In this document: in pieces, positions 1-64,000 of the stretch
Layout of the letters: each line of letters opens with the position of its first letter
How positions within the stretch are numbered: the first letter of the stretch is position 1
Assembly: GCA_029856145.1 (NCBI GenBank)
Contig: JAHQWK010000001.1
Coordinates: forward strand, 544,001-608,000
Length of the DNA: 64,000 nt
Source: Promethearchaeia archaeon
Lineage (GTDB): Archaea; Asgardarchaeota; Lokiarchaeia; Sigyniarchaeales; SOKP01
Direction: 5' to 3'
Position numbers and translations under genes: made by a program
The notes under the pieces: model-generated
The model's input: only the letters and a program-made list of their open reading frames with translations
Told to the model about the DNA's origin: nothing
Databases searched by the model: none

Positions 1-152
1 CATTATTTTTGCTATTAATTACTTCTAAGGTAAAGTATGGATTTTTGAAATTTCTAAATTTTCTTTTTGTTTTCTGAACAATTAAAGATAATGAAATTTA
101 TTTTAACGAATAACGTATTACAATTATATAAGAAATTAATGGATAATCCCAT

Positions 153-998
153 ATGCAAATTTTTGAAGTAGTTGAATTACCAGAATTCCCTTACATGGAA
201 ACAAGAGAAGTAGCTCAAGGACAGATAGTAAGTGATATTTTGAATGAAACAAACAATGAAAGAGTATATTTACTTGTAGATCACGATACTAAGAGGATAT
301 GGGCATATAATGGACCAAAAAGTTCTTTTAAAGTTCAAATTTATGGTGGAATCTTAGCGGGAAAGTTAAGGCAGCAACTGAGGTTATTTTATAGGGTATA
401 TCCCCTCAATATGTATTCACGAGAAGATAAGGAATTTCAAGAAATACTTAAAAAACCGATTGGTGGAGGAAGAGCTAATCCGATCGAAAAAAAAGATTTT
501 CCAGAACCTACTCCTGATAAATATGTAACAGATATTATAATCTCAAACCCGAAAATAAATAAAGCTATAGAATATATCAATGAATTTCCTAATCCAGATA
601 ACCTTTTGAGGAGATTCATGATAATAGGAGGATCAATATTTACTGATGAAGAAGTAACTGAATCTTTTTTAAAAGAAGAAAAAACAAGCTTAAAGATTAT
701 TAAACTAGGAAGATTAAATAATGGATTTACTTATTTTCAAGATCATAATTATTCTACTCGATTAATTATAAAAGAAAGAAATATTCAAGGTATTGAGTTA
801 TTTATTCATAAAGACGATAAATCTCCTACTTTTAAAATTGATATCCCCGTTATTCATGAAGATAAATTTAGTAAACCCGGTTCTATGAAATCATTAATTA
901 AAGCGTTTCAAATCCCAAAGCAAATGAAAATCTCTAAAGAGAACTATAAAGACACTCAAGAGAAGGACAAAGTTAATCAAAATGATTCTATTGATTAA
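153..998 (+). CDS. Protein with N-terminal divergent gelsolin-like domain and uncharacterised C-terminal extension
   Basis: [39 protein letters not shown] follows the gelsolin core pattern (VYLLD...IYVWxGxxSS, then long helix), compared with the clear gelsolin at 45840-46847; stop overlaps the next start by 17 nt. Confidence 0.55.
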
Positions 999-2328
999 TC
1001 CTCGAACTTCAAAACCTTCAGAAGTTCGCACACAATTTTTTAGAGAGCCTAATTTAGGAATACTCTACTTAGCTGCAATTTTAGATTTAAATGATATTCC
1101 AGTCGATATTTTAGATCTTGAGCAATTCATAGATTTAAATGATAATGAGTTGGAAGATGTAATCAAAGAAAGAATAACCAATTATAAGATATTTGGGATT
1201 ACCTCTCTAACAAATACCATATATCTTGCATTAAATATCGCAAGAATTATAAAAACTCAAGATAAAGAGAATATTATTATTTTGGGTGGCCCCCATGTCT
1301 CATTTACATATAGAGATATCCTAGAACATGATAAAAAAACTGAAAATTTGATTGATTATATTTGTACTAGAGAAGCTGAGAATTCTTTTCTACAATTGGT
1401 TAAAATATTAACATCTGAATTGTTAAATAAAAAAAAGGTAAATAATTATGAAGTTCAATTACGGGTCATTAACGGCCTCGCCTTTATTGATTCTAAAGGA
1501 AAGCTCGCTGTCAACCCTACAATAGACCATATTAAATTAGAGAAATTGCCATTACCAGCGCGTTATAAATTATCTCAAGAAAATTATTATTACACTGTAG
1601 CTAATGTTATAGTTAATAGAGGCTGCCCAAATCAATGCTCATTTTGTTCAAGACAAAACCTATTTAAAACTACGAGAATCAGAACTATTGAATCAATTTT
1701 GAAAGAGATTAGAGATATCCTATCTTTGCAGACATATAATCATATTAACTTTTACGATAATATCAATATTAATAAAGAATTCTTCAGAAATTTCTGCAAA
1801 ATGTTTATTGAACATAAATTAACAATTCCTTGGGGTTGTGAAATCCGTGTAGATTCAATCACTTCTGAAGAAGCTCGGTTATTGAAAGAAGCAGGATGTA
1901 GATTAGTAGCAACTGGAATAGAATCTGCAAATGAGACTGTTCTAAAAACAAATTTCAAATATCAAGATCCAGAACGCGTTAGAAATGGTATTATAAGTCT
2001 AAAAAAAAACAATATTGCAGTTCAAGCATATTTTGTATTAGGTTTACCCAGTGAAACTGAAAACAGTTTTTCTGAAACAATAGAATATATAAAATCTTTG
2101 CCATTAGACGAGAATGATGAATTGAATTATTTTGTGGCAACTCCATATCCTGGATCTCGTTTATGGGATGAAAAAGAACATTTTCAAATAACTATATTCG
2201 AAAAAAATTTTACTAAATACGATTGTAATCATATTATATTCGAGACAAAAGAATTAAATAAAGAGAAATTAGAAGTACTATACAATTATGCAAAAGATAT
2301 TGAGAAAGAATACCAGCGGAAAATATAA
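982..2328 (+). CDS. B12-binding domain radical SAM protein
   Basis: N-terminal cobalamin-binding domain ([22 protein letters not shown]); [11 protein letters not shown]xxxCxxC motif; GIES, GLPSET, PYPGS. Confidence 0.92.
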
Positions 2329-2354
2329 TTCAAAATAATAACCTAAAACGGTGT

Positions 2355-2687
2355 ATGTCAATCCCAAGCGATTTTACAGAGCAAATTATTCACATTATTA
2401 AATCTATTCCAAAGGGAAGAGTTCTCACATATGGATTTATTGCTAAATTAGCAGGAAATCCAAGAGCCGCTAGACAGGTTTCATGGATTTTACATTCATC
2501 ATCCAAAAAATACAACTTACCATGGCATCGTGTCATTAGTTCAAATGGTAAAATCTCGCTAAAATCATTCGAAGACCGTCAATATCAAAAAAATCTACTA
2601 GAACAAGAAGGAATTAAGGTTCTAGATGGATTTAAAGTGAATCTTGAAAAATACTTATGGAAAATTAATTCTATTGAAAACCTGTAA
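2355..2687 (+). CDS. Alkyltransferase-like (ATL, MGMT family) O6-alkylguanine-binding protein
   Basis: IPKGRVLTYGFIA, RAARQV, PWHRV (Trp replaces the catalytic Cys of PCHRV), QKNLLEQEGI. Confidence 0.9.
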   Translation: MSIPSDFTEQIIHIIKSIPKGRVLTYGFIAKLAGNPRAARQVSWILHSSSKKYNLPWHRVISSNGKISLKSFEDRQYQKNLLEQEGIKVLDGFKVNLEKYLWKINSIENL

Positions 2688-2703
2688 AATAGAATTTTTG
2701 AAA

Positions 2704-3006
2704 TTATAGATTACGTGCTCTATGGGGTAAGCAGCTTGGAAATGTCTGAAAAAATACAGAAAATGCAATAGCTTCTTTACCTTCTTGAAAGAGTTTTCTA
2801 ACACTTTCTAAATTTTCTTTCTGGGTGATTATCTCCCTATTAGGAGAACCCAATTGTTCAAGCATTTTAATTCTTGATTGGAAATGTTCAATTAATCTAT
2901 TTCCATTATTTTTTCTAAAATTTCTAAAATCTTTTCTACAAGCTACTACAATATTACCATAACCCGGCTTTTTAGGGAATTTTCCCTCCGTCATCGTATA
3001 TACCAC
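2704..3006 (-). CDS. Hypothetical protein
   Basis: 100-aa ORF filling the gap between convergent and divergent neighbours; no motif recognised. Confidence 0.45.
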   Translation of the reverse strand: MVYTMTEGKFPKKPGYGNIVVACRKDFRNFRKNNGNRLIEHFQSRIKMLEQLGSPNREIITQKENLESVRKLFQEGKEAIAFSVFFQTFPSCLPHRARNL

Positions 3007-3286
3007 TTATATTTCACCGTTCAATCAATAAATTTCAATTTTTTTTCTTTGATATAAATGTCAATTCAAGTATATATAATTTGCGTATTCTCTGAAAAAA
3101 ACACAATTAAATCGTGATTATCAACGATCTTTACAAATATTTCTTCTTTCTATTTTACATTTCAATCAAGGATAATTTTATTAATAGAAGATTAACTCTA
3201 GGTTATTGGAGATAATATTATCTCAAAAATACACTGTTATAAATAGAAAATATATACTAATTAATCAAAAAGTAAAGAATTTAATT

Positions 3287-4582
3287 ATGGCAAAAACTGA
3301 CTATTTTATCGGAGAAGCCCTAATAGGAGATCCCCCTAATCTAGCTCATGTAGATTTAATAATTGGTTCAAAAGATGGACCTGTAGGAATTTCTTTCGCA
3401 AATGCACTGAGCAATCCTTCAAAGGGACACGGTGGTTTGCTAGCTGCTATACGCCCAAATCTCTTATCTAAACCAGTGAGCCTTATAGTGCCTAAAGTTA
3501 CGATATCGGATATGGCAGATGCCAACAAAATATTTGGTCCAGCTCAGGCAGCGGTAGCAAAAGGTATTGCTGATGGTGTAGAAGAAGGTTTAATCCCAAT
3601 GAATAAATTGGATGATTGGGTAATAATTGTAAGTGTGTTTATACATCCTGAAGCCACAGATTACCGAAAAATCTACCAATTTAACTATGGTGCCACAAAA
3701 CTAGCAATTCAGAGAGCACTTAAAAACTATCCTCCAATAGAAAAGATATTTTATGATAAAGACCGAGCTAAACATCCAGTTGCTGGAATTAGAGTACCCA
3801 GACTTTGGCGTCCACCCTATATACAAGTAGCATTAGATCATCCTGCGTTGGAAAAACAAATAAAAGTAGTTCAACAATTACCAAAGAGTGACCGAATAAT
3901 TTTAGAAGTTGGAACTCCATTTCTTAAGAAATATGGCGTTGAATCAATTAAACAAATTCGAGAAGTTGCTAAAGAAAAATTTATTGTTGCTGATTTAAAG
4001 ACCTTAGATGTTGGAAAATTAGAGGTTGATTTTGCATTTGATGCAACTGCTGATGCGGTAGTAGCAAGTGGATTAGCAGCTAACGCTTCTCTTAACAAGT
4101 TTATTTTAGAAGCACAAAGACTTGGAATTCATGCTTTTGTTGACACAATGGAAGTTCAGAATCCTATTGAGAAGTTAGCTTCTCTAAAACAGACACCTGA
4201 TGTGGTAATTCTTCATAGAGGAATTGATGTTGAACAATCTGCAATAGGAGACAAATCTCCTGATGCCTCTCAAAAAGCCAGATGGGCGTTAGTTCCGAAA
4301 ATTAAAGAATTATATGCGGGTCAAAAGAAAGCTTCAGGTAGAGATAGAGTATTGGTTGCAGTCGCTGGAGGTATTGAGCCAAGTACTGCGGCTTATGCTA
4401 TAGAACAGGGAGCAGATATCCTTATTGTGGGTAGATTTATAGCTAGCGCAAAAGATGTTGAATTTGCTATGAGAAGAATGCTTGGAGTTCTTCCAGGTTA
4501 TCAAGATATTGATCTAAAAAGGATTCATTCTGAAGATGATGATAATACGGTTGAAAAAGCAGGCGGTCCTAAATGGGACTAA
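3287..4582 (+). CDS. fae-hps: Bifunctional formaldehyde-activating enzyme / 3-hexulose-6-phosphate synthase (Fae-Hps)
   Basis: Fae domain (IGEALIG, AHVDLIIG, FGPAQAAVAKG, VSVFIHP, YGATKLAI) then HPS barrel (YIQVALD, ILEVGTP, VADLKTLDVG, LHRGID, VAVAGGI, ILIVGR); ATG at 3287 preferred over TTG at 3206. Confidence 0.93.
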   Translation: MAKTDYFIGEALIGDPPNLAHVDLIIGSKDGPVGISFANALSNPSKGHGGLLAAIRPNLLSKPVSLIVPKVTISDMADANKIFGPAQAAVAKGIADGVEEGLIPMNKLDDWVIIVSVFIHPEATDYRKIYQFNYGATKLAIQRALKNYPPIEKIFYDKDRAKHPVAGIRVPRLWRPPYIQVALDHPALEKQIKVVQQLPKSDRIILEVGTPFLKKYGVESIKQIREVAKEKFIVADLKTLDVGKLEVDFAFDATADAVVASGLAANASLNKFILEAQRLGIHAFVDTMEVQNPIEKLASLKQTPDVVILHRGIDVEQSAIGDKSPDASQKARWALVPKIKELYAGQKKASGRDRVLVAVAGGIEPSTAAYAIEQGADILIVGRFIASAKDVEFAMRRMLGVLPGYQDIDLKRIHSEDDDNTVEKAGGPKWD

Positions 4583-4660
4583 TCTAATTTTTTTTAGATC
4601 TCCATTTTATCAAAAATAATTAATAAATATTAAAAAAAAAAAATAGGAAAAAAAAGGTAA

Positions 4661-5458
4661 TTATTTAATTTTTTTAGCTTCTTCTATCCATTCTTCAATT
4701 TCTTCTAATCTAGGAGGTTTCCTAAACACATCTGGTTTCTTTTTATCTAATTCCATTATTCGATCTAGAGTATTTTTAGGATTTCGTTGCGCAAATTCTT
4801 TTACGCTATCAATTCCAATCTGATTAAGAACATCTGCATATTCCGGACCTACCCCTCCTATTCTCATTAAATCCGCATGTTCTGCCCACTTATCTATCAA
4901 CTTCTCTGAAATCTTAGTCGTTGCTGATAAACTTTTAATTTTAACTGAATCTATTGATATTAAATTCTCAACCTTGGAATATCCTGCTTTTTCTAATGAT
5001 TTAGAAAATTTATCACCAATTCCTTCAATTTCCACGATACGAGTTAATTTAGGACTTGTTTTAGCTTTCTTCTCTGTATACATTTCTTTTGCTTGACTAA
5101 CCCAACCATTAATATCTTCTACTCTAGGGATTTTTCTAACTACATCAGGCTGTTCTTTATCAAATTTAACAATTCTATCTAAAGTATTTTGTGGATTTCT
5201 ATACGAAAGTTCTTTTATGGAATCAATTCCAACTCTATTTAATACTTCGGAATATTCAGGACCAACACCCTTGAGCTCCATTATTTCTGCTTGATCTTGC
5301 CATTTTTCAAGCAATTTTACTGAGATCTTTGTTTTTCCTGCTAACTCTTTTATTTCTCGCCATGTTAGGGGTATTAAATTTTCTACTTCCGCAATCCCCT
5401 CCTTCTCTAAGATTTTAGCATATTTTTCCCCAATTCCTTCAATTTCAATAATTTTCAT
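4661..5458 (-). CDS. DUF4332-like helix-hairpin-helix protein, internally duplicated
   Basis: Two repeats of IxEIEGIGxK...W...A(D/E)xMxxxGVGPEY...L...GIDSxKE...RNPxNTLDRI. Confidence 0.85.
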   Translation of the reverse strand: MKIIEIEGIGEKYAKILEKEGIAEVENLIPLTWREIKELAGKTKISVKLLEKWQDQAEIMELKGVGPEYSEVLNRVGIDSIKELSYRNPQNTLDRIVKFDKEQPDVVRKIPRVEDINGWVSQAKEMYTEKKAKTSPKLTRIVEIEGIGDKFSKSLEKAGYSKVENLISIDSVKIKSLSATTKISEKLIDKWAEHADLMRIGGVGPEYADVLNQIGIDSVKEFAQRNPKNTLDRIMELDKKKPDVFRKPPRLEEIEEWIEEAKKIK

Positions 5459-5630
5459 TTTATCTTCCTCTAATTATTTTAATATTAGAATTATAGTAAG
5501 TATATAAAAATATTATATGTTCTTTTTTAATCTTTTACTCAATTAAAAATAAATTTACATTTTGTATCTTTATTAAAATTGATTGAGATTTAGATAATCT
5601 GAGAAATGATTATTTCATTATTTTTCATTT

Positions 5631-6881
5631 CTATTGCAGTTGTAATTTGAAAATTTTATCATTTTTTTTAACTGGGTTATCAACAATGATCCCAACAGCT
5701 ATTCGCTCTTTTTTAGATGAAACAAATGGAGTTTCGGTTAGATTTTTCTTTTGCTTAATCTGAATAGAGCTAATTTCTTGTCTTAAATATGTATCTGTAT
5801 GCGTACCAATAATAAAAATCTCATCGTTTAACATTAATTTCCCTGACGTTAAAAGAATTTTAGCTGCTTTTTTTTCTGGGAAGTAATTTAAGACTTTACC
5901 AATCTCAATTTTTTTGTACTTTGAGATGTTTCCATCAAATTCTCTTTGTATTTCACTCCCTTTTGGTAATCCAAGATAAAATCCTGTAGAAAAACCTCGA
6001 TTATATACTTTATTTAAACGTTTGAGCCAATTTTTAACCTTTTCTTGTGAAAAAGTATTATCATAAAAAGATTCAATAGCTTCTCGATAACATGAGGTTG
6101 TTTCTTCAATATATATTGGATCTCTCATTCGACCTTCAATTTTAAAAGCGTCTATATCAGCTTCAATTAATTTTGGAATATGCTCTATCATGCAGAGATC
6201 CTTTGTGTTAATAAAAAAAACTCCGTCATAAAGAAATTCATTGTTTTGGTCGTCATAAACGCGCCATTTTCTTCTACATGGTTGAATGCACTTCCCTCTA
6301 TTTGCTGAATAATCTTGAGATTGACAAGTTTCAGCAGAAAAATAACATCGACCTGAGATTGAAGTACACTGAGCCCCATGAACGAAAGTTTCGATTTCAG
6401 TTTTATTTAATATATGTTTAATTTCTTTTATTTGGTCTAATAATAATTCCCGTGCTAGTATTAATCTTTGGGCTCCTAATGTTTCATAAAATATTGCCGT
6501 TCGAGAATTAGAAATATTAGCTTGAGTAGAGATATGAAAATCTAAACCTTTTTCTTTCGCTAACTGGATAGCACCAATATCGTGAATGATTACAGCGTCA
6601 ATTTCAGCTTCTACAGCTTTATCTAATATCTGATCTAAAAGAGGGAATTCATTTTCATAAATTACTACATTTGTAGTGAGATACGCATGAGTATTATTAT
6701 CATGACAAGTTTTTACAATATTGTTTAAATCTTGTAGTTTAAAATTGTCACTGTACATTCTCATATTAAACGATTCAACTCCAAAATACACAGCATCAGC
6801 TTTACCTAACACTGCGCTTAAAGATTTATAATTTTTTAAAGGAGCCATTAATTCGACTCTTTTTCCATTTGTATTTTTCAT
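5631..6881 (-). CDS. Peptidase U32 family Fe-S protein (TrhP/RlhA-like, probable RNA hydroxylase)
   Basis: ELMAP, ADAVYFG, HISTQAN, ILAREL, ETFVHGAQCTSISGRC, NRGKCIQPCR, FKIEGRMR. Confidence 0.9.
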   Translation of the reverse strand: MKNTNGKRVELMAPLKNYKSLSAVLGKADAVYFGVESFNMRMYSDNFKLQDLNNIVKTCHDNNTHAYLTTNVVIYENEFPLLDQILDKAVEAEIDAVIIHDIGAIQLAKEKGLDFHISTQANISNSRTAIFYETLGAQRLILARELLLDQIKEIKHILNKTEIETFVHGAQCTSISGRCYFSAETCQSQDYSANRGKCIQPCRRKWRVYDDQNNEFLYDGVFFINTKDLCMIEHIPKLIEADIDAFKIEGRMRDPIYIEETTSCYREAIESFYDNTFSQEKVKNWLKRLNKVYNRGFSTGFYLGLPKGSEIQREFDGNISKYKKIEIGKVLNYFPEKKAAKILLTSGKLMLNDEIFIIGTHTDTYLRQEISSIQIKQKKNLTETPFVSSKKERIAVGIIVDNPVKKNDKIFKLQLQ

Positions 6882-7030
6882 CCTTTTTAGTTCATAACTC
6901 CAACTTTTTGGTTAATTTAATTATATTCAATTTAAGAATTTCTAAATCGATATATACTCCAATATTACATTTAATTATTTACAATATCAATTTTATTTTT
7001 ATCTAAATAATAATAAACTAATTTCAAATT

Positions 7031-7489
7031 GTGTCTGTAGAAAGTAAGAAATATAGTGATTTAAAACTTAACTTTGCTAAATTTTTACCCAAAGTTCATA
7101 CTAAAAACGGTACTTATATTTTTCATCCTGGATTTATTTATCAATCTCTATTAAAGGAAACTAATATTTCTAAATTTAATGCGAAAAAAATAACAGAACA
7201 AGTACTACGATTTTTAGTTTCCGTAAACTTGAAACTGATAACTGCCCCACTTATCAGAGAAGTGGTAAATGTTCATTTACTCAAGAACGGGTTTGAGAAT
7301 GAGCGATTGCAGTATACACGAATAGGATTACCTGTTTATGATCTAAACCAAATTTTTAATGAGCGGATTGAATCTAAAGAAGTAGTCTCGGAGATTATGA
7401 ATTGGATAATCACAGAATTTCATGAAGTAAATAAATTGATTAACAAGGATGAAAAAATCTCTACTGTTAGAAAAATATATAAAAAATAG
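7031..7489 (+). CDS. Stand-alone ATP-cone domain protein (similar to the N-terminus of archaeal NrdD)
   Basis: SLLKETNIS...AKKITEQV...ITAPLIREVVNVHLL..GFE..RLQYTRIGLPVYDL. Confidence 0.72.
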   Translation: MSVESKKYSDLKLNFAKFLPKVHTKNGTYIFHPGFIYQSLLKETNISKFNAKKITEQVLRFLVSVNLKLITAPLIREVVNVHLLKNGFENERLQYTRIGLPVYDLNQIFNERIESKEVVSEIMNWIITEFHEVNKLINKDEKISTVRKIYKK

Positions 7490-7634
7490 AAGAAAAATTA
7501 ATTATAATATTTAATATTTAAGCCACTGGTGGCTTATAGTCAGAATCCTCCGGATGATAATTTCAAAAACTTAAGGTAAAGTAAATAAAAAATCCAACAC
7601 CAGTGTATAAAACTATATATATTTTAAATCCTTA

Positions 7635-7859
7635 GTGCATTTTATGCCAAAATGCCCTTTTTGTGAGACCGATATTTTTTTAGAGGATTTTTTTCATACA
7701 ATCGTTAAAGAAACTAAAAAAGGAAAAATAAAAAAGAAAGTAGGAGAATTTAAAGGAGAAAGCATGCCTATAGGATTTAAAAATTATGTAAAAATGTGGA
7801 CATGTCCATCGTGCGATAAGATTCTAGGTTTTTCAGAATATATGTGGGATTCTGCTTAA
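7635..7859 (+). CDS. Small Zn-ribbon protein
   Basis: CPFC...WTCPSCDKILG; likely start at ATG 7644. Confidence 0.75.
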   Translation: MHFMPKCPFCETDIFLEDFFHTIVKETKKGKIKKKVGEFKGESMPIGFKNYVKMWTCPSCDKILGFSEYMWDSA

Positions 7860-7879
7860 TAAATATAGTAAAATTTGAT

Positions 7880-8401
7880 TCATAAAATTATTCCGCAATG
7901 TGGACAAATTGATGCATCTGGATCGATCGGATTTCCACATTCCTGACATATTTTATTCTGAGATTTAACCGGTAAATTCATTGATCTGATATCATCTTCC
8001 TTGCTGACAATTGATTTCACTAATTCCGTAGGAGATTGAGTAAAATGTGAATAAATCACACCTATTATTACAATTATAAGCATAACTGATAAAATTATTA
8101 TCGGAATGACCATTGTGATATGAAAAAATGGGAAAGTAGCAACGATTATAATCGTAATTACTAAAAAAATAGCAATTGGAAGGATACATATTAAAGATCC
8201 TAATAAAGAAGGTTTGGAATTTGGAGTTCCAAGATTGTGATAACAGGCTCTGCAATACATATGACTAGTAGAATATTTATCTCTACCTCTACCATGAGTT
8301 ATATTAAAATTTTTCTTGCATCTTAAGCAAATTGGCTTATGACATTTTTCACATTTTATAGTAGCATCTACTTCTGGATGATTATAGCATTTTAAACTCA
8401 T
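7880..8401 (-). CDS. B-box-type Zn finger / 2-TM / C-terminal Zn-ribbon membrane protein
   Basis: CYNHPEVDATIKCEKCHKPICLRC...CRAC; two hydrophobic helices; CQECG...ICPHCG. Confidence 0.8.
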   Translation of the reverse strand: MSLKCYNHPEVDATIKCEKCHKPICLRCKKNFNITHGRGRDKYSTSHMYCRACYHNLGTPNSKPSLLGSLICILPIAIFLVITIIIVATFPFFHITMVIPIIILSVMLIIVIIGVIYSHFTQSPTELVKSIVSKEDDIRSMNLPVKSQNKICQECGNPIDPDASICPHCGIIL

Positions 8402-8687
8402 CGATATGTATTCTTTAATTAAAAAAATATATAAATCTTTTTACTAGATTTTGACCAGAATTTGAAAAACCTTGTAAACTTATTCATTTAAAATGAATAA
8501 TTCATCTTAATGATTTAACAAAGACTTTCTTATCTATCCGACTATATAAACCTATTACTTTCAACCTAATTTCCTTTAAGCTTTTAAAGTTAATCTATAA
8601 AAGGCATAAAGAAAAAATATATATAAAAATAAGGGATTAGAAGTAGGACCTTATTACTTCACTCCTGAGTATTTTGTTTTTAGAGCA

Positions 8688-9431
8688 GTGTTTTTCTTAG
8701 CCGCTGAGGCTAATAATGGGGATACTATAGGTCTTGGTGAATTAGGTTCTGCTATAGGGATAAGTAAAATACAAGCCCATCTTTATCAGGGGTATGGTTT
8801 TGGTGAAGATCACTTTGGGAAAATTTCGAATTATGTCAAGACACTATTAAGAAACATGCCACCAAATTCCGATACAGAGATTATCATAATAGCAAGAAAA
8901 GTTATAGGTGAATACGAGAGTACATATGAATCTAGACAAAGAGAATTAAATGATATAAAGGGAGATAAGTCATTCTTTCAAGGGAATGTTCGTAAATACA
9001 TTGAAAATCTTTTTGGTGTGGAGTTCTTTTCAGAAAAGCAAGTTAAAATGGCTGTGAGTGTCAGGGAGGTGACTATTATAAATGATGATGGTAATCGGGA
9101 GACAATTAAGGTCCATGGCGGGGTTAAATTTGACGGTTATTTAGAGTTGACTCGACCTCTTAAGGATTATCTAGGTATAGATGACAAGTGGCTTGGTATT
9201 GCTTTTGAGGCTATGGGGACGTATTGGCATAGCTTACCTGCGCAGAAAGAAGCCGATCGAAAGAAGCGCTTAATTTGTAAGGAGAAGAATGTGATTTTGC
9301 TAGAAATTTGGGAGAGTTGGGATGAATCCACATATTTAACTGAGATTCTTAAGCAAATCAAAGATCAGACGGGGCTAGTGATTAAGCAAGAAAAATTAAA
9401 TGAGCTAAGTAAATATATTGGCGATAGGTAG
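8688..9431 (+). CDS. PD-(D/E)xK-fold (Vsr/DUF559-like) nuclease domain protein, probably N-terminally truncated
   Basis: KFDGY...IAFEAMGTYWH...DRKKRLICKEKNVILLEIW; the frame is open from 8610 with no ATG upstream of the GTG at 8688. Confidence 0.65.
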   Translation: MFFLAAEANNGDTIGLGELGSAIGISKIQAHLYQGYGFGEDHFGKISNYVKTLLRNMPPNSDTEIIIIARKVIGEYESTYESRQRELNDIKGDKSFFQGNVRKYIENLFGVEFFSEKQVKMAVSVREVTIINDDGNRETIKVHGGVKFDGYLELTRPLKDYLGIDDKWLGIAFEAMGTYWHSLPAQKEADRKKRLICKEKNVILLEIWESWDESTYLTEILKQIKDQTGLVIKQEKLNELSKYIGDR

Positions 9432-9498
9432 CATTAATTTTAAATAATAATTTCACTATTTTTTTTATGAAGCTTAAGTTTGGTTTTTATTTCTGGTC

Positions 9499-10110
9499 AT
9501 GACAGATTATATTTGCAGGCAAGATTTTAAGGATTGTCCATATAGAGTATATGACTTGGAAAAAAAGGATTCTTTCTGCAATTATTTTCACTTGCACGCT
9601 CAGTTTATCATCAGTCGTGAGTTCTCAAAGATACCCTCTTTAATACAGAGGGCTTGTGAGTGGGTGCAGAAGGATGAAGCTAGGTTGAAATTTATAAGGG
9701 AGATCACAAAGAGGAGAGGACTAGATCTATTAAAAAACGCTCAGATAGGTGATATAGTTTTTTGCTATGTAGGGACTTATCATGAGGTTAAGTTGATTGA
9801 GAAACCATTAGATGGTTCAATATTCGTAACGTGCGAGACACCAAGCGGGAAAGTTATTCGAGTACAACCCCGCGACCTTGGTAGAATTTCGAAAGGGTTC
9901 TATTTCAGTGAATATTATATCGAGGGAATAAGAAACAAGAAGCAAGCACAAGAGATCGAATATAAAGCGAAATATAATGGCTTTAGAGCTGAAATTGAGA
10001 GAAAAGATAATGGGTATGTTTTGAAAATTTATGGAGATTCCCAACAAGAAGTTGACGACTTTATAAATCTCTCTTTAGAGCAAGATTTTGATATTTCTCC
10101 TTACATATGA
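9499..10110 (+). CDS. Hypothetical protein (Cys/His N-terminus, KOW/SH3-like middle, conserved C-terminal domain)
   Basis: 203-aa ORF; AQIGDIVFCY...VTCETPSGKVIRV; C-terminus paralogous to the remnant at 59951-60145. Confidence 0.75.
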   Translation: MTDYICRQDFKDCPYRVYDLEKKDSFCNYFHLHAQFIISREFSKIPSLIQRACEWVQKDEARLKFIREITKRRGLDLLKNAQIGDIVFCYVGTYHEVKLIEKPLDGSIFVTCETPSGKVIRVQPRDLGRISKGFYFSEYYIEGIRNKKQAQEIEYKAKYNGFRAEIERKDNGYVLKIYGDSQQEVDDFINLSLEQDFDISPYI

Positions 10111-10221
10111 GATCCTGAGAAATTTTGTTAAGAAAAAAAAATTTAAAAAAATTAACCTAATTACTTATTTTAAGTTCTTCTTTGACCCATCTCGGTATTT
10201 GGTTACTATCCTCTGCTAGAA

Positions 10222-12477
10222 TTACTTGATCGGCCTCGAATTCGCTTGAAAAATAGGCCCAATGAACTGAGAATAAAGTTTAGCATAACCTTCTTGATTA
10301 GAGACAATTGCTATAAGTTCCGTCTCTTTTTCTGTAGCAGGTGCAAGGATTACTTCCTCCGCATCCCGAGTAACAGCAAAAAATTCACCGGTTGTTTGTA
10401 GTTGCCGGAACTGTATGTTTCCAAGTTGACGCATCTTCGCGATTATCCCGCTGTATTGCTGTATATCCCAATGTGTTGTTAACATAAACCGTACAGCCTT
10501 TTTCTGGAAAGCGTATTCAGAAACAACCTGTAGAATCTCAGGAACTACATATGGGGTAACGATGATAATTGAAGATTTTACTCGATAAATTGCATCTTTT
10601 ATAGCCGCAACCATGGCGTCTTTTCCAATCACAGGCCATGTTGTAACCTTAGCTATTTCTGGAATCGCGCTAGAGGCGTTATGAATATCAGATAACTTAC
10701 TTTCATTATTTTCACCTAATTCAGTAGCATCATCGATTGAATTCATAAATTGTAAAGTAAAATCAGCTATAGCATCTTTAACATTTTGATTAGTATCTCT
10801 TGTAGTATTTGATAAACTATTTTGAAGAGTTTTTGCGTTTTGTTCATATTTAGACTTATGATCTAAGAGCATATCGGATAAAGTAGTGTCCATACCTTTA
10901 GCTTCAGCATTCCATAATCTAATTTCACTATCAATTTTCTCTGAGCAATCTCTTTTACCATTATCAAAATTTGTATCGACATCTCTTGTCCAGTCAGCAC
11001 TTATTCTTTTAATTTCAAGATCAAAATCAGTATAATGTTTTAAAGAATTTTCCTTATGATTTTTTATTGCGTCATCGTATTGTCTATGATGCGTTTTAAG
11101 TGAGCTTTCTAGAGAATCTTTTAATTTTATTCTGGTGTCAGAACAATCTTTTACACCATTTTGTAAAGTATCATCTACTTCTCCAGCTAAATCAGTGGCA
11201 AGGGTTTCTAGTTGTGCTTCTATAGTTTCTTGAGCACGATAATCAAGATCGTTAGTTTCATTAGCTAATCCGTCATTTTCATTTACCATAGTATCAGTTA
11301 CATCAGATTTTATAGTATCTGTGGTTCCTCGAGTATCTGTGATATAACCGTCGCAAGTCTTTGTAAAATCAGGTTTCATTGGTTCTGTATAATTTAATAT
11401 ATTTTGTATAGTTGTTTCATGTCTTGCTTTGTATTTTTTCTTTTTACCCATCCAGAAAAATCCTTTTTTTGCCATATCCTCTGAGAAGTCAGTAAACCTA
11501 TTAGCATGTTCAAGTAAGTTATCAATTAACGTTAGTGTCATACTTTTAAAATCATTTGTCTGGTCATTCAACGTTCTATGTCTCTCATCAACAGTGGCTT
11601 TTAGGCGTGTTTGGAGAGTATCAGTAGTATTTTTCACATGATTAATGTGTTCTTTTAACAAGTTTGAAATTTTAGCTTTTAGATCAGTGATAACTTTTTC
11701 CATGCGTTCTAAATACTTTTCTAGGATTTGTTCCATTTTAGGTTTAAGTTGATTTGCGATATTTTTATGTCTTTCAACGTGCTCATCAAGTTCCATTTTT
11801 GATTCTTTATCTAAATTCTCAACTCTCGTTGAAAAATCACTTAATAAGTTCGCAATTAAAGTCGTAAGATTGTCTTTTGTTTTAGTGATTTCAGATTCAT
11901 TTCTATTTACACTTGTTACTGAAATATTTTTTAAATTCGAATTTAGTGTATCCAAAATAGTATGAATATTACTTTCTAATGTCTTAGTAGTCTCAGTAAA
12001 ACGATTAGTAGCACTATCAATTCGGTTCCTTTTAGTATTATTCTTTGAATCGGAGTCTTCGAAAAATACTTTGATTTGGGTATCAACAGCATTTTCTACT
12101 TCCCCAATACTTTTGTCTTGAATAGCTTCAAGCTTCTCAAATCGATTAGATTGATCGGCTAAGATATTATCCTTAATTTTGGCAATTTCATTTCTAAATT
12201 TTGCTGCTTCATTAGTAAATAATTCGAAATATGGCTGAAGTGGAATGTACCTATCAATAATACCTTCAACTTTCTTGAGGAAACCTTTCTCAACTAACCA
12301 ATTAGTGACTTCTAATACAGTTTCATATGTTAGAGCTTCATTTCCTTCTGTTAAAGTCATGAATACTTCAGAAGGTGTTGCACGTGGAACTCTTAAATAC
12401 ACTAAATAGATGTTGATATGTTCCTCAGTAAAACCATATCGAGTGAATACTTCTTTAGTGAAATCTTTTAACGACAT
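10222..12477 (-). CDS. TrmB-like protein: N-terminal winged helix, very long helical/coiled-coil spacer, C-terminal PLD-like effector fold
   Basis: YGFTEEHINIYLVYL...ATPSEV...V..VTNWLVEKGFL..V.G...RYIPLQP; about 500 aa of amphipathic helix; VIGKDAMVAAIKDAIYRVKSSIIIVTP...FAVTRDAEEVILAP. Confidence 0.75.
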   Translation of the reverse strand: MSLKDFTKEVFTRYGFTEEHINIYLVYLRVPRATPSEVFMTLTEGNEALTYETVLEVTNWLVEKGFLKKVEGIIDRYIPLQPYFELFTNEAAKFRNEIAKIKDNILADQSNRFEKLEAIQDKSIGEVENAVDTQIKVFFEDSDSKNNTKRNRIDSATNRFTETTKTLESNIHTILDTLNSNLKNISVTSVNRNESEITKTKDNLTTLIANLLSDFSTRVENLDKESKMELDEHVERHKNIANQLKPKMEQILEKYLERMEKVITDLKAKISNLLKEHINHVKNTTDTLQTRLKATVDERHRTLNDQTNDFKSMTLTLIDNLLEHANRFTDFSEDMAKKGFFWMGKKKKYKARHETTIQNILNYTEPMKPDFTKTCDGYITDTRGTTDTIKSDVTDTMVNENDGLANETNDLDYRAQETIEAQLETLATDLAGEVDDTLQNGVKDCSDTRIKLKDSLESSLKTHHRQYDDAIKNHKENSLKHYTDFDLEIKRISADWTRDVDTNFDNGKRDCSEKIDSEIRLWNAEAKGMDTTLSDMLLDHKSKYEQNAKTLQNSLSNTTRDTNQNVKDAIADFTLQFMNSIDDATELGENNESKLSDIHNASSAIPEIAKVTTWPVIGKDAMVAAIKDAIYRVKSSIIIVTPYVVPEILQVVSEYAFQKKAVRFMLTTHWDIQQYSGIIAKMRQLGNIQFRQLQTTGEFFAVTRDAEEVILAPATEKETELIAIVSNQEGYAKLYSQFIGPIFQANSRPIK

Positions 12478-12632
12478 AAATTTTTCTCCATTAATTTGAA
12501 TTTGAATTTAAATTAAATTAGATTTAAGATGAATTCCTTATAAATATTGTAATTTGGAAATATTTAATAATATTTTCAAAATCATAATATTAAAACTTAA
12601 GTTCAAAGTAGCTTCAAGAATTAAAACAGATA

Positions 12633-12836
12633 ATGGAACAAGATGGTAGAACAATAATTCAGGGACAACTTGGCTATCTTACAGCTACTAATGAAACTAC
12701 GATCCCGATACTAGGGGCAAAAACAATTGAAAAAATTGAAGAGAACGCTAAAATATTGGAATTTGGTTCTCTATTATCAGATTTGGTAAAAAAAATTGAT
12801 AATCTGTGGGCAGACAAGTTTAAATTAATACCATGA
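12633..12836 (+). pseudogene. C-terminal remnant of an aldo/keto reductase
   Basis: TTIPILGAKTIEKIEENAKILEFGSL...KKIDNL matches the AKR C-terminal PIPGAKxxxQxxEN motif; the rest of the barrel is missing. Confidence 0.65.
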
Positions 12837-12947
12837 GTTAATGGGGTTGTATAGAATATTATTTGAAAATATTCATATTAATTAATCGATATCCTAATAT
12901 AACACAATATTTCATAATTTACTTATTTGTAGGATGCTTTCTCAGTT

Positions 12948-12982
12948 TAATTGGGAAGAATTATTCCTTAATGCTTTTATTA
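12948..12982 (+). promoter_or_regulatory. Putative operator copy 1 (TAATTGGGAAGAATTATTCCTTAA) followed by TATA-like TTTTATTA
   Basis: 22/24 identical to 15107-15130; contains a GGAA-N6-TTCC dyad; ends about 50 nt before ATG 13032. Confidence 0.65.
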
Positions 12983-13031
12983 CCAACTTCTTTTTTTATA
13001 ATTAGAACAAATTTGGTGTTTAAAAAAAATT

Positions 13032-13712
13032 ATGAAAAAATTTAGCAAAATAGCACTTGGATCTTTTGTCTTTCTTATGTTATTTTCGATATTCAATATT
13101 TCTAGTGTTTTAGCCGTTGAATCAAATGAAATTATGGTTAATGAAGAAAATCTTTATCAATACCAGATTGAAGCTAATAATCAAGTAATGTTCAGGTTCA
13201 TGCAACAAACTCGGTTAACATTCATGTCTAACGTAGATCTTGAAGTAAACATAGAATGCGACGCATCAGAAATTGGTGTGAAATACTTTGAAATAGAAGT
13301 AAATGGTTCAGGACCCCTATTAATGAATATGACTTGTACAGAAGAACAAGTACAACTTGGTTTAATGAAAGGATTTACTTACAGAATAAGAAACAGAAAT
13401 AGATATTTATACGAAGAGGGATTCTGTGCACAAATAAAATGCAATGGTACTTGTGATGCAAAACTTAAAATCCAAGCAAATCATCGAAATCAAAATGGAC
13501 AATGGGCACATTACAATGAAAATTCTGAAGAATGGGAACTAGTACCAACTACAATAGAGGATGGATATTTAGTTGCTGAAACAAGCGATTTCTCTTATTG
13601 GACTATATTAATCCCACAACCAGATAATACAATTTTGATTGTTGTTAGCATAGGAGGAATTTTAGGAATTATTGCTATTATTTCAGTGATGAATTATAAG
13701 AGAAGAAAGTAA
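13032..13712 (+). CDS. Membrane-anchored cell-surface protein
   Basis: Signal peptide MKKFSKIALGSFVFLMLF...VLA; beta-rich ectodomain; C-terminal TM helix and KRRK tail. Confidence 0.85.
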   Translation: MKKFSKIALGSFVFLMLFSIFNISSVLAVESNEIMVNEENLYQYQIEANNQVMFRFMQQTRLTFMSNVDLEVNIECDASEIGVKYFEIEVNGSGPLLMNMTCTEEQVQLGLMKGFTYRIRNRNRYLYEEGFCAQIKCNGTCDAKLKIQANHRNQNGQWAHYNENSEEWELVPTTIEDGYLVAETSDFSYWTILIPQPDNTILIVVSIGGILGIIAIISVMNYKRRK

Positions 13713-13780
13713 AAGATTTCAAATTTTTTTTTTTTTAAAAATTTTAATATAATAATATTTTAATATAATAATTAGAAATA

Positions 13781-15040
13781 TTGGAAAGAATACAGTTGGG
13801 TATTGTTAGTGTACTAAAAAGGAAAAACTACAAGTATAGTGTTCTAGTTATTTTAATTATTTTCCTTGGGTTTAATTTCTTTCTTGTAAATATAAATGCT
13901 CGAAAAGAAACTATCGTTGGTTTTTCAACTCAAGATATGGTTCAACCAAATGAAAAAGTATCTTATCGTTTTCTAAATAATATAACTTTTGAAATTTCTT
14001 CAAATACTTTACTCAATCTTTCTATTGAATATGAAAATAATATTGAGGATCGTCAAACATATTTCATCATTAATAATAGTAATCCACTTTCATTAAACAT
14101 ATCTTCTAAAACGAGTTTACAGAACTTTGGTGTGATGCAAGCCCCAAAACAACCTCAAATGGGTAATTTTCGATTTCAGTACAGGTACAACTGTATCTAT
14201 CGAATAAGTTCGAACACATCAATTGAGAATGTAACCATTCGATATAGAAAACTTCAATATTATGGTTTAAATCCAGAAACTTCATATTCTTTAGCGATAT
14301 TTGAGATTTCCCAAGATTCATGGGAATTAATTGATACTTTCGAGCTTGTTAATGAAACAAGCTCAGAAACATATTTAGAAAGTTCTCTTTCAAATCTACA
14401 ACAAGATACTGAATATTTTATTACTCTTTTTGAAGTTGGGATTATACAGGAGGATTGGAATTGGTTAATAATTACAATTTCTATAATTGGTATTGTTTCT
14501 TTAGTAATTTTAATTTCAAAAAGAGATTATTTCCAATACTTGAGAACAAGAACAGTACCAATAGAGAAAGGAGCTCATCGATTAACCTTAGAAGATGTTT
14601 TGGAAAATGAAAATCGAAATAAAATAATCGATTTAATTCTAAATGGACCTGGAATCCATTTTAATGAATTATTACGAAAAACAGGACTAGCAGCAGGAAA
14701 TTTAGTGTGGCATCTCGATATTTTGCTAACGTACAAAGTGATTGGCAAGAAAAGAATTGGAAATTTACTTGTTTATTTTCCTTATTATCAAAAAAACCCA
14801 ATTTCAAATGTTGATATAACATTACAAAAAAGCAAATTGACTTTAGAAATCTTAAAAATGATTGAAAAGGATCCGGGAATTTGGAATAATCTAATTACTA
14901 AGAAACTTAAAGTTGATCACAAAACAATATTATACCATATAAATAAACTAGAAGAGCTAGGCTTGATTAATTTTAAAAAGGAAGGAAGGAAAAAAAGAAT
15001 ATTTCCAAATCTAGAGTCGGATTATTTCAATATTAAGTAG
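13781..15040 (+). CDS. Membrane-anchored one-component transcriptional regulator (ectodomain, TM, tandem winged HTH)
   Basis: N-terminal hydrophobic segment, TM at about aa 228-246, then VLENENRNKIIDLI...PGIHFNELLRKTGL..GNLVWHLDIL and EILKMI..DPGI...HKTILYHINKLEELGLI. Confidence 0.85.
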   Translation: MERIQLGIVSVLKRKNYKYSVLVILIIFLGFNFFLVNINARKETIVGFSTQDMVQPNEKVSYRFLNNITFEISSNTLLNLSIEYENNIEDRQTYFIINNSNPLSLNISSKTSLQNFGVMQAPKQPQMGNFRFQYRYNCIYRISSNTSIENVTIRYRKLQYYGLNPETSYSLAIFEISQDSWELIDTFELVNETSSETYLESSLSNLQQDTEYFITLFEVGIIQEDWNWLIITISIIGIVSLVILISKRDYFQYLRTRTVPIEKGAHRLTLEDVLENENRNKIIDLILNGPGIHFNELLRKTGLAAGNLVWHLDILLTYKVIGKKRIGNLLVYFPYYQKNPISNVDITLQKSKLTLEILKMIEKDPGIWNNLITKKLKVDHKTILYHINKLEELGLINFKKEGRKKRIFPNLESDYFNIK

Positions 15041-15106
15041 ACAACATCTTCTCTTTTTAACATAAATGTGCAATTCACATCTCTTAATACTTTATCTTAA
15101 ATTTCC

Positions 15107-15140
15107 TAATTGGGAAAAATTATACCTTAACTCTTTATTA
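15107..15140 (+). promoter_or_regulatory. Putative operator copy 2 (TAATTGGGAAAAATTATACCTTAA) followed by TATA-like TTTATTA
   Basis: Near-identical to 12948-12971 with near-identical spacing to a TATA-like element; upstream of ATG 15224. Confidence 0.65.
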
Positions 15141-15223
15141 AAATTATTCTATTTTAAAAGTTGATAAAAAAATAATATAAAAGGTGTAGTGAAATTAGTG
15201 TAACTAATTTAAAAAAGGAAATA

Positions 15224-15622
15224 ATGATATTTTTTGATTTACTATTTAAAAAAACTGATGCAATTTCCTGTAGTTTAATAGATCAAGAAGATAATGTTAT
15301 AATCTCTAAAAATCAAGATTCAAACTCTCAAACTTATCAGGTTGAGCTTAAAAAATTATATAAGGTTATTAAATTAATATCAAAAAATTTTAAAACACTT
15401 TTAGATTATCAGACAAAAATCCAAACTATTATGGTTTCTGAGATAAATAACATTGAAGATAAAGGATTTTTTCTTTTAATAAAATCTTTTAATGTAGATA
15501 AAACATTAATAGCTATTTTTCCTCCTACTACCCCTCATCAAGATGCTTTTAATAAGTTCAAGAAGACAATTAAAATACTATCATATTATTTCAGTAAATT
15601 AGAATCCCCTCTTATTAGCTAA
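15224..15622 (+). CDS. Roadblock/LC7-like (or profilin/longin-like) fold protein
   Basis: 132 aa; pattern of helix, beta hairpin (ISCSLIDQEDNVII), helix, three strands, C-terminal helix. Confidence 0.5.
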   Translation: MIFFDLLFKKTDAISCSLIDQEDNVIISKNQDSNSQTYQVELKKLYKVIKLISKNFKTLLDYQTKIQTIMVSEINNIEDKGFFLLIKSFNVDKTLIAIFPPTTPHQDAFNKFKKTIKILSYYFSKLESPLIS

Positions 15623-15859
15623 AAAATCTCTCGTATCAGATTTTTTTAAAGGCTGGCAAACCAGGATTTAATTTGAGGAGCACAACGAGTACTTAGATTT
15701 TAAATTAGGTATCGGCATCAATTTAGAAATATCCAATTTTCACATTATATATTTCGGAAAATAATCGAGAAGTGTTGAAAAGTGTTATAGGATATTAGAA
15801 AAGCATTTTTAATTGTTATTTGATTAGATATTATTAAAAATATTAAATGAAATTTAAAA

Positions 15860-16363
15860 ATGATAGATCCAGAGGTATTTTTAAAATTTCTTAAAGGAAG
15901 AAGAAGTATTAGATCATTTCAAGATAAGTCAATAACAGAAAAAGAATTAGGAATGATTTTAGAAGCGGGAAGATGGACTCCCAGTGCTTCACACCGACAA
16001 CCATGGGAGTTTATTGTGATAAAAAATAACGAAATTTTAGAGAAAATCTCTAAAAATGCATTTTATGGTAAATTCATAAAAGAAGCACCAGTTGCAATTG
16101 CTATTGTCGGCAAGATTAAAACTAGTAGTAAGTGGTATTTAATCGATACATCACTAGTTTCAATGAATATGATGTTAATGGCATGGACCTTAGGAATAGG
16201 ATCTTGCTGGATAGGAGCCATGAACAGAGAAAAGGTAAAAAACTTATTAGGATTAAAGGAAACTGATCATCTTTTAACTATATTACCTTTCGGTTATATA
16301 AAAGGGAGTATTCCAGAACCTAAACCCAGGAAACCTCTAAATAAAATAGTAAAAAATGTATAA
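15860..16363 (+). CDS. Nitroreductase family protein
   Basis: RRSIRSF, PSASHRQPWEFIVI, LGIGSCWIG. Confidence 0.93.
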   Translation: MIDPEVFLKFLKGRRSIRSFQDKSITEKELGMILEAGRWTPSASHRQPWEFIVIKNNEILEKISKNAFYGKFIKEAPVAIAIVGKIKTSSKWYLIDTSLVSMNMMLMAWTLGIGSCWIGAMNREKVKNLLGLKETDHLLTILPFGYIKGSIPEPKPRKPLNKIVKNV

Positions 16364-16377
16364 TTTTCTCAGAACAA

Positions 16378-17544
16378 TTATAGTGAAATTGTTATTTCTT
16401 CAAGAGTCTCTGGGGCTTTAGTTAACTTTTGATATCCTTCTTCTGTTATTAAAACAGTGTCAGAATGACGAAATCCGCCTATTCCTGGAATATATATACC
16501 AGGTTCGACACTTATTACCATATTTTTTTCAAAAGGTTTATCATAACCCTCAGCTAGAAATGGTGCTTCATGCCCCGTAATACCAAGACCATGTCCTGTA
16601 CGATGTATGATATAATCACCATATCCTTTTTCTGTAATTAATTTCCTTACTTTTTTATCCACTTCACTCATAATTATACCTGGTTTGAGCATACCATATG
16701 CTAAAGCTCTTGCTTCAAACATCGCTTCAAAAGGTTTTATAGTCTCCTCGGGTACATGTCCTAAGAAAAAAGTTCTTTCAATCTCAACTCCATAACCATC
16801 TACCTGAGCAGATACTATTGAAACATGAGGACCACCTTCTTCCATCTCTTTAAAGATATGTGGTATTAAGTGAGGGTCATGTGAAATTGATGGTGGCCAA
16901 ACAGCTCCTGTAGTTTCTGTGGCTCTAAAGTTAGCATGGGGTATATCTTGTACTATTTTAGATGTCATAGCATCAGTGACTTCTTTATATAAGGCAAACT
17001 CAAGAATTTTTGGACGACATTTTTTTAGCAATACCTTATGACCTTTATTCACTACTCTACATGCATGATAAATACGTCCAATCTCATAATCAGTTTTAAT
17101 AATTCTGACATCGTCAATTATATCTGTTACCACAATTTTTCCAGGAGTCTTATTAGCAATACCGATTGGTAATTCGGATTCAATTCCAACCTTAGCATCT
17201 AACTTAATTTGCTTCTGAAAATGATCATACCAATTTTCACCGCTTTTAGCAGGAAATTCATAATATATAACAAATCCAAGTTCGCATCGAGCTCTAGATT
17301 CAAAATGACCCTTTTCTAATTGAGGGATCAACATTTTTGGTATTCCTTCTTTCTCTATAATTAATAAAAAAGGGCGCTCATGCACATAAAAGGCAAAATT
17401 GGTTAAATAGTAGATATTTACGGGATTAAATGAAACATAATAATCCAAATTCTTTGCTTTCATTAATGATCTGACCTTCTCTAGACGATTCGATAACTCT
17501 TCACTACTAGGAGGGCTTGTAATCGCTTTAAGTTTTATACTCAT
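16378..17544 (-). CDS. M24 family (Xaa-Pro peptidase/creatinase-like) protein
   Basis: N-terminal creatinase domain; HRTGHGLG..GHEAP, SVEPGIY..G.GGFRHSDTV. Confidence 0.9.
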   Translation of the reverse strand: MSIKLKAITSPPSSEELSNRLEKVRSLMKAKNLDYYVSFNPVNIYYLTNFAFYVHERPFLLIIEKEGIPKMLIPQLEKGHFESRARCELGFVIYYEFPAKSGENWYDHFQKQIKLDAKVGIESELPIGIANKTPGKIVVTDIIDDVRIIKTDYEIGRIYHACRVVNKGHKVLLKKCRPKILEFALYKEVTDAMTSKIVQDIPHANFRATETTGAVWPPSISHDPHLIPHIFKEMEEGGPHVSIVSAQVDGYGVEIERTFFLGHVPEETIKPFEAMFEARALAYGMLKPGIIMSEVDKKVRKLITEKGYGDYIIHRTGHGLGITGHEAPFLAEGYDKPFEKNMVISVEPGIYIPGIGGFRHSDTVLITEEGYQKLTKAPETLEEITISL

Positions 17545-17621
17545 AATTTATATCTATAATTTATTAGAATATAATAATCATATAAGACTAAATTATAAAT
17601 AAAACATTTATTTTCTTGAAA

Positions 17622-19214
17622 ATGACTCGTGGATATTTTGGTTTAGTTTTACATGGACATATTCCATGGTGCAAAAAATCCGGAACTTGGCCTGCAGGTG
17701 AAGAATGGCTCCTGGAGGCTATGAATGAGACATATATTCCTTTTTTAAATATTTTAAGGGAATTAAGGGAGAATAGAATAAAAACAGCTATTACGATTAA
17801 TATTACACCAATCTTGGCTGAACAATTAGCAGATGAATATATGAAACATCGATTTTCAGAATATATGGAAGATTTGATCTCAAGGGCAAAAAAAGACATT
17901 AAAAGGTTTGAAAACCATCCTGAGAGAAAGAAAATATCAGAGTTTTATCTAAAGAATTTTGAGTATGTATTAGATACTTTTTATCACAATTATTTTAGAG
18001 ATACTTTAGGGAGTTTTAAATGGCTCCAAGATGAGGGGATGATTGAATTAATAACATGTGGCGCAACACATGGTTTTTTACCACTTTTTGAGAGCGATTC
18101 TGGCATTTTTTCACAGATTCAGCTTGCTGTTGACACTCATAAACAGTATTTCCAAAAAGAACCTAAAGGTATTTGGCTTCCTGAATGTGCTTATAGACCA
18201 AAAAAATATAAAGATGGAAAGCTCCGAGAGACTATTGATTATTGGTTAAATAATTCTAAAATAGAATATTTCTTTGTAGATTCTCACGGAATATTAGATG
18301 CTGAAATTATAGAGCAGAAGAATGATATAGGATTAAATATAAATTTTGGTTATAATTTAGAGACGGGTGTATCAGTGTTTGGTAGAAATAAAAAAACAAG
18401 TCAACAAGTTTGGGATGCAAAGATAGGGTATCCTGGTAGTGAATATTATAGAGAATTTCATAGAAAAGATCATGAATCAGGATTATATTATTGGAGAATT
18501 ACTAGCAAAGAATTAGGAGAAGGGGAAAAACAACTATATAATATTGAGAAGGCAAAAAAAATGGTCAAGTCCCATGCTAATCATTTTGTTTCATTAATTT
18601 CTGAAGAATTAAATCAATTTTCAGAAAAATATGGACCTAAAGGAATTATAATTTCTCCCTATGATTTTGAGCTCTATGGTCATTGGTGGATGGAAGGTAT
18701 ACCTTGGCTAAAACAAATATTTGAATTGATTCAATACCATGAGGATATAGAATTGATCAATATTAGCGATTACATATCTAAATTTAAAGACTATTTTTCA
18801 GTAATTAAAATGGGTGAGAGCAGTTGGGGAGAAGGGGGTCATTTTCAGGTTTGGAAGAATCCGGAACACAGTTGGATTTGGCCATATATCAATGGTTCAA
18901 TTAAAGAGTTTGAAAATGTTTTAGAAAATATTCCCAATCCAAATGATTGGGAAGAAAGAATTCTTAAGCAAATCGCACGGGAACTTATTTTAATGGAGGG
19001 TAGTGATTGGCCATTTCTTCTTTACACTAAGCAGGCAAAAGAATACGCAAATCAAAGATTTCACCATCATCACCAAAGATTCAATAAATTAATCTGGGCA
19101 GCTAAAGACTTTAACGATAAGAATCGGTTAACTTTAGAAACTCTAGAAGAAATTAAGTCTATTGACTCTTGCTTTCAAGATATTAATATTAATTATTTTA
19201 AGAAAAATAATTGA
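17622..19214 (+). CDS. GH57 1,4-alpha-glucan branching enzyme (DUF1957)
   Basis: LVLHGHIPW, EEWLLEAMNETYIP, THGFLP, GIWLPECAY, PYDFELYGHWWMEG, SSWGEGG, SDWPF. Confidence 0.92.
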   Translation: MTRGYFGLVLHGHIPWCKKSGTWPAGEEWLLEAMNETYIPFLNILRELRENRIKTAITINITPILAEQLADEYMKHRFSEYMEDLISRAKKDIKRFENHPERKKISEFYLKNFEYVLDTFYHNYFRDTLGSFKWLQDEGMIELITCGATHGFLPLFESDSGIFSQIQLAVDTHKQYFQKEPKGIWLPECAYRPKKYKDGKLRETIDYWLNNSKIEYFFVDSHGILDAEIIEQKNDIGLNINFGYNLETGVSVFGRNKKTSQQVWDAKIGYPGSEYYREFHRKDHESGLYYWRITSKELGEGEKQLYNIEKAKKMVKSHANHFVSLISEELNQFSEKYGPKGIIISPYDFELYGHWWMEGIPWLKQIFELIQYHEDIELINISDYISKFKDYFSVIKMGESSWGEGGHFQVWKNPEHSWIWPYINGSIKEFENVLENIPNPNDWEERILKQIARELILMEGSDWPFLLYTKQAKEYANQRFHHHHQRFNKLIWAAKDFNDKNRLTLETLEEIKSIDSCFQDININYFKKNN

Positions 19215-19290
19215 AACTCATTTCAATATTTTAATTTTGTGTTATTATCCCTAACATACCTAAATATCAATTCAATTTAAATTAGTTCAC

Positions 19291-19309
19291 GTGAATTATG
19301 CATATTCAC
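19291..19309. promoter_or_regulatory. Near-perfect palindrome GTGAATTATGCATATTCAC, candidate regulator site
   Basis: Dyad ending about 40 nt upstream of ATG 19351, nested in outer ATTTAAAT arms. Confidence 0.4.
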
Positions 19310-19350
19310 TAAATTTAAATTTGTTAAAAAACTTATTTAGAGATGATTAG

Positions 19351-20064
19351 ATGGAACCAATAGAAATTCTCAATGGCGTATTTAGCATATTATTTGTTGT
19401 AATTTCTTTGATTGTTGGTTTAACAATTATAATTAAATATTTCGAGTATAAACAAAGAACTCTTTTATATTTTGGGATTACATGGATAGGATTAACCTCA
19501 CCCTGGTTACCTAGCTCAATTTCATTTTTAAAAGCATTATTCACAGGGATTGGACTCACTCCTCCTATTTATTTTTTAATAGGAAACGTTGCGGCTCCAA
19601 TTATATTAATAATTTGGATACTAGGCTTTACAGATCTTAAATATAGGGATAAAAAAAAGATATTTGTTATTGTGTATGCAATAATTGGAGCTGCTTTTGA
19701 GATATATCTTATATATTTCATTTTGGTTGATCCTAATGTTATTGGTGAAATATCTGGAATTCTTGATGTACAATACAAATCTGTTGCTTTAGTATATGCT
19801 CTTTTTATAGTTTTGAATTTGCTTATTCCCGGTATTTTGATTGCTAGAGAATCTATTAAATCAGAAGATAAAGAAATTAAACTAAAAGGAAGGTTTTTAT
19901 TAGCAGCATTTATTTCCTGGACAATAGGAGCTATAATGGATGCTGCATTACAGCCAAATATTATAACATTAACAATCGCGAGATTAATACTTATCTCAAG
20001 TGCATTAGAGTTTTATACTGGTTTTCTATTGCCTGAGAAGGTTAAAAAAATCTTCTTAAAATAA
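19351..20064 (+). CDS. 7-TM integral membrane protein without a soluble output domain
   Basis: Seven hydrophobic segments; basic cytoplasmic loops (KEIKLKGRFLL). Confidence 0.8.
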   Translation: MEPIEILNGVFSILFVVISLIVGLTIIIKYFEYKQRTLLYFGITWIGLTSPWLPSSISFLKALFTGIGLTPPIYFLIGNVAAPIILIIWILGFTDLKYRDKKKIFVIVYAIIGAAFEIYLIYFILVDPNVIGEISGILDVQYKSVALVYALFIVLNLLIPGILIARESIKSEDKEIKLKGRFLLAAFISWTIGAIMDAALQPNIITLTIARLILISSALEFYTGFLLPEKVKKIFLK

Positions 20065-20117
20065 AACTTTTTTTTTTTTTGAATAAAATGAAAATTATCA
20101 TGTTATGATTATTAAGT

Positions 20118-20666
20118 TTATAAAATGAATATGGCTGCAACAACTACTGCTGCCCATTCGTCTTCTTCTCTAACAGTAGCATCAGCAGTAATGCTTTTTG
20201 TTTCAACTATTTTTCCTCCCATTTTAAACACTTCCCTCTTTTCATCATAATTTAAATTGGGATCAAAAGGAATGCCAAGAGTAGTAGCTAGCATTTCTGC
20301 TGCTAAATCTTCAGCAATATCCCCCACTTTTTCTGGCTTAACGCCAAAAGAATGGTGCTCACTTAAATATCCATATTGTCCCTTATCAGAAGGTTTAGCA
20401 ACACCAATAGAAGCACAAATCAATCGATTATATTCATTAGACTCTTCTCTAGCCAAAACAGCAAAAATAACTTGACCAGGACGGAGTTGTTTTAGACCAT
20501 CTTCTTTATTAGTTTCAATACAATATGGGGGTAAAATGGAAGAAACATTCACTATATTAAACTTTTCAATTCCAGCATCTCTAAGGGCTTCTTCGAAAGC
20601 AGTTAGCTTAGATTTATGAAATCCCTTACCTTTTACTAAGAAAACCTTTTTTGGGACTAATGACAT
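20118..20666 (-). CDS. pdaD: Pyruvoyl-dependent arginine decarboxylase
   Basis: VPKKVFL..G.G, FEEALRDAGIEKFNIVNVSSILPP (Ser-Ser self-cleavage site), GYLSEHH. Confidence 0.93.
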   Translation of the reverse strand: MSLVPKKVFLVKGKGFHKSKLTAFEEALRDAGIEKFNIVNVSSILPPYCIETNKEDGLKQLRPGQVIFAVLAREESNEYNRLICASIGVAKPSDKGQYGYLSEHHSFGVKPEKVGDIAEDLAAEMLATTLGIPFDPNLNYDEKREVFKMGGKIVETKSITADATVREEDEWAAVVVAAIFIL

Positions 20667-20999
20667 TACTTTATCATTATTTCTTTATATTATTTGATTA
20701 TGGATTTAATATTTAAAGTTGTATTTAAAATTATTTGAAACTTAAATAATACATTAAAATTTTTGACGTTTAAATTAGAAATATTCTGCCTAATTAAATA
20801 ATATAATGCTAATTCTCTATAATATAATAAAATAGGTTATTAAAAAGAATTAAAATGATGAATTAAAGAATTTTTTAAAGTTTTATATAAAATATACTCA
20901 AATAAAGGTTCTATTTTAGATATAATACTACTAATTCAAGACTTTTTAAAAAAATTCAAAAAGATCATTTTAAAATTATTAAAACATTTAATTTTATTT

Positions 21000-21989
21000 A
21001 TGAAAATCCCTCAAAAAGAAGATTTTTTAATAAAAAAAGTTAAGCCTTTCAATCCAAAAAATGTAAAGAATATAAATAATCTTTTGACAGCTCTTAAAGA
21101 TTGTGGTTTCCAAGGAAGAAATCTAGGTTTTGCTCTTGATATCTTAGAAAAAATGGTTTCTAATAAAAATTGTTTGACTGTGTTAACTCTAAGTGGGGCA
21201 ATGGTTCCTGCGGGTATGGGAGAACTAATTTCGGTATTAATGGAATATAATTTAATTGATATATTAATAAGTACGGGAGCTAACCTTATACATGACTTAG
21301 TAGACGCTGTAAGTAATGTAGGACACTATTTGGGAAGTCTTAATGTTGATGATGATGAATTATTTAAGCATCGAATAAATAGAATTTATGATATCTTCCT
21401 TCCTGAAGAAAATTATGATAAAGCTGACATAAAATTATTGGAAATTATTCAATCCTCATTTGAAGAGAAAAAAATTCAAATCACACCTTCAGAATTTCTA
21501 CAAAAAATTGGTAGTAAACTATCAGCAGAGTGCATTCTTTCAATGGCAGCTAAAAAAAACATACCCATATTTGTGCCAGCCTTTTCAGACTCAGAGTTAG
21601 CTTTGAAACTTATAAAATATGATCTTTATGAAGGATATGACTTTCAATTTGATATCTTAGGGGATGTGAAAAAGTTTGGGGATATTGTCAGGAATTATAA
21701 AGAATATGGAACCCTAATAGTAGGTGGGGGGGTTCCACGAAATTGGGCTCAACAAATATTTCCTATGTTGGATCAATTCGATAAAATAGAGAAAATGGGA
21801 TATAATTATTCAGTTCGTATTCACACAGCAATGGAGTACGATGGTGGGCTTTCAGGAAGTACATTTTCAGAAGCGAAGTCATGGGGTAAATATTCTTTAG
21901 AGTCAAAACATATAAGTGTATGGTGTGATGCTACTATAGCTTTACCAATTTTAATCACTGGTTTATTACAGCGGTTAAAAATTATTTAA
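21000..21989 (+). CDS. dys: Deoxyhypusine synthase family protein
   Basis: GFQGRNLG, SGAMVPAG, STGANLIHD, RIYD, PAFSDS, GGGVPRN, DGGLSGS..SEAKSWGK (catalytic Lys retained), DATIALP. Confidence 0.9.
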   Translation: MKIPQKEDFLIKKVKPFNPKNVKNINNLLTALKDCGFQGRNLGFALDILEKMVSNKNCLTVLTLSGAMVPAGMGELISVLMEYNLIDILISTGANLIHDLVDAVSNVGHYLGSLNVDDDELFKHRINRIYDIFLPEENYDKADIKLLEIIQSSFEEKKIQITPSEFLQKIGSKLSAECILSMAAKKNIPIFVPAFSDSELALKLIKYDLYEGYDFQFDILGDVKKFGDIVRNYKEYGTLIVGGGVPRNWAQQIFPMLDQFDKIEKMGYNYSVRIHTAMEYDGGLSGSTFSEAKSWGKYSLESKHISVWCDATIALPILITGLLQRLKII

Positions 21990-22326
21990 TATTATTTAAT
22001 TATCTATTTTATCAATAAATATTTTAATGCTGCTTTCTTTAGTACTTATCACGTTTATAAATAATTGAAATACTTTCGAGAATTAAAAAGAATCTTTAAT
22101 TAAAATAAACTGGACTATTTTTTAATTAATAAAAATTAGATAATCAAATTCTCATTAATAAAAATCTTCAGTTTTAAATTTTACTCATATTAAATCAATT
22201 TTTTAAACTTTAGTAGTTGTTATTGAAATTAGAAACATTTAAATATAGTATAAGTCTTATATCGTATTTGAAAATATACAATAATTTTAATCTATTATAA
22301 ACAAGAAAAGAATAGAGGTTAGAAAA

Positions 22327-22461
22327 ATGAATTCAAACAAAAAGAGTTGGAAGAAAAAATTCGAGGAAGAAGATGAATGGGAAGAAGACGTAGAATATGA
22401 TGATGATGAGGGTATAGATGAAGATTGGGAAGATTATGAAGAAATTGAACTAGATAATTAA
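22327..22461 (+). CDS. 44-aa basic-then-acidic microprotein (not in ORF track)
   Basis: MNSNKKSWKKKFEEEDEWEEDVEYDDDEGIDEDWEDYEEIELDN; GAGGT RBS-like element just upstream; purine-rich coding-like stretch in AT-rich intergenic DNA. Confidence 0.7.
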   Translation: MNSNKKSWKKKFEEEDEWEEDVEYDDDEGIDEDWEDYEEIELDN

Positions 22462-22644
22462 TAGATGACTTCAGAATAGCTTTAAATTTGTTTCATTTCA
22501 TCTGAAACCTTGAAAATGCATAAATAAGTCAATTTTATTTCGTCGCTATTTAATTTTTATAAATTAAAAATTTAATCATCTTATAACTAAAGATGATTTT
22601 ATATTAAAGGAAGAACATAATATATAAAAATAATTTAGTTAATA

Positions 22645-23943
22645 TTAAGCATCTTCTAATTTTATTACACTATTTAATTCTGTAAACGCTTTCTTTTGTT
22701 TTTGGTCATCAAGTAAACAATCTGTAACCTTCCAAAATCTATATTCATGGTTTAGATAAGCTGGACAGTCTTCTCTAATCTCTTTCTGGCAATCGGTTAT
22801 TTGCCAGCATTGAAAACTAACCTCTTCAAAAAATTTATGAAATCCCTTTGGTAAGTTTTTATATTTAAAATTAGTTTTTTTAAGATATATGTCCAAATCG
22901 TTTGAATTATAAGTATTCCAAAATAATACTTTTTTAGATTTGTTTTCCTCTTGTTTGATAAAATCAAACATTGCTGCCATCGCTTTTCCAGTATATGTTG
23001 TGTCTAAGTTAAATCCTTTTTCTTTCCCTTCTAAATCAAATACAATATCTACCGCATTTTGACTTTTTATTGTTTTGATGCCATATCCAGAACCTAAATA
23101 GCCTTCTATTAATTTAAAATCATTTTGAGAAATCTTGATCTTAGGGAAGCTCTTATCTCTCTTACTTAAGTATTTAAGAGCTTTATTAGCATTTCTAGTT
23201 AAATTGGAAACATTAGCAAGAAAACTTCTATATACTGCTACAGCATAGACTTTAGTTTTTAAGCTTAATAATTTACATCCTGCTACTAATCCTGCTGCTG
23301 TTCCTGTAGTACCTCCTGCTACAAATATAACATCAGGTTCGGGGATTTGGCCTTTTTTAATTTGCTCACTTAGCTCCAAAATTGCTTCTATAAAGCCAAC
23401 TATTCCTAAAGGAGTACCTCTACCAAATAAAGGACTTCCCCCTGGAAGTATAAAATCGTATTTACGGTGGAAAATCCAGAAAAATAAAGTTTTAATAAAT
23501 GTACTTACATCAGTTTTACTAAGATGTAAATTTGCTCCAAAATAATCATATAAAAATAATGAACGTTGGACATGCCAAGTAAGAGGTTGATTAAAAAGAA
23601 ATAAATCACATTTTAAAGGAGGATTTAAATTATTACATAGAGCTACACAAGCCAAACCATGGTTAGTTCCAATGCCTCCAGAAGTTACAATAGCCTTTTT
23701 CTTTTTCTTATTAATTACATTTCCAAAGATAAATTCAAATTTCCTTAGTTTATTTCCTCCATAAATTTGATGATTTTTATCATCCCTCTTAATGAATAAT
23801 TGCCCTTTATGAAAATTAAAATGTTTTTCTAATTCAATTAATCTCTCCACAGGAGTTGGGAAATTAGTAAGTAGAGGGATCCAAGGCACTTTATCCTTCA
23901 GATTCGGAAACATTTTAAATAATAGTGGTTCTCTTTGCTCCAT
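22645..23943 (-). CDS. PLP-dependent D-cysteine desulfhydrase/ACC deaminase family enzyme with C-terminal Cys/Trp domain
   Basis: PTPVERL, IKRDD, GGNKLRKFEF, GTNHG, LDTTYTGKAM; tail CWQITDC...CPAY...FWKVTDC. Confidence 0.88.
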   Translation of the reverse strand: MEQREPLLFKMFPNLKDKVPWIPLLTNFPTPVERLIELEKHFNFHKGQLFIKRDDKNHQIYGGNKLRKFEFIFGNVINKKKKKAIVTSGGIGTNHGLACVALCNNLNPPLKCDLFLFNQPLTWHVQRSLFLYDYFGANLHLSKTDVSTFIKTLFFWIFHRKYDFILPGGSPLFGRGTPLGIVGFIEAILELSEQIKKGQIPEPDVIFVAGGTTGTAAGLVAGCKLLSLKTKVYAVAVYRSFLANVSNLTRNANKALKYLSKRDKSFPKIKISQNDFKLIEGYLGSGYGIKTIKSQNAVDIVFDLEGKEKGFNLDTTYTGKAMAAMFDFIKQEENKSKKVLFWNTYNSNDLDIYLKKTNFKYKNLPKGFHKFFEEVSFQCWQITDCQKEIREDCPAYLNHEYRFWKVTDCLLDDQKQKKAFTELNSVIKLEDA

Positions 23944-24005
23944 ATTTTATAAAATATTGAATTAATAAAAAAATTTTATAAAATGAAATAATAGAGAATG
24001 AAGAC

Positions 24006-24785
24006 CTATAATCTTTTATTTTTATCTTTGACAAATTTTTCAAGTCTTCTCTTAAGATCATCAGATTGACCCGTTAAGATCATGACACGTAATTCTTTAG
24101 CTAGAACTGATTCAATAGAAGCATCTTGATTCTCATTTATTAGTTTTTTTGCCCATTTAAGAGCAAGATGATCTTTTTGTACTATTGTATTAGCTGTACG
24201 TTTAAGAATCCTTCTTAAACCCTCTAGTTTACAGACTTGATTCACTAATCCTATCTTGAGGGCTTCTTCGGCATCAATTTCAGAGCCTAAATACATTAGT
24301 TGCTTAGCTCTTCCCTCGCCAATAATTCTGGGCAATAGTTTGGTAGAGGCATTAGAAAAAAAAAGCCCTACTCCTAACTCTGGGAGCATTATTCGCGTAT
24401 TATTAGCAGCAATTCTTAAATCACAATATAAAAGTTGCTCAAACCCTCCACCTATCACCCAACCGTGAAGACCAGCAACTATAATACCTGAATGTGAAAT
24501 CATTACTCTTGTTAGATCTTGAAAAGCCTTTAAAAATTCAACTGCTTCTACCATACGATTTTTATTAGTGAGTAAATCATATCCATATTTTAAATCTGCA
24601 CCTACGGTAAAGTCTTTACCATTAGCTGAATAAATAATACAAATATCATTATTTTCAGCACTTTCATTAAAAGCATTAATAATTTCTTTAAGAGTATCTA
24701 AATCTATTGCATTTCTTTTCTCAGATTTATTTAAGGTAATTTTTCCAATATCACCTTCTTTTTCATATAATACAATATTTTCCAT
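24006..24785 (-). CDS. Enoyl-CoA hydratase/isomerase family protein
   Basis: ITLN..EKRNA, FTVGADL, HGWVIGGGFE...CDLRIA, LPE..VG, AEEALKIGLVN. Confidence 0.92.
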   Translation of the reverse strand: MENIVLYEKEGDIGKITLNKSEKRNAIDLDTLKEIINAFNESAENNDICIIYSANGKDFTVGADLKYGYDLLTNKNRMVEAVEFLKAFQDLTRVMISHSGIIVAGLHGWVIGGGFEQLLYCDLRIAANNTRIMLPELGVGLFFSNASTKLLPRIIGEGRAKQLMYLGSEIDAEEALKIGLVNQVCKLEGLRRILKRTANTIVQKDHLALKWAKKLINENQDASIESVLAKELRVMILTGQSDDLKRRLEKFVKDKNKRL

Positions 24786-24833
24786 ATTCAGACCTCCATT
24801 TATGAATGTGTAAAATTCTCTAAATCGTAAATT

Positions 24834-25736
24834 CTATCTTAAAACATATCCATTTCCTTTTTGTTTTATTTTTCTATTTTTAATGAGTTTATCAAAATGC
24901 TTTTGGATCATTATCATTTCTGCAATAATTTCATATTCCTTGAATTGACTATAATTTTTATAAATAATATTTTTCCTTTTAAAATCTATTATCTTTTTCG
25001 GATTGGTTTCAGAAAAATAGGATAAAATCCGTTCATCTCGTTGATAAATTATTGATTTATATTTACTCAGTTCTTCTTTTATTACTTTTTCACCTTCAAT
25101 TATTCCTCTATGACCTGTAACAGCCGTTCTTATATCAAATTCATTTAATTTATTAAGTGATTCTTCAAAATCACTTAAATTTGAGTCAATACCAGCATAA
25201 AAAACAAAATTAGTTAAATCAATATCCGCTAAAAATGCTATTTTAGAATTCAATTCTAAAAATGCACAATGACCGGCTGTATGCCCAGGAGTATGAATAA
25301 CTCTTATATTAAAATCGTTCCCAACTTTAATAATTTGATTATCCTCTAGAAGAGTATCAATTTTAGTGTTCTCAAGTTTTAAACCTTCCATAAGCCATTC
25401 AAATTCTTCTTCTGATGGAGAATTAGAGATTCCATAAAACTCATTAAATTTACTAACATTTTCTATCAGGAATTTATCTTTTGAATGAATATGAAACTTT
25501 GCATAAGGTAATAATCTATTACCTGAAGTATGATCTTCATGCCAATGTGAAAGTAATACATTATTTATAGGATAAATTCTTTTAAGTTTTCTTAAAAGCC
25601 TACTAGAAATACCTGTGTCTATTAAAAAATCATCTATTAGTAAAGAATGTGAATAAGGATATTTACCATATCTAGCTCCTTTTATGAAAACTATTTTCTT
25701 ATACTCTTCTGAAATAGGTTGTATAAAATGCTTCAT
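24834..25736 (-). CDS. MBL-fold metallo-hydrolase
   Basis: LIDTG, SHWHEDH, HTPGHTAGH, TGH. Confidence 0.9.
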   Translation of the reverse strand: MKHFIQPISEEYKKIVFIKGARYGKYPYSHSLLIDDFLIDTGISSRLLRKLKRIYPINNVLLSHWHEDHTSGNRLLPYAKFHIHSKDKFLIENVSKFNEFYGISNSPSEEEFEWLMEGLKLENTKIDTLLEDNQIIKVGNDFNIRVIHTPGHTAGHCAFLELNSKIAFLADIDLTNFVFYAGIDSNLSDFEESLNKLNEFDIRTAVTGHRGIIEGEKVIKEELSKYKSIIYQRDERILSYFSETNPKKIIDFKRKNIIYKNYSQFKEYEIIAEMIMIQKHFDKLIKNRKIKQKGNGYVLR

Positions 25737-25826
25737 TACAATCTAAATTAAATTATTGTACTTTTTAATGATTGGTAAAAACATGAAATTAAGATAATAA
25801 TAATTTGAATCGAAGGGTTTGAAAAA

Positions 25827-25991
25827 ATGTATTATTATTGTCCTAATTGTGCTTCAATGAAAATGCCAAAAGTCTTAAATTATTTTCCACCTAAAACGGT
25901 AAGATGCTTAAATTGTGGATATATTAACGTAGAAACTAAATTTATAAAAGAACATCAACAGAAATTCGCACAACTTCATTACTCTCATTGA
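25827..25991 (+). CDS. 54-aa Zn-ribbon microprotein (not in ORF track)
   Basis: MYYYCPNCASMKMPKVLNYFPPKTVRCLNCGYINVETKFIKEHQQKFAQLHYSH; two CxxC pairs. Confidence 0.75.
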   Translation: MYYYCPNCASMKMPKVLNYFPPKTVRCLNCGYINVETKFIKEHQQKFAQLHYSH

Positions 25992-26036
25992 AGCTCTAAT
26001 ATTTTCTATTTTTTTTTGAATTTATTGTATTTAGAA

Positions 26037-26213
26037 TTACTTCAAAGCGTAATAACAGCGTTTAGGTGAATAAACTTTTCCTTCTTCCCTTAATTCTTTT
26101 ATTATTTTCGATACTTCCTTCGATTCAACACCAGTTTGCTCAGCAATTTCACCAGGACGTAAAGGCTTATCAGTACTTTTAAATACGGTTAAAACTTTTT
26201 CTCTTGCACCCAT
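26037..26213 (-). CDS. 58-aa winged-helix DNA-binding microprotein (not in ORF track)
   Basis: MGAREKVLTVFKSTDKPLRPGEIAEQTGVESKEVSKIIKELREEGKVYSPKRCYYALK; typical wHTH pattern. Confidence 0.85.
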   Translation of the reverse strand: MGAREKVLTVFKSTDKPLRPGEIAEQTGVESKEVSKIIKELREEGKVYSPKRCYYALK

Positions 26214-26312
26214 AATTCATCAAATTTTTATGTAATGTGAATAAAGTAATTTATCTTCCTATTTATAAAATTATTTTATATTTAAAAATAAAAACTCAAT
26301 ATATATGATAAA

Positions 26313-27788
26313 TTAGTATGCTTTCGCAATATATACAGTACATCCAGCAGGTTTCTCACATATTAAACATGTTGCAAATTCATGTTTTTCTTCATCAACT
26401 CGTTTTCCACGGACACCTCCTCCAATTTCTTTTTCAACCACTTCAGCACAATGATATGCATTCATATCAATTGAACAGAAACCACAGCAGACTATTTTCC
26501 CCTGTTCAATTGCTTCTTTAGCAGAATCTTTTTCATAGCATAACTCAACTTGAGATTCAAAGTCAATTAATGATTTTTTTTTAATTTCTTTTGTGTAGTT
26601 CTGAGCAATCTCATTAACTTTCTTTTCTAATTCTTTTTCTTTCACAATAAATTTCTTACTATCATGTCTCTTTATTATAACTAATTGACCCTTTTCGATA
26701 TCTCTAGGACCTATTTCAATTCTGATTGGAACTCCACGTAATTCCCAATAATAAAATTTACTTCCAGCAGATTCATCTGACTCATCGAGTTTAACAGTAT
26801 ATTTGTCTTTTAAGATTTCAAAAATTTCTTTAGCTTTAGCTAAAATCGGTTCCTCTTTTCCTTTAAACAAAATAGGAATGATAACAATCTGAACTGGAGC
26901 CAGATCAAAAGGTAAGACTAAACCATTGTCATCTCCCAAATACGCAATCATAGCTCCATAATTCCTACTCTGAGCAGGACCATAACAAGTTTGATAACCA
27001 TATTTCTCTTTCCCATCAGTGTCCACGAACTTTACATCAAATGGTTTTGAAAAGTTTTGACCTAAAAGGTGTGTTGAAGGTAATTGTAGAACTTTTCCTG
27101 AACCCATTAGAGCATCAGCTGCATATGTATGAACAGCTCCTGGGAATTTATCCCATTCTGGTCTCTGAAAAAAGATGATAGGAATACAGCATTCATCTTG
27201 AAGAATTTGATAAGTTGTTTCCATATCCTCTTTAACCTGCTCCATTGCTCCTTCCATAGTAGCAAATACATTGTGCGATTCAATCCAATGAAATTCTCTT
27301 GCTCTAAAGAAAGGTCTTGTCATTTTTCCCTCATATCTCCAAACTTGACATGATAAATATCTCTTAAATGGTAGATCTTTATAACTTCTAATCCATAAAG
27401 CATACATCTTATAAAGGGCGGTTTCACTTGTGGGACGTAATGCCAAACGTTCAGACAATTTACCAGAACTCCCCGCTTCGGTAACCCAAAATACTTCAGG
27501 AGAGAATCCCTTAACATGTTGAGCTTCTAATAAAAAATTAGATTCAGGAATAAGAGAAGGCATTGTTAAAGGGAGATGATCTTTTGCTTCTAGTAAATCT
27601 TCTGTTTTTTTATACATCTTTCTAATTGTGAGGGTCGCCCATTCTCTATAAACAACAAACCCCTTGATATTATATCTAATATCTGCTAATTCTGCTTTAT
27701 TAATTATTTCGGTATACCACGCTGAAAAATCATCTTTTTTCGAAACTGTGATTCCCGTAATAGGAGCTTCTTTTTTCTTTTTAGCCAT
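26313..27788 (-). CDS. proS: Proline--tRNA ligase, archaeal/eukaryotic type
   Basis: FSAWY, LALRPTSET, RPFFRAREFHWIESH, HLLGQNFS, GVPIRIEIGPRD, C-terminal Zn domain ending AKAY. Confidence 0.97.
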   Translation of the reverse strand: MAKKKKEAPITGITVSKKDDFSAWYTEIINKAELADIRYNIKGFVVYREWATLTIRKMYKKTEDLLEAKDHLPLTMPSLIPESNFLLEAQHVKGFSPEVFWVTEAGSSGKLSERLALRPTSETALYKMYALWIRSYKDLPFKRYLSCQVWRYEGKMTRPFFRAREFHWIESHNVFATMEGAMEQVKEDMETTYQILQDECCIPIIFFQRPEWDKFPGAVHTYAADALMGSGKVLQLPSTHLLGQNFSKPFDVKFVDTDGKEKYGYQTCYGPAQSRNYGAMIAYLGDDNGLVLPFDLAPVQIVIIPILFKGKEEPILAKAKEIFEILKDKYTVKLDESDESAGSKFYYWELRGVPIRIEIGPRDIEKGQLVIIKRHDSKKFIVKEKELEKKVNEIAQNYTKEIKKKSLIDFESQVELCYEKDSAKEAIEQGKIVCCGFCSIDMNAYHCAEVVEKEIGGGVRGKRVDEEKHEFATCLICEKPAGCTVYIAKAY

Positions 27789-27843
27789 AGAAAATCATCA
27801 AATATAATATTTAAAAAATTATATATTTTATCCTTGCTTCTGG

Positions 27844-28821
27844 TCATTTTCTTAATTCATCTAACATTTCTTCAACTTCCTGATATAACTCTGGATAAAG
27901 TTTAGCAAATATACGATACCAATCTTTCCCAATCATTCCACCACCATAAAAACAAAGAATACAACCTATTAGAACAATTTCCTCATGATTCAAATTGAAT
28001 ATTACCATGGATAGAAAATCTGTTCCATGAATTATCATACTTACAGCAAAACTATTTAATAATATTCCAATATGATAAATTGGAACTCTTGGTGAACTAA
28101 AAAATTTAATAGAATCGGGGGTCATTTGATCAAATACAGTTGTCCCCATACTATTTTCTTTAACCTCTCTTTTTTCTATAAATTTAAACTGTAAAACATC
28201 CCTCAAATCTCTGAAAACTAGAAAACTTCCACTAAACAAAAACAATAAAAGCAAAATTGTATCTACTGCTAAATAGATTCTTAACTGGTTCTTCATTACC
28301 TCGTGTTGAATTAATAAAAGACGGATTACCCATAAAAAAAAGGCAAATATAACAAATAAAATGCCTACAAATCCTTCATGAATGCGATATTTCTGAAGAA
28401 ATCTTCTTTTTTTACTATGATTCGAGTTATTTTTAATAAATTTAATAAAGTTTAGAGTTAAGCCAGGAGATAATATAGAAATGCACAAGATAACTATTAA
28501 ATCTCTTATAATAGAACAATCTAAAAAATTTGGCTCAATTTTAAACAACTCTAAAAAATAAAGAAAAATCCATGAAGGAGTTCCAGAAGCAATCATAGAA
28601 ATAAAAAAAATATTGAAAATCTTAAAAGAAACTAAATATAAGAGTAAATAAAAAGTCACTGTGAAATATATGATTGTAACCATCCAAACTATACTTAGTT
28701 TACTCTCATTCCATTCATACAGTATACTGGAATTAATGAAGTAGTTGATTACTATAATACTAAATATAAATAAACACAAAATAATTGCTGCTTTAATAAA
28801 TATTAAATACTTTCTCATCAA
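27844..28821 (-). CDS. Polytopic membrane protein
   Basis: About 8 hydrophobic segments; YRIHEGFVG motif. Confidence 0.75.
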   Translation of the reverse strand: MMRKYLIFIKAAIILCLFIFSIIVINYFINSSILYEWNESKLSIVWMVTIIYFTVTFYLLLYLVSFKIFNIFFISMIASGTPSWIFLYFLELFKIEPNFLDCSIIRDLIVILCISILSPGLTLNFIKFIKNNSNHSKKRRFLQKYRIHEGFVGILFVIFAFFLWVIRLLLIQHEVMKNQLRIYLAVDTILLLLFLFSGSFLVFRDLRDVLQFKFIEKREVKENSMGTTVFDQMTPDSIKFFSSPRVPIYHIGILLNSFAVSMIIHGTDFLSMVIFNLNHEEIVLIGCILCFYGGGMIGKDWYRIFAKLYPELYQEVEEMLDELRK

Positions 28822-28850
28822 ATCGCTTCAAAAATCGATAAATAAGATAT

Positions 28851-29597
28851 TTACTCTTTATCAAATAATAATTTTGCATCTGTAATAATAAACGATGTTT
28901 TTATTATTACTTGATATTTTTTAGATTCCAAAAAAGTTTTTAATTCGGTTCCAATTTGATTTAATTTAGCTTTATCTTCCTCATTTAGAACCGAATAAAT
29001 GATAGCAGAAAGGGCAGATGGTAATTCTTCTAATATTGAATCACTAGGGGGAACTATAGATATGTAATCAGCACCGGCTAATTGTGCAATTTTTTTTATT
29101 TCTTCTTCCAAAGAGCCAAATGTAAAATACTGCTTGCTTTTGGATAAAAATTTTTCTGATATTATTTTCTCTAAATTTGCACGTGAAGTTGGGTCATAAA
29201 AAGCAGTTAATTCTTGAGAACAAATAGTTTTGTATTTTCCATTTATTAAAATATCCTTATCTTCTATGAACTCAATTAACTTTTTATAATAATCAGGATC
29301 AATCTTTTGAAAGTTTTCAATATTTCTAACTAAATCTGTCAACTTATCGATTAAATCATAATAAAATTTTAAGGTGGATTTAATTACTAATTTATCTTTC
29401 ATTTCTTTTATTTCAAGATAATACTTCTTAAGAATAAGGTTTACATTATGATTAAATTTAGCGCATAACTTAGCTATCTCATTTATATTTTTTACAGATT
29501 TCTTGCTTAATTGATTTAGTAAGGAATTGTCTAAGGTTGATAAACTTTCAAATATCTCGTTAATCTTATTGTAATACTTTTTCTCTATATAACTCAT
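28851..29597 (-). CDS. Hypothetical helical protein
   Basis: 248-aa ORF co-oriented with neighbours. Confidence 0.75.
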   Translation of the reverse strand: MSYIEKKYYNKINEIFESLSTLDNSLLNQLSKKSVKNINEIAKLCAKFNHNVNLILKKYYLEIKEMKDKLVIKSTLKFYYDLIDKLTDLVRNIENFQKIDPDYYKKLIEFIEDKDILINGKYKTICSQELTAFYDPTSRANLEKIISEKFLSKSKQYFTFGSLEEEIKKIAQLAGADYISIVPPSDSILEELPSALSAIIYSVLNEEDKAKLNQIGTELKTFLESKKYQVIIKTSFIITDAKLLFDKE

Positions 29598-29714
29598 ACC
29601 CTTATAAAAAAAATAAAAATCTACCTATATAATGTTATTTTTTCCAAAATCTCTAAGAAAATACCTGCTAAAGGCAGAAAATTAGTAAAGGCGTTAAATT
29701 TTTTACTTTAATAT

Positions 29715-30920
29715 TTAAAGAAAGAATATTTCTACGGCTTTCATAACAGCTCCACTTATCATTGGAACAGAAAAGTTATCATTTATCCCAATTGGTAATA
29801 ATTCGATCAACGGAGCAGCAATTCCCCCCGATATAAGCATTATTAGAGGTATATCTAACGATGTATAAAGAATATATCCTAGAATAATAACAGAACCAAT
29901 ATAGGCTAGAGTACCTTCAAGAGATTTTTCAAATATCTTGTGGCGCCCATAAGCTAATCCAAATATTTTAGCAAACATATCACCAAAGACAAGAAAAGTT
30001 AAAGCAGTTATTGCAATCTCAATAGGAATAAAAAAAAGTACTGTTAAAAACGTAGATATTAAAAAAATAGTCATTGTTGAGAATCTTTTCTCTTCACCTT
30101 TTCTAAAAATCGCTTTAATTTTTTCTGTTAACAATATATTGGTTCGCTTATGAAGAAATCGAAAGATATCAAGAGCAACAAAACATAAACACACAATTCC
30201 TATAACAGAAAGGCCAAGTTGATAATCAATAAAAACAAATATAAGAAATAACAACGATACGGGTCTTATAGCTACTCTCCACCAACTTGAGAGAAAAGCT
30301 TCATCTGTAATCACTAATTTTTTCTCTGTAATTACTTTATACATTCCAATAGATGCAATATGAACAAGAATTAATACAAAAAAGAGATTAAATCCGCTTG
30401 TAGGATAGATTATAAATACAGAATAACCAAGTAAAGGAAATAAAATCACTGGTAAAAGCGTCCCTGCTTTAGATATATAAGTAAATATTATTACGAGTAT
30501 AAGTAATAAAAGTAAAACATAAAATAATTCAAAACTGGTGGTAAGATAGTTTACAAGGTAAAAAAGGAGTAATCCAGTGGCAGTAGCATTCCCTTGACCC
30601 CCCCGAAATTTTAAATAAAATGGAAAAACATGGCCAACTATAGCCATTAATCCACTAATTTGCCAAAAAATAGGATTAACTCCTAAGCTAAACGCGACCA
30701 TCATTGCTAATAAACCTTTTAAAGTGTCATATAAAGCCGTTAGAATAGCATAAGGAAGACCTAAAACTTTAAATGCATTCGTAGTTCCTGGGTTCTTTGT
30801 TCCCTCTTCTCTTACATCAATCCCTTTTAATTTACCAAAAAGAAACGCTGGTAATATTGCCCCTAAAAGGTAACCAATTATTACACTCAAAATGCTTAAA
30901 AATAACTCAACTATTTCCAT
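29715..30920 (-). CDS. plsY: PlsY-type glycerol-3-phosphate acyltransferase fused to a CTP-dependent lipid kinase (phytol/dolichol/Dgk1-like) domain
   Basis: PlsY motifs GYLLGAI, DVREEGTKNPGTTN, DTLKG, GHVFPFYLKFRGGQG; kinase motifs FRKGEEK, LVFGDMFAKIFG..YGR, KSLEGT, INDNFSVP. Confidence 0.85.
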   Translation of the reverse strand: MEIVELFLSILSVIIGYLLGAILPAFLFGKLKGIDVREEGTKNPGTTNAFKVLGLPYAILTALYDTLKGLLAMMVAFSLGVNPIFWQISGLMAIVGHVFPFYLKFRGGQGNATATGLLLFYLVNYLTTSFELFYVLLLLLILVIIFTYISKAGTLLPVILFPLLGYSVFIIYPTSGFNLFFVLILVHIASIGMYKVITEKKLVITDEAFLSSWWRVAIRPVSLLFLIFVFIDYQLGLSVIGIVCLCFVALDIFRFLHKRTNILLTEKIKAIFRKGEEKRFSTMTIFLISTFLTVLFFIPIEIAITALTFLVFGDMFAKIFGLAYGRHKIFEKSLEGTLAYIGSVIILGYILYTSLDIPLIMLISGGIAAPLIELLPIGINDNFSVPMISGAVMKAVEIFFL

Positions 30921-31098
30921 TTTATATCACTATTATTTCTATTATTACTTGAAATTATGAATATAAATACTTTTTTGTATAATATATTAATTCATTCTCA
31001 AAATAGAATATAGATTAAGTAAGTGGAATATTGAGATAAAAATTAAAAAAAATTAATAAAAAAAAATTAATTCCCTTGCTCGGAATTGTGAAATCTTT

Positions 31099-32031
31099 TT
31101 ACTGTAGCTTATTTTTTATTTGTTTGGAGCGGCTCCTCAACGTTACTTCCGTGACTTTTGCGATTTCTGATACTTCTGCCTGTGTTTTCCGAAGATTTCC
31201 CGCTTTTGCGGCCATATAAATTACACTTGCGGCTAATCCTTTTGGATCTTTACCAGTTCGTAATAATCCATTTTTTGAAGCTTTGACAAGCATATTGATT
31301 GCTTTTTTCTGTGTTTCCATTGGTAAACCAAGGTCGTTCCCGAATCGATATACCAATTGCTCCGCAGTTATTGGTCGATACTTAAGTCCTAAAAGAGGTA
31401 ACACTTCCTTTACGACCATACCCAAAGAGCGGTGTACAGTCCTTCTTGGTGTCATAGAAGCTTCACAGACTTCTTCTAATAATCGTGGAAATTCATGTAC
31501 TCTTATTGCAGCATATAATGATGCCGCAATGAATCCATCAATGGATCTGCCCATTGTGAGCTTCTTCTTTGCCACAACACTATAAATCTTCCATGCTGTT
31601 TCTTTAATATAATCCGGGATATTCATTTTGCTAGAAAGCATTTTGAGTTTGGGTTTAGCCTCCCAAAAATTGCGTTCGATGCTTGAAATCAATGAATTTT
31701 GAATTTTTGATAATCTTGAGAATAAAGTTTTCCCTCTAGCATTTATTAATCTTCCCTTTGAATCGACTTTAGATGCAGGAAGCATAGTTCTTGGTCCAAA
31801 TTCCCTCCAACGAGGCTCAGTTCGCCTTCTTTTATTTACTTCTTCAATGGTGTAAGCTCGTCGTTCATTTCCTACTAAATTGCGTTCAATAACCAATCCA
31901 CAATTTAAACATACATTATCTCCATCTCGAGATTCAATACAAGGATTATTACAACATTGAGTATCTGAATTACAGTTAAGTTCACTCTCTGAACTAGTTT
32001 TTGTTGAACGTAGTCTATCTTTATAGCTCAT
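31099..32031 (-). CDS. tfb: Transcription initiation factor IIB
   Basis: Zn ribbon (CCNN..VCLNCGLV), two cyclin repeats, GRSIDGFIAASLYAA, GKDPKGLAA..IY, TQAEVSEIAKVTEVTLR. Confidence 0.95.
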   Translation of the reverse strand: MSYKDRLRSTKTSSESELNCNSDTQCCNNPCIESRDGDNVCLNCGLVIERNLVGNERRAYTIEEVNKRRRTEPRWREFGPRTMLPASKVDSKGRLINARGKTLFSRLSKIQNSLISSIERNFWEAKPKLKMLSSKMNIPDYIKETAWKIYSVVAKKKLTMGRSIDGFIAASLYAAIRVHEFPRLLEEVCEASMTPRRTVHRSLGMVVKEVLPLLGLKYRPITAEQLVYRFGNDLGLPMETQKKAINMLVKASKNGLLRTGKDPKGLAASVIYMAAKAGNLRKTQAEVSEIAKVTEVTLRSRSKQIKNKLQ

Positions 32032-32398
32032 TTCTGTTCACTTATTATTGTTTTATTTTTTTTCGGCTGTTGGTAAATTAATCAATATTGATATTGATCG
32101 AATTTGTGTCTGTTCTGTGATCGTTATGATCCGTTTTGTATAAATTCTTTTAGTCTTTAAAATATTAATTTTATTGACTATGTCTTTAAATTTTTTAAAA
32201 TAGATCATGTCTATTTATGCGTTATGTCACAAATTGTAACGCCACTATATAAAAGCTTTTCTATACAAATTTGTTATATGTCCACGAACGGGCGAAAAAC
32301 GGGGATTTTAGTGGGATTTATAAAATATAAAAAGAATAGGAATCAAAAAGAACTAAAAAAAGGAAAATCTTTTGATCGAATTTTTATTATAAGGAACT

Positions 32399-34129
32399 TT
32401 AATGGTGGAGATACATGAACCTCTCCATATAATACAAGAAAATTTGATTATAATACCCTGTGAAATAGAAATCGGATGCGTGGCCACCAAAAGGCATCCA
32501 TAATATAGCACAGTTTTCATTTGCATTAGCGTAATATGTATTTTGAATATTTTCAGATATACAAAAATAATTAATTATATCATGAGTGCCTTGAAAGATA
32601 AGGCAAGGAGGGCTATCACTTTCAATTAGTTTTTCTGGATTTTTAAACACATCCCTTCCACTAATTCCAAAAAAGTTCATTAGATCATTTGCAGGATAGA
32701 AAGGAACCAATCCCTTTATTGTTAAATTAGCGCTGAATATATCTGTGTAATCTCCACTCGCTATAGCTAAAGCTACAGCACAAGTTAGATGTCCTCCTGC
32801 TGATCCACCACTAATGAATACAGAATCCAAATTTGCACCATAACTATCAGCATTATCAGTCAAATAGTTAGTAAAAACACCAATATGACGCATCATGTCA
32901 TCGATATCAAAATTGCCTTTTTTATAATCAGGTGTTAAGGGATCAAGTGAATATAAAGGATTTTCAGCAATTCCATATTGAATATCAAAAACTTTATAAC
33001 CTTGAGCAGCGAAATATTTATTCATCTGCATCATATTCATCAAACCTTTATCACCAGAAACCCAAGCTCCTCCATGGATTCTAATAATTGTAGAGTTTGC
33101 TCCAGGAAGTTCTTCACCATTATTTAAAGGCATATAAGCGTCAAAATATAGTTTTATTCCTTCATCATTATAGAACAAAGTATTTTTCTCAATTTTACAG
33201 TCCTTAGGAGGAATTCCTAAAAAATAGCTTGATAAAGAGAAAGGGGTTTCTAAAAAGAAATTGTCAACTTCAGAAGGTATCTTTTCTCTCCAGTCTGAAC
33301 CAAACGTATTTGAAAAGTTTCGTTCAATATTATTTATTGTATATTGGGTTAAAAATAATGGAGTTAATAGCAATCCAGATATAAAAATCCCACTTATTGC
33401 AGTTCTATAAAATTTTTTAGAATTCCATCTGGGATGTTTCAATTTTAAAAGTAGAATTGTATTTGCAAAAAATATTATTGAAAAGAAGATACCAAATTGA
33501 CCAGAAACGATTGCTATAAATGTGGTAACAACTTCAAAAGAACCAACTAAAATAACAATTCCAAAGATAATACCTATGATAAAAGTAACCCTGGAAATTA
33601 CAGTAATAATTTTCTTTAATGTTTTTTTAGTTTTAACGAATCTCGCTGAAAATCGTTTTTCGAAATAATACTTTTCAAACCCTAAGTTTATCTTATTATA
33701 AGTTTTACTTCCAAAAACAGCATAAATAATTCCTATAATTAAAATCCCAAAATAGAAGATATAAGTTAAGGTGTATGCCAATAAATTATCAATTAATTGA
33801 TTGGAATAAGTTACAGAAATAAGTAAATTTCCAAGCATCATACAAACTATAGCAAGAATAATAAATATTAAATAAACATAACTGAATAAATTCATTTTAG
33901 TAGTGAATTTGCTCCTTCCATTTGTCTTGTTTGAGTTAATAAAAATAAGAATAAGATTTCCAAAAAATGTCATTAAAAGAAGAATTCCAAAAACATCCCA
34001 TAATATTGAATAGGAAGGAAATAATAAATAAAAGATTCCCAAAATAACACAAATTGAATTCAAGATAACTGAGGAGTAGCAGGCGCTTATAATAGATGGA
34101 TTATTTAACCAATTCTTCCCGATCTTCAT
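32399..34129 (-). CDS. Membrane-bound alpha/beta hydrolase (HSL-like esterase/lipase)
   Basis: About 7 N-terminal TM helices; IHGGAW, GGSAGGHL, QGTHD, GGH. Confidence 0.88.
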   Translation of the reverse strand: MKIGKNWLNNPSIISACYSSVILNSICVILGIFYLLFPSYSILWDVFGILLLMTFFGNLILIFINSNKTNGRSKFTTKMNLFSYVYLIFIILAIVCMMLGNLLISVTYSNQLIDNLLAYTLTYIFYFGILIIGIIYAVFGSKTYNKINLGFEKYYFEKRFSARFVKTKKTLKKIITVISRVTFIIGIIFGIVILVGSFEVVTTFIAIVSGQFGIFFSIIFFANTILLLKLKHPRWNSKKFYRTAISGIFISGLLLTPLFLTQYTINNIERNFSNTFGSDWREKIPSEVDNFFLETPFSLSSYFLGIPPKDCKIEKNTLFYNDEGIKLYFDAYMPLNNGEELPGANSTIIRIHGGAWVSGDKGLMNMMQMNKYFAAQGYKVFDIQYGIAENPLYSLDPLTPDYKKGNFDIDDMMRHIGVFTNYLTDNADSYGANLDSVFISGGSAGGHLTCAVALAIASGDYTDIFSANLTIKGLVPFYPANDLMNFFGISGRDVFKNPEKLIESDSPPCLIFQGTHDIINYFCISENIQNTYYANANENCAILWMPFGGHASDFYFTGYYNQIFLYYMERFMYLHH

Positions 34130-34412
34130 TTTTTGCTTACTTTTGGTTCTCCCCTAATCCTAAGTATAAATATAATGGCTAAATCTAATGTCAAAGATTC
34201 TTGCCATTACTAAATATTCTTATACCTAATGATTCCCATAGGAATCAAGGTTTAAACTTATATTATTGATCAAAAATTTAATATTAAAACATAGACAAAA
34301 AGATAAATTTTTAAAGTGAAAGCGGAAAATATCGGAAATTCCTATTTAATCTAATAAAGGTGTTTTATTCTCCTTTATTACTCATTTTTATGTGTGACTT
34401 TAACACGTACTT

Positions 34413-35708
34413 TCATTTATTAATATCAGATATTTTTAATAAAGGAAGCACTAAGGGACCATTAGGTAAAATTAGTATAGATGCATCCGGTCCATATTTC
34501 TTTAAACAAATTTTAATGGCTTCTTCAACGGTCTTAGCGTATTTCAACCCAATATTACCAATCTCATCTTCATTTAATTTAGAAATGATAAAGATCTCTG
34601 CTTTCATAAGAATTCTAGCAAGTATTTGAATTTCCCATTGATCAGGTACTACAATTTCCTTATTTAATATTTTTTTGTGAATTTCGATCGGTGTCATTCC
34701 AGAATATATTAATTCTTTAAATTTATCTTGGGCAATCCCAATCCCATCAACACATTCATTTACAGCGATGATTGTACCACTCTTTTTTACAGCCATTTCT
34801 CCAATTGCCATGCTTTTTACTGCTTGGTATAAATTAAGGTCTAGGGGATATCCTCCATTGCCACATATAACTATATCATAGGGCTCCTTAATTTCTCTGA
34901 AAATATGTCTTTTTTGATACTTTATTAATTTTTCATGAGCTTCAATAAGATCTCCTGCAGTTATTTGAACAATTTCATGTTGCTTATTAATACATACATT
35001 GACAATAAAATCTACCCCTACGATGTTAGAAATTTCAATTGCATGATCATGTAAAGGATTTTCCTTGTAAATTCCGAATCGAGCATATTTTGAATTGATT
35101 TTTTCAGCAGAGTGATTAGCTTGGATAGTTTCTGTTCCTAAAATACCAGGAACTATAGATTTACGACCACCTGAAAACCCAAAAAAGAAGTGAGGTTCTA
35201 CATAGCCGGTTAAGATCTTTAAATCAGCAGTAAAATAATGTCTATTTATTAAAATTGGATCTTTATCAGTTAACTTTCCTATATAGATCAAGGAATCTTT
35301 ATCATTTGCTTGATGATCGACAACTTTAATTCTGTTTTTTAGATTTTTACCCAAAATACGTTCCAATTCATCCTCATAAGAAGCACGATGTAGTCCTATG
35401 GCAATCAGAATGGTAATTTGGTTATCTTCAATTCCGTAAGCATTTAACTCATCTATTAAAGCTTCAAGAATTAAGTTTGAGGGGACCGGTCTAGTTGCGT
35501 CACTTGAAACAATACAGACTTTTTCTAAATTACTTTTATTATTAATTATATCTTTAAGAGGTAAACATCCAATTGGATTATTAATTGCGTCTTTAATTTT
35601 TATTATAGGATTTTCAATAGGTTTTCGTTCTGAAGGCAGAAAGATGGTAGTATTCCATTTTGGATCTAAACTTATTTCAATACCATCTTTTCCATAATCA
35701 AATTTCAT
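34413..35708 (-). CDS. larA: Nickel-dependent lactate racemase (LarA family)
   Basis: SDATRPVP, AIGLHR, EPHFFFGFSGGRKSIVPG, GGYPLDLNLYQAVK, PDQWE. Confidence 0.92.
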   Translation of the reverse strand: MKFDYGKDGIEISLDPKWNTTIFLPSERKPIENPIIKIKDAINNPIGCLPLKDIINNKSNLEKVCIVSSDATRPVPSNLILEALIDELNAYGIEDNQITILIAIGLHRASYEDELERILGKNLKNRIKVVDHQANDKDSLIYIGKLTDKDPILINRHYFTADLKILTGYVEPHFFFGFSGGRKSIVPGILGTETIQANHSAEKINSKYARFGIYKENPLHDHAIEISNIVGVDFIVNVCINKQHEIVQITAGDLIEAHEKLIKYQKRHIFREIKEPYDIVICGNGGYPLDLNLYQAVKSMAIGEMAVKKSGTIIAVNECVDGIGIAQDKFKELIYSGMTPIEIHKKILNKEIVVPDQWEIQILARILMKAEIFIISKLNEDEIGNIGLKYAKTVEEAIKICLKKYGPDASILILPNGPLVLPLLKISDINK

Positions 35709-35714
35709 GATTTC

Positions 35715-37451
35715 TCAATTTTCATGGATAATTTCTCTTGCTTTTTCAAAAATTTCAATTGTATTTACACCAGCAGGACATTTAGTTTGACAGAGCCCAC
35801 ATAAAGTACATGTGTGAAACACTTCTGTAATTAAATCATTTAATTCTAAATCACCATGGACTAATCCGTTTAAGAGACATAAACGTCCTCTTGGACTATA
35901 TGTTTCTAATGCATAATTTATTCTCGAGGGACAAGTGATACAAAATCCACATCTCATACATTTTAATTCCAATATGCTATCAGATTGGTTTTTTAGAGAA
36001 CGTTTTATGCTTGGAGTATTAATAGCTCGAAGATCTCCTTTTCCAATTCCTGGATTTAAGATCATATTCGGATCATAGAATTTCTTAATTTGTGTCATCA
36101 ATTCAATTATATTAGAGTCATGTTCTAATTCAAGATATGGGGTTTTAATTTTCCCTATTCCATGTTCACCGGTTATTGATCCTCCAGCAGGTATTATTAT
36201 TTCTCTGTATAAATAATCTATTGCCTTTTCAAAATCTTTTACATCTTGTTCATCATTTTCATTAAATAAAAATGTGGGATGCAAATTTCCTTCCATGTGA
36301 CAGATTATTGCGACTAACAAATTTTTGGCGTTAATTCTTTTAGGAATCTCTTCTATTTTTTTAATAACTTCAGAAAATTCTGAAATTTGAATTGTACAAT
36401 CTTCAACACAGGTATTGGGTCTAATTCTTGAAAGAGCGGGAAGATTAGCTTTTCTTGCAAGGATTAACCTTTCTCTTTCTTCTTCAGTCATAGCTATTTT
36501 ATTATAGATTGGATTTTTTTGGATAATAATATCAAACATAACTGCAAATGATTCATCAACTTCAATTGTAGAGTTTCCATCAACCTCAGCTAATAGAACA
36601 TATCCATTTGGAAAATCAAAGAATTCACCACCTAAATATTCAGTAACCGCTTTCAAAATAATTTTATCCATAAATTCTAATAAATTTGGTACAATCCCTC
36701 TTCTTCTTATCTCTAAAACAGCATCTTTTAAATCATCAACATTTTCAAAAATAAACAGTCCTAATTTTCGCGTCTTTGGTAAAGGTCGGATTCTTAAACC
36801 TATCTTTGTAATAACTCCCAAAGTGCCTTCCGAACCGATAAAAAGGTCTTTTATGTTATATGAAGATACTGATTTTAAAACTTTTGAACCTAAATTTAAA
36901 ATTCTTCCATCTGATAATACAACTTCTAAATAAATAACATAAATTTTTGTGACACCATACTTGAATGCTTGTATACCTCCCGCATTGTTTGCGACCATCC
37001 CTCCAATAGTAGCAACGCAACTAGAACCAGGATCTGGAGGAAAAAAGTATCCATATGGTTTTAAAGTCTCATTTAACTCATCACATATTACTCCTGGTTC
37101 AACTTCAACTAAATTATTTTCAATGTCTACCTTTAGAATTTCATTCATTTGACTCAAATCTAAAATTATCCCCCCATAGGGGCTTAGTGAGCCAGATGAT
37201 AAACTTGTACCACTTCCTCGAGGGGTTACTGGAATTCTATTTTTATTGGCTAAATTTAGAATTTCAGAAACCTGTTTCGTATTTTGTGGGATTAATATTA
37301 AATCTGGAACCCATCCTTTATTAAAAATGGATCCTCCAAAAGCATAAGTGAATCTTACTTCATACTCATCAAAAAAAAAACTTTCTCCAACGACTTCCTT
37401 AAATTTATCTAATAAAAGTTGGGAGATTTTATTATAATGTGGTGGTTCCAT
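35715..37451 (-). CDS. FAD-linked oxidase (GlcD/D-lactate dehydrogenase-like) fused to a 4Fe-4S dicluster domain
   Basis: PRGSGTSL, FPPDP, TIGGMVANNAGG, IGSEGTLG, GNLHP, GEHGIG, LNPG; CMRCGFC..CP and CTLCGLCQTKCP. Confidence 0.9.
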   Translation of the reverse strand: MEPPHYNKISQLLLDKFKEVVGESFFFDEYEVRFTYAFGGSIFNKGWVPDLILIPQNTKQVSEILNLANKNRIPVTPRGSGTSLSSGSLSPYGGIILDLSQMNEILKVDIENNLVEVEPGVICDELNETLKPYGYFFPPDPGSSCVATIGGMVANNAGGIQAFKYGVTKIYVIYLEVVLSDGRILNLGSKVLKSVSSYNIKDLFIGSEGTLGVITKIGLRIRPLPKTRKLGLFIFENVDDLKDAVLEIRRRGIVPNLLEFMDKIILKAVTEYLGGEFFDFPNGYVLLAEVDGNSTIEVDESFAVMFDIIIQKNPIYNKIAMTEEERERLILARKANLPALSRIRPNTCVEDCTIQISEFSEVIKKIEEIPKRINAKNLLVAIICHMEGNLHPTFLFNENDEQDVKDFEKAIDYLYREIIIPAGGSITGEHGIGKIKTPYLELEHDSNIIELMTQIKKFYDPNMILNPGIGKGDLRAINTPSIKRSLKNQSDSILELKCMRCGFCITCPSRINYALETYSPRGRLCLLNGLVHGDLELNDLITEVFHTCTLCGLCQTKCPAGVNTIEIFEKAREIIHEN

Positions 37452-37699
37452 TTTTAAAATTTTTCTGTTGAAGCTTAATTATATTTTGGTAAATGACTTT
37501 AGATATATTTTATTCTTTTAAAAATAAATTTTGTTTCTATAAAATCCTTTGAAAGAATTTCAAAATTCTTTCGCATAATACAATTTCTCATATGACTTCA
37601 AATCTTTTCTTTTTTTTTCTATAATCGAAAAAAATTTAAGATTGATTTGATTTTTTAATCATGAAAAAGAAAATTCGCCAATAATAAAAGGAAAAAAGA

Positions 37700-38023
37700 A
37701 TGAAACAATCTAATAATAAAAATTCTACAGATGACGCAGAATTTAAAAAAATTCCATCTATAAATAAAAAAAAGCAGCTCTATTCAAATTATTTAAGTAA
37801 TATAATTCAGAATTTATCAAATCCCAGGTTCCTAGGATCAATTCATATGAAAAAAGAGACAAGTCCTAAGATCAATTCAGTTGAAAATCTGATAGAAGAT
37901 GAACTAAAATTAAAGATGACAAAAGCTTTAAAAAACACATTATTTAACCCTGTAACAAAGATTTTAATACTATCGGCGATTGTTTTTAATCTTATCTGGT
38001 TTCTCTTAATAGCTATTTTATAA
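37700..38023 (+). CDS. Hypothetical tail-anchored membrane protein
   Basis: Soluble N-terminus and a single hydrophobic C-terminal helix. Confidence 0.55.
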   Translation: MKQSNNKNSTDDAEFKKIPSINKKKQLYSNYLSNIIQNLSNPRFLGSIHMKKETSPKINSVENLIEDELKLKMTKALKNTLFNPVTKILILSAIVFNLIWFLLIAIL

Positions 38024-38202
38024 AAGATTAAAAGTAAGTTAATCGAAAAACTAGACAAATGGTTAAATATTTTTTTAGAGTAGTAACAAAAACTTATTTT
38101 CCATCTAATAAATTTAAAAGGTATTTAAATCTGTTAAGATTAGATTTTAATATTCATTTCAGATATTCAAACTAAACTATTAATAAAAAGGTTATTGTGT
38201 AA

Positions 38203-39672
38203 TTGATTTACGACGTAATTATTATTGGGGGTGGTGTCACAGGGTGCAATATAGCCCGTACTCTTTCAAAATATAATTTAAAAGTGTGTTTATTAGAAAA
38301 AGAGGCAGAGATTGCTGCTGGAACCACTAAGGCTAATTCTGGAGTAATTCATGCTGGATATGCTTCTTCTAGAGAATACATTAAGCGATATTTATGTATT
38401 AAAGGAAATAAACTATATACCCAAGCAGCCGAGGAATTGAATTTCCCATTCAAACGAATTGGTTCCTTTGTAGTTGCATTAGAGGATAATCAAATTAAAC
38501 AGTTAGAAGAAGAACGAAAAAAAGGCATTGAAGATGGCATTCCTGGTTTGGAAGTAATATTAGACAAGAAGAAAATAAAACAGATGGAACCCAATTTAAC
38601 TGATGAGGTTGTTGGAGTGTTACATGCTCCAACAGCGGGACTTGCTAGCCCATATGAATTAACCTTTGCATTGGCTGAAAATGCTGCCATGAACGGGATA
38701 AAATTTTTCAGAAATCATGAAGTAGTTAAAATTAAACATCAGGATTACATTTTCACTATACGAACATATGAAGGTGAATTTCAGGGACGAAATATAATTA
38801 ATGCTGCTGGATTGCATGCTGCGAGAGTTTCCAGAATGCTAGGACTAGATTATTTTAGTATAATGCCAAGAAAGGGTGAATATATTCTCTTTGATCGTAA
38901 TGTTTTTCAATTGAATAAGATTTTATTCCCAATTCCCACGAAAGTATCAAAGGGAATATTAGTTTGCCCTACACTGCATGGTAACACTTTTGTTGGACCC
39001 AATGCTCAAAATATAACTGATCGTGAAGATATCTCAACAACTACAGCAGGCTTAAAAGAAATTTTGGATGGAGGAATGAAATTAATTCCGAATATTCCCG
39101 CAAGAAGCTCAATTAGAAATTTTGCTGGATTAAGAGCTGTTCCAGATACTTATGATTTTATAATTGATAATACAGATGTATATGGTTTTATCAATGTAGC
39201 GGGGATTTTATCACCTGGTTTAACAGCAACATTCGCAATCGCAGAAAAAGTTGTTGAATTTCTTGAGTTATTAGGTGTAGAATTAAATGTGAAGGAAGAT
39301 TATAACCCTATTCGCCCTAAACCAGAAAGATTTAAAGACTTCACGAAAAAAGAACTTGACAAAAAAATACAAGAGGATCCAGCTTGGGGCAGAATAATTT
39401 GTCGATGTGAAACTATACCTGAAAAAGAAATAATTAATGCAATTCATGCTCCTGTAGGGGCCAATACGGTTGATGGTGTAAAATTTCGATGTAGGCCTGG
39501 TATGGGTAGATGTCAAGGTGGCTTTTGTCGACCTCGTGTCATTGAGATTCTATCAAGAGAACTGAACAAACCGTATGTAGAAATTACGAAGAGAGGAGAA
39601 GATACCAATATTTTGGTTGGAAAGACAAAAGACTTCATGTTAAAAAGCGAAAGGGGGGGTGCTAGTGAATGA
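38203..39672 (+). CDS. GlpA-like FAD-dependent glycerol-3-phosphate dehydrogenase with BFD-like [2Fe-2S] domain
   Basis: IIGGGVTG, TTKANSGVIHAG, PRKGEY, KGILV.PT.HGN...GP, FAGLRA, SPGLTA, ICRCE...R.RPGMGRCQGGFC. Confidence 0.88.
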   Translation: MIYDVIIIGGGVTGCNIARTLSKYNLKVCLLEKEAEIAAGTTKANSGVIHAGYASSREYIKRYLCIKGNKLYTQAAEELNFPFKRIGSFVVALEDNQIKQLEEERKKGIEDGIPGLEVILDKKKIKQMEPNLTDEVVGVLHAPTAGLASPYELTFALAENAAMNGIKFFRNHEVVKIKHQDYIFTIRTYEGEFQGRNIINAAGLHAARVSRMLGLDYFSIMPRKGEYILFDRNVFQLNKILFPIPTKVSKGILVCPTLHGNTFVGPNAQNITDREDISTTTAGLKEILDGGMKLIPNIPARSSIRNFAGLRAVPDTYDFIIDNTDVYGFINVAGILSPGLTATFAIAEKVVEFLELLGVELNVKEDYNPIRPKPERFKDFTKKELDKKIQEDPAWGRIICRCETIPEKEIINAIHAPVGANTVDGVKFRCRPGMGRCQGGFCRPRVIEILSRELNKPYVEITKRGEDTNILVGKTKDFMLKSERGGASE

Positions 39673-40967
39673 AACAATATAGTGTAGATGTAGCTGTAAT
39701 AGGTGGTGGATCTGCAGGGTTAGCAGCAGCAATTGTTGTTAAAAAAGCTGAATTAAATGTATTAATAATTGAAAGGGATAAAGAATTAGGTGGAATTACA
39801 CTCCAATGTATTCATAATGGATTTGGACTTCACGAATTTAAAGAAGAATTAACTGGACCTGAATATGTCCAACGATTTATCAACCAAGCTAAAGAACTAG
39901 AAATTCCTGCTAAGTTAGACACGATGGTAATTGAATTCACCCCAGATAAAACAATCTATGCTGTGAATAAAGAAGAAGGACTAATTGAGATTAAAACTAA
40001 AGCTATTATTCTTGCAATGGGTTGTCGTGAAAAAACACGAGGTGCGATTAATATTCCCGGCTTTCGACCTGCAGGAATATATACTGCTGGACAAGCTCAA
40101 AGATTTGTCAATATTGAAGGATATTTACCCGGTAGAACTTTTGTTATTTTGGGAAGTGGAGATATTGGCATGATTATGGCACGGCGATTAACTTGGGAGG
40201 GCTGTCAAGTTAAGGCGGTTGTAGAAATTCAACCCTATGTAAGTGGATTAATAAGAAATGAAGTACAATGCTTAGAAGATTATGGAATTCCATTAATAAC
40301 GTCTTACACTATCACGAAAATCCATGGAAAAGAAAGGCTTAAGGGAGTTACAATTTCAAAAGTAGATAGAAATTTCGATAGAGTTATAGGTTCTGACAAG
40401 TTTATTGAATGTGATACACTTCTTCTATCAGTAGGATTGATTCCTGAAAATGAATTAACAAGGGAAGCAGGAGCGGAAATCTCACAAATGGGAGGCCCTG
40501 TAGTAGATAATAATCTGGAAACCAAGATTGATGGGATTTTTGCTTGTGGTAATGTTCTACAAGTACATGATTTAGTAGATCTGGTTACAGCAGAGGCAAA
40601 AAGAGCTGGATTAAATGCTATTGAATATATTAAAGAAAGATATAGTAAAAAAATAGGAAAAAAAGACCAAATAAAATGTATTCCGGGTGAAAATGTTAAT
40701 TATATAAAGCCCGATTTGATTAATCGTGCTGATTTATCCAAAAATATTATTTTTACATTTCGAGTCAAGCGACCAGATAGAAGACTTCTAATTCAATTAA
40801 AAGATGAAAAAAATAAGATTGTTTACAAACGAAAGAGGAGATACGTTATTCCTAGCGAAATGATTGAAATAAAATTAAATTTAAGTGAACAACAAATAGA
40901 TCCTGAAAGTAATACCTTGGAGGTTGAAGTGATCCCTCGACCAGAGGTTTTAATTGAGGATGATTAA
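39669..40967 (+). CDS. Pyridine nucleotide-disulfide oxidoreductase (partner of GlpA-like subunit)
   Basis: IGGGSAGL, QCIHNGFG, ELTGPEY, AMGCRE, GSGDIGMIMARR, SVGLIPENEL, ACGNVLQVHDLVD; 4-nt overlap with the upstream gene. Confidence 0.9.
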   Translation: MKQYSVDVAVIGGGSAGLAAAIVVKKAELNVLIIERDKELGGITLQCIHNGFGLHEFKEELTGPEYVQRFINQAKELEIPAKLDTMVIEFTPDKTIYAVNKEEGLIEIKTKAIILAMGCREKTRGAINIPGFRPAGIYTAGQAQRFVNIEGYLPGRTFVILGSGDIGMIMARRLTWEGCQVKAVVEIQPYVSGLIRNEVQCLEDYGIPLITSYTITKIHGKERLKGVTISKVDRNFDRVIGSDKFIECDTLLLSVGLIPENELTREAGAEISQMGGPVVDNNLETKIDGIFACGNVLQVHDLVDLVTAEAKRAGLNAIEYIKERYSKKIGKKDQIKCIPGENVNYIKPDLINRADLSKNIIFTFRVKRPDRRLLIQLKDEKNKIVYKRKRRYVIPSEMIEIKLNLSEQQIDPESNTLEVEVIPRPEVLIEDD

Positions 40968-40989
40968 TCAAAAAAAAAGGTGATGAGAG

Positions 40990-41388
40990 TTGTCAACAAA
41001 AAGTAATGAAACTGAGCTTCCCGAAGGATTCAAGGATATAAGATGCATCATTTGTCCTACAGGCTGTCTTGTACATGTCGAAAAAATTAATGGAGAACTA
41101 ATCATTGAAGGGCATTCTTGTAAAAGAGGGGAAGAATATGCAAGAGAAGAATTTGTTGCTCCAAAAAGAATTCTTACTACAACAATGCAAGTAGAAAGCG
41201 GTTTTTTACCTTTGGTCCCCGTGAGATCAGACACGCCTATTCCAAAAGATCGATTGGAAGAAACTCTTAAAGAAATCGCAAAAGTAAAAACTAAAGCTCC
41301 TATAAAAATGGGAGATATTCTTATAGAAAAAGTTCTAGGACTTGAGATCAATATTATAGCAAGTAGAGATTTAATTGAAAGTAAATAA
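40990..41388 (+). CDS. DUF1667 CxxC protein (third subunit of GlpA-type cluster)
   Basis: CIICPTGC, GHSCKRGEEYA..E..APKRILTT. Confidence 0.88.
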   Translation: MSTKSNETELPEGFKDIRCIICPTGCLVHVEKINGELIIEGHSCKRGEEYAREEFVAPKRILTTTMQVESGFLPLVPVRSDTPIPKDRLEETLKEIAKVKTKAPIKMGDILIEKVLGLEINIIASRDLIESK

Positions 41389-41565
41389 CTTTTTCATCTT
41401 TTAAACTTCCCTATCTCTTTTATTTGTTTGATTTTTGTAAATTTATATATTGAAGGATCTTTTCCAAATGTGTCATTTTACTAAAATATATAAAATCTAA
41501 CTTAGATTAAATTGTTAGAAAAAAGGTATTAAATTTTTTAAAATAAAATTTAGAGGAGACTTATT

Positions 41566-41910
41566 TTGTCAGAATTCGAACAAAAAGTATTGAAATTACT
41601 CGAAGAAATTAATAATAAACTAGATAAAGTATTGAAAGCTGAGCCTATATCTGTAAGTTCAGCACCAGTGGCATCAGCAGCACCTTCTCCTGCGGCTTCA
41701 ACAGTTAAACCTTCTGCTATAGTTGACAAGCAAGAGGAAGAAGCACGAATGGAAGAGAAACCGCCTGTTGAGGGCCGAAGAGTCTGTCCTGAGTGTGGAG
41801 GAACCGCGTTTGCCACACACGAAGATAAAGGCCAAGTTTTACATCAAATGGGTGGCGTAAAGATTTATGCTAAGAAATACGTCTGTAAGCAGTGTGGATA
41901 CACTTTTTAA
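41566..41910 (+). CDS. Short coiled coil, Ala/Pro/Ser linker, C-terminal Zn-ribbon protein
   Basis: LKLLEEINNKLDKVL; SSAPVASAAPSPAAS; EGRRVCPECG...KKYVCKQCG; GAGGAG upstream of the TTG start. Confidence 0.85.
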   Translation: MSEFEQKVLKLLEEINNKLDKVLKAEPISVSSAPVASAAPSPAASTVKPSAIVDKQEEEARMEEKPPVEGRRVCPECGGTAFATHEDKGQVLHQMGGVKIYAKKYVCKQCGYTF

Positions 41911-42069
41911 TTTTTTTTTTTAAATTTTATTAAATCTTCTGAAAACTATGATATTTTTATAAAAACACCTATTATTAAACCTTTAAGTTAGATTTTTAAT
42001 TTCTTTATACTTTAAATTCTTAATTAGAAATGTTATAAGGTACATGTGGTGCAGAATTAAATTCCTCAA

Positions 42070-43143
42070 ATGAGAGTTAGTAAATGGATTCAATACATTA
42101 AAAGCTTTATTTTAAATAATTTTACCAGCCAAAAAGTTCCCTATTCTGCTCAGATAGAATTGACTCTGCGTTGTAATGGGAAGTGTCCATTCTGTTCAAT
42201 TCATTCTTTACCCGAATCTATTCTGGGTACTGATATGACTACTGAACAAATAAAATATTTAATCGATGAGATAGCTAAATTGGGAGTACTCTCTCTTTCT
42301 TTTACAGGTGGTGAGCCCACATTAAGAAAAGATTTACCAGAATTAATTTATTACACGGGAGTAGTACACAATTTTATGAATGGTATCGCTACTAATGGAT
42401 ATTTATTACCTAAATTATTTAAAGAACAAAAAATTGAAGGCTTGGATTATGTTTTACTTTCGCTTGACTATCCTACAGCAAAATTGCATAATAAAATGCG
42501 AGGAATTAAAGTATTTGATAGAGTTATTGAATCTATTAAATTAGCCAATAAGCATGATATCAAACCTATCATAAGCACAGTGGTTATGAAAGATAATATC
42601 CACTTATTGGATGATATTTGCCAATTAACTGAAAGATTAGGGTGTTCAATTGAATTATATCCCTGTGAAGATATAATAAGGGATTTCCCTAATAAAAGTT
42701 ACCAAATCCAAGATATTCAAGAAATGATACCGGAAATATCTGTATGGGCGAAATTAATACGATCATTAAGAAAAAAATACAATAATATTTTAACTGATCC
42801 AATAAGCGTTGAAGTGGTTGAGAAAGGAGGTTTTGGTGGATTCCCAGACCATCATCAAAATATTCTACGCTGTCATGTCGCAGAAGCGTATATATTCATT
42901 AGTCATGATGGATTTATTAATTATCCTTGTAAAATTCATCCAATTCTAAGTTACAATTCTTTAAAGTATCCAATATCGAGTATTTATAACTCTCATAAAG
43001 TAAAAGAAATAATGAAGATGCATGATAATTATCATTTCTGCAAAAATTGTCGTTTGGGGTGTGCTATCGCATCATCAATCCCAACTCGTTGGAAAACGGT
43101 TTATGCTAAGTATATTAAAGGCTTTTTAGAAGGCAAGTTATGA
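42070..43143 (+). CDS. Radical SAM protein with SPASM/twitch-like C-terminus
   Basis: LTLRCNGKCPFC, FTGGEPTL, TNG; C-terminal C..PC..CKNCRLGC. Confidence 0.9.
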   Translation: MRVSKWIQYIKSFILNNFTSQKVPYSAQIELTLRCNGKCPFCSIHSLPESILGTDMTTEQIKYLIDEIAKLGVLSLSFTGGEPTLRKDLPELIYYTGVVHNFMNGIATNGYLLPKLFKEQKIEGLDYVLLSLDYPTAKLHNKMRGIKVFDRVIESIKLANKHDIKPIISTVVMKDNIHLLDDICQLTERLGCSIELYPCEDIIRDFPNKSYQIQDIQEMIPEISVWAKLIRSLRKKYNNILTDPISVEVVEKGGFGGFPDHHQNILRCHVAEAYIFISHDGFINYPCKIHPILSYNSLKYPISSIYNSHKVKEIMKMHDNYHFCKNCRLGCAIASSIPTRWKTVYAKYIKGFLEGKL

Positions 43144-43213
43144 TAGTAAATGTCATTGCACAATTCAAAAAATTTAATTAAAAACATAGTTTTCCTAATA
43201 TAGTGATGAAATA

Positions 43214-43786
43214 ATGTCAGCCATTATAGTAATTATTCAAATAGTATTCATTACGCTAGGGATGATTGTCCTAGGGATGGTTCTTAATCATTTCTTAGGA
43301 TTAACAAAAGAAGTCTTACAAGATATGAGGAAAAAAGCTTTAAATTTTCGAGAACGTATGAAAAACGCTCAACTTATAGGAGATTATGAACAATTGATAC
43401 AAACACAGCAGGAATCAACTGTGTTTATGAAATCAATAATGAAGAAACAGATGATTCCCTTATGCTTGAGATGTATCATTTTTATTGGTATTTTTATGGT
43501 TCTAGGAATGATTTATGTAGATTATGAGAGTGGATTGCTACCATTTCCAATTCTAATTTTTGGTAGTGGTTGGTTAGCTATTTACCTAATCTTTTCAGTT
43601 TACTTTTCCTTATTTATATGGGGGGTGAAAAAACTTACAGGGATGGGAGGTAAGACGAAAAATTCTGTGAAAGAAATCATGGGGCTTGTCTCCCCCCAAC
43701 AAGATACAGGACTCTCTTCATATCCTACTTCCAATATACCTGATATGCCGAGAAGAGATTCTTGGAAAGAGCGTATTGAAGAATAG
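43214..43786 (+). CDS. DUF106/EMC3/TMCO1 (Oxa1 superfamily) membrane insertase-like protein
   Basis: TM1, cytoplasmic coiled coil, TM2, LPFPI..GSGWLAIYLIFS TM3. Confidence 0.72.
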   Translation: MSAIIVIIQIVFITLGMIVLGMVLNHFLGLTKEVLQDMRKKALNFRERMKNAQLIGDYEQLIQTQQESTVFMKSIMKKQMIPLCLRCIIFIGIFMVLGMIYVDYESGLLPFPILIFGSGWLAIYLIFSVYFSLFIWGVKKLTGMGGKTKNSVKEIMGLVSPQQDTGLSSYPTSNIPDMPRRDSWKERIEE

Positions 43787-43835
43787 GACGATCATTATAA
43801 TTAATTTTTTAATTTTTTGTTAGTTTAAAATAACA

Positions 43836-44129
43836 ATGAAGCGAAATTTTGTATTAAACCTAATTTTCATTGCTCTATTTATCCTTTTTTTGGTTTTATC
43901 GATAGTAATTGATTTCTTTTTTTTTATCCCTATTATATGTTTCTTACCCTTCTCTTTTAGAACAATTAAAAAAAACAGTACATATTTTGAAGAGAGATCA
44001 ACTCAAACTTCATCATATACGGATTCTAGAAATTCAGAAATAAGATATTGTCCGAGATGTGGTGGAGAAATAACAAAATCTATTGCAAAATATTGTTATC
44101 ATTGTGGAGAAAAATTAAATAATAAATAA
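43836..44129 (+). CDS. Membrane-anchored Zn-ribbon protein
   Basis: N-terminal hydrophobic hairpin; CPRCG...AKYCYHCGEKL. Confidence 0.8.
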   Translation: MKRNFVLNLIFIALFILFLVLSIVIDFFFFIPIICFLPFSFRTIKKNSTYFEERSTQTSSYTDSRNSEIRYCPRCGGEITKSIAKYCYHCGEKLNNK

Positions 44130-44142
44130 CATGTGGTAAATT

Positions 44143-44646
44143 ATGGTTGAAAATAATGATATTAAAAGACAAATGACGCTTTATTTTATATTTGCTGCAG
44201 CTATGATTGGACTTAATTACTTAATTCAAAAATTAAATGAAATCATTGCTCCAATCATTTGTGCTAGTTTAGGGTCAATTGAATTCTTTCAAGTATTCTA
44301 TTGCTCTACTAACCCATTTAATATGCCAGAATTAGTTGGTTCTATTGTAGCAGTTGGAATTACATATTTTATTAAGTTCTTCTTAGATAAATATCTAGTT
44401 TTTAAAAGAACTGGCACCGGAGCAAAACAAACATCAATAGAATTTACTAAATATCTTGGCTTCGCAATTCTTACTACAATAGAAAATATTGGAATTCAAT
44501 TTTTATTAACAAACTTTCTAAATGCTCCACTCGAAATAAGCGTGATTATTGCACTTAGTATTGGATATATTTCGAAATTTTTTCTTGATAGAAAATTTGT
44601 TTTTGTAAAAAATTTAGAATTAGATATAGAAAATAATAAAATTTAA
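44143..44646 (+). CDS. GtrA-like membrane protein
   Basis: Internal repeat KFFLD(K/R)..VF; about 4 TM helices. Confidence 0.72.
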   Translation: MVENNDIKRQMTLYFIFAAAMIGLNYLIQKLNEIIAPIICASLGSIEFFQVFYCSTNPFNMPELVGSIVAVGITYFIKFFLDKYLVFKRTGTGAKQTSIEFTKYLGFAILTTIENIGIQFLLTNFLNAPLEISVIIALSIGYISKFFLDRKFVFVKNLELDIENNKI

Positions 44647-44671
44647 TAGATCGAAAGGTGATTTTAAATAT

Positions 44672-45766
44672 ATGACAGAGGAAGATCGTGAGGAAGAGAA
44701 TGATAAATCTATCGTTGACGCTTTGGGTCAACTGGGTTGGGTAGAAGAAAAGGAAGAAAAAGAGAAACCTTTAGAAACTGAAGATAATCTTAAAGACCAA
44801 CTCAATTTCTTTATGGAAGAGAACAAAAGGTTAATAGAGGAGATTTCTGAAAAAATTGAAAAAATTCAAAATTTAGAACAAAATATTCAAGAATTATCTC
44901 AAAAAGCAGAAGATAATGCTACCCAGAGTCAGGCCGTTCAAAAATTATATGAAACAATTGAGAATAGAAATGATGACATTGAAAATTTAAACTCTACTCT
45001 TGAGGAGCAATCGTCAAAATTCAATACAATAACTAATGATCAAGTTGAAAAAATAAAAGAATTAACTTCTCAAATTGAGCAATTTCAATCGGAACAAGCG
45101 AAGAATCAGGATTTACTAAATAAAATAGATGAAAAAGAAATCATGATTAAAGAATTAAAAGAACAATTACAATTCCTTGAAACTGATTCAATCCAAAAAT
45201 CTAAGTTTGAAAAACTTGAAGTACTTATAGAAAAAAAGGATGAAATCATAACTGAAAAAGAAAAATCGATTTTTACCATTGAAAATGATTTAAAAACATC
45301 TAATCAGAAAATTCATGATCTTCAACAACAATTAGAAACATTCAATTTAGTAAAGAAAGATCTTGAAAAAAAAGTAGAACGAAATAAGACTTTAGTTGTG
45401 GAAATTGAAGAATTAAAACAAAAAAACATAACTATCCAAGAATTAATTGAACGGTATGAAGAAAAGTTAGAAGAAGCACATAAAAAATCCGGAAATTTAA
45501 CGGGTAAATTTGAATTAGAGCTAGCTAATATGCGAAGTATGCTTGATGACAGATCGCAGGAGATAAAAAGCATGAGAGAACAGTTAAAGGAATTACAGAG
45601 TAAAACAGGTGATACAATACAAAAAGAAGAGAAGTTTTTAAGCGACCTTCAACAAATAAAAGATGAAAAATTAAAATTAGAATCAGATCTCGAAGAAAAA
45701 AATAAGGAAGTAATTGAACTAAAAAAGAGAATCAAATTAATGCGCAGAGATATTCAAAAATCTTAA
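44672..45766 (+). CDS. Long coiled-coil protein
   Basis: About 320 aa of E/K/Q/L/I-rich heptads with no Pro after the N-terminal head. Confidence 0.85.
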   Translation: MTEEDREEENDKSIVDALGQLGWVEEKEEKEKPLETEDNLKDQLNFFMEENKRLIEEISEKIEKIQNLEQNIQELSQKAEDNATQSQAVQKLYETIENRNDDIENLNSTLEEQSSKFNTITNDQVEKIKELTSQIEQFQSEQAKNQDLLNKIDEKEIMIKELKEQLQFLETDSIQKSKFEKLEVLIEKKDEIITEKEKSIFTIENDLKTSNQKIHDLQQQLETFNLVKKDLEKKVERNKTLVVEIEELKQKNITIQELIERYEEKLEEAHKKSGNLTGKFELELANMRSMLDDRSQEIKSMREQLKELQSKTGDTIQKEEKFLSDLQQIKDEKLKLESDLEEKNKEVIELKKRIKLMRRDIQKS

Positions 45767-45839
45767 TTCAAAATGGTTTTGCTTTACTATGTATGTAAAA
45801 TCATTAAAAAAAGAGAAAAAATAAAATTATTAAAAAACC

Positions 45840-46847
45840 TTATTTTTCGCGCCACTCAATTCCACATTGGCCGCATTTATATTTTTTTCCGTACACTCGA
45901 GGGTAGTCTAATATTATATTGGACTTATCAACAGTCTCATGAATCATGTGAGGGTCATCAGTAGAGCATTCAGGGCATTTTCGGCGACCTTCAACCTTCT
46001 CAATCGTTAAAATCGTGCTGTCTGTTCTACCAGGTATTCCTGGCGCAGCACCAGAAGCCTTCACCTCAGAAATATCCGCTTGTACTTCTTCTGGAGAAAC
46101 ATCTTTAACTTCTGACTTAAATTCTGGTTGAATTGCCGCCGCAATCCTATCATCTTCATCTTCTCCTTCTAATACAGATTCAGCTTTTAATTGTACCGCA
46201 TCAGATTCCTTATAATCTACCCCTCTCGCTAAAGCTGCCATAAATTCTGCATCATCTCCTTCTTCAAAGATAGTTTCTTGCTGTAATCCTGCCCTATCAG
46301 CATCTATAGCACGTCCCCATTGACCTGATTTGACACGTTCTTTCACATTACTTGTACTTCCTTGCCAAATATACACTTTATTGCCTAAATCAGCAACAAA
46401 ACAATCTTCTGAGTCTAATGATTCTTTTTTAAATGGGATTTGAATCATTTTCATCGCATTGATATCTTCAAATTCTTCTGAAGAAACTCGATAAAGAGCA
46501 TTTTTCCATTCTGTAAAGCCCGCCCAATCACCCGTAGATACATCTTTAAGTAATGTTTTAGCGTAGTTTTTTTCAACAATTTTCATTGTGCCCATTGGAT
46601 TGATCGTTTTCATAAATTCTTTTGATTCTTGTCCTTGATCTACTGTAATTATTTTAGCAGCGCCACCACGTTGTTGGTCGAGTGTTCTTGCTTGAGCAGC
46701 ACCTGCGGTCTTCTCATCTACTGAGCATTTATTACCTATCCAGACATATATAGTTCTTTCGTCATCTAAAAGGTAAACGTCTCCGCTGGAAAAGACTGGT
46801 TTATTGATTGCATTTAAATTTCCTTGATCAATAAGAAAAAGTTTCAT
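45840..46847 (-). CDS. Two-domain gelsolin/villin-family protein with C-terminal Zn ribbon
   Basis: Domain 1 FSSGDVYLLDD..TIYVWIG..CSVDEK...VDQGQESKEF; domain 2 LDSEDCFVADLGNKVYIWQG..SNVKER...EEGDDAEF; acidic/Pro linker; CPEC...CGQC; ATG 46847 preferred over GTG 46859. Confidence 0.92.
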   Translation of the reverse strand: MKLFLIDQGNLNAINKPVFSSGDVYLLDDERTIYVWIGNKCSVDEKTAGAAQARTLDQQRGGAAKIITVDQGQESKEFMKTINPMGTMKIVEKNYAKTLLKDVSTGDWAGFTEWKNALYRVSSEEFEDINAMKMIQIPFKKESLDSEDCFVADLGNKVYIWQGSTSNVKERVKSGQWGRAIDADRAGLQQETIFEEGDDAEFMAALARGVDYKESDAVQLKAESVLEGEDEDDRIAAAIQPEFKSEVKDVSPEEVQADISEVKASGAAPGIPGRTDSTILTIEKVEGRRKCPECSTDDPHMIHETVDKSNIILDYPRVYGKKYKCGQCGIEWREK

Positions 46848-46980
46848 CTTTAATTTCACTTTTTTAATTTTTAATAAATTTTTTTTTAATTACATTATGA
46901 AAATAAGTCTATAAAAGTTTTGATAAAAACTTCGGTAATATTACTATATTATTACCTTTAAAGAAGATGAAATAAAGCCT

Positions 46981-48357
46981 TTAAAAATCATTTAGGGCTG
47001 AATTAATTCTTTTAATCAATTCCGGGATTTCACTTAGATCTATAGAGCAATAAGCAATGCGTATACCGTTAATATTCTCATCCAATTTTTCAATTGGTAT
47101 TATTCCTACTTTATATTGTTTTAATAAGCGATCTGCGAATTCTGTTGCTTTAATTTTATTAGCATTTAAATTTAAAAAGACAAAAAATCCACCTGAATTA
47201 GGATCAATTGACATATTTGGATTATTTATTTTTAATAACTCGGAATTAATACAATCATATCTTTCTTTGAGTAAATTTTGTACTTCCCTTCTTGATTGCA
47301 TGATTTGTTCCATTCCCTTCTCATGGAATAACTTATGGATGAGTACTTGGTAGAAACTGTTGCAATTTGATATTGTTGCGCGAATGAAACCTTCTAATTT
47401 ATTATGGATTTCATCCTTTAATATTTGTAATTCTCCATTGTTTTCTATCCAGCTTGGTTTTAAACCTAATGTGATAAAACCAATCCGGCCTCCATAAATC
47501 AAGAGTTCCTTTGTGATTCCATCCAATTTAATTGGAATGACATTTTCATCCAACTGGTGTAGGTCATAGAATATTGATCTATTTAACACATTATCTTTAA
47601 ATACGTATGGCTCATATGCGTCATCAACTAAAACAATAATAGGTTTTTCATGAGTTAGTTGACTTTCTTTTAACATTTCAACAAGTGTGGAACCTTCTTC
47701 TGTTGTAGGAACATATCCTGTAGGATTATTAGGAAAATTCAAAAGGATGACTATTTTTTCTTGAATTTTAGCAACGTCCTCAATCGCTGTTTTTAATCCT
47801 TCGATATTTATCCTGTTATTTTTAAAAAATTCAAATGATTTACTTTTCGCACCAATGAATTTGCTAATAATATTATCATAATTTCCCCATCTCTTATTTG
47901 GTACAATAATAGAATCACTTGGATTTAAAAACAGTGAGCAAGCTTGAAAAATTCCATTAGTAATTCCTCCTGTTATTACTGGAGTGGTTATATATTTATT
48001 TAACCGAGAAAATAAAATATCTTCCTTATTACTATATAATGATTTCTGAACTATCCATTCTTTCCAAATTTCCCTTGTTTCTTGTAATCCACCAATAGAA
48101 GTATAAGGAACGATTTCTTTAACAGTGAGCCTTGAATAATCAGTGATCTCTTTCAGATAACATGGTAACCAATCGTTACTTCCTCCATCAATAAAATCCT
48201 TTTCAAATCCATAAGCGGCTCCAAGCGTCCCTATCAATTCTGCTTCTTCTCTTGCTCTTTTCGCCCAATAGAAAATCCCCTCTGGAAGGAAAATTCTTTT
48301 CCCAATTTCTGAAAAGGCTTTGTATATTGGGGTTTTTTGTATAATGCTAAAGTTCAT
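46981..48357 (-). CDS. Aminotransferase class I/II
   Basis: WGNY, LNFPNNPTGY, DDAY, KLDGITKE....GGRIGF, GIRIAY. Confidence 0.92.
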   Translation of the reverse strand: MNFSIIQKTPIYKAFSEIGKRIFLPEGIFYWAKRAREEAELIGTLGAAYGFEKDFIDGGSNDWLPCYLKEITDYSRLTVKEIVPYTSIGGLQETREIWKEWIVQKSLYSNKEDILFSRLNKYITTPVITGGITNGIFQACSLFLNPSDSIIVPNKRWGNYDNIISKFIGAKSKSFEFFKNNRINIEGLKTAIEDVAKIQEKIVILLNFPNNPTGYVPTTEEGSTLVEMLKESQLTHEKPIIVLVDDAYEPYVFKDNVLNRSIFYDLHQLDENVIPIKLDGITKELLIYGGRIGFITLGLKPSWIENNGELQILKDEIHNKLEGFIRATISNCNSFYQVLIHKLFHEKGMEQIMQSRREVQNLLKERYDCINSELLKINNPNMSIDPNSGGFFVFLNLNANKIKATEFADRLLKQYKVGIIPIEKLDENINGIRIAYCSIDLSEIPELIKRINSALNDF

Positions 48358-48474
48358 AATAAATACATCAATTTTTAAAAATTATAAAGAAACTTATCTA
48401 GGAATGAATAATTTTGGAAAGTAATTGAAATTTATTTGCTGAATTTAAATATTAAAATAAATTAACAAACAATT

Positions 48475-48936
48475 ATGAATAATGAAAATAATTTAAGCGA
48501 TTCTGAAAATGAAAAAATAAATGAAAAGCACTTTCAAAAAGGTAGGCAAAACTTCATTGATGGAATCAAAGATGGATTTGAAAATTTTAAAACTTCTTTA
48601 GAAGAAAAATCAAAGAAAAATAAAGAATTATGGGAAGAAAATAAAGAAAAAGTGAATAAATTCTTTAATGGAGTTAAGCAAGATTGGGAGAGTAAGATCA
48701 AAGAATGGAATACAGAAATGGAACAACGAAGGTTGGAAACAAAAGAACAGTGGGATGCTCATAAGAAAAAGATAAGCCAAGATTTCAAAAATTGGCAAGA
48801 AAAGACACAACAAAAATGGGAAGAAGGAGTGAAGGCAGTTAGAAAGGGATTTTTTCGAGCGTATTTATGGACTTTACTGTTAATAATTCCAATTATAATA
48901 ATTTTAGTTATCATAATTCGAATAATAGGATTTTAA
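48475..48936 (+). CDS. Tail-anchored amphipathic-helix repeat protein (apolipoprotein/LEA-like)
   Basis: Periodic W/F residues in a charged helix; single C-terminal TM. Confidence 0.75.
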   Translation: MNNENNLSDSENEKINEKHFQKGRQNFIDGIKDGFENFKTSLEEKSKKNKELWEENKEKVNKFFNGVKQDWESKIKEWNTEMEQRRLETKEQWDAHKKKISQDFKNWQEKTQQKWEEGVKAVRKGFFRAYLWTLLLIIPIIIILVIIIRIIGF

Positions 48937-49593
48937 ATGATTGAGATCTTCACTATATCCTTTATTGTTGCTCTTACTGGTGCTTTATCTCCTGGACCCG
49001 TATTAACATTCACGATTTATAAATCGCTTAAGAGTAAAAATCCTTTCGCAGGATTTTTTATTGTTTTGGGTCATGCACTTTTAGAATTTTCTTTGATAAT
49101 CTTATTATTGTTAGGAGCTTCCTTTCTTTTCCAAAATCTTCTATTTTTAATAATGATTGGAATAATTGGAGGTATTTGTTTAATGATTTTCGGGTTTCTT
49201 ACTATAAGAGAAGTATATAAAAAACAATATGAAATTAAATTTAATCTAAAAGAAGAAAATATGAGTGGTTTTAAGGGTAATAGTTTTCTTGGAGGTATAT
49301 TTTATTCAATATCAAATCCTTATTGGGCGTTTTGGTGGGCAGTCACAGGCTTGACAATTATGATCAATTTGAATATATCATTTCAAAATCCACTAGGTTT
49401 ATTGTTATTCTTTCTTGGGCACGAATTAGGAGATTTTATATGGTATGTTCCAATTTCTCTTTTTGTTTATTTTGGAGGCAAATCCTTAAACTCTAAGGTT
49501 TATAAGTATGTTTTAATTGTTTGTGGAGGTTTTATGATAGCCTTTGGTATTTATTTAATTCTTAATGTCACCATTTTCCCTCCAAGTGTATGA
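48937..49593 (+). CDS. LysE family translocator
   Basis: ALSPGP, GHALLE, SISNPYWAFWW, GHELGDFIWY. Confidence 0.9.
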   Translation: MIEIFTISFIVALTGALSPGPVLTFTIYKSLKSKNPFAGFFIVLGHALLEFSLIILLLLGASFLFQNLLFLIMIGIIGGICLMIFGFLTIREVYKKQYEIKFNLKEENMSGFKGNSFLGGIFYSISNPYWAFWWAVTGLTIMINLNISFQNPLGLLLFFLGHELGDFIWYVPISLFVYFGGKSLNSKVYKYVLIVCGGFMIAFGIYLILNVTIFPPSV

Positions 49594-49647
49594 TCTAATT
49601 AATAGCTTGGATTTTTTAAGAAATAGTTATGAATTAAAAAAATTTCT

Positions 49648-51699
49648 CTAATATCTTTCTAATCCTTGATCTTCTTCAATTTCAAATAAATCTGAATGAG
49701 GTTCAAGAAAATGGTTTTGACACATGGGACAAGAATTATATTTTGAAAGCCAAAAGGCAACACATAAATAGTGATATGTACTCCCACAGAAAGGACATGT
49801 TATTACTCTATCTTTAGCAAAATTAATAAATTTATGGCACACTGTACATTGAACATCCGAAGCAGAGATTCCTTTCCTTAATTTAACTCTATTTGTTAGA
49901 ATTGTCTCCAATTTTGCTGCTTCTACTTGATAAAGTCCTAAAGAATTATTTAATTGATTAATCTTTGATTTAATCTCTGAAATTCTTTCTTTCAACTCCT
50001 CCTCTGATAATTTCTCCGCTAAGAATGATGATAATGCAAAATTTAAAGGTAAACCTTCAAAATTTTCTGTTTGTTCTGTGATTTCAGTAATAGTAGCAAA
50101 TAAAATTCCTTCTTTTTCTATTAAATCTTTAAAACTTTTAAATATCTTGTTAAGAAGCAATGACATTAGAAATGTTAGTTGCTGTCTTTTTCTATTTAAG
50201 CTGTCTTCCCAATATTTTATTACTTGATAAATATCTACATCATTAGTTTTTACAGAATCTAATCTTTTGAATACAGAGTCTTTAATTTTCTGGATTTTGA
50301 TGTTATAATCATTTAGAATTTCTCTAATCCTTTTTAATTGAGGAAATTCTTCTTTTATTATGAATGATGCTTCATCCTCATAAACTCTTATTAAATCATT
50401 CACTTCAGAGATTTTATCTGAGATAAACTTTCTTATTTCGACTCTTATTTCTTCATCCTTAACTGTCTTAATAAAACTTAAATATTCGTTTTTTCTGCGA
50501 AAAATTTCAGAAGAAACATTCGAAAATATTTTTCTTAACGAAGCTGTAATATTTTCATATGGATTTAGGAAATTCTCTATATTTAATATCCAATCTTCAA
50601 TTTCATTAATTTTTGCAGAAAAATTTTCAATTTTATTATAATAAAAGCTAGTTATTTCTTCAAATTTTTCTGCCTCAATTACATCATGGATTTTTTCTTG
50701 GAAACTCTTTTCCAACCCTAAAATATAATAGTCAACTATTTTTGGTAAAAAGGTGCCTATTTTTTGTTCTTTAAGAGTTTTTAAATTAATACTCGAATCC
50801 TTTTCTTTTAAATCAAAATCTTCGATTTCAACAAATATTTCCTGTAATTTTTCTTCAATTATTCGTCTAAGCAAAGGAGTAATAAAATTCTTAAGATTTT
50901 GTATAACTTCTTTCCTTTCGAGTATGTTAATGAATTCTTCTCCCTGAAATACTTCAAATATCTTATTTAAATATAAGAGATGGAGTAAATCAGAATAAAA
51001 TTTAATCTTATTCTCATCTTTTGAATAGAAAAATTGATAAATTTCTTCAAAATGAAAAGTTAGGATTCGCTCTTTTTTATCCTTCTTCCTTTTATTCAGA
51101 AATACATCATTTAGACTTATAATGAAAGTGACTAATTCTTTAATTTCACTCCATTTTTCTATCGAAAGAGGTATCTTATTTAATTTAAAATTTAAATTCT
51201 TAATTCTATTAATATCAGTCCAAAGAGTTGTTGAATCCTCATGAACAGATTTAATATCTTTAATCGATTGCTGGATTTCGGACCCCAGATGAGTACTCTC
51301 TTTAAGATGATCTTCTATTTTCTGTAAAGGGGCGTCTAATGCTGTGCTTTTTTTTGCTATCCTTTTTACATTCCTGATGTTTGAGCTGAGATTTTGTAGA
51401 TTATTCGAAATAACTTGTAATTCTTCCAATACTTCGTTTTTTAAATAAAAGTAATCTGAGCTTTCAGTAGACAATAAATAACTTTCTGCAAAATTTTTCA
51501 GATCCTCTATATAACTCGAATAATGACCATAAATGTCAGTAGAAAGGTGAAGTTTTGATTTTAAATAATCTTCTATTTTAATGCCTTCAGAATCTTCAGA
51601 TTTAAGTTTTACAACCATTTCCTTAATGGTTATAATCTCATCTTTAGTGAATCCATGAATCTCCCTTGTATCATTAAATCTATTATTGGAAAAATTCAA
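49648..51699 (-). CDS. Long helical/coiled-coil protein with C-terminal RING-type Zn finger (putative E3 ligase)
   Basis: CTVC...CPFC...YHYLCVAFWL....CPMC (C4HC3 with the RING-typical Trp). Confidence 0.8.
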   Translation of the reverse strand: MNFSNNRFNDTREIHGFTKDEIITIKEMVVKLKSEDSEGIKIEDYLKSKLHLSTDIYGHYSSYIEDLKNFAESYLLSTESSDYFYLKNEVLEELQVISNNLQNLSSNIRNVKRIAKKSTALDAPLQKIEDHLKESTHLGSEIQQSIKDIKSVHEDSTTLWTDINRIKNLNFKLNKIPLSIEKWSEIKELVTFIISLNDVFLNKRKKDKKERILTFHFEEIYQFFYSKDENKIKFYSDLLHLLYLNKIFEVFQGEEFINILERKEVIQNLKNFITPLLRRIIEEKLQEIFVEIEDFDLKEKDSSINLKTLKEQKIGTFLPKIVDYYILGLEKSFQEKIHDVIEAEKFEEITSFYYNKIENFSAKINEIEDWILNIENFLNPYENITASLRKIFSNVSSEIFRRKNEYLSFIKTVKDEEIRVEIRKFISDKISEVNDLIRVYEDEASFIIKEEFPQLKRIREILNDYNIKIQKIKDSVFKRLDSVKTNDVDIYQVIKYWEDSLNRKRQQLTFLMSLLLNKIFKSFKDLIEKEGILFATITEITEQTENFEGLPLNFALSSFLAEKLSEEELKERISEIKSKINQLNNSLGLYQVEAAKLETILTNRVKLRKGISASDVQCTVCHKFINFAKDRVITCPFCGSTYHYLCVAFWLSKYNSCPMCQNHFLEPHSDLFEIEEDQGLERY

Positions 51700-51817
51700 C
51701 TTGATTTTACCCCTCGTTAATACATGAGAATCTAATAATTAGTAAACTTTCATTGAATAAATTCTTATTGGTAAAAAAGCAGAATATCTGAAATATAAAA
51801 ATAAAGGGTATAAGAAA

Positions 51818-52435
51818 TTATTCTCCTAATTCTTTAATCTCTAAATATTTTTCTTTTGAGCCATCAGCTTTAATAATCAAAATATCAATACCATTTCCCG
51901 TCATGGCATCCCGAGCGATTGAGTTTCTGATTGCTTTTTCTACCAGCTTTTCACCAGCAGTCACAGTCATATCTTTCTTATAATCCGCTTCCAAAATACC
52001 AATTGAAAGTAACATACCTGTTCCAGCAGTTCCATAATCATCTTCCATAAGTGAACCAAGTGCATCAAGTGTGTATAGTTTTGGCCCATCTGCATCCATT
52101 CCAGCTATAATAAGATTTGTATATAAAGGGGCCATTTTCCTCGAATATAAGTAGTTAGACACTAATTTTCCCATACTTCTAGTAGAAATTCTCTCACCTG
52201 TTTCTAGCTCATACAAGTTTGCTTGTGCCCGGAGAATCCGTACTAATATCTGAAAATCACCTATGAGCCCGTAACATGTTAAACCAATATAATCGGTAAT
52301 CTTAAAGACTTTTTGGGTCGATTTATTAGTGACTGTGTAACCCCATGTAGCTCTTCTATCATTTCCAAGCACAACACCATCTTTACATTTGATTGCTACA
52401 CCCACTGCGCCTGGAACCATTATTTCTTGCGACAT
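51818..52435 (-). CDS. psmB: Proteasome beta subunit, predicted non-catalytic
   Basis: KCKDGVVLGNDRRAT, KVFKITD, GLIGDFQ, RDAMTGNG; Ala at the Thr1 position. Confidence 0.93.
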   Translation of the reverse strand: MSQEIMVPGAVGVAIKCKDGVVLGNDRRATWGYTVTNKSTQKVFKITDYIGLTCYGLIGDFQILVRILRAQANLYELETGERISTRSMGKLVSNYLYSRKMAPLYTNLIIAGMDADGPKLYTLDALGSLMEDDYGTAGTGMLLSIGILEADYKKDMTVTAGEKLVEKAIRNSIARDAMTGNGIDILIIKADGSKEKYLEIKELGE

Positions 52436-53239
52436 TTTTTTTTCTCTTTTTAGGATTTATTACTCAAATTAGGCACTATTTTGATAATATAAATAATCAG
52501 ATTTAATTAAAATTTTTCTTTTAAATTATAATATTTTACCATTATTCTCTAAAAATTAAAGTTTTTTATTCCCATGATAAATTTATGATTTTTAATATTT
52601 CAATCAGCATTATAATCTCTAGATTGAGATTAATTTTTCTTTCTTAATTCAATTATGGCTAAATTGATATGATCGGATAATTAATAATATGTCATAACAT
52701 GAGGATTATTTTTTTTAATAAGAAATTTTATAATTCTTCATTAAATCTCAATAAACCCTATATTAAAGAAGGTTTATTCAATATCGATATCAGAATAATT
52801 TTGATTCTATAAAAATTAATGCATCTTTTTCGAATGGTTGACTATTATATGATCACATAATTGTTGACATCAACATTTGTTGCGGATCACTTTTATCAAT
52901 TATATATTTATTAATTCGCCACTAAGTCATAGCGAAACTAAGATAAAAAGTAAATTTATCAAATTTAATATTTGAATAATGGTGATAATAAAAAAAACAT
53001 TTCATATCTTCACTATGATCAACAGTCCGATGATCATAGATGATGACTATTTTTTTATAATAAAAATTTTTTGTCGTAAATTTTTTTTCATTTAACTCAT
53101 GAAACTCTTCTGATTTGCCATAACATTTAAATAACTCTTCAGATATTATATTATCTAAGACACTTTACTAATAACTTCAAAAAAAATTAAAAACTTAAAT
53201 TTTTAAAAATTTTAGTAAAAAATATTGGAGGAATAAAAA

Positions 53240-53458
53240 ATGGCTAAAAAGAAACATTCTTTCGCATGGAGTCCAATTCGCCGATTAATGAAACAACAGG
53301 GTGCCAGTATAGTAGCTCGAAATGCAGTTGATTTATTAATTGATCATTTAGAAAAAACTGCTACTGCTTTAACCGAACAAGCAAGGACATTTACCATGCA
53401 CGCAAACAGGAAGAAAATCACTAAAAATGATCTTCTTCTATCAATTAAATACAAATAA
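53240..53458 (+). CDS. Archaeal histone (HMf family)
   Basis: SPIRRLMKQQGASIVARNAV...HANRKKITKNDLLL; GGAGG RBS; T-rich tract downstream. Confidence 0.95.
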   Translation: MAKKKHSFAWSPIRRLMKQQGASIVARNAVDLLIDHLEKTATALTEQARTFTMHANRKKITKNDLLLSIKYK

Positions 53459-53805
53459 AAAGATTTTTTGGGCTAAAAACAAATTATAATTCTTTACTTT
53501 TTTTTCTTTTTTATTTTTCATAGCTATAAAGAGATTGATAGATTAAATTTTAATTACACCCGTTCTTAGATTTTCACGGGATGATTCATAACTTAATCAT
53601 TTTCAATTACTTCAATTAATTCCTTGTAGATCAAAATCTTAAAATTAAAAATCACGAGAAATTAATCAACATATCAGAAAAACAAAGCAGTCAGAGAATT
53701 AAAATTTTAATTCTAATTATCATATAGAATTATAAGACAAAAATTAAAAGAATTATAATAAAAAATATTTAAGAAAAAATCAATCATTTTTGTAGGAGAT
53801 ACTAG

Positions 53806-55461
53806 ATGGGAAGGAGATCTTGGATTCATCTTATAAAATCAAAAGAGGAAGCCTTCAGAATAAGAGAATTCATTGAAAAGAGTAAATATTATATATTTAT
53901 AGTCTGTGGTGCTTTAATTGAAGATTCGCTTAAAGATGTTTGGGGTAATAAATATGGTATTGATGGTATGATAACTCCTGCATTATTAACACAATCAGAT
54001 GGAAGCTCAGTAATTGAGGAGATGATTAAACAAGAAATAATATATGGGAGTAGAACTGTTGTACTAGATAATTTAATTTCAGAAGAAATTGAAGTAACTG
54101 AACACGGGTGGAAAATTAGAAAAGCACGTTATATGTCATCTCAAGAATTTTTTGATTATATAGATAAAGAGATGGTGCCTAAAATTTCCAAATTGAGGAA
54201 ACGTGAGGATCTTACCTCATTAGATATTAAAAAACAGATAATTTATTCGCTAAAACATGGTGATCATCATAGATTACATCATTTAATTTTATATAAACTC
54301 CTTAGATTCTTAGATTTAGAAGATTTTGAAGAATTATGGAATAAATACAATTTAAAATTAGTTCGGCTTTTTGCTAAGGATATAAGAATACTTAGAGGTG
54401 AATTTTTCCAAGATATTACCTTTCCAGATAAATTCTCTGAATTTCTACAACAAAAAATTATTGAAATTATCATTAAAGGAGAAAACGAGCAAATAGAAGA
54501 TTTGATTTGGCTTAAATTATATCAATTTTTGGATGTTAAAGATTTAAAGACCTTACCAGAAGATAAACTCCTTAATTTTATTGAATTATTTTATACAACT
54601 ATTAATAAAGTTAGATATGTAGATTACGTTATTGAAGAGATTGAAATATTTACTAAAAAAGTCGGGAATTCCCTATCTCCTTATTTTAGAAAACTTATTA
54701 AACACATAATTAAATCAAAGGATACAAATAGCATTTTAAACCTCATTCTTAATCGTTGGACTTACATGCTTAACAAACAAAGTCTGATGGATCTTTTAAG
54801 GGATTCAGAATTAGACTTTTTTAACATTCTAATTAAAACAACGCAGGATTTAGGTGATTATTACGGATTTAATAAAGAAATTGATGATACTATATTTGAG
54901 TATATTTTAGAGATAGTAACCCCTTCAGAAGCGGAAGCTCTGAAAGATTTAAAATCTTTGATTAAAGAAGGATTTATTATTATGTATAAAAGAGATATAG
55001 ATAAAGAAATAAATAGTATAGTGAAAAAAGATAATCACATAGTAAGTATAACCATTCAGGATAGTCAACTGGAAAAAGTTCCAGAGTCAATTGGAATGCT
55101 TGAATATCTTAAAGAGTTTGTAATAGAAAAAGCAAAAATAACTCATCTCCCTGAATCGATTGGTAATTTGAGATCACTTAAAACTCTTGAAATACATTCA
55201 TGTGGATTGAAAACAATTCCAAACTCTATAGGTAATTTGAAATCACTTGAGGAATTGTATTTAAATGGCAATAATCTAGCAATACTTCCAGATTCAATTG
55301 GAAATCTACAATCTTTAAAAATTTTAGATTTATATGGAAATAATTTGAAGACACTCCCCTTATCAATTGGAAATATTACATCTATAAATAAAATCAATAT
55401 AGGAGAAAATCCTAATTTGATCTTGCCAAAGAGTCTGAATCAATTTAATATTAAAAAATAA
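53806..55461 (+). CDS. Leucine-rich repeat protein with uncharacterised N-terminal region
   Basis: Five 23-aa repeats LPESIGNLxSLKxLxLxxNxLxx at the C-terminus. Confidence 0.92.
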   Translation: MGRRSWIHLIKSKEEAFRIREFIEKSKYYIFIVCGALIEDSLKDVWGNKYGIDGMITPALLTQSDGSSVIEEMIKQEIIYGSRTVVLDNLISEEIEVTEHGWKIRKARYMSSQEFFDYIDKEMVPKISKLRKREDLTSLDIKKQIIYSLKHGDHHRLHHLILYKLLRFLDLEDFEELWNKYNLKLVRLFAKDIRILRGEFFQDITFPDKFSEFLQQKIIEIIIKGENEQIEDLIWLKLYQFLDVKDLKTLPEDKLLNFIELFYTTINKVRYVDYVIEEIEIFTKKVGNSLSPYFRKLIKHIIKSKDTNSILNLILNRWTYMLNKQSLMDLLRDSELDFFNILIKTTQDLGDYYGFNKEIDDTIFEYILEIVTPSEAEALKDLKSLIKEGFIIMYKRDIDKEINSIVKKDNHIVSITIQDSQLEKVPESIGMLEYLKEFVIEKAKITHLPESIGNLRSLKTLEIHSCGLKTIPNSIGNLKSLEELYLNGNNLAILPDSIGNLQSLKILDLYGNNLKTLPLSIGNITSINKINIGENPNLILPKSLNQFNIKK

Positions 55462-55829
55462 TGTATTTTAGATTAGTAAAACGACAAAAGAATTCAAAAA
55501 TATTAAAAATTAATATATAAAATTTTACTTAAATATTAATAAAGACAATTCTAAAATCTGTTCTCAAATTATTAGATTAGAAGTTCACAACGATGCTATT
55601 TGCTATTTCTTATTTTTCACTGATAAGAGTTTAATATTTCTATCTTCCATTAAGTATTCTAGTGTATTCTTCCACATCTTCAATTTTTCTTTGACAGATA
55701 ATATATCGTTTAATGTATAATATTTGTTTGAAAAGCGTTTTAACAATGCTGTAGTAATCGTAAGAAAATAACTAAAAACGACTTGCTTTTGTCAATTAAA
55801 TACAAATAAAGAAATTTTTTAGACTAGAA

Positions 55830-56074
55830 TAAACTTTATAATTTTTTTTCTTTTTTTTTTTCTTTTTTCTAATAACTTTATCTAATACTATTGCAGTTCC
55901 CTTAAGACTTCCGACTAATTCAAATAATTTCTTTAAGTTCGTATCTTATGGATAATCAAATTTTATTTTGTAGAATCTATCCTCAATAATTCCTCCACAT
56001 TGTCTCGCGATCCTAGTAGCCTCGGGTACATTTTGACCTGATGACCTAGAATTACAACAAAATTCAATAATCAT
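55830..56074 (-). pseudogene. Degraded hypothetical gene
   Basis: GAGGTGA RBS then MIIEFCCNSRSSGQNVPEATRIARQCGGIIEDRFYKIKFDYP, in-frame TAA at 55946-55948, then protein-like DTNLKKLFELVGSLKGTAIVLD running into a poly-A tract. Confidence 0.5.
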
Positions 56075-56322
56075 GATTTCACCTCTAATAATCAATTTTA
56101 GCTTTTAAAATAAACTTGATTTTATATTCATCACTCCAGAACTTTAAATACCTTTAAATATTTTCCTCAATACAATGGTATACATTTCCAATTTTGACCT
56201 TTAAATAGGCAAAATGAATGAAATCTAATATTAAATGGAAAAGATGAAAAAAAAATTAAATTTAATTAAAGTAGAGAAATTACTTTTTGGATTTACAGAA
56301 TAAAAAAGTGGGTAATGACAAA

Positions 56323-57744
56323 ATGATTAAAAATAACAAAAAGGTTATTATATTAAGCGCGATATTTCTCCCATTTATGATTTGCGCAATCAGTGGTAGG
56401 CTAGTTCAATCTAATAATGCTAATTTGGAAGAAGTTAATGAAATTAATAATGAATTTAAAATAAAAATAGCTAGTGGATATACTCCTATTTATATCCATA
56501 TAGATGCCAGTGTTAATGATAATTGGTCAAACACCGCTAGTAATTGTGATTGGTGTTATGAAAAAGATGGAGTTTATTACATTGAAAATTGTTCTATCGA
56601 TGCTTCACTTTCTCCTACTGGAAGTGGAATCTTTATTAATAATTCCAAATATGTGAAATTCATAATCCAAAATTGCAGTGTTTATAATGCTGGTTCTGAT
56701 CATCTTGATGCAGGGATTAAATTAGAAAATACATGCAATGGAACTTTAATAAATAATGACTGTTCAAATAACAATTTTGGAGGATTTCTTTTAAATAATG
56801 GATGTAAAAATAACACCATCTCATGGAATACAGCAAATAACAATCATGCCGTTGGTATTTATAGCTTTGATCATTGTAACAACAATACTATTGACTTTAA
56901 TATTGTTAGGGAAAATGATGATGTGGGTATTGTTTTAGAAGAGTATTGCAATAATAACACAATTTTTAGCAATATTGCTAAAGATAACGGAGATTTTGGT
57001 GGTATTTATTTAGAGGATTATTGTAATGACAACACAATTTATAATAATACTGTTGGTAATGATCTAACTACAGATCAAAATTTTGGAATTTATTTGTACT
57101 GGAATTGTGATAAAAATTTAATCATGAATAACACGGCAAGTAATAATTATTGGTACGGGATAAGCTTTGAAATGGCTTGTGATAACAACATACTTATCAG
57201 TAACACTGCTAACAATAATGGTCGATATGGTATATATATAGAAAGGTGGTGTGATTATAACAATATAACAAATTGTGAAATACGATACAATACCATAGGT
57301 TTATTGTTGGAGACTGGATGTAATAATAATACGTTCTTTAATAATAAAATCATAAATAATTCACAATTTGGGGCTGTTATAGAAAATTATACTGATGAAT
57401 GCATGTATAATCTTTTTTACAGGAATATTTTTAATAATCCCCTCGGGATTAATGCTATAGATAATTGTTCTAATAATCGTTGGGATAACGGAATAATAGG
57501 AAATCTATGGCATGATTATAATGGTAAGGATGAAAATAATGATGGGATAGGAGATACACCATATAATGGAATTGGAGGAACAGGGGGTGCTCAAGATAGA
57601 TTTCCAATATGGGATGATGGTGTAGAGATTAATCCATTCCCGATTGAATTAATTATTATCATATCAAGTATTATTATAATTGCTGGTACAACATTATCAA
57701 TTGGGTTTATATTTTGGAAGAGATCAATAAAGAGAAAATTATAA
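56323..57744 (+). CDS. Right-handed beta-helix (NosD/CASH-like) membrane-anchored surface protein
   Basis: Signal-like N-terminus; repeats GIxLxxxCxNNTIxxNxxxxN; WDNG.IGN.W.DY.G.D.N.DGIGDTPY; C-terminal TM and basic tail; ATG 56323 preferred. Confidence 0.9.
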   Translation: MIKNNKKVIILSAIFLPFMICAISGRLVQSNNANLEEVNEINNEFKIKIASGYTPIYIHIDASVNDNWSNTASNCDWCYEKDGVYYIENCSIDASLSPTGSGIFINNSKYVKFIIQNCSVYNAGSDHLDAGIKLENTCNGTLINNDCSNNNFGGFLLNNGCKNNTISWNTANNNHAVGIYSFDHCNNNTIDFNIVRENDDVGIVLEEYCNNNTIFSNIAKDNGDFGGIYLEDYCNDNTIYNNTVGNDLTTDQNFGIYLYWNCDKNLIMNNTASNNYWYGISFEMACDNNILISNTANNNGRYGIYIERWCDYNNITNCEIRYNTIGLLLETGCNNNTFFNNKIINNSQFGAVIENYTDECMYNLFYRNIFNNPLGINAIDNCSNNRWDNGIIGNLWHDYNGKDENNDGIGDTPYNGIGGTGGAQDRFPIWDDGVEINPFPIELIIIISSIIIIAGTTLSIGFIFWKRSIKRKL

Positions 57745-57887
57745 AATAAAATTATTTTTTTCTTTTTTTTAATTATATAATTTAATTTCGTTTTAAATTG
57801 ATTTACTTCTAATATTTTGAAAAATTGGAAAACTTTTAAATACTATGTAGAACTAACAACTAGAATAAATCTTAGAGGACGACAGAC

Positions 57888-59891
57888 ATGGCTTATTTCA
57901 AGAATATAGTATTGGTCAAGGCGGAAGGAAATTATTTTGATGCTAGCTTTTTTGAAGCAAACATTCCTCTTTGTTATCTTAGCGCAGTCATAAAAGATCA
58001 CGTGAATTCTGTTACAATGCCTATGGATATGCGTATAGATCTTAGACCATTTGAAAAATATGAAAATCATTTAGTAAAAATGGAAAAAGGAGGTGGGAAA
58101 TGTGATCTTGTAGGAATTTCAACTATGACAGCATCATTTCCCAACGCAATAATACTTGCTAGAATAGCAAAAAAACATGGTGCTTATGTTGTTGTGGGAG
58201 GTTATCATCCTTCTGCTCTTCCTGAAGCAATGTTTAATGTCCCAGAAATTGATGCTGTTGTTCGTGGAGAAGGAGAAATGACTTTAAAAGAACTTGTTCT
58301 AAACGGTCCTTCAACCTTCGTTAAAGGATTGAGCTTTAGGGATGAAAATGGGATTATTTGTCATAATCAGGACCGTGAAAGGATAATGCATCTCGACTCG
58401 TTACCATTTCCAGATAGGAATTTGCGTCCAGAGAACCCTATCTTTAATAAACACGAAGTCGTAGTTACATCACGCGGTTGTAATGGTACTTGTACATTTT
58501 GTGCAAATGATGCTGTACACGGTCGATGGCGAGGTCGTTCCCCAGAAAATGTTGTTGCAGAATTGAAAATGCTACAAAAAAAACACCCAGACTTATCTAC
58601 AGTCCATATATGGGACGCAAATTTTATGCAAGACAGCGAGAGAGTCGCTAAAATCATTAATCTCATCAAAGAAAACAAAATTTACTTCAAATATTTCTGT
58701 GAAATGCGCGTAGATCACATAACTAAACACCCCGATTTAATCAAAAGATTAGCAGAAATAGGAATGGAGTGGATAGCAATTGGTATTGAAAGTCCGTATC
58801 AAGAGCGTTTGAAAAAATTAAAAAAAGGGATTACTACTTTTGCCGTGGAAAAGGCTATCGAAATATTGAAGGAGAACAAAATTAAAATTGTAGGATATTT
58901 AATGATAGGCGATCCGGACGAGACAATGGAGCAAGTGAAGGAGTATCCCGTATATGCAACGAGAGTTGGCATAGATAAGATCATGTTAGCCATACAGACA
59001 CCACATCCAGGAAGCTTATTGTTTAAGGAGATGGCTAAGGAAGGAGCCATAACGTCATATCAATGGGAGAAATACGATATAGGTCATTCAGTAGCAAAAT
59101 TGAAAAATATGACGAATCATGAATGTGAGGTTCTCATGGATTGGTGTTGGGGAAAATATTATAGCCCTGAATGGGCGTTTTCCCGAGAGAGATCGCTAAA
59201 AGAAGCATTTTTTCGATATTTGTCCTTTGTTTGGATTGGTTATCCTGGTTTTTTTATTCACGCACGTTCTAGAGAGACTGTTGAAGAAAATTTAAGAGCA
59301 TATATCTCAGCAATGCAAGGTTATTATGATTTAAGCAAGTATGAATATACAGATGCAGATTATCTCGATGATCTAAGGGGGTATAATTTTCAATTGACTT
59401 TTCGTTTCAGTAATGGAGATGATATTTCTTTGTTAGCTTCAATAGATAAAAACAGCAAGCTAGTGATTGAAATATTTAATGGAAAAAGAAAAGATGTATT
59501 TCTCGATTTTACACTTAATTCAAGTGATTTCATTGATATTCTTAAATCCTTACCCTTACAAATTATTTCGCTCGTACATTGGGCGGGGTTTAATTTTAAC
59601 AACTTGAAAGCAAACATTCATGTCTTTAAGACTTTCTTGTCTATGGTTGCAAAAGCAGTTCGATTGAACACGATAAATTATAAAAAATTAACAAAATATT
59701 TAGTTGTAGGAACAAAATTTCTTCCTAAAAAATTATATGAACTAATCAGAGAAGAAATTCCAATTTTCAACAATAAAAAGAAAAGTGAAGTATATGAAGA
59801 TAATTACATGAAAGCTATAACAAACTCGGTTAGAAATGTTTTATATAAAGTAATACTGTTCCCTTTCACAATTCTCGTTCCTGTTGACTGA
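57888..59891 (+). CDS. B12-binding radical SAM protein with long C-terminal extension (possibly SCP2-like)
   Basis: VGISTMT, VVGGYHPS, RGEGE, TSRGCNGTCTFC, IGIES, TPHPGS; about 230 extra C-terminal aa. Confidence 0.9.
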   Translation: MAYFKNIVLVKAEGNYFDASFFEANIPLCYLSAVIKDHVNSVTMPMDMRIDLRPFEKYENHLVKMEKGGGKCDLVGISTMTASFPNAIILARIAKKHGAYVVVGGYHPSALPEAMFNVPEIDAVVRGEGEMTLKELVLNGPSTFVKGLSFRDENGIICHNQDRERIMHLDSLPFPDRNLRPENPIFNKHEVVVTSRGCNGTCTFCANDAVHGRWRGRSPENVVAELKMLQKKHPDLSTVHIWDANFMQDSERVAKIINLIKENKIYFKYFCEMRVDHITKHPDLIKRLAEIGMEWIAIGIESPYQERLKKLKKGITTFAVEKAIEILKENKIKIVGYLMIGDPDETMEQVKEYPVYATRVGIDKIMLAIQTPHPGSLLFKEMAKEGAITSYQWEKYDIGHSVAKLKNMTNHECEVLMDWCWGKYYSPEWAFSRERSLKEAFFRYLSFVWIGYPGFFIHARSRETVEENLRAYISAMQGYYDLSKYEYTDADYLDDLRGYNFQLTFRFSNGDDISLLASIDKNSKLVIEIFNGKRKDVFLDFTLNSSDFIDILKSLPLQIISLVHWAGFNFNNLKANIHVFKTFLSMVAKAVRLNTINYKKLTKYLVVGTKFLPKKLYELIREEIPIFNNKKKSEVYEDNYMKAITNSVRNVLYKVILFPFTILVPVD

Positions 59892-59950
59892 TAATAGATT
59901 TAAGCTTTCTTTTTTATTCTCTACCTTTTATAATTTCAAAATGTAATAAG

Positions 59951-60145
59951 TGTGCTGAATATATCGTTGATGGTGATAATTACAAAGAGAGAACCTTAAT
60001 CATTGAAAGAAAAGCTCGAGGATGTGGATTTAGAGTCGAAAAAATTGAAACAAAGAATTCTTATCACCTAAAATTTTATGGTGATATACAAGATCATGTT
60101 GATGGTTTTGTTGAATTATGTTATAAGGATAATTACAATCTTTAA
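59951..60145 (+). pseudogene. Startless remnant paralogous to the C-terminus of the 9499-10110 protein
   Basis: CAEYIVDGDNYKERTLIIERKARGCGFRVEKIETKNSYHLKFYGDIQDHVDGFVELCYKDNYNL*; no in-frame ATG/GTG/TTG after the stop at 59885. Confidence 0.8.
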
Positions 60146-60158
60146 TTTTAAGTTTTAA

Positions 60159-60719
60159 TTATTCAGTTTGAAGTCGTTCTCCCAATTTATAATAATTGAA
60201 GTCACCTCCAGTAGTCCAAATAATTGGATGTATCTTCCTCCAATCGAGCTTGACGTTATCCTCTTCCTTAATAGTGTATTGTTGATTTACATAAGATTTA
60301 ATTACCTTACCAATAATTCCTTCACCATCGCCATAGTCGAGGATTTCATGTACTTCACATTCTATATTTACTGGACATTCACGAATCATTGGGGCTGTTT
60401 TTAATTCTCCGTAAAAATTATCAAAGAGGGAACTTTTATCAATATCCCGTCCAGATTTACTTCCACAAATATTTGTTTTTTCCACGAGATCCTCTGAAGG
60501 GATATTTACACTAAAGGTCATATTCTCATGAATTCCGATTGTAGTATAGCGTGTTGGAGATAAACTGAAGAAAATATACTTGCCAAAATCAAATGGACAG
60601 CTATACCCAATTACCAGATAATTAGGCTTATTATATACATTTGCTCCTACCAAAATCACTGGTAGTGGACTGAGAAGATTTCCTTCAACAATTTGTTTAT
60701 TTAAATTTACTTCTTTCAT
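60159..60719 (-). CDS. Flavin reductase-like (flavoredoxin) protein
   Basis: PLPVILVGA...KPN, FSVNIPS, CGSKSGRDIDK, APMIRECPVNIEC. Confidence 0.9.
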   Translation of the reverse strand: MKEVNLNKQIVEGNLLSPLPVILVGANVYNKPNYLVIGYSCPFDFGKYIFFSLSPTRYTTIGIHENMTFSVNIPSEDLVEKTNICGSKSGRDIDKSSLFDNFYGELKTAPMIRECPVNIECEVHEILDYGDGEGIIGKVIKSYVNQQYTIKEEDNVKLDWRKIHPIIWTTGGDFNYYKLGERLQTE

Positions 60720-60732
60720 TTTTGATTATTTT

Positions 60733-61392
60733 TTATAGTTTTTTTACAATATAGTCAAGGATACAGGTACGTCCTGTATTGAAATAATTTCCTTGCATGA
60801 TATGCCTTTTTTCTTTATAAATTATCTCAAAATCTTTACAATATTTGTCAGGTTCATCATCATCATAAAAACTATGAAGAAACTTTCCATTACCTTCTAT
60901 AGTTATAACTTCACCTGGGTTTTGTTCTATTCCATTACCATAATGATTATCGTCCTTCGAAAGGAAGTTTATATAACAAAGTCCCTCTTTTTTCAGCACT
61001 CTATACATTTCTTTGATGGCAATTCCACTATCAATCTTATTTAAATGAAAAATAGAATTATAAGAAAATACAAAACTAAAAAAATTAGACTCAAATGGTA
61101 TTTTTCTCATATCAGCTTTAATAATTTTTAGTTTTATTCCATTTTCTTCACAATACTCATTAGAATAGTTAATAGAATCTTCCGAAATATCAATTCCATA
61201 AGTTTCAAATCCATTCTCATGAAAAAATGCAAGCTTAGGATTTGAACCACCAGCTCCACAATCTAAAATTTTTTTTTCTAAAGGCACTGAATTCGTGAAT
61301 CTAAGGAAATTATACAATGAAGAGGGATAAAAATTCTGGATCATTTTCCATAAATACCTCATATCTGTTAGTTTTTTAATAATATTTTTCAT
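60733..61392 (-). CDS. Class I SAM-dependent methyltransferase
   Basis: ILDCGAGG, YGIDIS, ADMRKIPF, EMYRVLKKEG. Confidence 0.92.
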   Translation of the reverse strand: MKNIIKKLTDMRYLWKMIQNFYPSSLYNFLRFTNSVPLEKKILDCGAGGSNPKLAFFHENGFETYGIDISEDSINYSNEYCEENGIKLKIIKADMRKIPFESNFFSFVFSYNSIFHLNKIDSGIAIKEMYRVLKKEGLCYINFLSKDDNHYGNGIEQNPGEVITIEGNGKFLHSFYDDDEPDKYCKDFEIIYKEKRHIMQGNYFNTGRTCILDYIVKKL

Positions 61393-61970
61393 GAAGTTTT
61401 ATACTTTTTACCAATCTCAAATGCGGGGGCAAGTTTTTCGCCAACTTTCCAATAATTGTTCAGTGAATATGTATAGGTTTTTAGTTTAGCAATGTCTGGT
61501 ATCCCTTCTGTTAAATATTCCTCATCTGCATAAGCATTTACTACTTTTCCGATAAAAATTTCATGACCTTCCTCGATCTCCACTAATTCCTTTATCTTAA
61601 AGCTTTTAACCAACTCACATTCAAGATTTAGAGGTGAGAGACTAACCATTGGTGCTGTTTTAAGATCCCCGTAAAAAACATCAAATACTTCTGATTTATC
61701 TATTTCTTTTCCTGAAACTATGCCACAATAATCAATCATTTCTGCCAAATCTTCTGAGGGTGTATTAACGCTAAATGTTTCATTTTCCTTAATACCAATA
61801 TTAGTATAATGAGTTTCGTAAGAAGCTATTGAAATTAATGGTGGTTGACTTTCGACAATGCCGACATATGCAAGTGTCTCAAAATTCGGTTTTTCATTCA
61901 CATTTGCCCCGATAAGAGCAACTGGCATAGGAAATAAATAAGCTCTTGGAGGAATTTTATTTTTCTTCAT
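61389..61970 (-). CDS. Flavin reductase-like (flavoredoxin) protein
   Basis: FPMPVALIGA...KPN, FSVNTPS, DYCGIVSGK..DK, APMV..SPLNLEC, HEIFIG. Confidence 0.9.
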   Translation of the reverse strand: MKKNKIPPRAYLFPMPVALIGANVNEKPNFETLAYVGIVESQPPLISIASYETHYTNIGIKENETFSVNTPSEDLAEMIDYCGIVSGKEIDKSEVFDVFYGDLKTAPMVSLSPLNLECELVKSFKIKELVEIEEGHEIFIGKVVNAYADEEYLTEGIPDIAKLKTYTYSLNNYWKVGEKLAPAFEIGKKYKTS

Positions 61971-62112
61971 TATATCACACTTTTAAGATCTATGTATAGA
62001 ATAGGATTTGATAACATAAATAGATGAAATTCTTGAACTTAGAACGAACTTTAAACTTATTTTCTAATTTTAAACTATAATTTATCACTGAATTGGAATA
62101 TAAAATGAAATG

Positions 62113-62475
62113 TTAGCCACAACAACCAGTATTTGAATTATCTTCACTGGTTGGTCCACAGCCACATGAATTTTCAATCGCTTTACCTTTTTTTGCATTT
62201 TTAGCTACACCTCTCGCATTCCACAAACATCCACACCCTTTTCGTTCATTCAAGATAATTGCTTGAGTTGGGCAATTTCTCTTACAAGCACTGCATTCTG
62301 TACATAGCTCAGGTCTTGGTATTTCATATTTTCCAGAACTATGGGGTTGTGGAAGTCCAAATGGGCACACTTCAGCACATAGACCACAGCCATTACACAC
62401 ATCTTTATCAATAAAGATTAAAATATCTTTAACAAATTCAGTAAAATCAAATGATTCAAAATTTGTTTCTGTCAT
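62113..62475 (-). CDS. HgcB-like 2x[4Fe-4S] ferredoxin with Cys-rich tail
   Basis: CNGCGLCAEVCP, CTECSACKRNCP (canonical HgcB has C(M/I)ECGAC), GCGC, C-terminal GCCG; 38 nt downstream of the hgcA-like gene. Confidence 0.78.
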   Translation of the reverse strand: MTETNFESFDFTEFVKDILIFIDKDVCNGCGLCAEVCPFGLPQPHSSGKYEIPRPELCTECSACKRNCPTQAIILNERKGCGCLWNARGVAKNAKKGKAIENSCGCGPTSEDNSNTGCCG

Positions 62476-62513
62476 TTTACTTACCTCCTATTTATGTACA
62501 TCTTTTATTTTTT

Positions 62514-63998
62514 TTAAATATATATGGAAAATAAAAATCCTAAAGCTAGAAAAATCAAACTTAGGACAAATAAAATCTTATTAATTAAATTAAAAATTGG
62601 ATATTCCTCTTGGATTTCTCTTGGGCTTGTAGCCATTGTGTAACCACTAAATGACATTATTGAAAAGAATGTAATCCAAAAATAAAAGCATAATTGCCAG
62701 AGAGTATAAAATATGGAGTTATGGATCAAATAAGACAATCCTCCCAAGAAAATTATATTAATTATCCCAAAAAAAATACCTTTAAAAATAAATCTCCTAG
62801 TGAATCTTGAAATTGGGAATAACAGCGCAATAATAAAATTTGATATAATTATCCAAAGCGATAGCTCACCAATCCACCATAACTTGTTAAACCAAGTTAG
62901 GATCGAGAATAGTAGAACTAATCCAATTAGAGGTAGGATAAATATTTTTCGAAATAAAAATGATGTATGAGTTATTCCCCCACGAATTCGATGGAATAAT
63001 GTAAATTTAGCTAATTTCATTCGGTCAGGTTTTTGAGCAGGATTTTCATCAAGAAATTGAGGTATAGATTTTGACCAAACTGGTCCGTATTTAACTCTAA
63101 AAGGGAATTTTTCTGAATTCTTCGGAAGTTGAGGTATAGCTACACCTCCAGCTGAAAGTTGTGGCAGTAATAATGTTTTTTTTTGAGTTATATTTTTTAT
63201 CCCTGTTGCTTCTATTGCCTCAAGAAGTTGCATATTTCCAAAATCATTACCACGAGCGGCACACCATACATTTATGCCGTTTGAATCAATACACAATACC
63301 CACGCATCAAGTCCTTTAAGATCACGCATCACCTTAATATAAGTAAATTCATAATTAGCGGTGACAATTATAGGCGATTTTTCATTAGGATTTCCAGATT
63401 GATAAATCCCGGGTTCGATAGGAACACGATCAACTTGTCCAGTGAAAATACAACGATAAATTCTTAATTGAGATCGAAGTCCCTTAAATCTCTTTATTTC
63501 GGGCCTATAATACCCCGGTTCATTAGTTCCCTTATCATTAATTTTTTGTAGTTCTATCGCTTGGATTGATCCATGCTTCCATTTTATCTGAGTATTGATT
63601 TTAAAACCGATTGGGTCTAAATATTTAAGAAACCACTTAACAAGATAAGTACTTTTTAAACGTAAACGTCTTAATTTCTTTTTATACCGCCATCTTTTAA
63701 ACTTAAACAGTAACTTCCAAAATCCAGAGGGAAAAAATTCAGCGGCTAAAATTAAACGACCATTTGGTTTCAATGATTTCCATACGTTTCTAAGAAATAA
63801 TTGCTGTTCTAAAGGACGAAGTTCAGATAACATAAATTTACTTACTACAATATCTTGAGAACCGTCTGGTGTTGGTAAATCGGTAAATGAACCTGTTTGA
63901 TATAATAGTTTTCCACCAGATAAATCCGTTGGATAATTCTTCATAGCATAATCAATCATTTGAAAGTTTCTGTCAATTGCAATTACATTATTCCCTTT
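62514..63998 (-). CDS. Class I SAM methyltransferase fused to an HgcA-like corrinoid/TM protein (5' end outside the window)
   Basis: Frame open to the window edge (KGNNVIAIDRNFQMIDYA); MTase motifs DIVVSKFMLSEL, LKPNGRLILAAE; HgcA motifs PGIY..GNP...SPIIVTANY, GINVWCAARG, LLLPQLSAGGV, YGPV; 4-5 C-terminal TM helices. Confidence 0.85.
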   Translation of the reverse strand, partial: KGNNVIAIDRNFQMIDYAMKNYPTDLSGGKLLYQTGSFTDLPTPDGSQDIVVSKFMLSELRPLEQQLFLRNVWKSLKPNGRLILAAEFFPSGFWKLLFKFKRWRYKKKLRRLRLKSTYLVKWFLKYLDPIGFKINTQIKWKHGSIQAIELQKINDKGTNEPGYYRPEIKRFKGLRSQLRIYRCIFTGQVDRVPIEPGIYQSGNPNEKSPIIVTANYEFTYIKVMRDLKGLDAWVLCIDSNGINVWCAARGNDFGNMQLLEAIEATGIKNITQKKTLLLPQLSAGGVAIPQLPKNSEKFPFRVKYGPVWSKSIPQFLDENPAQKPDRMKLAKFTLFHRIRGGITHTSFLFRKIFILPLIGLVLLFSILTWFNKLWWIGELSLWIIISNFIIALLFPISRFTRRFIFKGIFFGIINIIFLGGLSYLIHNSIFYTLWQLCFYFWITFFSIMSFSGYTMATSPREIQEEYPIFNLINKILFVLSLIFLALGFLFSIYI

Positions 63999-64000
63999 TT

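Follow-up and report, generated by a model that had tools for sequence, protein, structure and literature searches.

The C-terminal zinc ribbon of a two-domain gelsolin is shared, in the window analysed here (the whole 64,000-nt stretch), with a small protein encoded nearby, and it recurs in Lokiarchaeia on a larger set of proteins, most of them coiled coils. In the cultured relative L. ossiferum most of these carriers are enriched in a published Lokiactin co-immunoprecipitation (co-IP), an enrichment that the authors of that study (10.1101/2025.11.30.690169) did not remark on. By whatever route they get there, the carriers probably belong to an actin-associated network. That the ribbon is a portable module, as the first-pass annotation proposed, holds true but was already known: Akil 2022 (PMC9433394) reported that the C-terminal Zn domain of Loki2DGel also occurs by itself, as a protein of its own, and on Loki proteins that are otherwise unrelated. 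What is new here is that the carriers are mostly coiled coils, that stand-alone copies occur beyond Loki, and that the carriers are enriched in the co-IP. Both ORFs and both motifs were found where that annotation had placed them:

41566..41910, + strand: ORF of the small ribbon carrier (114 aa, TTG start), with an N-terminal amphipathic helix, an Ala/Pro/Ser linker, a short helix and a C-terminal Zn ribbon
41572..41637, + strand: predicted helix (residues 3-24), strongly conserved, likely a short coiled coil
41767..41907, + strand: Zn ribbon of the small protein, with two CxxC pairs, a long beta-hairpin and an invariant Gly-rich tip
41873..41889, + strand: intron-free site of the small gene, interrupted in orthologs elsewhere in the genus
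45840..46847, - strand: ORF of the extended two-domain gelsolin (335 aa counted from ATG), with D1, a WH2-like motif, D2, an acidic linker and a Zn ribbon
45843..45995, - strand: gelsolin Zn ribbon, known from the literature as the 'Zn domain'; its hairpin tip carries Tyr-Pro
46539..46550, - strand: WH2-like LKDV motif (residues 100-103) between D1 and D2

The relationship between the two ribbons is well supported. They are 42% identical over 50 aa (BLASTP E 6e-9), phmmer recovers the relation against all ORFs of the genome (E ~4e-6), and a ribbon profile, the check suggested at first pass, scores members of the family at domain E <=9e-15 and generic Zn ribbons at >=0.004, so that the family is defined by more than a cysteine pattern. 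The ribbon is thus indeed shared by the two proteins, but it is not special to them, being found at 10 loci of the genome. In the ribbon tree, the gelsolin copy groups with three others (55-68% and 47% identical to it; support 100/99), and the small protein falls outside that clade; judged by their sequences, the two belong to different subfamilies and are not closest paralogs. Four cysteines, and only four, are invariant in 132 ribbon sequences, and an Asp, a Tyr and a Lys are conserved across Asgard classes. The hairpin tip is invariant among orthologs and differs between paralogs, a pattern no less compatible with binding specific to each paralog than with a single common partner. No Pfam family scored above its cut-off for the ribbon, and in a shape search of the ESM Atlas the family's own clusters came first. 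PRDM9 C2H2 matches in a PDB profile search were rejected as summed repeat matches, and two bacterial loci from the related-locus search were rejected as not being real members.

The small protein, which ends in two CxxC pairs and is homologous there to the 2DGel Zn domain, has a full-length, mostly single-copy ortholog in most of the 135 genomes of its family. Its hairpin tip reads Gln-Met-Gly-Gly in 49/49 homologs; the tyrosine that the gelsolin type has at this position is absent, the invariant second-strand Tyr is retained, and the protein is hence a subfamily variant of the Loki Zn domain. The JGI names 'ribosomal protein S27AE' and 'rubredoxin' were rejected as generic Cys-pattern labels. 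The first-pass description of an oligomerising coiled-coil protein stands in part: a short coiled coil is likely, the predicted helix being a single one of only 22 residues, and a three-copy complex prediction scored 0.19 against a mark of 0.42. The common partner and the adaptor or competitor role that the first-pass annotation proposed are conjectural.

By sequence, the gelsolin is the ortholog of the crystallised Loki2DGel (PDB 7WHG chain G), aligning over residues 1-335 to 1-335 (E 1.5e-182) with ~80% identity, counted by hand on the printed alignment. Two stretches match PF00626 (91.7 bits against a cut-off of 21), and the linker carries a net charge of -11. The same 335-aa D1-WH2-D2-Link-Zn arrangement is found in Loki2DGel (MKD1-2DGel; PMC9433394) and in L. 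ossiferum B35_2DGel1; the WH2-like motif reads LKDV in the window gelsolin and the L. ossiferum 2DGels, whereas it is LVDV in Loki2DGel. Actin binding by D1-D2 of Loki2DGel has been published, as has the near inactivity of Loki2DGel on muscle actin in vitro (PMC9433394).

The two genes lie on opposite strands with five unrelated genes between them (radical SAM, EMC3/TMCO1-like, TM plus Zn ribbon, GtrA-like and coiled coil), and we therefore rejected a dedicated two-gene operon. Their spacing ranges from 3 to 23 kb, and genes for different ribbons repeatedly adjoin gelsolin genes.

The ribbon is C-terminal in 148/149 library matches, and 105/149 contain a coiled coil according to a crude heptad score; other fusions are to a Ras-family GTPase and an adaptin-mu-like/DUF11 protein. 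The proposal that the module recruits actin regulators proved too narrow, because coiled coils make up most of the 10 carriers in the genome and only one carrier can be recognised as an actin regulator. Every Lokiarchaeia genome searched has 4-12 copies. Positive genomes of 15 other Asgard families, including genomes labelled Odin, Baldr, Wukong, Borr, Jord/Freyr and Heimdall, have exactly one, which was stand-alone in 10/10 cases examined. Searches of several Asgard families found no ribbon (0/43 and 0/19), and it is therefore not a universal actin partner.

The link to actin comes from the formaldehyde-crosslinked Lokiactin co-IP of L. ossiferum, in which we matched carriers to rows by accession offset and/or exact mass plus position. 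Six of the 8 L. ossiferum carriers, both stand-alone ribbons among them, rank within the top 54 of 569 proteins, compared with only 2/30 unrelated CxxC-CxxC proteins, a control unmatched to the carriers in expression. The log2 ratios are 3.97 (2DGel1), 3.85 (adjusted p 0.066), 2.53, 2.10, 1.91, 1.74 and 0.57, and one carrier is missing among the retained rows. For the non-gelsolin carriers, which as paralogs are non-independent, 5/6 or 5/7 exceed the authors' cut-off of 1, compared with 110/568 overall (p 0.001-0.004). Acidic carriers (pI 4.75) are likewise enriched, as are both stand-alone ribbons, which are small, basic (pI 8.4 and 9.2) and abundant and resemble the background of a noisy experiment in which histone, ribosomal proteins, alcohol dehydrogenase, LysRS and FolE score equal or higher. 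These data lend indirect support to the earlier suggestion that the ribbon is enriched on cytoskeleton-related proteins. None of the carriers found in the sister family, and nothing in the pull-down, proved orthologous to the small protein, whose own link to actin is therefore by family only.

A reading that we favour tentatively, at somewhat below even chances, is that the ribbon serves as an address tag, bringing its cargo to an actin-proximal site where it docks via a partner other than F-actin. A single Zn ion would hold a basic beta-ribbon with a long hairpin, featuring a conserved Asp-Lys, a hydrophobic tip and an invariant Tyr-x-Lys, and this hairpin would dock on a protein surface near Lokiactin filaments, be it a cortical scaffold or other ribbons, and not on the filament. 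On its flexible linker, the gelsolin ribbon would bring calcium-dependent severing and capping domains to the docking site, coiled coils would display the ribbon in several copies, and the 114-aa protein may be a minimal multivalent carrier that cross-links or occupies docking sites. An ancestral stand-alone gene, still single-copy in many Asgard classes, would have been duplicated and fused to C-termini in Lokiarchaeia.

Several alternatives have to be weighed against this reading. It is rather unlikely that the ribbon binds membrane, with its hydrophobic tip in the bilayer and its basic belt on anionic (inositol-phosphate) archaeal lipids, the coiled coils raising avidity in the manner of EEA1-type tethers and, together with gelsolin, being linked to the cortex. 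A mean net charge of +5.4 (n=132), hydrophobic hairpin positions, a long and exposed modelled hairpin, the fusions to GTPase and adaptin-like proteins and the expression of PIP-headgroup enzymes in L. ossiferum would all suit such an anchor, but the window's two ribbons carry only +2 and +3, the invariant, paralog-specific tips speak for contacts with proteins, a plain anchor does not readily account for a stand-alone ancestor that had no cargo, and the GFP-Loki2DGel tail is uniform in human cells, though the lipids there differ. We also consider it unlikely that the fold is shared and the target is not, the ribbon being a stable cap or a module with paralog-specific partners, the co-IP signal reflecting how abundant and sticky the proteins are, and the closeness of the two genes reflecting inherited gene order. 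Such a scenario draws on the differing subfamilies and tips, the noise of the co-IP, the unrelated genes and variable spacing between the pair and the failure to find the small gene in the sister family; the enrichment of carriers, acidic ones included, over unrelated CxxC proteins, the Asp, Tyr and Lys common to ribbons across Asgard classes, and the repeated occurrence of various ribbon genes near gelsolin genes argue against it.

Direct binding to Lokiactin itself (monomer, filament end, or a surface unlike that of muscle actin), with coiled-coil carriers as bundlers or side-binders and the small protein as a cross-linker, seems quite unlikely. The actin co-sedimentation that the first-pass annotation called for had in effect been published, with a negative outcome: the isolated Loki2DGel Zn domain does not bind chicken muscle F-actin (Akil 2022, PMC9433394). 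In addition, the Loki2DGel-actin crystal shows no density for either the linker or the Zn domain, and several Asgard families appear to do without the ribbon; the enrichment of stand-alone ribbons in the Lokiactin IP and the abundance of the long coiled-coil carrier GNAMCCOK_04980 (~29th among L. ossiferum proteins, above actin) are the points in favour. A contact with RNA polymerase or nucleic acid, as made by TFIIS/RpoM or NrdR, is very improbable: the ribbon has a basic surface and its best structural matches are TFIIS, Rpb9/A12 and NrdR ribbons, but these matches are weak (E >=0.2, Z <=4.1; for TFIIS/RpoM, TM ~0.55 and Z 3.3-3.6), the acidic Asp-Glu tip pair of TFIIS/RpoM is replaced by hydrophobic, Pro or Gly columns, and the ribbon is fused to gelsolin and GTPase.

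In a bolder view, which we hold with less confidence, the ribbon may be the domain through which the parts of a so far unrecognised cortical cytoskeleton of Lokiarchaeia dock or self-assemble. In it, 8-10 proteins per cell would scaffold Lokiactin filaments and place gelsolin on them, a long coiled coil of very high abundance among them, and the set would have expanded through domain shuffling out of a single ancestral Asgard micro-protein. The known regulators of Lokiactin are mainly gelsolins and profilins, and at issue is what scaffolds the filaments in Asgard protrusions and attaches them to the membrane; the co-IP of most carriers with actin suggests that a network of unstudied proteins surrounds the archaeal cytoskeleton. 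The ribbon offers a 50-residue bait for finding the carriers' target, and the cultured organism a short candidate list (GNAMCCOK_04980, 05159, 00612, 03900, 04132 and 03553). The rise of about ten fusions from one stand-alone gene would represent eukaryote-like domain shuffling within one Asgard class.

Orthologs of the small gene in 10 genomes of the genus carry inserts of 29-32 nt at ~41873-41874 or 41889, which we regard as candidate archaeal bulge-helix-bulge (BHB) introns. The BHB register (4-bp helix, two 3-nt bulges, frame-restoring cuts) is present in 27/27 inserts examined (from relatives and from the C28 gene), with 4/4 helix pairs in 23 and 3/4 plus a full inner stem in the other 4; its chance expectation is 0.2% per register and 1.4% for the best of six. 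We gave up the idea that only ribbon genes carry such inserts, since uS3 in the window genome and thioredoxin in a relative are interrupted too; the inserts are a lineage-wide trait. A literature search, with most subscription journals outside its coverage, found no paper on Asgard mRNA introns. The inserts share their geometry with the cbf5 pre-mRNA intron of Crenarchaeota (PMC2738675), and their removal restores the ribbon protein, but they occur at several independent sites and in several sequences, none of them in the window, and are predicted only.

Among known folds, the ribbon resembles the C-terminal zinc ribbons of TFIIS/RpoM/Rpb9 and that of NrdR in being a putative one-Zn beta-ribbon with a long hairpin, but the scores are weak, its hairpin is longer and its tip hydrophobic, not acidic; fold searches found no close solved relative except generic ribbons. 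A FYVE domain, which has eight Cys, two Zn and a basic HHC motif, was ruled out by the four cysteines of the ribbon. In EEA1-FYVE, the CLIP-170 knuckles and the NEMO zinc finger, a dimerising rod and a linker lead to a terminal Zn-binding targeting domain, a layout that the coiled-coil carriers resemble by analogy only, no sequence or fold relationship having been found. The closest precedent is the Loki 'Zn domain' itself (PMC9433394), which was reported in Loki only, with its zinc binding called potential, its carriers undescribed and F-actin as its sole test; a literature search that left most subscription journals outside its coverage found nothing published on the carriers since 2022. Compared with that account, the ribbon family now reaches many Asgard classes beyond Loki, each time as a single stand-alone copy, is dominated by coiled coils, includes a small protein without the tip Tyr, and has carriers enriched with Lokiactin.

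The first-pass annotation had proposed that a single Zn ribbon is shared by a gelsolin and a small coiled-coil protein encoded nearby. The shared ribbon is real, and it is a member of a domain family that has already been published. The window belongs to a Lokiarchaeia (Promethearchaeota) genome, to judge from how its close homologs are named.

Ribbon-carrying genes of the window
41566-41910, + strand: small ribbon carrier, 114 aa, with two CxxC pairs in a C-terminal ribbon
45840-46847, - strand: gelsolin, 335 aa, with two CxxC pairs in a C-terminal ribbon

The two ribbons are 42% identical (pairwise alignment, E 6e-9) and fall in different subfamilies, and the gelsolin matches the crystallised two-domain Asgard gelsolin Loki2DGel (PDB 7WHG, chain G) end to end. 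A ribbon profile built from this genome and searched against the same genome recovered 10 family members, clearly separated from generic Zn ribbons, which followed more than ten orders of magnitude weaker. Besides the one gelsolin, the 10 carriers comprise six coiled-coil/linker proteins (the small protein among them), two stand-alone ribbons and a protein that has a different globular domain. The predicted fold is a Zn knuckle with a long two-stranded hairpin (pLDDT 90), with four invariant Cys, an invariant Tyr and a nearly invariant Asp and Lys. The small protein is predicted to consist of a helix (residues 3-24), a disordered linker, a second helix (50-60) and the ribbon. Its hairpin does not vary among 49 homologs and is distinct from that of other paralogs.

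Each of the 31 Lokiarchaeia genomes searched encodes 4-12 copies; the ribbon is C-terminal in 148 of 149 library representatives, 105 of which contain a coiled coil by a crude heptad score, and less common fusions involve a Ras-family GTPase and an adaptin-mu-like/DUF11 protein. In the phylum-wide search, each positive genome of 15 other families held exactly one copy, and several families yielded none (0/43 and 0/19 genomes). The 10 single copies examined are stand-alone, span about 46-91 residues and come from Odinarchaeum and from Baldr-, Wukong-, Borr-, Jord/Freyr- and Heimdall-labelled genomes. The simplest history would be a stand-alone ancestor that multiplied and fused within Lokiarchaeia; the 50-residue tree lacks a dependable root.

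The small protein is conserved across its family, single-copy in most genomes and usually encoded 3-12 kb from the gelsolin gene; no copy was found among the ribbon carriers of the sister family, in which the gelsolin gene instead has the gene of a stand-alone ribbon beside or near it. At locus L007, a ribbon carrier (2908-3366, -) is transcribed divergently from a single-domain gelsolin gene (3629-4479, +). Baldr- and Freyr/Jord-type genomes encode, near the stand-alone ribbon, a helix/coiled-coil, Pro-rich protein with a C-terminal amphipathic helix, which matches no Pfam family and has no clear counterpart in this genome (L009:827-1351, L014:1951-2472, L020, L022, L023).

Further genes of the window
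153-998, + strand: gelsolin-like N-terminus by eye, no Pfam match
43214-44129, + strand: EMC3/TMCO1-like membrane protein, then a TM protein with a short Zn ribbon of unrelated type
44672-45766, + strand: 364-aa coiled-coil protein without ribbon, convergent with the gelsolin gene
49648-52435, - strand: helical protein of 683 aa, C-terminal RING-like finger (below cut-off); the gene lies directly downstream of one encoding a proteasome beta-subunit-like protein

Several ribbon genes are interrupted by short inserts of bulge-helix-bulge (BHB) type, among them the tenth, stand-alone copy of this genome.

Split ribbon gene
L008:2600-2830 / L030 (G000:C28:22099-22329), - strand: stand-alone ribbon with a 29-nt BHB-type insert

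In 15 genomes of the genus this insert is found at an identical position, its substitutions keeping the stem paired, and four genomes are without it; the only cut restoring the conserved sequence lies in the two bulges of the BHB motif. One relative (G015) carries a second, related insert of 31 nt, 16 exon bases downstream, and another (G016) an unrelated insert of 30 nt. The window copy of the small gene has no insert, and ten of its orthologs (L049-L058) carry inserts of 29-32 nt. These are of several types, lie at two or three sites in the final 40 nt of the ribbon and all have a BHB register at which excision restores the C-terminal Cys pair. Because about 50 gelsolin orthologs have none, the 3′ ends of ribbons may be insertion hot spots. 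The putative introns are a trait of the lineage, since similar inserts break a uS3 gene (named by eye) in this genome and a thioredoxin gene in a relative. The former (G000:C8, about 31430-31460, -) holds a 30-nt stop-containing hairpin, and once this is excised at a relaxed BHB register the sequence equals that of an insert-free relative; the latter (G002:C1, about 288860, L113) holds a 30-nt BHB insert just upstream of the active-site motif. A DnaG-like gene of the same relative (G002:C1, about 28160, L100) contains a frameshifting insert of 33-37 nt.

The cultured relative L. ossiferum has eight ribbon carriers, none orthologous to the small protein, which we mapped onto the locus tags of a Lokiactin co-IP (bioRxiv 10.1101/2025.11.30.690169). 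Five were matched by accession offset and exact monoisotopic mass, and for 04980 and 05159 the match used mass and genome position alone; the eighth is absent from the retained rows.

Ribbon carriers in the Lokiactin co-IP (GNAMCCOK_ tags, log2 ratio)
04136 (2DGel1): 3.97
05159: 3.85
03900 (stand-alone): 2.53
04980: 2.10
00612: 1.91
04132 (stand-alone): 1.74
03553: 0.57

In this co-IP, 111 of 569 tested proteins (a total derived from the adjusted p-values) exceeded log2 1, as did five of the six or seven non-gelsolin carriers (p 0.001-0.004) and 2 of 30 unrelated CxxC-CxxC ORFs, taken from 400 kb of the genome without expression matching. The available preprint passages do not mention these five carriers. 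The cells were crosslinked, a histone, ribosomal proteins and zinc enzymes appear as background at similar ratios, and the carriers are abundant and partly basic. The data give moderate support, short of proof, to ribbon carriers belonging to an actin-associated network. GNAMCCOK_04980 (L119:427-1638, +; ortholog L001:2675-3520, -), a long coiled coil with a ribbon, ranks about 29th in protein abundance in L. ossiferum, above actin, and is a candidate structural filament or tether. The same co-IP contains GNAMCCOK_04085 (L138:11363-12826, -; 488 aa, log2 4.5), whose repeats, about nine in number, resemble WH2 motifs on visual inspection. It matched no Pfam family, a search of this genome gave no homolog, and the available passages do not name it.

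Our tentative reading is that the ribbon is a docking tag: it would dock on a protein site close to Lokiactin, possibly on other ribbons, and the small protein would act as a minimal multivalent carrier. We infer such a partner, as well as Zn binding and oligomerisation. The hairpin tip is hydrophobic and the mean ribbon charge is +5, and the ribbon might be a direct membrane anchor, which we regard as unlikely; GFP signal was uniform in human cells (Akil et al. 2022, PMC9433394). That the carriers have no shared target seems rather unlikely. Direct binding to Lokiactin, and not to muscle actin, is improbable in our estimate; in the same study, the isolated domain did not associate with chicken F-actin. 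The nearest structural relatives are TFIIS- and NrdR-type ribbons, both weak matches, and we give a TFIIS-like role hardly any credence.

Akil et al. (2022, PMC9433394) named the tail of Loki2DGel Link plus Zn domain, reported C-terminal homologs of the latter on unrelated Loki proteins, along with stand-alone versions, found it not consistently detectable outside Loki, and suggested some cellular feature or complex as its binding target. The core observation of the first-pass annotation and its general inference were thus already in print; what is new here is comparative and proteomic support, through which the role of the ribbon family becomes directly testable.

Follow-up and report, generated by a model that had tools for sequence, protein, structure and literature searches.

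The window analysed here, a 64,000-nucleotide stretch of the genome of a Promethearchaeia archaeon, ends in a gene that joins, in one reading frame, a CpaM-type SAM methyltransferase, a corrinoid domain with a cysteine ligand and five transmembrane helices, and the gene is followed by that of an HgcB-like ferredoxin. Sequence comparison indicates that the encoded protein is not canonical HgcA with an added domain, but belongs to a separate lineage of HgcA paralogues. The fusion itself is an arrangement and not a new function; a CpaM-type methyltransferase accompanies nearly all of these paralogues, often as a separate protein. The native role of the HgcA family is a long-standing question, and the presence of a donor-binding domain, a corrinoid and a membrane anchor in one protein, together with a predicted inducer and a cultured carrier, makes the acceptor directly testable.

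The minus-strand frame 62514..63998 runs open into the window edge and includes VIAIDRNFQMIDYA, DIVVSKFMLSEL and LKPNGRLILAAE. The preliminary description, which was based on the window only, had proposed a continuous frame extending past the edge and had called for retrieval of the upstream contig; the genome indeed completes an ORF of 555 aa with its start at C9:608181, 181 nt past the window, and the SAM motif ILEIGCGTG lies just outside the window. The features of the cassette and its upstream region are as follows.

62514..64000, minus strand: in-window part of the fusion ORF, whose start is at G000:C9:608181
63543..64000, minus strand: methyltransferase domain, aa 1-213, of which aa 1-60 with motif I lie beyond the window
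62997..63476, minus strand: corrinoid-binding domain of the CdhD/HgcA superfamily, about aa 236-395
63249..63272, minus strand: cap helix NVWCAARG, with Cys307 at 63261-63263
62517..62996, minus strand: five-helix membrane domain with HgcA-like residues P456, F464, G468, G513 and E526
62113..62475, minus strand: HgcB-like 2[4Fe-4S] ferredoxin of 120 aa with GCGC and C-terminal CC
C9:608250-608819, minus strand: flavodoxin-like gene upstream of the fusion, beyond the window
C9:608970-608993: candidate ArsR operator, a 24-bp palindrome, beyond the window
C9:609078-609470, plus strand: divergent arsR with a CVCEL motif, beyond the window

The domain order of the fusion is CpaM-type SAM methyltransferase, Cys-ligand corrinoid domain and five TM helices. 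Pfam matches are Methyltransf_11 at aa 46-145 (E 8e-17), in agreement with the class I methyltransferase read earlier from the frame, and CdhD at aa 239-344. In the AlphaFold model (pLDDT 90, pTM 0.87) five long C-terminal helices span residues 395-427, 431-460, 464-487, 490-514 and 520-554. The best PDB match of the model is the HgcAB model 9a0b, and the corrinoid domain matches PDB 2h9a (E 1.5e-8). Cys307 is invariant and is the equivalent of the Co-ligating Cys93 of HgcA. Thus the fold and the cysteine ligand of the "HgcA-type" domain and membrane bundle described at first were upheld, with the qualification that the score is under the cut-off of the HgcA model and the cap helix is non-canonical, with RG in place of GK.

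The fusion is a real gene. At least 120 homologues carry both domains; the best 120 are 65-100% identical, nearly all of full length with both domains, and come from several independent sources, and the named hosts among them are Asgard archaea, mostly Promethearchaeota or Lokiarchaeota. Both domains are paired in a single frame in 32 of the 37 genomes of the genus and in 11 of 19 further genomes of the order, and the fusion was also found in the single-contig genomes G005, G045, G050 and G055. The dN/dS ratio is about 0.13, with 0.08-0.15 for the corrinoid part and 0.11-0.18 for the methyltransferase part, and the latter values indicate that the N-terminal domain is not decaying. An assembly or frameshift artefact, which had been named as a possible explanation, was ruled out by these homologues, the genus-wide occurrence, the dN/dS values and the single-contig genomes. 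A plasmid search gave no match, and a scan for sigma-70 promoters and terminators gave nothing exceeding chance.

Family membership was evaluated with NCBIfam models, whose cut-offs are 275 bits for HgcA (NF040863), 99 for HgcB (NF040864), 285 for the HgcAB-like fusion (NF043039) and 180 for CpaM, "corrinoid protein-associated methyltransferase" (NF043040). The fusion scores 167.8 bits against HgcA, where the control L062 scores 436, and 170.8 bits against the HgcAB-like fusion, the ferredoxin being separate here; the ferredoxin scores 50.7 bits against HgcB. In the HMM scoring suggested beforehand, both proteins are thus under the HgcA and HgcB cut-offs (167.8/275 and 50.7/99). For residues 3-212 the best NCBIfam match is CpaM at 136.8 bits, spanning the whole model, and the next best CpaM match in the genome reaches 66 bits. 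The methyltransferase has the N-terminal M-x2-LE-x2-P-x2-YD motif of the family (M6, L9, E10, Y16, D17 and G26 are present) and LSEL. Two other identities were rejected. ArsM shares with the N-terminal domain the class I SAM methyltransferase fold and the ars-operon context, but the score against NF008823 is 34.7 bits (threshold 263) and the As-binding cysteines are absent, the sole Cys in aa 1-213 being that of motif I. CdhE/AcsC shares the corrinoid-domain superfamily (PF03599), but the fusion scores 68 bits against CdhE (threshold 306), the CdhE sequences lack the cap-helix Cys motif and an HgcA-type membrane bundle, and a branch with 100/100 support separates the two; nor does the fusion have the make-up of CdhE/AcsC, a soluble protein with an FeS domain at its N-terminus. 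The source genome has its own CdhE elsewhere.

In the careful corrinoid-domain tree, the fusion falls into an almost entirely Asgard clade (100/91), which is separated from CdhE (100/100), from canonical HgcA (99/85) and from the fused HgcAB-like clade (99/99). Grouping with CdhE had been set in advance as evidence against the HgcA-like reading; the corrinoid domain groups with the HgcA superfamily. The CpaM-linked forms are grouped all together at just 87/74, and the AU test does not reject (p 0.24) a tree in which the fusion lineage and canonical HgcA are sisters. A quick tree nests canonical HgcA inside the CpaM-linked lineages; the careful tree gives the opposite, and this nesting is not claimed. 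Along the cap helix, RG replaces the canonical GK in 41/41 members of the fusion lineage, although the groups had been picked by that very motif, and R-G stands at these positions in 117 of 122 protein records of the fusion.

Parts of this family were already known. Zhang et al. reportedly found in 2023 about 100 Asgard hgcA genes near fused hgcAB, and these are probably in part the same proteins as the fusions. Thorarchaeota and Lokiarchaeota sequences were placed in a fused-HgcAB subtree by Lin et al. 2023 (PMC10083202 / bioRxiv 2022.11.21.517362), which is consistent with the present corrinoid tree. In that work the term "methyltransferase" was used of HgcA itself only, the first 327 alignment columns were removed, and the second domain received no comment (PMC10083202). 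A literature search retrieved no description of a methyltransferase-HgcA fusion, and the acronym CpaM drew mostly unrelated uses. The parts themselves are catalogued: the NF043040/NF043039 module has the same three modules in the same order, and its families give the best HMM matches for both parts. Here, however, the methyltransferase and the corrinoid domain are fused and the ferredoxin is separate, which is the reverse of the catalogued module; moreover, the fusion forms its own clade outside that of the fused forms and lies under both cut-offs, and its ferredoxin retains the GxGC and CC of HgcB, unlike the fused NF043039 forms.

A survey of methyltransferase-HgcA fusions, as proposed earlier, revealed a dedicated partnership between the methyltransferase and the corrinoid module. 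The survey took in Asgard genomes together with 80 named loci of diverse phyla. CpaM is fused to or directly upstream of 148 of 155 non-canonical HgcA paralogues (in five of the other seven a contig end truncates the locus) and of 0 of 33 canonical ones (most examined with 1.5-kb flanks), in a set of loci that are mutually non-independent and were found by our own queries. In an even draw of 101 genomes from the phylum of a Desulfobacteraceae bin, CpaM accompanies 7/7 paralogues and 0/32 canonical hgcA hits, and it exceeds the cut-off nowhere else in those genomes. The domain trees are concordant, with a rho of 0.78 across 75 thinned loci and with 35 of 41 strong splits in common. Four arrangements of the non-canonical paralogues occur, namely all parts separate, the methyltransferase separate, the ferredoxin separate (the fusion studied here) and all fused; the module that they share is in part catalogued already. 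The fusion type was also found in Chloroflexota and in a Poribacteria bin, on other tree branches. For a naturally split methyltransferase/corrinoid pair, modelling gave a binding score of 0.46 (best control 0.00); at least 50% of contacts were common to the runs, and the pLDDT of the partner was at least 77. Of the solved pairs 58 of 80 attained this mark, as did 2 of 110 mismatched ones, but at 0.60 or below it was attained by just 7 of the 80 solved pairs and by both mismatches, so that the model lends slight weight to a possible binding of the two proteins. The presence of CpaM is a simple marker separating the paralogues from canonical hgcA.

The fusion had also been regarded as a clue to the native role of the HgcA family. 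Canonical HgcAB takes its methyl group from SAM without such a domain (PMC11588087), and therefore the fusion does not reveal a missing donor.

Several members of the wider family deserve mention. CpaM fusions in a Poribacteria bin and a relative (L136:3269-4855 and L072:5001-6575) have the most HgcA-like corrinoid part among the paralogues scored (231 bits), and are sister to canonical HgcA in the quick tree and basal among the paralogues in the careful tree. In Asgard family f12 (L064, L065, L066 and L068) the cap helix of the three-gene form reads N(V/A)WCGSRGG and its ferredoxin is short and lacks GxGC and CC, and three of these loci lie, as judged by eye, near heterodisulfide-reductase-like genes. 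One Asgard genome carries canonical hgcAB (L062:732-3716, 436 bits), preceded by ArsM-like and flavodoxin-like genes; transfer is suggested by its closest named non-Asgard relatives, which belong to Anaerolineae and are about 75% identical.

The ferredoxin gene follows the fusion after 38 nt, with an AGGAGG site in the gap, and encodes two CxxCxxCxxxC motifs, G80-C-G-C83 and terminal C118-C119; the spacing, the cluster motifs, GCGC and the terminal CC had been described at first. Cys83 is the equivalent of HgcB Cys73. Where the ferredoxin of a fused locus is a separate protein, 44 of 58 contain GxGC, against 29/29 canonical HgcB and 0/78 fused ferredoxin tails; the CC tail occurs in 25 of 29 canonical HgcB and is kept in most ferredoxins of the fusion lineage. 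The metal-binding cysteines are found in 0/8 three-gene forms.

With these cysteines, the cassette could be a working mercury methylase that matches HgcAB in function, contains its own SAM-binding step and has an ArsR link like that of canonical hgcAB. HgcA Cys93 and HgcB Cys73, Cys94 and Cys95 are required for Hg methylation in ND132 (PMC11588087), and equivalents of all four are kept here; the cassette also shares with HgcA/HgcB the Cys-cap corrinoid domain, the five TM helices, the divergent or upstream ArsR and the downstream position of a ferredoxin with two [4Fe-4S] motifs. The fusion has Y260, Y277, W294, D299, F314, F464 and G468 in common with canonical HgcA at positions where the fused HgcAB-like proteins differ, and the tree joining the lineage to canonical HgcA is, as noted, not rejected. 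On the other hand, both proteins lie under their cut-offs, the fusion carries an extra 213-aa SAM domain, its cap helix reads NVWCAARG against N(V/I)WCA(A/G)GK, with the lineage-wide RG noted above, and its ferredoxin reads CTECSAC against C(M/I)ECGAC. Two tested fused-hgcAB organisms did not methylate Hg (PMC5893877), but since those fused forms lack the HgcB cysteines, the result does not transfer to the present lineage. A search of the source genome for merB gave no match, the control being equally silent. Overall, we consider it unlikely that the cassette is a mercury methylase equivalent to HgcAB. For mercury surveys, in which these genes will be met because fusion genes are very common in Lokiarchaeia, counting them as hgcA and discarding them by motif are both unproven.

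The surroundings of the cassette suggest a link to arsenic. The cassette ArsR is 51% identical to the ArsR facing acr3, the only such gene of the genome and that of its arsenite pump, and the intergenic regions of the acr3 and cassette promoters have the 24-bp palindrome in common. A matrix trained solely on acr3 promoters of other genomes gave its highest score in the genome to the acr3 site (28.4 bits), followed by that of the cassette (23.1), and the site ranked third scored 18.6; the palindrome consensus had first been read by eye from all promoters. This second place genome-wide, after acr3, is new here; the catalogued parts and the published Asgard HgcA-like genes were known. A generic ATCAA-N6-TTGAT box did not stand out enough from shuffled sequences (20; shuffle mean 12.7, maximum 19), and the 24-bp matrix was used in its place. 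Based on the acr3-like palindrome and the adjacent CxC-motif ArsR, the cassette is predicted to belong to an ArsR regulon, and its operator may have been copied along with a duplicated arsR.

The link is found in part of the lineage. Of 43 fusions, 8 have an acr3 gene no more than 2.5 kb upstream and 8 more adjoin an acr3-type ArsR, while 27 of the 43 have neither adjacent, and a large subgroup of the genus has a MarR neighbour and no ArsR box. Two families of Lokiarchaeia show linkage to ArsR or acr3, and in a distant Asgard family, too, a gene of the ArsR family lies upstream. In L170 the operon order is acr3, arsM-like, fusion and ferredoxin, and in G055, matched to the cultured Ca. Lokiarchaeum ossiferum Loki-B35, arsR, acr3, fusion and ferredoxin stand together. 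No ArsM orthologue was found in the 97%-complete source genome. Canonical hgcAB is likewise ArsR-regulated and often near ars genes (10.1101/2022.10.17.512643, PMC7438021), and for this reason the genomic context does not separate As from Hg. A metal(loid) acceptor, which had been suggested among others, is plausible in view of the cysteine-bearing ferredoxin and the acr3-type operator.

The reading we favour, tentatively and at somewhat short of an even chance, is a methyl relay from SAM through cobalamin to a thiol-bound metalloid, most likely As(III). The cassette would encode a relay that is anchored in the membrane, depends on a corrinoid and has arsenic or a related metalloid as its inducer. 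The bound cobalamin would be reduced to Co(I) by the ferredoxin, which the adjacent flavodoxin may supply with electrons. The CpaM domain of the fusion would present SAM and methylate Co(I), and the methyl-cobalamin, ligated by Cys307, would transfer its methyl group to a soft metal(loid) bound by the additional cysteines of the ferredoxin (GCGC and CC tail). The selected acceptor would most likely be As(III) or Sb(III), with Hg(II) as a possible side substrate. We infer all the chemical steps, cobalamin binding and the acceptor; the architecture, the conservation, the Cys ligand, the family-wide methyltransferase-corrinoid partnership and the promoter motif common with acr3 were observed. For the canonical enzyme it is established that SAM methylates Cob(I)-HgcAB, with Cys as a ligand (PMC11588087).

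The relay to a metalloid would differ from known arsenic methylation. ArsM methylates As(III) from SAM without cobalamin. Any As methylation by the fusion would have to go through the corrinoid, because the methyltransferase domain lacks As-binding cysteines. In L170 the fusion would be redundant for simple methylarsenite synthesis, because an ArsM-like gene is in the same operon, and this speaks against the metalloid reading. An extended version, which we regard as doubtful, would make the lineage a cobalamin-dependent arsenic (or antimony) methylase distinct from ArsM, with an ancestral three-part form from which canonical HgcAB was derived by loss of the methyltransferase. If true, mercury methylation would descend from metalloid methylation.

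The acceptor could also be organic, such as a lipid, quinone, thiol, peptide or membrane cofactor, with the ars context as a secondary recruitment in some lineages. That most CpaM-linked paralogues lack the metal-binding ferredoxin cysteines (the fused tails and three-gene forms counted above) fits this possibility, as do the MarR-associated subgroup without an ArsR box and the CpaM fold, which in structure comparison resembles small-molecule and phospholipid methyltransferases. The specific retention of GxGC and mostly of the CC tail in the fusion lineage argues against it, and so does the recurrence of ArsR/acr3 linkage in the families named above, which leaves an organic acceptor improbable in our judgement.

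It could further be supposed that SAM only reactivates oxidised cobalamin, in the manner of methionine synthase, and that the main reaction is reductive or demethylating, e.g., dehalogenation or organometalloid demethylation. Reactivation by SAM plus flavodoxin is the MetH pattern, and flavodoxin and flavin-reductase genes flank the cassette; in addition, canonical HgcAB was reported to dehalogenate halomethanes in a preprint (10.64898/2026.04.26.720869). However, the domain is a class I Rossmann methyltransferase and not the MetH activation fold, and SAM use by canonical HgcAB is stoichiometric (PMC11588087). Pure reactivation is accordingly rated as quite improbable, and the relay to a metalloid is retained as the preferred reading.

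Other genes around the cassette were recorded. The plus strand of the window encodes, at 57888-59891 and thus 2 kb from the cassette, a B12-binding radical SAM protein of 667 aa that is extended far at its C-terminus, and no conserved linkage of this gene with the cassette was seen. On the minus strand the ferredoxin is followed, at 60159-61970, by two genes for flavin-reductase-like proteins and one for another class I methyltransferase; this set stands beside the fusion in the closest relatives only. Past the window edge, on the minus strand (L001:8816-8902), a 28-codon ORF with a Cys-Cys pair has a stop overlapping the flavodoxin start, and similar short Cys-Cys peptides occur at the equivalent position in G014, G031, G013 and G015; it may encode a small peptide that binds metal, or be what is left of a gene. 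In five ars-linked loci the ferredoxin is followed by a 106-aa protein with a CACEW motif (L006:3260-3580), which has no NCBIfam match and is possibly a metalloid chaperone.
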